64,000 bases of DNA from contig OZ024740.1 in NCBI GenBank assembly GCA_964016885.1, positions 313,224,001-313,288,000 on the forward strand, written 5' to 3'. Both the position numbers and the translations under genes were made by a program. Below, piece after piece: positions 1 through 64,000 of the stretch; the stretch's first letter is position 1, and the number at the start of each line of letters is the position of its first letter. Under the pieces are notes generated by a model that saw only the letters and a list, made by a program, of their open reading frames with translations, searched no databases and had not been told where the DNA came from. Origin of the DNA: Eledone cirrhosa. Lineage: Eukaryota.

Positions 1-539
1 GTAAGCTGGTGTGTGCATGCGTGTGGAAGGAGAGGGGTCAGGGGGTGGGAGAGGTGGCGTGTGGATTCCGGAGGTTGACTGTGTATATGTAGGGCTACGC
101 ACGTGTGTGTTTGTGTTTATATGTGGTGTGGATGTGGTTGGCGTGGTGCGAAAAAAAATGTGAGTATGTTCATGGGTAAGTTCCTGAGGTAGTTCCGTTG
201 AGAGTGTGAAGAGATGCTGGATATTTTTCATGTTATGGAGTGGATGGCTGGAGAGATACCCGATAGTGTAGAATCTATACACTCATATATACATATACAC
301 TCATATAAACACAGACACATGCCCCACCTCCACACACATGTATGTATCGTTATACAACAAAAATTATTTGAAGTAGATTCCTGATATGCTTATATTGACA
401 TTTCAAAGCATTATTCGGCAAATAAAGACATTTACGTATTGATATATACCAGTGAAGCAAATATTTTTCAGTTACATATCCTACCAAGCAATATTCACTC
501 TACATTCATTTTATATACCTATATTGTACACATATATAT

Positions 540-710
540 AATTGTTTCTACTTTTGGCACAAGGCCAGCAATTACCAGTGCATTACTGGTACTTTATTTT
601 ATCGACCTCGGCGGGATTTGAACTGAGAATGTAGTTATATATATAATATATGTATTTAACCCATGCTAGCATGGAAAATGGACATTAAATGACGATGGTG
701 ATAATGATAT
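540..710. mobile_element. SINE fragments (minus-strand head/core remnant followed by a plus-strand RTE-type 3' tail)
   Basis: CTGGTACTTTATTTTATCGACCTCGGCGGGATTTGAACT (B-box-like on the minus strand; related copy at ~1470-1625), then AACCCATGCTAGCATGGAAAATGGACATTAAATGACGATG, similar to the RTE 3' end seen across the window. Confidence 0.55.
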
Positions 711-713
711 ATA

Positions 714-1275
714 CAGGGTTGGACAAAATAATGGAAACACCCTGCATCATAGCATCATAATTTTGAAATATCTATAAAACCGTCAAAAGCTTGTTTATTT
801 TTATTGTTCTCGAGGTGGTCATTAAGCTCTGCAGTAATTTTGGGAGCTGTACTTTTGTGATCCTTTCTAACAATTCGCGTAAGAGTCCGACGGTGCCTAT
901 CTGAAAGTTTTGGTTTTCTTCCGGAGTTTTGTTTCCACGAGGAGGTTTTCTCCTATTTCTCAAAGGCTGTCATTACTTTCGAGACAGCACTTCTTGATAC
1001 ACCAAACATTTCGGCTGTTTTCGTTACGCTAGCGTCTGGCATACGAACACCAACAATTTGACCTCTTTGAAAGTCCTATAGATCTGTCATTTTAATGAAT
1101 TTTAATTACCTTTTTCTGATATCTGAAAAGAAACAGCAATTTTAACAAAACATTGAGCAACACTAATAATAAATCAACAAACATAAAAAATAAACAAGCT
1201 TTTGACAGTTTTATAGATATTTCAAAATTATGATGCTATTATGCTAGGTGTTTCCATTATTTTGTCCAACTCCTG
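714..1275 (-). mobile_element. Internally deleted Tc1-like DNA transposon
   Basis: ~90-bp TIRs (CAGGGTTGGACAAAATAATGGAAACACC... / ...GGTGTTTCCATTATTTTGTCCAACTCCTG) flanked by TA. Minus strand from ATG at 1090 reads MTDL*DFQRGQIVGVRMPDASVTKTAEMFGVSRSAVSKVMTAF, then after a frameshift GKTSSWKQNSGRKPKLSDRHRRTLTRIVRK, a Tc1 transposase N-terminal HTH region. No DDE domain. Confidence 0.9.
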
Positions 1276-1469
1276 TATATATATATATATATGGATCTGT
1301 AATTTCTGAGGGAGTCGTAGGGGTGCCATATTGACATACGGCATTCCTAGGACATTTAAAAAAAAAACTTGGTGGAGCCCACCCCTCTCCAGGTCTAAAT
1401 ATAGCAGATTTCTTCCAGAGAAGGACAGAGAGTGAGAGAATGAAAGTGAGAAAAAAGATATAGAGGAAG

Positions 1470-1625
1470 AATTGACCCCAGTACTAAACTGGTACTTTTT
1501 TATTGACTTTGAATGGATGAAAGCAAAGTTGACCGTGGCAGGATTTGAACTGAAAGAGCAGAGAGCTGAAACAAATATGCAAAGCATGTTATTCAACATT
1601 CTAATGACTGCCACTTCACTGCCTC
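1470..1625 (-). mobile_element. tRNA-derived SINE fragment
   Basis: Same core as 540-640 and 7850-8000, with a B-box-like AGTTCAAATCC on the minus strand. Confidence 0.55.
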
Positions 1626-2654
1626 ATTATATAACCATATATTGTCTGTCTTGAGGCAAAGCATCCTCCCTTCTCATTCTCCACATAGGAAGTAAAGAGG
1701 GCTTTTCAGCCAAGTCATTGATGATTACCAACAATCTCCATTGTGCTGGTGCCATGATAAAATGCACCCAGTACACACTGTAAAATGGTTAATGATAGGA
1801 AGGGCACCCAGTTGTAGAAACCATGCCAAGACCTGTATGTACAAAACATGGGCTCCAGACATCTGGGAGGACAGCTTCAATTAAGTACTGTCTTGGTAAT
1901 TTTTCTAGGTTGTCTCCATTTCTTTTTTTAAAAACCAGAATTAGTCATTTAGTTTACATATTGGGACCCCCTTCCCCCATGTAATTTTTTTGTCATGCAT
2001 CATGTTTTTTAATGTATAAAGAAAATTAATTGATGCAGGAATGCTACCACTTAAAATAAAATTTTGCCAGAAATAGATTCACAAAATTTAAAAAGCAGGG
2101 GATGGAATCAGAGTGATGTAGTGGAAAAATTTTGAAAAATTAATAAGCAGGGGAGGGACGGGGGGGACGACGACGACGAGGACCACACCGATTATTCGAG
2201 ACCAGAGTGTATGCATTAACTATATACGTTTTACATATACCTAAAATAATTGAAGCAGAATATTAACCATGTAAACTTCAACGAGATACCTCTATACTTC
2301 AAATTGGTGTCGGAGTAGGGGTGATATTGAATAGTTACAGGTCTGACTTTTTTCCTTAGTGACTAAGTCTTTCTTTTTAACAAGTGATTGTACTGTGTCA
2401 GAATATAATATATAAAAATATAGAAAGAAAATTACTAACAGTAAATATAGTTTAATATGGTGGTAAAGAAAATGTCTTGCCTGTGAAGTTAACTGAACCT
2501 AGAAACTATGAGTCAGCAGATAACCTAATGTCATTCATTGTATTAAATGTTGGTGCTTCCTCCTGGAAGTCATAACAATAAATTCAATGATAGACATGAA
2601 ATGGTTTCATGATGAGTAACTAATCAACAATACTTAGTACTCAATACAACAAAA

Positions 2655-3093
2655 TTCTTCTTCTTCACCCACTTATTCCTGAGAGGGTCGTGGGGGCAGA
2701 GTCTTCATACACTCCGTCTAGCTGGTCCTGTCAAAAACAACCATCTCCAACTGATCCGGCTGGAACCCTAAGTAAGACCAGCCAAGCTCATGGATGTTAT
2801 CCAACCATCTTGCGCAGGTTCTACCCCTGGGTCCCCTGTCGGTTGGTTTTGCTTGTAAAATCTTTCCAGCAATTCTTACCTGCAACATTGTAACCACATA
2901 TCCATAGTATCAGAACTGTGATCTCTCAATTCAGAGAAGTATCGGCTCTACCTGGAATGACTCTCTGATCGCCGAGCTACTATCTAGTAACATTACTCCA
3001 AAGACCCTTTTGAGGGAGGAATCCCATTTCGGCAGCTTGTATTTGTGACCGTATTCTTTCGGTCATTACCCAAGATTCATGACCATAGGTATT
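2655..3093 (-). mobile_element. RTE-clade LINE 3' fragment (Expander-like), degenerate
   Basis: Minus strand TYGHESWVMTERIRSQIQAAEMGFL, typical of the RTE post-RT region, and a (GAA)n tail. Homologous copy at 55107-55467. Confidence 0.75.
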
Positions 3094-3292
3094 CATGTCA
3101 ACCTTAACTAAATTCTGAATATTAAAAATATGTCCAGAGAAATGACATCATAGAACAGCCAAGTTGAGATATTTTAAATTGTACAAAACATGATTTATGT
3201 GTCTCTTTCATAGTGTAACTGATAGAGTTTTAACAGTCTTAGATCAAGTTACTTATACAACTGTAGACTGTCCAGAGTTTCTCTAATCTATG

Positions 3293-3333
<41 letters not shown>

Positions 3334-3599
3334 CATATATATATATACACACTGGATCTCAACCAGGGGCCTGTGGTGAGTGATGGTTTGTTATGATGTA
3401 TTTTTTCTCAGCACCATAAATAACTGATAGTATTTTGTTGATATTTGAGAAAGCAAGTAACAATGCATCCTATACACACACACTGACCCAAGCACATACA
3501 AAGAATATTCATAACTTCAAAAGGTCTATATACAATATTTACAGGTCATGCATTCCTTCTACAAATGTATACACATTTAAAGCCAGAATTGAATACAAA

Positions 3600-4385
3600 A
3601 TATAATCGATAAAGTGCAACATTTGGTCCATAGGTGTGTCACATACAAGATACAATGTGGTTTGCTTTCCCAAAATTATATTGGCAATGCTCATCACAAA
3701 ATGTGGGCAGTATTTTCTGAATTTCTTTTATAGGAAGTTTACCCGGTACATGATCCAGGAATTTGGCAGTTCTCTTGTTTACCAGGCCTAGTGTCCCAAC
3801 TTTAATTGCTAAAAACTTTATTTGTCAACATAACCATCATCATAATATTACAAAGAAAAAGAGAAAAAAAGAAGAAAAGGGAAAGGAAAAAAGCACACAA
3901 GCAGGTAATGCACACATCTAGGACCACATACAACAAAAGGCAAGCGAAAGGAGTGGACAAATGAACCACTCCCAGAGCAAAAGATAATATCCCAAGGAAT
4001 ATTAGAAAACCTCTCTAATAATTTTTGAGGCAAACTGGAATAGTAATGGCTTTCATATCCCATATTTTTTTAATTTCTATTTCAAGATCCTTGTACTTTA
4101 TTATTATCATTATTGTTATTTGGAACTTCCTTTGGTTTCTGCTTCTTTCCCAAACCATACCAAGTGTCAACCTAACACCTAAGGAAAAATTTGATAATAT
4201 ACACATTTTACAATCAATTGTCATACAGATGATGCCATAAGGGCATAAACATCAGTAAATGCCTTTGCAAGGTTTTAAAATTGATAATGCCCTTCACAGC
4301 ACTATTTTCTGGATCTCTTGCAGAGATGGCTTTCCAGGTATCTGGTCCAAATAATTTTCAGCATCCTTTTTATCATTCTCTTGTG
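3600..4385 (-). mobile_element. Cluster of R4/Dong-type non-LTR retrotransposon 3' fragments (restriction-like endonuclease C-terminus)
   Basis: Minus-strand peptides KYKDLEIEIKKIWDMKAITIPV (~4040-4100), MIKKDAENYLDQIPGKPSLQEIQKIVL (~4300-4380) and VGTLGLVNKRTAKFLDHVPGKL..EIQKI..AHIL (~3700-3810), with a (TAA)n-like tract at ~4100-4118. Confidence 0.7.
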
Positions 4386-4809
4386 CATCTGTTATGTCCT
4401 TCTGAATTTTGAATATGATATTTGCCTATAATATTTTGAAATGTTTGTCTGTTTCAAAAGTTAGTATTACTAATATATCAAAATTAAAAATGTTTAAAAA
4501 CTCCATATCAAAAACATACGATAAACAAACTTCAGGTGACCAATGTAATTTACAAAGTTGTAAACATTATGACTAACTGCTTCTTTTGACATATATGCAT
4601 ATTATCTTCTCAATGGTTAATCAAGTGTTTCTACACAGGTCCACTACAACATATTACATAATTAAACTAAAAACAAAACTCAGTAAGGTAGCCTATATTT
4701 GGTTATTTGTTTGGCTAAAATTAACAACCAAAACTCCCTGAAATCACTCCCTATTATCTTACAAAAACCCAACAAAAATACTCATTATACAATATTATCC
4801 TTGATATAT

Positions 4810-5150
4810 TCATCATCATCACCATTTAACATCTATGTTTCAATGTTAGCATGGGTTAGATGAGTTATCCCATTGAGAGACAAGTCAGATCAGATGACCA
4901 TGTCTTGCTCATACAGAACTCATTTTAGCTTGGTTTCTATGGTTTGAGCCCTTCTTATCGCCAACCACATTTATAGTGCGTACTGGGTGCTTTTTGTCAT
5001 GACATTGATATGACCACTTTGCAGTGTGGGCTGGGTGCTTTTTGTCAGGACACCCACACGACAACTTTATAGTGTGGGCCGGGTGCTTTTTGTCATGATA
5101 CCTACATGACTGCTTTACAGTGTGGACAGGGTGCTTTTTATCATGACACA
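4810..5150 (-). mobile_element. SINE/RTE 3'-UTR derivative with about 4 tandem ~40-50-bp subrepeats
   Basis: (CAT)n tail at ~4810 and repeated units ...AGTGTGGGCTGGGTGCTTTTTGTCATGACA..., related to the two subrepeats in the RTE 3' UTR. Confidence 0.65.
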
Positions 5151-5226
5151 TAATATATATATGCAAAAGTATCAACAGAAACTCAATCTTCTTTCATCAA
5201 ATACTTGATTTTATATATATATATAT

Positions 5227-5340
5227 ATGAAAAGATTCAAGGGGTCGTGAATCTTTTCATGTTACCCACTCTACTACCCCAAGTATCGAGTACTCTAGTG
5301 GGTTATGGTCTACCTGGTTTTTTACCACACCCTTTCTGAT
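5227..5340. mobile_element. Hairpin-plus-tail element, internally deleted copy
   Basis: ATGAAAAGATTCA-N8-TGAATCTTTTCAT followed by tail CCCACTCTACTACCCCAAGTATCGAGTACTC...TTACCACA, homologous to the tails at 11162 and 60691. Confidence 0.75.
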
Positions 5341-5345
5341 ATGTA

Positions 5346-5860
5346 TAGAATAAGAAAATGCGAAGTAGTTTCAGATGTTAAAGTCCTTTATTGATAATGC
5401 TGTGATACATATTACAATGACGACAGTGGCCACAAGATTCTGTGTACCCAGTGCCATGACATCATCAGACAGCTTCTTGCATAATAAGGTTACGTTCCTG
5501 AGGCAATCCAAACAGAAACAACAAGGGAACGGACAAAGCAGGTGTTCTTGAATCCTTGCAAGGGAACGGGCGAAGGATTCAAGAACACGCGCTTTGTCCG
5601 TTCCCTTGTCGTTTCAATTTGGATTGCCTCGGGAACGTAACCTTATTATGCAAGAAGCTGTCTTATGATGTCATGACACTGGGTACACAGAATCTTGTGG
5701 CCACTGTCGTCATTGTAATATGCATCACAGCTTTATCAATAAAGGACTTTAACATCTGAAACTACTTCGCATTTTCTTATTCTAAATATACTCCGTCATT
5801 ACTAAGTAGAAAAAGTATGTTGAGTGCTTGAATTGAATTGCATCAATGTTTACTGTAAGT
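5346..5860. mobile_element. Foldback element: ~212-bp inverted arms, 15-nt spacer, ~75-nt unique tail
   Basis: 5346-5557 is the reverse complement of 5573-5784 with scattered mismatches; unique sequence follows to (TA)n at ~5860. Confidence 0.85.
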
Positions 5861-6381
5861 ATATATATATATATATTATATATAGAGAGAATATTAAGCA
5901 CAGATCTATATTAATAACCAATTATGATGTTATGATGTAAAATTAACAGATAGATAACAAAATAATACCAAATTATGAATGCTGAAACAAACCAGTTATG
6001 AATAGTCACAAATTTAAAAGCTGGCTATAACAACAACTTCAAGATTAATATATCACCATTTTCATGATTTTTTCCTGTAATAAAGCAGCAATACCAAACA
6101 ATAACAGCTTTATTCAGAAATCAGATAGAGAAGGAGCAGAAACATCAATAAATCTAGCAATAATATTATTCGAAATAAAATATGAAAAAAAAACACTAAT
6201 TAGGAAATCTAAAATCTAAATGAAAAAGATAAATTTAGAACACAATCTGGTTTTTACACCAGATGTTTAAGAGAGAATATATATATATATATATATATAT
6301 TGCATACATTCAAAACCGAGTCTGAGTGAGTCACTATTCTGAATTTATATTTATATATAATTAGTTACAACAGTGACATAT

Positions 6382-6431
6382 ACAGGTACTTAAGTTTCGT
6401 TGGGTTATACACACCAACTCATTCAGCCTGT
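6382..6431 (-). ncRNA. Type I minimal hammerhead ribozyme motif (Penelope pLTR-type) with an 8-nt core
   Basis: Minus strand ACAGG-CTGAATGA-GTTGG(tgtgtataac)CCAAC-GAA-AC-TTAA-GT-A-CCTGT: stems I, II and III all pair, loop III is palindromic, cleavage triplet GUA. Confidence 0.75.
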
Positions 6432-6523
6432 TGTATAAATTATACTTATAATTATACTGAACTTGTCCTATGGACTAAGTGCTCTTACCCTTGGATATTT
6501 CTACCAAACTTATACTACAGTAG

Positions 6524-6555
<32 letters not shown>

Positions 6556-6644
6556 ATGTAAAAGGTAAACAGAAAGAACAACACAATCGGTACAGTATAT
6601 GGAAGGAATATATTAGGTTAACGCTTGAAATAGCAGGAAGAGAG

Positions 6645-6680
6645 TCTTAACGTTTCAGATGCTAGTCCTTCATCAGAAGA
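6645..6680 (-). ncRNA. Ultra-minimal hammerhead ribozyme motif (Penelope pLTR-type)
   Basis: Minus strand TCTT-CTGATGA-A-GGA(ctagca)TCT-GAAACGT-T-AAGA. Confidence 0.65.
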
Positions 6681-6834
6681 AAGAATGAGACATAAGATAG
6701 ATTGAAAGGACGGGCAGGTTGGAATTGGAAAAAATGTCTTTAAATAAAAATAACAGGTCCATTCATGTTGACATCTCTTGCAAAACTGTTGGTCCTGGCC
6801 TTTTGTGTATGATTTATTTTTTTGGATGATGGAG

Positions 6835-7110
6835 CGCGTCTTGGCACTCAGTCAGCTACGACGACAAGTGTTCCTGTTGATCTGATCAATGGAACAGCCT
6901 GCTTGTGAAATTAACGTGCAAGTAGCTGAACATTCCATAGACACATGTGCCCTTAATGAAGTTCTCAGGGAGATTCAGCATTACACAGAAGGTTACAAGG
7001 TTGACCCTTCCAATTACAGGTACAACTCATTTTTGCCAGCTGAGTTGACTGGAGCAACATAAAATAAAGTGTATTGCTCCACAACGCACCACCAGGAATC
7101 AAACTCCCTT
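6835..7110 (-). mobile_element. tRNA-derived SINE, partial
   Basis: Core CCAGCTGAGTTGACTGGAGCAAC..AAATAAAGTG shared with SINEs at 50065 and 55480; B-box-like GAGTTTGATTCC on the minus strand. Confidence 0.65.
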
Positions 7111-7849
7111 CAGTAATGTGGTTGGCGTTAGGAAGTGCACCCAGCTAAAGAAACTAAACGTAAAATACAGATCTGAATGAACAAGACTTTATGAGACAAG
7201 TTAGGTCACCTGATCTAACTTGTCTCATAACGCGACATGTTTAACCTATGAAAGCATGGAAAAAATAGACATTAAACAATGATGATGATATACTTGTATT
7301 CAATATCAAGTCTGAGTGAGGAGCTATTCCGAATCTCTCTCTCTATATATATAGAGTTTCAGATGATCACACTTTAAGATGAAAGCAGAACTTGTTTGCT
7401 TAAACTTTTAATCAGTGCTAATAATAAATATATATATATAAAGTTGGTGCTTTTCATTGAAAAGTGCCTCATTGGAGTACTGGGGCAGTAACATTTGACC
7501 TTATTCCCGACTGCGGTCATGTTGCCATGACTCATTCTTGTGAGGCTAGCAAGTACATGGTAACATGGTTGTCTATGGGTCACAGAGTTGTGCCCTGAAC
7601 CCGTTGTCACTGTCATATTCTAATATGTGCACATATCAGCCAGTAAGTGTCAGTGCAGAATTTGCGTGCTTCTTTGTATTGCTTTATCTAGACATGGTTA
7701 ACTGTTGGGGAAGGGGAGAATGTAGCTCACCAATTGCTAAGCAAGCCCAGCTCTGAGTTGTATGATTATTTTGAAATTCATGTGACACAACCACCTTTCC
7801 ATTTTCTGCTGCACCTAACACAAGTAATATAGAGGTGAGGATTGGACAA

Positions 7850-8000
7850 TTAAAATGGTAGATTGGCAGAATCACAGAATCATTAGAGTGTTGGACAAAT
7901 ATCTTGAGCTATTTATTCCAACTCTTTGTATTCCGAGTTCAAATCTTGCCAAGGTGAACTTACCATTTCCTCCTCTCATATCAGTTAAGTATTAGGCCAA
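7850..8000 (+). mobile_element. tRNA-headed SINE 5' fragment
   Basis: A-box-like TGGCAGAATC and B-box GAGTTCAAATC. Confidence 0.5.
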
Positions 8001-8170
8001 TTCCCCTATCCCCATCTCTCTCTCGGAATTGACTGATCCCTGCTTGGCTATTTATCCACATGAGCATGCCAGCAAGTCTCAAGAACAGATAAGAGAGTTG
8101 AGCAAGGGGAAAGCAGCCACATCTCATAAATAAAACAAAAACAAACAAAAATATACACCCTAACTTACTA

Positions 8171-8256
8171 TTAGGTCCTTAAGTATGAAATGTCCGATTT
8201 TTCTAGGCACTTATAATTTGAAATCGGACATTTGATTCTTATACTTAATAACCCAA
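8171..8256. mobile_element. Tiny mariner-like MITE
   Basis: TA-flanked imperfect TIRs TTAGGTCCTTAAGTATGAAATGTCCGATTT / AAATCGGACATTTG..TATACTTAATAACCCAA. Confidence 0.6.
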
Positions 8257-8268
8257 TAGACAAACCAT

Positions 8269-8694
8269 TCATCATCATCATCATCGTTTAACGTCCATCT
8301 TCCACGCTTGCATGGGTTTGGACTGGAATTTTCCCACTTGAGGCAAGATTTGTTGTCCTGCTCGTATAGGACTGTCTGGCGGGTTTTCTACGGCTGGATG
8401 CCCTTCCTAACACCAACCACGTTTACAGTATGGACTCGGAGGTTTTTACCGTGTTACCTACACGGCCACATTACAGCGTGGACTGTGTGTTTTTTTTGTC
8501 GTGACCCCTACACGACCTCATTTGTTTCGGACTGGATGTTGTGGTACCAACATAACTTCACATTTAAGGGGGGGGGGTGGATGGGGGGGGGGGGGTAATG
8601 GGACGGGGTGTATTTTGTTAGAGGTGCCTACTGACTGTAGGTTTCGCTTTGTACTTAGGCAAGGCGGGTCTTCTGTATGACTGTGTAGCGCCAA
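8269..8694 (-). mobile_element. RTE-PHD LINE subfamily B, 3' end only
   Basis: Colinear with 14256-14665; (CAT)n tail on the + strand. Confidence 0.9.
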
Positions 8695-9433
8695 TTCAAA
8701 GTAAAAAAAAAAAACCCAAATACTTTTGATGCCCAGAAGCAGACATGGTCGGTGTATGTGAAATGCTGTATATTGCAGCATAGAACAGATAAAGACTAAG
8801 GAGTATGTATTGGAAAACAAGCATAAAAGGATGATGATAATGATGATGATCACATACATAATATCTATAAATATAAATCTGTGTATCCCAGTTTTTAGAA
8901 TAGGTACACCATATCTCTACATAAGAAGCAACAAAAAAGTTTGGCATCATGAAGGACTTCTAATCCCAGAATACAACTTCAAAGGGGTCCCGTCCAAACC
9001 AGGCCAGTATAGGGAAAAGGTGGATGTTAATTGATGATGATGAATATAATATATATGGATTAGTAGATAAATAGATAGATGTGTGTGTGTGTATATAATT
9101 ATTAAAAGTATGGATGAGGTGTCAAATTTTCAAGTTTATTTAGGTGTGATGTGTGTTTCGAGATTGATCAGCTCAAGGTTCAATCTCTATTAGTCAGGTC
9201 TGACTCTGGAATCAAAAGCTCATCAGACTTCTGTTAGCTTTATATATACATATGTGTGTCTGTGTGTGTGTATGTGTATGTGTGTGGTGTGTGTGTGTGT
9301 AATTGTATTAAAATATATATATATATATATATAAGCATTTATTAATATATATATATATATGCATGTGTATATATGTATATATATATGTGCGTGTATACAT
9401 GTATATATATATATGTGTGTGTGTATGTATATA

Positions 9434-9481
<48 letters not shown>

Positions 9482-9887
9482 GTATGTATATATACATATA
9501 TACACATATATATATATAAGGGTGGAGAGGTGTACCCAGGTTTGTGTATACATATCTAAAAACACGCATGTACATTCATATATATAAACATGTATGTATA
9601 TTATGTATGTGTATATATATATATATATATTGTACACAGCTTTTCTCATAAATATAAAAAAAAATGTAACATACCTTCTCTTTTTCAGCCATAGACATTT
9701 CTTTGGTGTATGTATATATATTTTTATAGTATTTATATGTGTATAATGTTCATGTATATATGATATTTGTCATGTCTGGTTAATTCAAAAACATTGTAAA
9801 TATTCCACGGTGAAACAGAATACATGAAATTAGGCAATAGATACAGTTTAAAAAGGTGATCCACTGTGCTATATCCAATAGTGATAC

Positions 9888-9925
<38 letters not shown>

Positions 9926-10030
9926 AAAATAGGATATATCAATGAATCCACATGACAGAAGGTGTCAGGGTCAAGGAACTGAATAATAAAGTTGTGTATT
10001 CTAGGATTTCTAGATATGACAGTGTAAGTA

Positions 10031-10071
<41 letters not shown>

Positions 10072-10080
10072 GTGTGTGTG

Positions 10081-10113
<33 letters not shown>

Positions 10114-10387
10114 ATGTGTGTGTCTGAATATTTCAGGCTATATATGTCGTTATATCACAGTATATCAGGTAAGGACAGAATGGGATGTCTTTAAACCACA
10201 ATATCTGTCTATCTATCTATCTATCTATCAGTATATTATATAAGGAGTTATATGTGAGAAGTAATATAGAAATGACATCTAACTATAACACAGTGTTTTA
10301 AAGTAGTGAGAGATATCTATGAAATAATGGGCGGTTACTGTTGGTGTTACAATAACATATATAACGATACAATAACTTTTATAGAGG

Positions 10388-10390
<3 letters not shown>

Positions 10391-10441
<51 letters not shown>

Positions 10442-10990
10442 TGTGTGTGAGGGAGTGAGAGAGACGATGTGGGCATAGGAAGGAGGGAAAGAGAGGGGTA
10501 GAGATAGAGAGAGATGGTGTGATCATAGAAAGAGGCAGAGAGAGAGAGAGAGACGGTGTGAACATAGAAAGGAGAGAGAAAGAGAGAAAAAACGGTGTGT
10601 ACATAGAAAGGAGAGAGAGGGGGGATAGATGTTGAGAGAGAGGGGGATAGATGTTGAGAGACAGTGGGAGTGGAAAAGTGTGGGTGTTAGAAATAGAGAG
10701 AAAAAGAATGACATTTTGTGTATGTGTGCATGAATGGGTACACTGGGGAGGGGGAGGAAGTAGATCAATAGAGAGAATGAAGAGAGAACAGTCTGTAAGG
10801 GAGAGAGAGAGAGGGGAGAGAGAGAAAGAAAGATATGTGGAGAGTAAATATAGGAAAGAAGAGGAAAAGTTAGTCTGAAAAGAGAGAGAAAGAGGCGAGA
10901 AAGAGAGGGAGAGAGAGAGAGGGATGAGGGAGAGAGAGAGAGAGGGGGATGAGGGAGAGAGAGAAGGGAAGGAGGGCATAAGGAATGGAG
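10391..10990. repeat. (GA)n / polypurine low-complexity tract
   Basis: Seen directly in the sequence. Confidence 0.9.
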
Positions 10991-11132
10991 AAAAAGTGTC
11001 AAAGTGTATGCATGTATGTGAGTGTGTCAATATATATATATATATATATATATAGATGATATATACATATATGTACATATATATATATATGTACATATAT
11101 GTATATATGTACATATATATATATATATGTAC

Positions 11133-11161
<29 letters not shown>

Positions 11162-11163
<2 letters not shown>

Positions 11164-11357
11164 ACGAAGGAAATGTGGTAAGGAACCAGATGGACCATAA
11201 CGCACCAAAGTACTCAATACTTAGGGTAGTAGAGTGGGTAATAGGAACGAGTAGGACCCCCGACGGCTGAGCTCAAGCCGTTTCGACGGCTAATTCTGGA
11301 CTCCAGAATTAGCCGTCGAAATGGCTTGAGCTCAGCCGTCGGGGTCCTACTCGTTCC

Positions 11358-24739: not shown

Positions 24740-24828
24740 GTGTCTGAAAGAACCCACAGAAGTAGAATCAGCTAGATCCATTCAAGGACCATGACTCGAG
24801 CTACATGCCGGCGAAACATTTGTAACAC
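24740..24828 (+). ncRNA. Candidate hammerhead ribozyme with an 8-nt core and long stem II insertion
   Basis: GTGT-CTGAAAGA-(~60 nt containing GTAG/CTAC pairing)-GAA-ACA-TT-TGT-A-ACAC; the stem II closing pair is mismatched (A-C). Confidence 0.5.
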
Positions 24829-24897
24829 AAAATAAACTAAGTCCAGATGTATCACTGATTTTTCGTTTTCTTGATATATATATATATATATATGTAC

Positions 24898-24956
<59 letters not shown>

Positions 24957-24988
24957 CACATGTATGTACACATATATATATATATATA

Positions 24989-27900
24989 TAACTTTGATAG
25001 GTTTCGGCCAGTATTGGCCCAGGCCATGTCTAACTTAATAGCACCACCTGGCGAAGTCTTACAAATCACTGTTTGGGCACCATGGCCCACTCGAGCAGAG
25101 AGTTATTGTTTACCGAGGCATATCCGGGTGTAGGAGGCTTATCCGGGATTTCTTGAAGGAATTTATCCAAAGACTTCTTGAACTTGATGGGGTCTGTCTC
25201 TGCTTTGATGTGTTTTGGTGTAATGTTAAAGAGTGCAGAGCCAATTGAGGTGAAATAATTGTGCTGTATTGTTGTTATGTGATGCAAGTGGGATTTTTGT
25301 CGTGGGCGGATATCACGGGGCCCAAGCCTTGGGTGTACACTAAAGGTGATGCCAACATCATTTGGGCTAAGCTGATGGAATATTTTCCACATCATACAGA
25401 TAATGTAGCGCTCACGGCGACGTTGAAGAGAATAAAGTTTGAGCTTTTCTTATCGACCCCAATAGTCGAGGCCTGTCGTGCCATCTATCTTTTTTGTAAT
25501 TGACCTTTGAGGTACTTCAACTTTCATGATACTTTGTTTCGTGTGGGGTGACCACAGTGAACAACAGTATTCAAGGTGGGGTCGGGCAAAAGTGGAGAAG
25601 AGAAGGACAACAGTGTGGATATCTCTCGACTGGAAAGTTCTGAGAATCCAGGAACACATTCTGTGGGCCATATCAACTTTGCTGTTTATATGAGTGGCCC
25701 AGCTTATATTGTTGTCCACAATTACTCCCAGGTCTCTGATGTTATTGGAAGCCACTAGAGTTTCACCCGAAGGAAGAGAGTATGGTAGTTTTAGGGTATC
25801 CTTTTTTCCAAAGTGGATTAGTTCAAATTTATCCTCATTCAACAGCATATTATTCATCTCTGCCCATTGAATAACAGCCAGTAGGTCTGACTGAAGGCAA
25901 GTCCGGTCAACCACCTCATTGATGACCCTTTGGAGCTTGGAATCATCTGCGAAGATTCTGATGTTGCTGTGTTTGATGATGTCAGTAATGTCATTAATGT
26001 AGATGATGAAAAGAAGTGGGCCAAACACAGTACCTTGTGGGACGCCACTGCTGACTTTGGCAGGGCTTGATTTTACTCCTTCGACTACAAAATGCTGGGT
26101 TCTGTCTGTCAGGAAACATTTGATCCACTGTAGTAACCTTCCAGAGACACCAACATTGGATAGTTTTTTCAGTAGAATCTTATGATCAACCCTGTCGAAG
26201 GCCCTGCTGAAATCAAGGTAGATGACATCAGTGTTGGAGCCCTCTCCCAAGGCTCTCAAAACATTGTTAAAGTGATGCAGGAGCTGCATTAGGCAGTCCC
26301 TTCCATTACGAAATCCATGTTGGTTGGAGTTCAGCAGGCCGTTGCTTTCAAGAAAGTGGGTTATTCGTGATCTCACCACCCTCTCAAATACCTTGATAAT
26401 ATGAAAGGTGAGTGAGATCGGATGGTAGTTCACTGCAAGGGACTTATTTCCCTTTTTGAAGACTGGGACAACGGACTGGGACAGAAAGTTTTCAGGAATA
26501 TAGCCAGTGTCCAGTGAGTTCCTCCACAGATTAGCAAGAGGAGTTGCAAGTTGGTGTCGACACACCTTCAGGACACAAGCAGGGAATCTGTCGGGGCCTA
26601 AATTGTGAATTGTGTTTAATTTCGTTTATTGCCGCTAAGACATCAGGGGCGCCAAACGTTATGTCTGATATAGTGTGTTGGGGGTTAATATCACTGATAC
26701 GGCCCAGATCGGCCATATCAGGGTTGCTGAAAACAGAGCAGTATTGTTTCAGCAGTATCTCGCCCATGGTTTTGGCATTGTCCTGGAGTGTGCCATTTTC
26801 ATCAACTAGGGGGCCAACAGTGGAGACGGTGACCATGTGTTTTTTAGCGAATGAGAAGAACACTTTGGGGTTGAGTTTGATTTTCTCAATGGCCCACCTC
26901 TCTTCAGCTATTCTCTGGTTATTGATGATGGTCATCATGCATTGCTGGAGGTTATATTTTTTTGACTCAAGCAGGGTGATAGCCATTGAATGTGTGTGTT
27001 GCTGTTGGCAGTATTTTAGTGTGTTAATTTTTTTGTTTGTTCTTTTTATTTTTCTGATAATTGTTTTTCTATTTTGGGAGATACTGCACTTGGTTTTGTT
27101 CACAGGTTTTGGTGGGGTGTGTTTTGTACATATATTTGTGACAGTGTCTACAAAGATCTGCCAAGATGTTTTGATGTTGGTGGAAGTGTGTGCGTGTGTA
27201 AAAGACCTATCGACATGTGATAGTTCGTTCATAATTGCATCCCAGTTGGCATTGTGGAGATCCATGTTATCAAATGGGTGGGCTGGAAAGAAGACCCTGG
27301 GATTAGCTTTCAGCTGGTGGAATCTTAGGTTACAAAGAACCATGTCATGGTCTGAGAGAAGGGTTTTTTCCACTCTAATATTATGTATAGTGTTAGTGTG
27401 GTTACTAAACACTAGATCCAGAATGTTCTTCTGATGCCTCGTTGATGCAAGGACAAGTGGGGACAAGAAAAACTCATTCATGAAGTCAAGAAGTGACTCG
27501 ACAGCCTCTTTGCCAGTGGTTGAGGCTGTGGAGACTGGTTTCAAACTACATGTAAACCAATCAACACAGGGTAGATTAAAGTCTCCCATCAAAAGTATGT
27601 TGCTAGAATGGCACTATTTAATAAAGCATTTAATACTGTTGCGGCATTCTTTGAAACAGATTATGGGTGTTTGTGGTGGCCTATAGAGCCCAACTAATGT
27701 CAGATCATTGGCTTTATTGTGCACAGTGACTGATTCACAGTATCCATTAGAGAATGTTGTGTTGCCATCTGCCGTAAAGGAAACATGCAGGAAAATGGCA
27801 GTTCCACCCTTCCTTCTGCCAACACGATCCGCACGGATGGTTGTGAAATTTCTCGTTCTTACTTCGGGCCTTCAAGTGGGAGTTGTCAAGGTGGGTCTCA

Positions 27901-28474
27901 GTAAGAATGAAGAAGGGGATATGAAATGGATGGTTACCAACCCAATCCTCAATGAATTCGATCTTCCATTTCTGTGCATTGATGGATGAGCTGATACCTT
28001 GTGTATTGAGTAAGAATGTGGAGGCTAGTGTGGTGGCTGGTTTTGACTGTTGCAGGGGGCTTGTTTTGTGATTGTGTGTTAGTGACAGCAAGGTTGGTGT
28101 TGGGTGATGGCTAAAATGTTTTTCTCTATCTCTTTTTGTCAGGTTCATGGCTAAAAAAGAAAGATTTTTTTTTAATTCAGGGAGCAGTTTTTCATTGGAT
28201 TTGTGGTTACAACATTGGATAGGGTTGCAGTTCCCTCTTTTGTTGTTGATGTGGTTGTTGTATTTGTTGTAATTGTGTCTTTGTGAAAAGACTGGAGCAG
28301 CGTTATTTTTGTTGTTGTTATGATCGTGTCTTTGTGACAAGACTGGAGCAGCATTACTTTTGTTGTTTTTGTTGCTGTAATCATGTTTTTGTGAGGAGAC
28401 TGGAGCAGCATTACCGCAGCAGGGGGTGGCTTTATTGTGGTTTGGCATGAAGCCCCTTTTCTGTTCATGCGTTG
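24989..28474 (-). mobile_element. CR1-group LINE ORF2 (APE + RT), frameshifted
   Basis: LLNTQG, TETHL, GDFNLP, LDLVFSN, SDHDMV; NQHGFR, YLDFSRAFD, SGVPQGTV.GPLLF, FADD, RPHLEYC; 3' end TCAAAGTTA. Confidence 0.9.
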
Positions 28475-28494
28475 TATATATATATATATGTATG

Positions 28495-28525
<31 letters not shown>

Positions 28526-28591
28526 ATAACAGAGGAGTTGTGGTAAGGAACCAGATGGACCATAATGCACCAGAGAACTCAATACTTAGGG
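28526..28591. mobile_element. Hairpin-plus-tail element, tail only
   Basis: GTGGTAAGGAACCAGATGGACCATAATGCACCAGAGAACTCAATACTTAGGGT matches 11175-11227. Confidence 0.8.
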
Positions 28592-28640
28592 TGTATATAT
28601 ATATATATATATATATATGTACATATATATATATATATAA

Positions 28641-29042
28641 AAGCCGACCTTACCCAACTACACCTCTCAAAGTCAATGACACACGACCGTGACTTCTGGC
28701 GTCACGCAGTAATACAGGGTACCCGACCTCCCATGGGTACATGCTGAAGCATATAAACAATATGCCCCCCCCCCACCGCAAGGTGGCCGTGGAGGTGCCA
28801 CGGCAAAAAAGCACCCAGCCCACACTGTAAAGTGGACGTGTAGGCGCCACGAAAAAGCACCCAGCACTCACTGTAAATGAGGTTGGTGTTAGGAAGGGCA
28901 TCCAGCTGTAGAAATCAAGCCAGATCAGTTCCTGTATGAGCAAGGCATGGTCAGCCGACCAGACACTGCCCACAACAGGACAACCCGTCTAACCCATGCT
29001 AGCGTGGAAGAACGGACGTAAAATGGTGATGATGATGATGAT
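28641..29042 (+). mobile_element. Diverged RTE-PHD relative, 3' end
   Basis: ADLTQLHLSKSMTHDRDFWRHAV, a related 3' UTR and a (GAT)n tail. Confidence 0.85.
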
Positions 29043-29073
29043 ATATGTACACATATATATATATGTACACATA

Positions 29074-29110
<37 letters not shown>

Positions 29111-29711
29111 GTACACATATATATATATGTACATATATATATATATATATGTACATATATATATATATATATGTACATATATATATATATATGTACATAT
29201 ATATATATATATGTACATATATATATATATATATGTACATATATATATATATATATGTACATATATATATATATATATGTACATATATATATATATATGT
29301 ACATATATATATATATATATGTACATATATATATATATATATGTACATATATATATATATATATGTGTACATATATATATATATATATGTGTACATATAT
29401 ATATATATATATGTGTACATATATATATATATATATGTACATATATATATATATATATGTGTACATATATATATATGTACATATATATATATATGTGTGT
29501 ACATATATATATATATATATGTGTACATATATATATATATGTGTGTACATATATATATATATGTGTGTACATATATATATATATATATGTGTACATATAT
29601 ATATATATGTGTGTACATATATATATATATATATATGTGTACATATATATATATATGTGTGTACATATATATATATATATATGTGTACATATATATATAT
29701 ATATATATGTG

Positions 29712-29849
<138 letters not shown>

Positions 29850-29977
29850 TATATATATATATATGTACATATATATATATATATATGTACATATATATAT
29901 ATATATATATGTACATATATATATATATATATGTACATATATATATATATATATATATATGTACATATATATATATA

Positions 29978-30079
<102 letters not shown>

Positions 30080-30133
30080 TGTGTACATATATATATATAT
30101 ATATATGTACACACATATATATATATATGTACA

Positions 30134-33100
30134 CATCATCATCATCATCAACGTTTAACGTCCGTGTTCCACGCTTGCATGGGTTTGGACGGGGGTAGTC
30201 CCACTTGAGGCAAGAGTGATTGTCTTGCTCGCATAGGACTGTCTGGCAGGTTTTCTACAGTTGGATGCCCTTCCTAACACCAACCACATTTACAGTGTGG
30301 GTCTGGGAGGTTTTTACCGTGTTGCCTACACGGCCACATTACAGCGTGGACTGTGTTTTTTTGTCGTGACACCTACACGATCTCATTTATTTCGGCCTGG
30401 ATGGTGTGGCACCAACATAACTTTACATAGAACGGGGTGGTGTGGATGGGGTGGAGGTGGTGGTGGTGGGACGGGGGGGTATTTTGTTAGAGATGCCTAC
30501 TGGCTGTAGTAGGTTTTACTATGTATTTAGGTAAGGCGGGTCTTCTCTGTTACTGAGTACCGCCAAAGGTCTCGGTCCAGTGACATTGTCTTGGAGAGGT
30601 GTAAGTGTGTGAGGTCGGAGTTTATCAGCTCGTCCCAGGTTTTTCTAGGTCTACCTATTCCGTGGCTACCGTCTATCTTTATTGCCCTGCACTTTGTTAT
30701 ACAGCTATCGACTTTCATGCGCATCACGTGTCCATACCAACGTAGCCTTCTCTCGAGTAAACAGCATCTGATCCCTCTTATTTCTAATTTTTTCCTTAGT
30801 TCGTTTATGCTTTGCTGTTCATGTATATTACTGTTACACATCCAGCGGAGCATGCAAGCTTCGTTCCTCTCTAGTCTGCGTATATCCTCTGCACACAATG
30901 CCCAGGTCTCACTGCCATGCAACTTTGCTGTTCGTATGCAGGCATCGTACAGCCTGCCTTTCATTTTTAGGGAGAACCCTTTAGCAGCTAATAGTGGTAT
31001 AAGCTCTCTGAACTTTTTCCAACCAGTTCTGACTCTAGCTACTGTACTTTCAGAACACCCTCCCCCACTGCTGATTTTATCACCCAGGTAACGGAAGCTG
31101 TCCACTATTTCTATAGAACCCTCTGCGCAATTGAAAGAGCTAGTATTTTGTGGGCACTTGCTGCTACTTATTGCACCAGAGCACTGGCCACATGTAAAAT
31201 CTATGTTCTTAGTTAGCTTACCTGTGATCCCACTACATCTTTTATGCACCCATACTTTGCATTTAGGACATAAAATGGAGTTTCTACCTACGCCTTTCCT
31301 ACACACCGAGCACGACCATTTCCCAGAAGGGACCGCCGCCTTATTTTCTTTCCTACAAACTAGAACTTTAGTCTTAGCCAGGTTAATTTTAAGTCCTTTT
31401 GATTCTAGGCCGTGCTTCCATGTTTGGAATTTCTTCTCTAGCTCGGCCATTGATTCCGCTATGAGTGTCAGGTCTGCGTATAGGAGTTCCCATGGGCAGC
31501 CGGTCTTGAACTCCTCTGTTATAGCCTGAAGGGCAATAATAAATAGTAGGGGGCTGAGAACAGAGCCCTGATGGACGCCAACTTTTACGCTAAACTCTTC
31601 ACTATATTCGTTGTTAATTCTAACCTTGCTGACTGTTTCTTTATACATGGCTTGTATAGCTCTCACAAGCCATTCGTCAACGCCTAGTTTTCTAAGAGCC
31701 CACCAGATAATGGAGCGGGGGACTCTGTCGAAGGCTTTCTCCAAGTCGACAAAAGCTAAGTAGAGGGGTTTACCTTTAGCTAGGTACTTCTCCTGTAGTT
31801 GTCGTACAATGAAAAGAGCGTCTGTGGTACTTTTGCCTGACACAAACCCGAACTGCATTTCATCTAGGTCAATTCTCTCTCTGATTAGTTGTGCTATTAC
31901 TTTTTCCGTGACCTTCATGACCTGGTCGATTAATTTAATGCCTCTATAGTTACTCCTATCTAGGGCGTCTCCTTTACCCTTATAACAGTTAACGATGATG
32001 CTGCTATGCCAGTCCTTCGGAACAACCCCATTCTGTACGACTTGGTTAACTATGCGGGTGACCATGGTGTGTCCCACCGTGCCAGATGCCTTCAGCATCT
32101 CAGCAACTATTTCCGAAGGCCCAGCCGCCTTACCCGTCTTCATATCCTTGATTGCCTTACTTATTATACTCCCCTCGACTAACACTGCTGGTCCCTCTAT
32201 TGGGTCGATATGGGGGAGACTGTCTTTCTCCCATTTATTCTCCTCATTTAGTAGCCTTTCATAGTGACACTTCCAAGCTACCTTCTTATCAGCGTCGGTG
32301 ATGGCAAGTATGCCATCATCGTTAAGTACACACTTCTCCCCGACAATATCACGGTTTTCCTTGACGCATTGCCTAGCAATCCTGAACACCTCACGTTTTT
32401 GGTCCTCGCGTTGTAGAACATGCTTGAACTTTCTTTCCTCAGCTTCCCTTCTTGCTAAGTACACTTGTCTCCTAGCTTCCCTCCTGGCCACTTGATAGTC
32501 TTCTCTACTTCCCCCATCCCGCCATACTTTCCAAGCCTGCTTTTTGGCCTTAATTGACCCCTCCACCTTACTGTTCCACCACCATGTTACTCTCCTCCTG
32601 CCTACAGGCCTGCTGCAGCCACAGACTTCGTCTGTCGCCATCAGCAGGTTTGCTTTCAGAAATTCCCACTGTCCCTCTATATTGTCCAACTCTAAATGTT
32701 CTTCCTTACTGTCGAAAGCATCAAGTAATATGCTTTGAAATTTATTTCTGGCTGTGGGGTCCTTTAGCTTCCATATTTTTCTCCTGAGGATAGTCCTCTT
32801 CTGCTGTCGAGTACGTCTCGTCCTGACTGTGAGGTCGCTAATTATCAGTCTATGTTGGGAGGTGCATTCTTTATGGGGGAGGGATTTAGTGTTTACAACA
32901 GACACCCTGTCACGTCTTCTGGTAAGGATATAATCTACCTGGCTTGTGTGTTCCCCGGATCTATAGGTGATCAGGTGATTGTCACGTTTTTTGAAGTTAG
33001 TGTTACAGATAGTTAGGTTATTTGCATCACAGAATTCCAGGATTCTGGAGCCTTCCTCATTTCTAGTACCAAACCCATAGCCTCCATGGATTTCGTCGTA

Positions 33101-33694
33101 GCCGTCACAATGTTGTCCAACGTGACCGTTTAGGTCGCCTGCAATAATTATATAGTCACTGTCTGTTATTTGGGAGGTAGTGAGCATCAGTGTCTCATAG
33201 AATCTGTCTTTTATAGTGCTGGGCAGTCCGGATTGGGGTGCGTACGCGGATATTACTGTCACCGTAGTTCTATTAAGGACAAGTCTTATTTTAATTATTC
33301 TGTCGTTCACTCTATTTACGTCTATTATCTTATCTGCCCACTTTTCTGCTACCATGATTCCTACTCCACCCAGCCCATTGTCGTTTCCCACACAGAAACG
33401 CTTATAGCATCGTTTTCTACCCACAATGTATCTAGCAGACCCACCCCTCCACCTGGTCTCTTGAATACAACAAACATTGACCTCCTTACGTTCAAGCATT
33501 TTTACAACCTCGTTAGAGCGACCCTTTAAGGTGCCTACATTCAAGGTACCAAATCTGAAGTTTTGGATTGCGTTTGGGGGGTTGGAAAGGTGGGAAGCGG
33601 GGGGAGATGGGGTTATGTTAGCCGTCCGCGGCCGAAACAAAGAGGCATGCTCGCATTTTCGTCCTCGAGGTGTGATTGTCTTTAACTTTGGCAT
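30134..33694 (-). mobile_element. RTE-PHD LINE subfamily A with a nearly complete ORF
   Basis: Uninterrupted EN-RT-PHD reading frame, 3' UTR and tail; the element begins at the MPK codon also seen at 17785 in subfamily B. Confidence 0.95.
30527..33694 (-). CDS. RTE ORF (about 1055 aa): APE endonuclease, reverse transcriptase and PHD-type finger; catalytic YADD reduced to YAD
   Basis: Real portion of the 1466-aa track ORF; its N-terminal ~411 codons lie upstream of the element and are mostly microsatellite read-through. Confidence 0.85.
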
Positions 33695-33876
33695 ATATAT
33701 ATATGTACACATATATATATATATATATATACACATATATATATATATACACACATATATATATATATACACATATATATATATATATATATGTACACAT
33801 ATATATATATATATATATGTACACATATATATATATATATATATGTACACATATATACATATATATATATGTACAC

Positions 33877-33907
<31 letters not shown>

Positions 33908-34148
33908 TATATATATATATATATGTACACATATATACATATATATATATGTACACATATATACATATATATATATATATATGTACACATATATACATAT
34001 ATATATATATACACATATATACATATATATACACATATATACATATATATATATATACACATATATACATATATATACACATATATACATATATATATAT
34101 ATACACATATATACATATATATACACATATATACATATATATATATAT

Positions 34149-34193
<45 letters not shown>

Positions 34194-34198
34194 TATAC

Positions 34199-34251
<53 letters not shown>

Positions 34252-34256
34252 TATAC

Positions 34257-34309
<53 letters not shown>

Positions 34310-34314
34310 TATAC

Positions 34315-34367
<53 letters not shown>

Positions 34368-34372
34368 TATAC

Positions 34373-34429
<57 letters not shown>

Positions 34430-34478
34430 TATACATATATATATACATATATATATATATATATGTACACATATATAC

Positions 34479-34525
<47 letters not shown>

Positions 34526-34530
34526 TATAC

Positions 34531-34574
<44 letters not shown>

Positions 34575-34605
34575 GTATATATATATATATGTACATATAT
34601 ATATA

Positions 34606-34643
<38 letters not shown>

Positions 34644-35092
34644 TATATATATGTACATATATATGCACACATATATATATATATATGTACATATATATAT
34701 ATATATGTACATATATATATATATATATATATATGTACATATATATGTACACATATATATATGTATATATATATATATATGTACATATATATGTACATAT
34801 ATATATATATATATATGTGTACATATATATGTACATATATATATATATATATATATATGTACATATATGTGTGTGTGTGTGAGTGGGTGTGCGTGCATGT
34901 GTGCGTGCGTGCGAGTCCCAGGTTCAATTAGGGGTCACCACAGTTAGTAGAGTGTAAACAACATGTTTAATAAAGTTATGGATGTCATGATTGAAATAAT
35001 CTCCAACATGTGTCCTGTCACCAAAAATAAGCTCATAGAAAAAATTAAAAGAATAAATCCAAGCATTTAATCATTATAAAATAGTGAAAGAC

Positions 35093-35123
<31 letters not shown>

Positions 35124-37387
35124 TAAATATCCAATGATATAGAAGATATATATATATAGATATAGAAGATATATATATATAGATATAGATGATATATATA
35201 TATATATATATATATATTTAGATATAAATGAGATATATATATATATAGATATAGATGTTATATATATATATATAGATATAGATGATATATATATATAGAT
35301 ATAGATGATATATATATATAGATATAGATGATATATATATATAGATATAGATGATATATATATATAGATATAGATGATATATATATAGATATAGATGATA
35401 TATATATATAGATATAGATGATATATATATATAGATATAGATGATATATATATAGATATAGATGATATATATATATATAGATAATATATATATATATATA
35501 GATAATATATATATATATATAGATAATATATATATATATATATAGATAATATATATATATATATATAGATAATATATATATATATATAGATAATATATAT
35601 ATATATATAGATAATATATATATATATATAGATAATATATATATATATATAGATAATATATATATATATATATAGATAATATATATATATATATATAGAT
35701 AATATATATATATATATATAGATAATATATATATATATATAGATAATATATATATATATATATAGATAATATATATATATATATATAGATAATATATATA
35801 TATATATAGATAATATATATATATATATATAGATAATATATATATATATATATAGATAATATATATATATATATAGATAATATATATATATATATATAGA
35901 TAATATATATATATATATATAGATAATATATATATATATATAGATAATATATATATATATATATAGATAATATATATATATATAGATAATATATATATAT
36001 ATATATATAGATAATATATATATATATATAGATATAGATGATATATATATATATATATAGATATAGATGATATATATATATATATATAGATATAGATGAT
36101 ATATATATATATATAGATATAGATGATATATATATATATAGATATAGATGATATATATATATATAGATATAGATGATATATATATATATATATATAGATG
36201 ATATATGTATATAAAAATATATATATATATATAGATATATATATATATATAGATAGATGATATATATATATATATAGATGATATATATATATATATATAG
36301 ATAGATGATATATATATATATATATAGATAGATGATATATATATATATATATAGATAGATGATATATATATATATATAGATGATATATATATATATATAG
36401 ATATATATATATATAAAGATATATATATATAGATATATATATATATATAGATGATATATATATATAGATAGATATATATATCATCTATCTCTCTCTCTAT
36501 ATATATCATCTATCTATATATATATATATATCATCTATCTCTCTCTATATATATATCATCTATCTCTCTCTATATATATATCATCTATCTCTCTCTCTAT
36601 ATATATATATATATCATCTATCTCTATATATATATCATCTATCTATATATATATATCATCTATCTATATATATATATATATATCATCTATCTCTCTCTCT
36701 CTATATATATATATATCATCCATCTCTCTCTCTCTCTATATATATATATATCATCCATCTCTCTCTCTATATATATATATCATCTATCTCTCTCTCTCTA
36801 TATATATATATCATCTATCTCTTTCTCTCTCTCTATATATATATCATCTATCTCCCTCTCTCTCTCTATATATATATATATCATCTATCTCTCTCTCTAT
36901 ATATATATCATCTATCTCTCTCTCTATATATATATCATCTATCTCTCTCTCTATATATATATCATCTATCTCTCTCTATATATATATATCATCTATCTCT
37001 CTCTCTATATATATATCATCTATCTCTCTCTCTATATATATATCATCTATCTCTCTCTCTATATATATATCATCTATCTCTCTCTCTCTATATATATATC
37101 ATCTATCTCTCTCTCTCTATATATATATCATCTATCTCTCTCTCTCTATATATATCATCTATCTCTCTCTCTATATATATATATCATCTATCTCTCTGTC
37201 TATATATATATCATCTATCTCTCTGTCTATATATATATCATCTATCTCTGTCTATATATATATCATCTATCTCTCTGTCTATATATATATCATCTATCTC
37301 TCTCTCTATATATATATCATCTATCTCTCTCTCTCTATATATATATATCATCTATCTCTCTCTCTCTCTATATATATATATCATCTA

Positions 37388-37420
<33 letters not shown>

Positions 37421-37486
37421 CATCTATCTCTCTCTCTATATATATATCATCTATCTATCTCTATATATATATATATCATCTATCTA

Positions 37487-37591
<105 letters not shown>

Positions 37592-38741
37592 TCTATCTCT
37601 CTCTATATATATATATATCATCTATCTCTCTCTCTCTATATATATATCATCTATCTCTCTCTCTCTATATATATATCATCTATCTCTCTCTCTATATATA
37701 TATATCATCTATCTCTCTCTCTATATATATATATATCATCTATCTCTCTCTCTCTATATATATATATCATCTATCTCTCTCTCTATATATATATATATCA
37801 TCTATCTCTCTCTCTCTATATATATATATCATCTATCTCTCTCTCTATATATATATATCATCTATCTCTCTCTCTCTATATATATATCATCTATCTCTCT
37901 CTCTATATATATATCATCTATCTCTCTCTATATATATATCATCCATCTCTCTCTCTCTCTATATATATATCATCTATCACTCTCTATATATATATCACCT
38001 ATCTCTCTCTATATATATATATCATCTCTCTCTCTATATATATATATCATCTATCTCTCTCTCTATATATATCATCTATCTCTCTCTCTATATATATCAT
38101 CTATCTATATATATATATATGTATATCATCTATCTATATATATATATCATCTATCTATCTATATATATATATATATATATATATATCATCTATCTCTCTC
38201 TCTATATATATATCATCTATCCCTCTCTATATATATATCATCTATCTCTCTCTCTATATATATCATCTATCTCTCTCTCTATATATATCATCTATCTCTC
38301 TCTATATATATATCATCTATCTCTCTATATATATATATCATCTATCTCTCTATATATATATATCATCTATCTCTCTCTATATATATATATATATCATCTA
38401 TCTCTCTATATATATATCATCTATCTCTCTATATATATATCATCTTCTCTCTCTATATATATATCATCTCTCTCTCTATATATATATATCATCTATCTCT
38501 CTCTATATATATATCATCTATCTCTCTCTATATATATATCATCTATCTCTCTCTATATATATATCATCTATCTCTCTCTCTATATATATATCATCTATCT
38601 CTCTATATATATATATCATCTATCTCTCTCTATATATATATCATCTATCTCTCTCTATATATATATCATCTATCTCTCTCTCTCTTATATATATATATAT
38701 ATCATCTATCTCTCTCTCTCTATATATATATATATCATCTA

Positions 38742-38772
<31 letters not shown>

Positions 38773-38840
38773 CATCTATCTCTATATATATATATATATA
38801 TCATCTATCTATATATATATATATATATATATATCATCTA

Positions 38841-38877
<37 letters not shown>

Positions 38878-38881
38878 TCTA

Positions 38882-38918
<37 letters not shown>

Positions 38919-39186
38919 CATCTATCTCTCTCTCTCTCTATATATATATATATCATCTATCTCTCTCTCTATATATATATATCATCTATCTCTCTCTCTA
39001 TATATATATATCATCTATCTGTCTCTATATATATATATATATCATCTATCTATCTCTATATATATATATATCATCTATCTCTCTCTCTCTATATATATAT
39101 ATATAGATCATCTATCTATCTCTCTCTCTCTCTATATATATATCATCTATCTATCTCTCTCTCTATATATATATATATATCATCTA

Positions 39187-39219
<33 letters not shown>

Positions 39220-39268
39220 CATCTATCTATCTCTCTCTCTCTATATATATATATATATCATCTATCTA

Positions 39269-39301
<33 letters not shown>

Positions 39302-39953
39302 CATCTATCTCTCTTTCTATATATATATATATCATCTATCTCTCTCTCTCTATATATATATCATCTATCTCTCTATATATATATCATCTATCTCTATATA
39401 TATATATCATCTATCTATCTCTATATATATATCATCTATCTATCTCTATATATATATATCATCTATCTCTCTCTATATATATATATCATCTATCTCTCTC
39501 TATATATATATATCATCTATCTCTCTCTCTCTATATATATATATCATCTACTCTCTCTCTCTATATATATATATCATCTATCACTATATATATATATATC
39601 ATCTATCACTATATATATATATATCATCTATCACTATATATATATATATCATCTATCACTATATATATATATATCATCTATCACTATATATATATATATC
39701 ATCTATCACTATATATATATATATCTATCACTATATATATATATATCTATCACTATATATATATATATCATCTATCACTATATATATATATATCATCTAT
39801 CACTATATATATATATATCATCTATCACTATATATATATATATCATCTATCACTATATATATATATATCATCTATCACTATATATATATATCATCTATCA
39901 CTATATATATATATCATCTATCTCTATATATATATATATATATATATCATCTA

Positions 39954-39984
<31 letters not shown>

Positions 39985-40203
39985 CATCTATCTATCTCTC
40001 TATATATATATATCATCTATCTATCTCTCTCTCTATATATATATATCATCTATCTCTATATATATCATCTATCTCTCTCTCTATATATATATATCATCTC
40101 TCTCTATATATATATATCATCTCTCTCTATATATATATATCATCTCTCTCTATATATATATATCATCTATCTCTATATATATATATATCATCTATATCAT
40201 CTA

Positions 40204-40234
<31 letters not shown>

Positions 40235-41190
40235 CATCTATCTCTATATATATATATATATCATCTATCTCTCTCTCTATATATATATATATCATCTCTC
40301 TCTCTATATATATATCATCTCTCTCTCTATATATATATCATCTCTCTCTCTATATATATATATCATCTCTCTCTCTATATATATATATCATCTCTCTCTC
40401 TCTATATATATATCATCTCTCTCTCTATATATATATATCATCTCCCTCTCTATATATATATATCATCTCTCTCTCTATATATATATATATCATCCATCTC
40501 TCTCTCTCTCTATATATATATATATCATCCATCTCTCTCTCTATATATATATATCATCTATCTCTCTCTCTCTATATATATATATCATCTATCTCTTTCT
40601 CTCTCTCTATATATATATCATCTATCTCCCTCTCTCTCTCTATATATATATATATCATCTATCTCTCTCTCTATATATATATCATCTATCTCTCTCTCTA
40701 TATATATATCATCTATCTCTCTCTCTATATATATATCATCTATCTCTCTCTATATATATATATCATCTATCTCTCTCTCTATATATATATCATCTATCTC
40801 TCTCTCTATATATATATCATCTATCTCTCTCTCTATATATATATCATCTATCTCTCTCTCTCTATATATATATCATCTATCTCTCTCTCTCTATATATAT
40901 ATCATCTATCTCTCTCTCTCTATATATATCATCTATCTCTCTCTCTATATATATATATCATCTATCTCTCTGTCTATATATATATCATCTATCTCTCTGT
41001 CTATATATATATCATCTATCTCTGTCTATATATATATCATCTATCTCTCTGTCTATATAATATATCATCTATCTCTCTGTCTATATATATATCATCTATC
41101 TCATCTCTCTATATATATATCATCTATCTCTCTCTCTCTATATATATATATCATCTATCTCTCTCTCTCTCTATATATATATATCATCTA

Positions 41191-41223
<33 letters not shown>

Positions 41224-41289
41224 CATCTATCTCTCTCTCTATATATATATCATCTATCTATCTCTATATATATATATATCATCTATCTA

Positions 41290-41379
<90 letters not shown>

Positions 41380-42650
41380 TCTATCTCTCTCTATATATAT
41401 ATATATCATCTATCTCTCTCTCTCTATATATATATCATCTATCTCTCTCTCTCTATATATATATCATCTATCTCTCTCTCTATATATATATATCATCTAT
41501 CTCTCTCTCTATATATATATATATCATCTATCTCTCTCTCTCTATATATATATCATCTATCTCTCTCTCTATATATATATATATCATCTATCTCTCTCTC
41601 TCTATATATATATATCATCTTATCTCTCTCTCTCTATATATATATATCATCTATCTCTCTCTCTCTATATATATATCATCTATCTCTCTCTCTATATATA
41701 TATCATCTATCTCTCTCTATATATATCATCCATCTCTCTCTCTCTCTATATATATATCATCTATCACTCTCTATATATATATCACCTATCTCTCTCTATA
41801 TATATATATCATCTCTCTCTCTATATATATATATCATCTATCTCTCTCTCTATATATATCATCTATCTCTCTCTCTATATATATCATCTATCTATATATA
41901 TATATATGTATATCATCTATCTATATATATATATCATCTATCTATCTATATATATATATATATATATATATCATCTATCTCTCTCTCTATATATATATCA
42001 TCTATCCCTCTCTATATATATATCATCTATCTCTCTCTCTATATATATCATCTATCTCTCTCTCTATATATATCATCTATCTCTCTCTATATATATATCA
42101 TCTATCTCTCTATATATATATATCATCTATCTCTCTATATATATATATCATCTATCTCTCTATATATATATAAATCATCTATCTCTCTATATATATATAT
42201 CATCTTATCTCTCTCTCCTATATATATATCATCTCTCTCTCTATATATATATCATCTATCTCTCTCTATATATATATCATTCTATCTCTCTCTATATATA
42301 TATCATCTATCTCTCTCATATATATATATCATCTATCTCTCTCTATATATATATCATCTATCTCTCTCTATATATATATCATCTATCTCTCTCTCTCTCT
42401 ATATATATATATATCATCTATCTCTCTCTCTCTATATATATATATATCATCTATCTCTCTCTATATCTATATATATATATATATCATCTATCTCTATATA
42501 TATATATATATATCATCTATCTCTCTCTATATATATATATATATATCATCTATCTTATATATATATATATATCTATCTATCTATATATATATATAATATA
42601 TATCATCTATCTATATATATATATATATATATATATAAATATATCATCTA

Positions 42651-42701
<51 letters not shown>

Positions 42702-42934
42702 CATCTATCTCTCTCTCTCTCTATATATATATATATCATCTATCTCTCTCTCTATATATATATATCATCTATCTCTCTCTCTATATATATATATCATCTA
42801 TCTGTCTCTATATATATATATATATCATCTATCTATCTCTATATATATATATCATCTATCTCTCTCTCTCTATATATATATATATAGATCATCTATCTAT
42901 CTCTCTCTCTCTCTATATATATATCATCTATCTA

Positions 42935-42965
<31 letters not shown>

Positions 42966-42971
42966 CATCTA

Positions 42972-43004
<33 letters not shown>

Positions 43005-43053
43005 CATCTATCTATCTCTCTCTCTCTATATATATATATATATCATCTATCTA

Positions 43054-43086
<33 letters not shown>

Positions 43087-43984
43087 CATCTATCTCTCTT
43101 TCTATATATATATATATCATCTATCTCTCTCTCTCTATATATATATCATCTATCTCTCTATATATATATCATCTATCTCTATATATATATATCATCTATC
43201 TATCTCTATATATATATCATCTATCTATCTCTATATATTATATCATCTATCTCTCTCTATATATATATATCATCTATCTCTCTCTATATATATATATCAT
43301 CTATCTCTCTCTCTCTATATATATATATCATCTATCTCTCTCTATATATATATCATCTATCACTATATATATATATATCAATCTATCACTATATATATAT
43401 ATATCATCTATCACTATATATATATATATCATCTATCACTATATATATATATATCATCTATCACTATATATATATATATCATCTATCACTATATATATAT
43501 ATATCTATCACTATATATATATATAATCTATCACTATATATATATATATCATCTATCACTATATATATATATATCATCTATCACTATATATATATATATC
43601 ATCTATCACTATATATATATATATCATCTATCACTATATATATATAATCATCTATCACTATATATATATATCATCTATCACTATATATATATATCATCTA
43701 TCTCTATATATATATATATATATATATCATCTATCTCTCTCTCTCTCGTATATATATATATATCATCTATCTATCTCTCTATATATATATATCATCTATC
43801 TATCTCTCTCTCTATATATATATATCATCTATCTCTATATATAATCATCTATCTCTCTCTCTATATATATATATCATCTCTCTCTATATATATATATCAT
43901 CTCTCTCTATATATATATATCATCTCTCTCTATATATATATATCATCCTATCTCTATATATATATATATCATCTATATCATCTA

Positions 43985-44015
<31 letters not shown>

Positions 44016-44536
44016 CATCTATCTCTATATATATATATATATCATCTATCTCTCTCTCTATATATATATATCATCTCTCTCTCTATATATATATCATCTC
44101 TCTCTCTATATATATATCATCTCTCTCTCTATATATATATATCATCTCTCTCTCTATATATATATATCATCTCTCTCTCTCTATATATATATCATCTCTC
44201 TCTCTATATATATATATCATCTCCCTCTCTATATATATATATCATCTCTCTCTCTATATATATATATCATCTATCTCTATTATATTATATCATCTATCTC
44301 TATATATATATATCATCTATCTCTATATATATATCATCTATCTCTCTATATATATATATATCATCTATCTCTCTCTATATATATATATATCATCTATCTC
44401 TCTCTATATATATATATATCATCTATCTCTCTCTCTATATATATATATCATCTATCTCTCTCTATATATAGAGAGAGAGAGATAGATGATATATATATAG
44501 ATAGATAGATAGATGATATATATATAGAGATATATG

Positions 44537-44564
<28 letters not shown>

Positions 44565-44567
<3 letters not shown>

Positions 44568-45152
44568 AAGAAAAAGAGATGAAATCGAAAATGCAACTGG
44601 AGTCTTATTTTTTTCAAAAATATATATATTTATTTGGTTCCTTTACCGGTTTCGCAGTTCTTTAATGAAAATTTGTTCACGTGACAGCCATAATTTCATT
44701 TATTACCAACCAAAAAAAAGCCTTCGTGAGCCTCCTTTTTTCAAGTAAAAAGAAATTCAAACACTCATATATGAAAAAACAACCTGTGACAACCCCTCTT
44801 ATTTGAAGAACTATTGTAACGCGAACTGGCGCGAAATTTATTATAATTATTGACAAACCAATCAAATTACTTCTCGAAAAACCTGGCATTTTCGAGCCAC
44901 TTTTTCCATATAAAACAAGTAACATTCAGAGACCAACCAGATGTGAGAAAAACCACAGACCCTCCATCTCAACTCACCTTTTGAAAAGTAGAAGAACTGC
45001 GAAACCGGTAAAGGAACCAAATAAATATATATATTTTTTTTTAAAATAAGACTCCAGTTGCATTTTCGATTTCATCTCTTTTTCTTTATACTTTCACTCG
45101 TGTAGGACACCTCGGTTATTTTTCATTTTGTAAAAAAAAACTCACTTTCTAA
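44565..45152 (+). mobile_element. Penelope-type pseudo-LTR with an inverted partial 5' copy
   Basis: 44565-44661 is the reverse complement of ~44993-45090; contains a hammerhead motif; second direct copy at 50696-50907. Confidence 0.75.
44977..45014 (+). ncRNA. Minimal hammerhead ribozyme motif, U3-A8 core variant
   Basis: CCTT-TTGAAAA-GTAG(aagaa)CTGC-GAA-A-CCGG-T-A-AAGG. Confidence 0.7.
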
Positions 45153-45315
45153 TATATATATATATATAGAGATAGATGATATATATATAGATAGATGATA
45201 TATATATATAGATAGATGATATATATATATATATATAGATAGATGATATATATATATAGATAGATGATATATATATATAGATGATATATATATAGAGAGA
45301 TAGATGATATATATA

Positions 45316-46617
45316 TGCTGAACTCCAACCAACATGGATTCCGTAATGGAAGGGATTGCCTGACGCAGCTACTGCATCACTTTGATGACATTTTGAGAGC
45401 CTTGAGAGAGGGTTCCAACACTGATGTTATCTACCTTAATTTCAGCAAGGCCTTTGACAGGGTTGATCACAACATTCTACTGAGAAAGCTGTCCAATATT
45501 GGTGTCACTGGAAAGCTGCCTCAGTGTATCAAGTGCTTCCTGTCAAACAGAACCCAACATGTTGTAGTCGAAGGTGTCAAATCCAGCCCAGCCAAAGTCA
45601 GTAGTGAGGTCCCACAAGGCACTGTGTTGGGCCCACTTCTCTTCATCATCTATATTAATGACATCACTGACATCATCAAACACAGCAACATTAGAATTTT
45701 CGCTGATGATTCCAAGCTCCAAAAGGTCATCAATGGCGTGGATGACCGGATAAGCCTTCAGTCAGACCTACTGGCTGTTATCCAATGGGCAAAAAAGAAC
45801 AACATGTTACTGAACGAAGACAAATTCGAACTGATCCACTTTGGAAAAGAGGATGCTCTGAAACTCCCGTACTCCCTTCCCTCCGGTGAAACTCTTGTGG
45901 CATCTAACAACATCAGAGACTTGGGAGTAACCGTGGACAGCAACATAAGCTGGGCCACGCATATAAGCAGCAAAGTTGACATGGCCCGCAGAATGTGTTC
46001 CTGGATCCTCAGAACCTTCCAGTCGAGAGATTCCCACACCATTATCCTTCTCTTCTCCACTTTTGCCCGACCACACCTTGAATACTGTTGTCCACTGTGG
46101 TCTCCCCACACGAAACAAAGTATCGTGAAACTTGAAGCTCCCCAAAGGGCAATCACGAAAAAGATAGATGGCATGTCAGCCTGAGCGTTATATTATCTGC
46201 ATGATGTGGAAAATGTTTCATCAGCACTGCCCAAATGATGTTGGCATCACCTTCAAAATACACCCAAGGCTTGGGCCTCGTGCTATCCGTCCCAAACAAA
46301 AATCTAAATCGCAACACATAACAACAATACGGCACAATTATTTCACCTCAATTGGCCCGACTCTCTTCAACATCACACCAGGACACGTCAAAACAGAAAC
46401 TGACCACACAAAATTCAAGAAGTCTTTGGACAAATTCCTCCAAGTAATCCCAGACAAACCACCCACACCCGGATATGTCTCCGCAAACAGTAATTCTCTT
46501 CTCGAATGGGCCATGGTGCCCAAATCCTGAGTTGAAAGACTTCGCCAGGTGGTGCTATTAAGTTAGACATGGCCTGGGCCAATACTGGCCAAAACATTTC
46601 AAAGTTATTCAAAGTTA
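45316..46617 (+). mobile_element. CR1-group LINE, 5'-truncated copy
   Basis: RT ORF 45315-46184 homologous to 25450-26565; short internal deletion near 46183; tail TTCAAAGTTA x2. Confidence 0.92.
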
Positions 46618-47485
46618 TATAGAGAGAAATAGATGATATATAAATATATATATAGATGATATATATATATATATAGATGATATATATATATATATAGATG
46701 ATATATATATATATATATATAGATGATATATATATATATATATATAGATGATATATATATATATATAGATGATATATATATATATATAGATGATATATAT
46801 ATATATATAGATGATATATATATATATATAGACGATATATATATATATATATAGACGATATATATATATAGATGATATATATATATATATAGATGATATA
46901 TATATATATATAGATGATATATATATATAGATGATATATATATATATATAGATGATATATATATATATATAGATGATATATATATATATATAGATGATAT
47001 ATATATATATATAGATGATATATATATATATATAGATGATATATATATATATATAGATGATATATATATATAGATGATATATATATATAGATGATATATA
47101 TATATATATAGATGATATATATATATATATAGATGATATATATATATAGATGATATATATATAGATGATATATATATAGATGATATATATATATATAGAT
47201 GATATATATATATATATATATATAGATATATATATATATATATAGATGATATATATATATAGATGATATATATATATATATATATATATAGATTATATAT
47301 ATATATATAGATGATATATTTATATATCATATATATAGATATATCATATATATATAAATATATAGATATATCATATATATATATAGATAGATGATATATA
47401 TATATAGATATATATCATCTATCTATATATATATGATATATATCTATATGATATAATATATATCATATATCTATATATATATATA

Positions 47486-47599
47486 TGCCAGACAGTCCTA
47501 TGCGAGCAAGACAATCACTCTTGCCTCAAGTGGGAAAACCCCCGTCCAAACCCATGCAAGCGTGGAACACGGACGTTAAACGATGATGATGATGATGAT
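47486..47599 (+). mobile_element. RTE-PHD subfamily A 3' terminal fragment
   Basis: Matches 24274-24393. Confidence 0.9.
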
Positions 47600-47624
47600 A
47601 TATATATATATGATATATCATCTA

Positions 47625-47680
<56 letters not shown>

Positions 47681-47749
47681 TATATCATATATATTATATC
47701 ATATATATATATATATATATATATATCATATATATATATATTATGATAT

Positions 47750-47822
<73 letters not shown>

Positions 47823-47911
47823 CATATATATATATATATATGATATATATATATATTATTATATATATATATGATATATATATATATATATATATAATAA
47901 TATATTTATAT

Positions 47912-48002
<91 letters not shown>

Positions 48003-48447
48003 TATATATATATATATATAGATATATCATATATATATATATATGATATATAAATATATTATTATATATATATATATATATATCATATATATATATATAT
48101 ATAGATATATCATATATATATATATATGATATATAAATATATTATTATATATATATATATATATCATATATATATATATATATATATAGATATATCATAT
48201 ATATATATATATGATATATAAATATATTATTATATATATATATATATATAAATATATCATTATATATATATATAGATATATCATATATATATATATGATA
48301 TATAATATATCATATATATCATATATATAAATATATATATATATATCATATATATATATATATATATATCATATATATATATATATATCATATATATATA
48401 TATATATATCATATATATATATATATATATCATATATATATATATAT

Positions 48448-48482
<35 letters not shown>

Positions 48483-48516
48483 ATATATATATATATATCA
48501 TTATATATATATATAT

Positions 48517-48551
<35 letters not shown>

Positions 48552-48848
48552 ATATATATATATATCATATATATATATATATATATCATATATATATATA
48601 TATATCTATATATATATATATATATATATATATCTATATATATATATATATATATCATATATATATATATATATATCATATATATATATATATATCATAT
48701 ATATCATATATATATATATATATATATCATATATATATATATATATATATATATCATATATATATATATATATATATCATATATATATATATATATATAT
48801 CATATATATATATATATATATATATATCATATATATATATATATATAT

Positions 48849-48974
<126 letters not shown>

Positions 48975-49054
48975 TATATATATATATATATATCATATAT
49001 ATATATATATATATATCATATATATATATATATATATCATATATATATATATAT

Positions 49055-49138
<84 letters not shown>

Positions 49139-49139
49139 C

Positions 49140-49216
<77 letters not shown>

Positions 49217-49444
49217 ATATAAATATATCATATATATAAATATATCATATATATAAATATATCATATATATAAATATATCATATATATAAATATATCATA
49301 TATATAAATATATCATATATATAAATATATCATATATATAAATATATCATATATATATAAATATATCATATATATATAAATATATCATATATATATAAAT
49401 ATATCATATATATATATATAAATATATATATATATAAATATATC

Positions 49445-49477
<33 letters not shown>

Positions 49478-49996
49478 AATATATATATATATAAATATAT
49501 CATATATATATATAAATATATCATATATATATATATAAATATATCATATATATATATATAAATATATCATATATATATATAAATATATCATATATATATA
49601 TAAATATATCATATATATATATATAAATATATCATATATATATATATAAATATATCATATATATATAAATATACCATATATATATAAATATATCATATAT
49701 ATATATAAATATATCATATATATATATAAATATATCATATATATATATAAATATATCATATATATATATAAATGTATCATATATATATATAAATATATCA
49801 TATATATATATATATATAAATATATCATATATATATATATATATATATAAATATATCATATATATATAAATATATCATATATATATATCATATATATATA
49901 AATATATCATATATATATATATATAAATATATATATATAAATATATATAAATATAAATATATCATATATATATATATATAAATATATATATATATA

Positions 49997-50028
<32 letters not shown>

Positions 50029-50065
50029 AATATATATAAATATATATATATATATAAATATATAT

Positions 50066-50412
50066 ATCATCATCATCATCATCATTTCATTTTACGTCCG
50101 CTTTTTCCCTGCTTGCAAGGGTGGGACGGGAACTGATGCTGGCTTGATTTCTACAGCTGGATGCCTTTCCTAACACCAACCTCATTTACAGTGAGTGCTG
50201 GGTGCTTTTTTTTCCGTGCACCTCCGCGACCACTTTGCAGTGGAATGATAGGACCCCAGTCCCTATCATCTCATTTCTACAGCTGAGTAAACTGGAGCAA
50301 TGTGAAATAAAGTGTCTTGGTCAAGGAAACAAAACATCACCCGGTCTGAGAATTGAACTCACAACCTTTCGATTGCAAGGCCAATGCTCTAACCACTAAG
50401 CCATGTGCCTCC
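50066..50412 (-). mobile_element. Full-length tRNA-derived SINE with an RTE-derived tail
   Basis: Minus strand A box TGGCTTAGTGG, B box GAGTTCAATTC, core, then GGTGTTAGGAAAGGCATCCAGCTGTAGAAA...CGGACGTAAAATG and a (ATG)n tail. Confidence 0.85.
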
Positions 50413-50428
50413 ATATATATATATAGAT

Positions 50429-50462
<34 letters not shown>

Positions 50463-50695
50463 TTATATATATAGATTATATATATATATATATCATCATC
50501 ATCGTTTAACATCCATTTTCCATGTTAGCATGGGTTAGATGGGTTGTCTCGTTTGAGACAAGTTAGGTCAGGTGACCATGTCTTGCTCATACAAAACTGT
50601 TCCTGGCTTGGCTTCTATGGCCCTTCCCACGGCCAACCACAAGTGGGCTGGGTATATGTATATATATATATGTATGTATATATATATATATATAC

Positions 50696-50900
50696 ATGTG
50701 AGAAAAACCACAGACCCTCCATCTCAACTCACCTTTTGAAAAGCAGAAGAACTGCGAAACCGGTAAAGGAACCAAATAAATATATATATTTTTTAAAAAA
50801 ATAAGACTCCAGTTGCATTTTCGATTTCATCTCTTTTTCTTTATACTTTCACTCGTGTAGGACACCTCGGTTATTTTTCATTTTGTAAAAAAAACCTCAC

Positions 50901-50907
<7 letters not shown>
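50696..50907 (+). mobile_element. Second copy of the hammerhead-bearing pLTR (hammerhead at 50732-50769)
   Basis: Near-identical to 44941-45152; stem II here is the perfect GCAG/CTGC. Confidence 0.8.
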
Positions 50908-50938
<31 letters not shown>

Positions 50939-50939
<1 letters not shown>

Positions 50940-51140
50940 AGAAATGACTTCTACAGGACCAGTACTGTTTCATTTGCATGAAATCATCAGGAATATGTCT
51001 TGATTATTTCATACGAATGAAACAGTTCTAGTCATGTAGAAGTTATTTCTATATCAAATAAACATGCTTCTTCTCTACTAATGTATTGAGTACCTCATTT
51101 AACTAGGTTTATCATTTGATCCCCTTTAGAAAACTATCCT
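50939..51140. mobile_element. Distant hairpin-plus-tail element (54-bp arms)
   Basis: Arms 50939-50992 and 50998-51051; tail motif CTCTACTA-AT-GTATTGAGTAC at 51073-51093. Confidence 0.7.
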
Positions 51141-51379
51141 GAATTATGCACACATACATCCCACCATATATATATATATATATATATTTATTAAAATAAC
51201 AGATTAAAGTTTGTGTGTGTGTGTGTGTGGTTTGTAAAAAGAAAAAAAACGTACCAGACTTGAAAAACTGTGGTGCTATCTGTACGATATTAACTAAATC
51301 CCTTCAAGATGGTGGCACGGCATGGCCACACACACACACACACATCATCGTTTTTATGTCCGTTTTTCTATGCTTGCAT

Positions 51380-52960
51380 GGTCATCATCATCATCATTTT
51401 ACTTCTGTTTTTCCCTGCTTGCAAGGGTGGTACGGGTCTTATTCAGCACAGCATCTCTCCACTTGTCATGGTCCTTCGTCATCGCCACCGAGCTTCAGCG
51501 ATCTGAGGTCTGTTCTCACCACGTCTTCCTTCAACTGGCATTTCCTGGCACTTCTTCACTCATCGGTTATCCTCCATGCGCATCACATGTCCATACCACC
51601 TCAGTCTCCTTTCTCGCACACTACATTCTATCCCTCTCAGACACAGTTTCTCTCAACACATTCATGCTGGGTCGTTCACGCATATTGACATTGCACATCC
51701 AACGGAGCATGCTTGCCTCATTTCTCTCCAGCCGTCGCATATCCTCTGCAGTTGCTGCCCATGTCTCACTACCATGCAGCATCGCGCTCCTCACACAGGC
51801 ATCATATAACCGGCCTTTCGTACGCAGGGAGAAACTCTTCTTCGTCAGCAGAGGAAGCAGCTCCCTAAACTTCTTCCAACCCGTCCTTATTCTAGATACT
51901 ATGGCCTCGGAACCCCCCCCCCCCAATGCTAATCTGATCTCCTAGGTACCAGAAGCTATCCACCACTTCTATAGCACCCACCTGCATTTAAAAAATGTGT
52001 CTATCAATGCGACTTCTACTGTCTAATTTCCCTGTACATCTACTGCATACGTATTTCTCCCTACCTGTTAGTTTGCCTGCTATCCCGCTACATCTCTTGT
52101 GTACCCAGGATCTGCATTGTGTGCATTTTATAGAATTTATGCCAGTTCCTTTTCTGCATATCAAACATAGTCATTTCCCTGACAGAATCAAAGTTTTGTC
52201 CTCTTTTCTACTCATCAACACTTTTGTCTTAGCTAGGTTCACTCTCAGTCCTCTTGCTTCCAACTGCTGTTTCCATAGCCAGAATTTATTCTCTAGCTCC
52301 TCTACTGATTCTGCTATAAGAACCAGATCGTCAGGATAGAGAAGTTCCCATGGACAGCCAGTCTTAAACTCCTCTGTTATGGCTTGGAGGACTATAATGA
52401 ACAAGAGCGGGTTGAGGACTGAACCTTGATGTACTCCTACTTGTATCTGGAATTACTCACTAAACTCCATTCCAACCCTGACTTTACTGAGAGTACCTCT
52501 GTACAAAGTTTGCACTATCCTCACAAGCCATACCTCAACACCTAGTTTCCTTAGGGACTACCAGATGACAGATCGGGGTACCCTATCAAAGGCTTTCTCT
52601 AGGTCAACAAAGGCTAAGTATAGTGGCTTATTTTTCTCTAAGAACCACTCTTGTAATTGTCTCACCAAGAAGATGGCATCTGTTGTACTCTTCCCAGGCA
52701 CAAAACCAAACTGCATCTCATCTAGTTTGACCCTTTCGCTAATTAGTTGTGCTAATATCCTTTCTGCCACTTTCATAACCTGATCCATCAGTTTTATACT
52801 CCTATAATTGCTCCTCTCCAGTTTTATACCCCTATAATTGCTCCTTTACCTTTGTAGCAATTTATAAGAATACTGCTACACCAGTCTTTGGGTATGACAC
52901 CACCATATATAGCCTGATTGATGATGCATGCAACCAGTTTAGTGCCTACGTCCCCTGATG
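51380..52960 (-). mobile_element. Older, degenerate RTE-PHD family copy
   Basis: [56 protein letters not shown]; stops and frameshifts; ~30-bp tandem duplication at ~52788-52846. Confidence 0.88.
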
Positions 52961-52964
52961 TGAA

Positions 52965-53077
52965 ATAATGTGAAATAAAGTGTCTTGCTCAAGGAAACAA
53001 CACATCACCCGGTCTGAGAATTGAACTCACAACCTTTTGATTGCAAGGCCAATGCTCTAACTACTAAGCCATGTGCC
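52965..53077 (-). mobile_element. SINE head fragment (same family as 50066)
   Basis: Matches 50300-50410. Confidence 0.8.
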
Positions 53078-53095
53078 TATATATATATATATATA

Positions 53096-53509
53096 TCATC
53101 ATCATCATCATCATCAACGTTTAACGTCCGTGTTCCACGCTTGCATGGGTTTGGACGGGGGTATTCCCACTTGAGGCAAGAGTGATTGTCTTGCTCGCAT
53201 AGGACTGTCTGGCAGGTTTTCTACAGTTGGATGCCCTTCCTAACACCAACCACATTTACAGTGTGGGTCTGGGAGGTTTTTACCGTGTTGCCTACACGGC
53301 CACATTACAGCGTGGACTGTGTGTTTTTTTGTCGTGACACCTACACGATCTCATTTGTTTCGGCCTGGATGGCGCGGCACCAACATAACTTTACATAGAA
53401 CGGGGTGGTGTGGATGGGGTGGGCGTGGTGGCGGGACGGGGTGTAGTTTGTTAGAGATGCCTACTGGCAAGGCGGGTCTTCTGTTACTGAGTACCGCCAA
53501 AGGTCTCGG

Positions 53510-53513
<4 letters not shown>
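53096..53513 (-). mobile_element. RTE-PHD subfamily A 3' end with a small deletion
   Basis: Colinear with 60850-61297. Confidence 0.9.
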
Positions 53514-53549
<36 letters not shown>

Positions 53550-53558
<9 letters not shown>

Positions 53559-53830
53559 TAAAAAAATAATGAATAAAACAATGAAACAGTTCCTTATATT
53601 AAACAAAAAAAGTTCATGAACTTTTTTTGTTTAATATAAGGAACTGTTTAATATAAGGAACTGTTTCATTGTTTTATTCATTATTTTTTAAATATTTTAT
53701 CTTGACTCTGTATTCCGTTTATCTTTCACCGAAAGTGATTTTTCATTGCATCTCTTCTTTCCATGATATCCGGATTACATTGAGTTCTTCATACGGATTG
53801 GACACTACCGTAAACTCTTGGTAGATTTAT
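53550..53830. repeat. AT-rich spacerless palindrome (67-bp arm) plus ~130-nt unique tail between TA tracts
   Basis: Centre GTTCA|TGAAC at 53616/53617; the right arm carries a ~17-bp duplication. Confidence 0.75.
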
Positions 53831-53831
53831 C

Positions 53832-53889
<58 letters not shown>

Positions 53890-54195
53890 CTCCCAAAATA
53901 TGGTTCCGTATAAGCAAGATATGGCATGGCTAACTGGGCAGGCCCATCCCATCACAGTATCACCTAGTTCCACACTGTAAAGTTGGTTAGTGTTAAGAAG
54001 AGCATCAAGCTGTAAAAAAAAACTCAACCAAAATACAGTTCCATCTGAGAAAGTTACAGTGTGGCCAACTAGCCAGACTTGTCTCATAATGTGGGCAACC
54101 CATCTAACCCATGCAAGCATAGAAAAAATATACATTAAACGGTTCAGTGAGTGGAAAATGGCGATCCTAATGAAATCTCATTGTCTGGCTTGTTA

Positions 54196-54269
<74 letters not shown>

Positions 54270-55106
54270 CAAATATATATATATATACAAATATATATAT
54301 ATATACACATGTATATACAAATATATATACAAATATACATATACACACATGTATATACAAATATATATATACACACACACACACATACATATGTGAATAT
54401 ATATATATATGGTTTGTACATATTAGCATCTTTGTGTATGCATCTGTACATGCATGTGTTCATACATATATATATATATATATATATAAGAGTATGCAAT
54501 TATGACTATATATGTATGTGCATTGAGGCCTGAGTTTGTCTAGACATTACATAGTAAACCTGTGTTAGTGAGATTTGAATGTCAGAGCTACTGTGGATGT
54601 ATATGTTTGATAGTTTAAGAATGTAAATGAGTATGAATGTGTGTATGTAGGAATGTTAACAGGGTAGGTAGGTTATTGTAGACATACAAGGGAGAAATTT
54701 ACTACCTAACATACTTATATAGTTACAAATCCCCCAACTTAACATATATTTGTGTCACCCTCTCCTCTCTTTCACACATTATCTCTTTTCTATTTCACTC
54801 CCCTCTTACTCATTTTGGTTCTCTTTACTTCATACACTCTGGCTTTCTCTCATTTTATCACCTCTACTTGGCTCTATATCTTTATATCAGTTTTTCACAA
54901 TATCTTTTCCCTTCCCCATGTAACTACCCCCTTTTCTTCCACATTACCTATTTCTCTCAACCCTGCCTATTGTTTTATCTATCTAACTACCTCATATTCT
55001 GGTCCACACCTCCATCATAACTCTTGGATGTGTCTCTAGACCAGACACTGTGACATTAGACCATAGTCTTTTATTAAACAATTTCATAAGATTAACCATT
55101 AATTTG

Positions 55107-55467
55107 TCCTCCTCCACCCACATATTCCTGAGAGGGTCATGAGGGCAGAGTCCTCAAACACTCGAGTCCTGTCAGAAGCAGCCATCATCTGGATCCCTAA
55201 GCGAGACCAACCAAGTTCGTGGATGTTATCCAATCATCTATCTCGGAGTCTACTGTTGGTTGGTTTTTGCCAGAAAAATCTGCCCAGCGATTCTTTCCAG
55301 AGACATTCTAACCACTTGACCATAGTATCAAAGCTGTGATCTCTCAGTTCGGAGAAGTACCGGCTCTACCAGGAGTGATTCTCTGATCTCCGAGCTACGC
55401 ACTCTATCGACTCCAGAGGAACCCCATTTCGGCTGCTTGTATTTGTGATCATGTTCTTTCAGTCATT
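55107..55467 (-). mobile_element. RTE (Expander-like) 3' fragment
   Basis: Homologous to 2655-3093. Confidence 0.75.
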
Positions 55468-55479
55468 AATTGCTTATTA

Positions 55480-55812
55480 ATCATCATCACTGTTTTACGT
55501 CCGTTCTTCCATGCTAGCATGGGTTAGACGGTGATTCTGGCTTGATTTCTACAGCTGGATGCCCTTCCTAACACCAACCTCATTTACAGTGAGTGCAGGG
55601 TGCTTTTTTGCCGTGGCACCTCCACGGCCACTTTGCAGTGGAATGATAGGGACCCCAGTCCCTATCATCTCATTTCTACAGCTGAGTAAACTGGAGCAAT
55701 GTGAAATAAAGTGTCTTGCTCAAGGAAACAACACATCACCCAGTCTGAGAATTGAACTCACAACCTTTTGATTGCAAGGCCAATGCTCTCACCACTAAGC
55801 CATGTGCCTCCA
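55480..55812 (-). mobile_element. Full-length tRNA-derived SINE with an RTE-derived tail
   Basis: Colinear with 50066-50412. Confidence 0.85.
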
Positions 55813-58699
55813 TTGGAATTTATCCTCAAGGTAAATTATAAAAGCTTTATCAACTTTAGAATACTGAATTATTACTCTATTATGTGTTCCAGCTGAGGCT
55901 ATGCTGGAGCACTGTCATTGATTATCTAGAAACACTTATCACCAAACATTCTATATATACAAAACATTGTCAGATACCAAATTGGATATAACAGTGAATT
56001 CCATAACACACCATAGAGTATATTGAATTAATGTTCATCATGATCATCAAGATCCCCATCTTCATCATCATCAACATGAAGATCATCATGATCATCAACA
56101 TCAACGTGATGATGATCATCATTACCATCATCATCCCCATCGCCTAGACCCCTATCATCATCATCAAATTCATCATTATCAACAACAATATCAGTTTCTC
56201 TGCTATCAAGAGTTTGATAGGTTGTCACAGACTGTACCAATACTCAAGTGGAGCTCTTGACCTCTCAGATAGGCCGGGGGGGGGGGGGCGTCTGTATCTT
56301 ATTTATGTTCCTTAACGGCTAATGAGTTGAGTGCTTGAGCAGGCTAGGGAACTACATCACCCAAAACATCCCCACGATCTACCGTGTGCATTTTATAGTG
56401 GCACCAGCACTAGGGAGTGTCATGTCTTTGACACAGCTGAGGAGTCCTCCCATCCCTTTATATGGCAGCTTTTTTCTTCTTTCTATCACCAACCAACTTT
56501 CAAAGAAATTATTTCTAAATGAGTCCTAAAATAATGTTATATGATATATGACCTAGTGAGAACCTGTAGGCTTACTAACTAGAAAATTATGTTATTGGCC
56601 TAGTTGAGTTTTTACCCAGATGCTCTATTTCAGTTTATTTTTATATATCAATCAATATCAATACAGAATACATCATTTGTTGTTATGGATATGGTAATTA
56701 GCATAGGTGGGAAAGTTAACATCTTTACAGTATGTGACAAACTAATTTCATGGTAAACGTTTTTTTAGATTTGTTCAAATGCATTGGATATAACTTACCA
56801 CCACATTACATCTACCATACTACGTCCCAATGCAAGATACTGTGGGTTGGCGTAGTATGATAGTCATCCAGGTAGCTTCTACCTTGGCAGCTACACTTGC
56901 TAAAAATAGAAGCTAAATCTCCCTCAAATTACAGTTTACCATTCTGAGGAAAGAAAGAACGCAATGAATAATGTATTCCTAGATAGTCCTAAAATACAGT
57001 ATGGTCCTGGATGGAATGTCTGATTACTGGTGTACTCAGCCAACAAAAATCTCCAAAGTAAGTACACGATTGATTGAATGTCGTACAAGGTTTGCTGGTC
57101 ACTACTTCTGTGTAAAAATGAGATGGTTTTAGACCTCTTGTCATGGGAGATCTCCTCACCAGAAAGCTCAAACACCAGGATACCATAGCAAGAGACGGTG
57201 GAATTAACAAGGCTGACATACAGATCTTGATGGGAAACAGAGACTGTTGGTGTGAAGGTGTGTTTGCTGCCTCACCCAGAGGATAAGGATGCAGTGACAA
57301 GAAAGACATAGAAACCTTGATAGGAAACAGACTGTTGGCATGAAATTGTGCTTGCTGTGTTGTCTAAGGGTGATGGGTAATAACAGTCAACACAACATAT
57401 GCTGTTACACTATATACAGATAGTCATAGCCCCTCCCCCCACACACCACAGCCAATCTCCCTCATATTACAACCCCCACCAATCTTTATACCCCTGTGCA
57501 CACAAAAGGTCATGATGGTTAATGTAGTCAATTGCCAAACAAAAAAAAAAAATAGGAACGCCTTTCATCATAAGTCTAGTCTTTCAGGGTTTATATAGGA
57601 CTAAAAAAAAACAATTATAACATGTACTGCCTGCTAAACTGCATTGCCACATAACATGCTCTAACTGCCATAATTCACCAAAAAGCATATGATGCAAATA
57701 TACCAGCTAAGTTGTTTTAAGTTGCACTGAAGCATGTAAATCAATGTGAAGTGTCTACTTTCAAGACCTAGCAAAACCACGACAACACCCATTCTCTCAT
57801 AAATATCACAGCCATCAACTGTACCCATTAATATCTAAATATGAAGCAGACATGGCCCTAGGACCACCTCCACACTCGCCACCATCGGCACGGAGTTGGC
57901 TACTCCGCAGGTATGAGCCTCGCAAGCTGGAATGGTTCTTCCAATGCGTCTTTCATCATCCTCTGGAGAAACACTTTTTCTATTTTGTCCGCCGGAGCTG
58001 CAGGGCGGCCAGTGCATGGGCCCCCATTTGCTTGTAATAGTGAGAGATGGGGAGATCAATAGTATTATTTACCTTGCAGTGAAGCAATGTCTTGTCCTAT
58101 GTAATCTTATTATAACATGAAGATACCCCAATGTCTTTGTTTGATGATTCTAAACAAATATAATTACTGTCTCATTTATAAAAGAATGCAGGTTATAGAG
58201 TCCTTTTCTTTTTCACCAGGCAACCACCACAATTTTTCAGACAACCACCACAATTTTCCACCAGACAACTACACAACCAGGCAACCACCACTGATTTCTC
58301 TAACTTTGCTCCTATAAAAAGTCAGGTAGGTGTGGGACAGCTTCAGCTGACATGCCAGTTGGAATTTGTCTGCATTTTCTTTCAACCAACCATGAAGGTC
58401 AAAATATTATTGTTCGGTGTATACTCACTGCCCACATACATGACTATTCATTACACACACACACACTTCATTACACATACACACACTTACACTCACACAT
58501 ATACACACACACTCATACATATACACACATCATTACACACACATACATATGCACACATCATTACACTCACATACACACATGTCATTACACACACACACAA
58601 ACACACAAGGTGAATACATGATCTAATTTACACTATTAAGGTAGTAACAATAGTTGTATCGCTATTCAATATAAAACACAATTACACATTTCTTTTGAA

Positions 58700-58830
58700 A
58701 AAGATGATCTGAGATTTATTAAAAGATGTCCCAGAAAGATGATTTCACACTTATCAAAAGCTGTCCAGGAAGATGATCTCAAGACTTATTAAAAAATGTC
58801 CCAGGAAGATGATCTCAGACTTCTAAAAGA
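58700..58830. repeat. Degenerate ~35-bp tandem repeat
   Basis: Units GATGATCTCAGACTTATTAAAA.ATGTCCCAGGAA, 3-4 copies. Confidence 0.7.
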
Positions 58831-59108
58831 ATCATGTGTTTGACAATGGCTCTTTAAAGTCCTTTCAAACTCCTACATGTATTTTGGTAGAACTTACAAA
58901 CAAAGCTACATCGGTATGAAGACATGTATTCTGATGTAAGGAAGCACTGTGTCTTTTTAAACCACCAACTACGATTAGTGTGAATGCTATGCCTCAAAGA
59001 GAACAGGGGTTTAGCAACAAGTATGTCATTCTTTGCAAGACAGTCCTTATGGTGCAACAAAGAAATTCCAGAAAAGACTTAAGACATCAATGCAACATGA
59101 TGTCTTTA

Positions 59109-59332
59109 CCCTTTAGCATTTAAACCAGCCACATCTGGCCAGAATTCCCTCACCTCTTTCTGTTCAAACCGGTCATAACTGGACACTTATACTGATGTTA
59201 AGGTATTGTTCTCAAAATAGAAAAAATATCAAAATCTCATAGGTTTTGTGAGATAAAGCGTTTACCAAGAAAATAAGAATAATGTGAATATAGTAAATAT
59301 AGAAAATATAGAATAATGTGAATGCTAACGGG
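59109..59332. mobile_element. piggyBac-like MITE
   Basis: TTTA-CCCTTTAGCATT ... AATGCTAACGGG-TTAA (CCC termini, TTAA-type target site). Confidence 0.7.
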
Positions 59333-59489
59333 TTAAGTCAATGAGTGGGAGTCTGAAAAATTAATAAGCAGGTGGGGCGGAGTGATGATTATTCGAGACA
59401 CGAGAATAAATTATATTTTTATTTTAAAAAAATGTACATTACATTTCAAATCCCCCCCCCCCCAAATGCTATGTAGTGCACTACTACAT

Positions 59490-59542
59490 ACATATGTGTA
59501 TACATACACACATAAATATAATCACACATACATATATGTATG

Positions 59543-59576
<34 letters not shown>

Positions 59577-60130
59577 TATAATCACACATACATATAAGTA
59601 TGCATACACATACACACAAATATAATCACACATACATATATGAATGTATACACAAATATAATCACATACATATATGTATACATACACACATAAATATAAT
59701 CACACATACATATATGTATACATACACACATAAATATAATCACACATACATATATGTATACATAAACACAAATATAATCACACATACATATATGTATGCA
59801 TACACACAAATATAATCACACATACATATATGTATGCATACACACAAAAATATAATCACACATACATATATGCATACACACAAAAATATAATCACACATA
59901 CATATATGTATGCATACACACAAATATAATCACACATACATATATGTATACATACACACAAATATAATCACACATACATATATGTATACATACACACAAA
60001 TATAATCACACATACATATATGTATGCATACACACACACAAACACACAAATATAATCACACAAACATATATGTATATATATGCACACAATCACACATGCA
60101 TACATGTATACATACGCACACATAAATATA
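59490..60130. repeat. ~38-40-bp minisatellite
   Basis: Unit ACACAAATATAATCACACATACATATATGTATGCATAC, about 14 copies. Confidence 0.9.
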
Positions 60131-60544
60131 TTCACAAATACATATATATATTTGGTGATAGGAAGAGCTCCCAACCATGGAGTAATTGCAAAGCAAACAA
60201 ACTAAGAGTTGAGAGGACTCTTCAGTTGTGCCATGGACATGACAGCCTCCCTAGTGTTACTGATTTACACGATAAACACACCCAATAGACACAGTAAAGT
60301 GTTTGGTGATAAGAAGGGCATCCAGCCATAGAAATCTTGCCAAACAAAGGGTTGGGAAGACTCTCAGTTGTATCAAAGGCATAACAACCTTTCCTGAGGA
60401 GTCAATGGAATGTGAGACTATACATAAGCGCACAGGTCCCTGACCTGCTTGATAGATTAATGGCTCCACTTCAGTACTGACTTGGTCTATATGGACCCAT
60501 CCAACCCTTACTAGTAGGGAAAGCAAACGTTAAAATGACAATGA

Positions 60545-60572
<28 letters not shown>

Positions 60573-60577
<5 letters not shown>

Positions 60578-60770
60578 AAAAAGTATGACCCCAACGGCAG
60601 AGCTCAAGCCGTTTCGATGGCTATTTCTGGACTCAGAAATAGCCGTCGAAACGGCTTGAGCTCTGCCGTCGGGGTCATACTTTTTCCTATTTCCCACTCT
60701 ACTACCTTAAGTATTGAGTACTCTGGTGCGTTATGGTCCATCTGGTTCCTTACCACAATCCCTTTGTTAT
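60573..60770. mobile_element. Hairpin-plus-tail element, full copy in the opposite orientation to 11162
   Basis: Palindrome 60573-60690, tail 60691-60770, flanked by (TA)n. Confidence 0.85.
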
Positions 60771-60849
60771 ATATATATACTGTATATATATATATATTAT
60801 GATAATACAAAAGACGAAAATGGTTAATTATATTTCATATATATATATA

Positions 60850-61974
60850 TCATCATCATCATCATCAACGTTTAACGTCCGTGTTCCACGCTTGCATGGG
60901 TTTGGACGGGGGTAGTCCCACTTGAGGCAAGAGTGATTGTCTTGCTCGCATAGGACTGTCTGGCAGGTTTTCTACAGTTGGATGCCCTTCCTAACACCAA
61001 CCACATTTACAGTGTGGGTCTGGGAGGTTTTTACCGTGTTGCCTACACGGCCACATTACAGCGTGGACTGTGTGTTTTTTTGTCGTGACACCTACACGAT
61101 CTCATTTGTTTCGGCCTGGATGGCGCGGCACCAACATAACTTTACATAGAACGGGGTGGTGTGGATGGGGTGGGGGTGGTGGTGGTGGGACGGGGTGTAT
61201 TTTGTTAGAGATGCCTACTGGCTGGAGTAGGTTTTACTATATATTTAGGTAAGGCGGGTCTTCTCTGTTACTGAGTACCGCCAAAGGTCTCGGTCCAGTG
61301 ACATTGTCTTGGAGAGGTGTAAGTGTGTGATGTCGGAGTTTATCAGCTCGTCCCAGGTTTTTCTAGGTCTGCCTATTCCGTGACTACCGTCTATCTTTAT
61401 TGCCCTGCACTTTGTTATACAGCTATCGACTTTCATGCGCATCACGTGTCCATACCAACGTAGCCTTCTCTCGAGTAAACAACATCTGATCCCTCTTATC
61501 TCTAATTTTTTCCTTAGTTCGTTTATGCTTTGCCGTTCACGTATATTACTGTTACACATCCAGCGGAGCATGCAAGCTTCGTTCCTCTCTAGTCTGCATA
61601 TATCCTCTGCACACAATGCCCAGGTCTCACTGCCATGCAGCATTGCTGTTCGTATGCAGGCATCGTACAACCTGCCTTTCATTTTTAGGGAGAACCCTTT
61701 AGCAGCTAATAGTGGTATAAGCTCTCTGAACTTTTTCCAACCAGTTCTGACTCTAGCTACAGTACTTTCAGAGCACCCTCCCCCACTGCTGATTTTATCG
61801 CCCAGGTAACGGAAGCTGTCCACTATTTCTATAGAACCCTCTGCGCAATTGAAAGAGCTAGTATTTTGTGGGCACTTGCTGCTACTTATTGCACCAGAAC
61901 ACCGGCCACATGTAAAATCTATGTTCTTAGTTAGCTTACCTGTGATCCCACTACATCTTTTATGCACCCATACT
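60850..61974 (-). mobile_element. RTE-PHD subfamily A, 5'-truncated within the PHD finger
   Basis: VWVHKRC to the stop at 61245; shares diagnostic variants (DITHL, 3' UTR) with the 11609 copy. Confidence 0.95.
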
Positions 61975-61987
61975 ATATATATATATA

Positions 61988-62153
61988 TTGTATTTCCCGG
62001 CGCCGAAGACGCTTCATCCTTGAGGACCCACCCTAATTTTGACAACCAAAAATTTGAAAAAAAAATAAACAACTTTCAGCCTCCAGGACACATAGTAGAT
62101 ATATTAGACTTATTTTAGGAAAAAAGTGGCGTCTTCAATGCTGGGAAATATAG
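61988..62153. mobile_element. pogo/Tc1-superfamily MITE
   Basis: TA-flanked TIRs TTGTATTTCCCGGCGCCGAAGACGC / GCGTCTTCAATGCTGGGAAATATAG. Confidence 0.7.
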
Positions 62154-62600
62154 TATATAGATATACATACACTCCCCTCCCCCCCAACCACATATATAGC
62201 TGCTTTATATATCTATCTACTGGTCCTGAATTCTGGAAGGAGTCGTAGGGGCACCATTGTAGTAGGTATTTAAAGGTGGCTGAGCCCATCCTTCTCCAGG
62301 TCACGTTTTATATATAATATATATATTTGCATGTACTTGTATGTGTGTGTGCATGTGCGTGTGCGTGTGCGTGTGTGTGCATGTGTAGATATATAATTAT
62401 GTACCTAAGATAGAAATATGAATATAGATTGAATTGAAATTATACTAAAACACACCCAAAATACACACACACAGAGAAAGAGAGAGAGATAAAGCAGATC
62501 TAGTGACTATATGTGTGCGTGTGCGTGTGCACAAACATATACAGAGAATTAAATGATATACTGTACATGCAAACAGACACACGCTAATTTATACTCTTAT

Positions 62601-62655
62601 ATGAAAAGATTCAGGACCCCGACAGCTGAGCTCTGGCTGTTTCAACAGCTAGATT
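62601..62655. mobile_element. Single arm of the hairpin-plus-tail family (5227 subtype)
   Basis: ATGAAAAGATTCAGGACCCCGACAGCTGAGCTC..GCTGTTTCAACAGCTA links the 5227 terminus to the 11241 arm body. Confidence 0.65.
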
Positions 62656-63297
62656 CAAACTCTTATATACATATACAAGTTTATATAACTGTAAATATGT
62701 GTAGGGCTTCTGTCTGTTTGCTTCTCTTTCTCTGACACACACAGACGTATACATACACACATTCCCTCACATATGCAAGTATACACACACTCAGTCATAC
62801 AGATATGCACACTCACATGCACACACACACACACTCTCTCTTTCATACACATACATGCATTCTCACACACACACACACACATATGCACTCTCTTTCACAC
62901 ACACATACATGCACTCTCCCTTTCTTCCATAGACGAACTCTCTCTTTCACACACATATACATGCAGTCTCTCTTTCAAACACACGCACACACATGAACTC
63001 TCTCTTTCTCTCTCTTTGATCTGTCCTGCTGTAATACACACTTTTATAAGCCCAATACCTGTTAGATTCACCAGTAATTGCTACTTTGTACCATTCACAC
63101 ATTTCTTCTGCTATTTTGCAATGTTTTATCTGACCTTTTTCATTTGTGAAGCAGACATGAAATTGTTATCAAAAGTTTTTATGTAGTTTGTGACATTAAA
63201 CAATGTCAGACAGGGTGTGGGGTGGGTTAAATGAACAAAGAAGAACTGGGGTATAGGGATAAATTAAAGATAAATGTGAATATCTCTTAACCATAGT

Positions 63298-63420
63298 TAC
63301 AGACATGACTGAGTGGTTAAGGAGTAGGTTTCACAGCCAGTTGGCTCTGGGTTCAGTCCTGCAGTGCAGTACCTTGGGCTAGTGTCGTCTACTATAGCTT
63401 TGAGTTGACCAATATTTTGT
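63298..63420 (+). mobile_element. tRNA-headed SINE 5' fragment
   Basis: TGACTGAGTGGTTAAG ... GGGTTCAGTCC ... ACCTTGGGCTAGTGTC. Confidence 0.55.
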
Positions 63421-63427
63421 GAGGGGA

Positions 63428-63949
63428 ACTCAGAGAAATGTTGTTTGCAGATGATGCAACATTGGCAGTGCACTCTGAGGAGCAAGTGCAGCACCTCAAG
63501 GAATAACTCTTGAGGGCCTCCCAGGAATTCAGCCAGACCATTAGTTTGAAGAAAACCAATGTACTTGGCCAAAGCATCAAAGACCTACTGTATGGAGAAC
63601 TGGCCACCAGCACAAGAGCACAAGGATAACCTCACATTCGTTTCAAAGACATCTGCAAGTCAATAGATCTGGACGTCCAGAGTTGGGAAGATGTCGCTAA
63701 TGATCACCCACACTGGAGATGAGTACTATGAAAGGGGAATAGAAACTGAAACTTACCACTGATGAAAAGCAAGCTTGAAGAAAGGACAACACAGTAGCAC
63801 TGGAGAAGAGCATCTTCAAATGCAGTTGCTGCATACAAGACTGCCATTCCTGTCTGGGTCTGTAGTCACAGCAGATGCTGCACCACCATCAGTAGTTGAC
63901 ACAAAATTCTCCAGGCACACATTCATAGTTTTTCGAAACCCATGGATGC

Positions 63950-63960
<11 letters not shown>
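63428..63960 (+). mobile_element. Degenerate RTE-clade LINE (third type) with an internal deletion and a (CAA)n tail
   Basis: LREMLFADDATL, TISLKKTNVL, KDLLYGEL, RFKDICK, WEDVAND and a C-terminal Cys/His cluster. Confidence 0.75.

Positions 63961-64000
<40 letters not shown>

Follow-up and report, generated by a model that had tools for sequence, protein, structure and literature searches.

At position 50939 of the stretch of 64,000 nucleotides analyzed here (the window), a palindrome abuts a TA tract and is followed by a tail whose short motif recurs behind palindromes of unrelated sequence. What kind of element leaves such a locus behind, and is its hairpin a structure that mobility requires? 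A sequence-only reading had proposed a structure-defined superfamily, in which the tail would hold the recognition or nicking site of one shared mobilizing enzyme. We arrive at a different answer: the locus is probably what remains of a strongly 5′-truncated Hydra-clade Penelope-like element (PLE), whose enzyme is predicted to begin copying just upstream of a conserved stem-loop. Its identity as a Hydra-clade PLE end is the part of this reading that we hold with high confidence; that the stem acts in RNA form is a mechanism toward which we lean with some reserve.

As the element class is already known, the locus taken alone is ordinary. What it leads to is a twin stem-loop, which bears on the choice of internal start sites by PLE enzymes and on why the tail is optional; to our knowledge, in vitro work covers a single PLE. 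A stem that is conserved and repeated, with constant spacing to either end, gives a minimal cis-signal open to mutational test. It also helps to classify the small TA-flanked palindromes without ORFs that occur in invertebrate genomes.

A palindrome in a TA tract, with a tail on one arm

The window consists of microsatellite-rich DNA of animal type. At 50939, two 54-bp arms with 8 mismatches enclose a 5-nt loop (Table 1), and the single-stranded DNA fold has a z-score of -8.7, with equal stability reached in 0 of 200 shuffles. The insertion lies in (TA)n: the left arm is abutted by the TA tract, and on the right the element passes into a decayed simple repeat and then TA. The tail is restricted to one arm and measures about 85-90 nt; read depth steps at 51106 and 51146, and loose read ends lie in TA-rich sequence at 51054-51060. 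The stem-loop S1 begins about 20-22 nt past the end of the arm, or about 12 nt if the arm extends to 51059/60.

Arms of 54 bp behind a TA tract, followed by CTCTACTA-N2-GTATTGAGTAC, had been reported here from the letters alone, and we recover them at 50939-51051. The pattern CTCTACTA-N(0-10)-GTATTGAGTAC occurs three times in the window (at 51073 with N2, at 60697 with N6, and at 11210-11234 on the minus strand with N6), versus a chance mean of 0.00 in 100 shuffles; a fourth copy with one mismatch is found at 5269, and a 5′-cut copy at 28526-28592 on the minus strand. Two further claims, that this motif is common to otherwise unrelated hairpins and that the 50939 arms are dissimilar to those at 11241 and 60573, are upheld by alignment scores: the score between the 50939 tail and the second-family tail was reached by 2 of 5000 shuffles, and that between the arms by 2270 of 5000, which amounts to no sequence likeness. 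A more distal match, drawn between CATTTGATCCCCTT and CATCTGGTTCCTT, falls to chance level by local score (2362 of 5000). The unlike arms of the 50939 copy and the second family are nevertheless the same kind of part, namely hammerhead pieces.

The left flank (50696-50910) repeats 44941-45157 at 97.7% identity, and a short piece lies inverted at 44564-44662. Possibly the flank is a PLE end as well, on a tentative hammerhead parse with two core changes; with a descriptor loosened to this extent, 1-6 matches per window are background, which makes all such parses tentative. Were the flank a PLE end, the 50939 copy would lie in a TA tract that follows an older insertion. The paralogous flank at 44941-45157 offers no clean empty site for the 50939 insertion.

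Table 1. Features of the 50939 locus and of related elements, in window coordinates
Feature	Position	Strand	Detail or basis
(TA)n tract, putative target site at the left junction	50908-50936	.	sequence
Left arm: inverted tail-less 5′-truncated element end (inverted pLTR piece)	50939-50992	-	
Type I hammerhead, intact core	50949-50993	-	descriptor match
Right arm: sense copy, hammerhead decayed	50998-51051	+	two changes in the core (51000-51006); cut at 51038
Tail of the 50939 copy	51052-51145	+	right end approximate, merging into decayed simple repeat
S1 stem-loop (the previously reported motif)	51072-51093	+	CTC/GAG, TT bulge, TAC/GTA, 4-nt loop
Second family, 57-bp arms, tail to TA tract	60573-60772	+	S1 at 60696-60721
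Second family, further copy	11159-11360	-	S1 at 11210-11235
Second-family relative, 13-bp arms	5229-5342	+	S1 at 5268-5293
Second-family tail alone, cut within S1, without hairpin	28526-28592	-	
Second-family tail-less arm alone, ending at TA	62601-62656	-	
Third family: 212-bp arms, TA tract	5346-5860	+	S-like stem 5790-5827, weak (E 3)
Fourth family: TA, palindrome, S-like stem, TA	53550-53840	+	long-loop stem 53705-53787
5′-truncated tail-less Hydra-clade PLE, of another family than 50939	21222-22845	+	

A Hydra-clade-type hammerhead in the arms

The hammerhead in the left arm comprises a 3-bp stem I (TTC/GAA), CTGATGA-T, stem II, T-GAA and a stem III of ACAG/CTGT, with a GUA cut predicted after the A at 50952 (minus strand). 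In the window, the descriptor matches at 50990 on the minus strand and at one other site (6676); on shuffles of the region, it returned any match in 19 of 20,000 and a stem III of at least 4 in 3 of 20,000. Stem I has only 3 bp and stem II 2 bp, and the hammerhead is not the MFE fold. Rfam reports no hammerhead here, and its matches to miRNA hairpins are all sub-threshold, on which ground we rejected a miRNA reading of the hairpin. The core, with an extra T on either side of stem II, has the form CTGANGA-T...T-GAA, which by our count 14 of the 26 Hydra-clade rows share in File S2 of Craig 2021 (PMC8557442, in the part of the file consulted). On sequence grounds, the 50939 arms are head-to-head copies of a Hydra-clade-type hammerhead for which cleavage is predicted.

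Relatives in the reads repair the decayed right-arm copy. Four runs, two giving 6097 and 4390 contigs and two giving 5005 and 5184 reads, were mapped onto the locus; in the mapped relatives, 51005 is G in about 97% of the depth, 51034 is C in about 90%, and 51000 is C in about half of the contig depth, and the hammerhead core is thereby restored. Variation among copies is greatest in the stem II loop, and the depth peak is sharp and lies on the ribozyme. Strand-switch joints occur at several places, i.e., the fold-back point varies between copies, and many reads continue upstream of 51001 into other sequence. A tandem hammerhead unit of 77 nt appears in some reads (51041 joined to 51001 by way of 36 intervening letters; seen in 56 reads of X5 and 20 of X6), and its letters yield a 6-bp stem I. 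This unit is possibly a very short retrozyme array of the 50939 family.

The match at 6676 is a minimal type I hammerhead (6540-6700, minus strand; stem III AC/GT); a TA tract follows after about 110 nt, and a PLE from a different clade probably ends here. For the 50939 locus itself, we rejected a Naiad PLE, a type with an N-terminal EN that lacks a canonical hammerhead, as a three-stem hammerhead is present; motif searches of the consulted part of the Craig 2021 supplement, with Naiad consensi, gave no tail match.

Hydra-clade ORFs and the stem-loop behind the hammerhead

The window holds a Hydra-clade element in its own right. Members of this clade encode an RT with a C-terminal GIY-YIG EN. 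A short-motif scan found an EN remnant at 21510, and the frame 21225-21845 contains a CxCx5C linker and a GIY-YIG-type EN, with one stop; a hammerhead with one core change (22775-22820) is followed by a TA tract, without a tail. The 3′ UTR of about 950 nt includes a 120-nt direct repeat (22423-22541 and 22562-22682). Pfam misses the EN remnant and was unresponsive to the Hydra-clade proteins tried, so that Pfam blanks carry little information here. The frame has 119 homologues, and in the 59 with at least 620 residues we find DKT/S in 59/59, CxCx5C in 53/59 and RWK in 35/59; RWK, DKT and CxCx5C are published Hydra-clade marks (Craig 2021, PMC8557442, sections consulted). Aligning 25 of these 59 long homologues yielded 18 loci (L019-L036) of animal DNA within bacterial genome bins. 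The presence of animal retrotransposon DNA with TA tracts in such bins reflects host contamination, one bin accounting for 7 of the 18 loci.

Nucleotide likeness between the 50939 end and these loci is at chance level, and what ties the 50939 copy to Hydra-clade ORFs is the shared hammerhead form and the stem. Its membership of the clade is incomplete to the extent that an ORF-bearing member of its own family was not found, pattern scans of metagenome and viral contigs being nil or at chance. Hammerhead-core patterns matched four viral sequences and one MAG, all lacking stem III, a longer pattern matched none, and the viral contigs contained no Hydra-type ORF. The motif scan of metagenome contigs returned 13 matches that we take as chance, since 0/13 lay near a hairpin (score at most 7), a TA tract or a hammerhead core.

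The tail motif is self-pairing: CTC pairs with GAG and, past a 2-nt bulge, TAC with GTA. The Hydra-2_Amil consensus ends in CTCTAC-N10-GTATTGAG behind its hammerhead (Craig 2021, PMC8557442, part consulted), and, by eye, the stem is present in 3 of the 6 consensi in File S7 of the same source, the other 3 ending shortly after the hammerhead. Among 25 hammerhead calls in the 18 ORF loci, the next feature is the stem in 11, a TA-type tract in 10 and neither in 4. A stem pattern, written after the stems had been seen, has 16 matches in 70 kb versus a shuffled mean of 0.66. For covariation, we used 12 foreign stems, having dropped four rows (one same-family copy, one overlap and two others). The outer 4 pairs are invariant and the inner 3 pairs contain 16 double changes; the 100% pairing of the set is circular, because the 12 training stems were chosen by their pairing pattern.

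A covariance model built on these 12 stems and run over the 64 kb places 60690 (E 0.0006), 11205 (0.0009), 5262 (0.002) and 51073 (0.11) at ranks 1-4. The covariance model R1 also weakly matches the motif sites L001-L013 (best E 0.013); these were chosen for a self-pairing motif, so that the stem is undiagnostic without its hammerhead and TA context. The sense strand folds better in 6 of 23 stems, i.e., sense RNA is not favored. In L024, at 4570-4813, a TA tract, a tail-less arm and a tailed arm follow one another in the layout of 50939; the arms are 105 bp long, and this family also terminates an ORF in L030: ORF-bearing and short copies coexist.

Twin stems and the positions of element ends

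Eight loci include the ORF start, and in five of the eight both S1 and a second copy of the stem, S2, precede the ATG. In these five foreign Hydra loci, the S1-S2 spacing is 62-68 nt and an in-frame ATG stands 19-33 nt past S2. Of the other three, L031 shows S2 alone, and the 5′ UTR is missing from L020 and L024 because an inverted copy joins there. The ends of copies fall close to the stems. Tail-less ends lie 6, 5, 5, 5, 7, 7 and 4 nt before S1, the outliers being two alignments into a TA tract (1 and -1) and the 50939 copy (20); tailed ends stop ahead of S2 by 4, 5 and 8 nt, with one alignment at 2, in two families only. One element, L026, has S1 and S2 in its 5′ UTR, and its 3′ tail ends 4 nt before the expected S2. 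With tail-less ends near S1 and tailed ends near S2, the tail likely corresponds to the S1-S2 unit.

We think it somewhat probable that the 5′ UTR of Hydra-clade elements carries twin stems, that cDNA starts 4-8 nt upstream of either, that the tail is the S1-to-S2 unit, and that the stem is a portable cis-signal for target-primed integration at TA microsatellites. The order of parts in the element RNA, as seen in relatives, is hammerhead, spacer, S1, S2 62-68 nt on, and ATG. The RT/GIY-YIG protein would nick a (TA)n tract and bind a stem. A cDNA start about 4-8 nt upstream of S2 would give a tailed end with S1, and a start upstream of S1 a tail-less one; two short cDNAs, or one folding back, would then be joined head to head, with the palindrome as a by-product. 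What is observed here is how the parts are ordered, where the junctions fall and that the stem covaries. The twin stem-loop is apparently an undescribed and testable cis-signal: we found no description in the literature, including the consulted part of Cervera 2014 (PMC4209133), with subscription papers and Repbase reports thinly covered, and the sections of Craig 2021 (PMC8557442) that we examined do not describe the stem-loop.

The hairpin as a likely by-product

An S-like stem stands just behind one arm in 6/6 palindromes of the window, starting 7-9 nt past the arm except at 50939; the background of such stems is about 0.5% of positions, and the loop limit was widened after the one at 53706 had been seen. 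The long hairpin itself does not look required as a structure: arm lengths are 13, at least 33, at least 43, 54, 57 and 212 bp, the tail at 28585 and the arm at 62601 each stand alone, and the fold-back point varies as well. In the copies at 60573 and 11241, which have a common fold point, mismatches between the two arms of a copy number 2 and 1, respectively, against 5-8 between copies, which fits an inversion created afresh at or close to insertion. In this one pair of copies, the central loop bases run opposite ways with respect to the tail.

The arms at 60573 contain the 3′ half of a hammerhead (CGAA, a 5-bp stem III ACGGC/GCCGT, the cut and a stem I strand). Because the arms at 60573, 11241 and 62601 are without the CTGANGA half, we infer the hammerhead reading there. 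In the 5229 copy, a single case, the sense part begins exactly at the predicted ribozyme cut. A complete hammerhead was not found in 5346-5860, where CTGATGA and a candidate 7-bp stem I are present; this palindrome adjoins the end of the 5229 element. A reading frame spanning arm and tail is not maintained between relatives.

A TA tract, an inverted tail-less copy, a copy and a tail make up a published 5′-truncated PLE insertion, and the big hairpin is accordingly a likely by-product. The superfamily defined by structure gives way to this published layout, with hammerhead pieces as arms. As for the tail as an enzyme site, a recognition site is likely; as to the enzyme, each family probably has its own rather than one in common. 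The mobilizing enzyme is most likely the known RT/GIY-YIG protein of Hydra-clade PLEs.

Known systems and alternative explanations

PLEs leave an inverted 5′-truncated copy and an optional tail of 30-40 bp, with (TA)n targets in the Naiad and Hydra clades (PMC8557442, sections consulted), and the 50939 locus shows this layout, a 5′ truncation with an adjacent inverted 5′-truncated copy. With the Hydra clade of that source, including Hydra-2_Amil, it shares the (TA)n target, the type I hammerhead, the T...TGAA core, stem III ACAG/CTGT, the GUA cut and the inverted 5′-truncated copy. It differs in that the 50939 copy has no ORF, its family is unlike the 6 consensi compared, and its outer pair is A-T, not G-C. 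Both the 50939 tail (about 85-90 nt) and the foreign Hydra unit (62-68 nt) are longer than the published 30-40 bp. In the Poseidon PAc of Anolis (Frangieh 2024, PMC11167929, part consulted), we find the same upstream hammerhead, two internal RT starts defining the tail, and an AT-rich target; in vitro, the PAc protein nicks AT-rich DNA and initiates RT at the two internal positions that delimit the tail, and ribozyme cleavage is dispensable. The PAc tail, however, lies in the ORF and initiation falls within one AC-rich stem-loop, whereas in the Hydra type the tail is 5′ UTR and an end lies upstream of each stem. The Penelope of Adineta vaga (Arkhipova 2013, PMC3846280, likewise in part) also has head-to-head inverted pLTRs, junction palindromes and an optional tail, read there as self-priming; its tail is 31 bp and its target duplications are visible, whereas at 50939 they are hidden by the TA tract. 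Non-LTR retrozymes, according to the sections consulted of a preprint (Li 2026, 10.64898/2026.07.22.740005), are also short non-coding hammerhead units from PLE pLTRs, but are defined by tandem units (two or more); the 50939 locus, which is inverted, falls outside this definition, the tandem unit being present only in the reads of relatives.

Within the same element class, the stem might instead be read as DNA, with the GIY-YIG EN recognizing S1 or S2 in donor or intermediate DNA and cutting at a fixed distance of a few bases upstream, whereby both ends would be set; this is the reading nearest to the nicking site suggested earlier. It would agree with the attribution of the tail to EN-mediated resolution (Craig 2021, PMC8557442) and with the need for the tail in EN recognition of plasmid DNA in D. 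virilis, as cited by Frangieh 2024 (PMC11167929; both sources in part), as well as with folding that has no strand preference and junctions that fall at TA-like bases. Yet lizard PLE ends match RT start sites on an RNA stem-loop (the same part of Frangieh 2024, PMC11167929), and compensatory changes in a short bulged stem fit a single-stranded nucleic acid; we regard the DNA reading as unlikely. We are a little less skeptical, though still doubtful, of a 50939 copy derived from a short non-autonomous, retrozyme-like PLE derivative moved in trans, which would be compatible with the stem model. The 77-nt tandem unit with the depth peak on the ribozyme, the fold point common to 60573 and 11241, and the argued derivation of retrozymes from PLE pLTRs (Li 2026 preprint, 10.64898/2026.07.22.740005, part consulted) speak for such an origin, but the locus is inverted rather than tandem, fold points vary among family copies, many reads extend upstream into other sequence, and ORF-bearing and short copies of one family occur together in L024/L030.

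The stem behind 6/6 palindromes and the homogenized arms within copies would also suit a new superfamily of hairpin DNA (HUH/rolling-hairpin) in which the palindrome is structurally required. This is largely refuted by the ribozyme motifs in the arms, by arm lengths of 13-212 bp or none, by the tie of the stem to RT and GIY-YIG ORFs in other animals, and by the publication of the inverted-copy layout for PLEs, and we give it almost no credence. Helitron/HUH or TIR transposons have terminal inverted repeats or TC...CTRR ends, and a transposase ORF in long members. We rejected them, as the element ends are not inverted repeats, the stem is linked to RT/GIY-YIG ORFs, and no such Pfam family appears among the 43 window ORFs scanned. 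The truncated Hydra-clade PLE end remains our preferred reading of the locus.

Other repeats in the window

LINE pieces with AP endonuclease and RT are located at 11725-13344, 15005-17699, 23141-24016, 25453-27613 and 30530-33529, and several LINE pieces of the window have a PHD finger behind the RT. A weak tRNA match at 55741-55804 on the minus strand, at the gathering score, is possibly the head of a tRNA-derived repeat. From 36000 to 44500, the window is occupied by a long low-complexity satellite block with a GC skew near -1.
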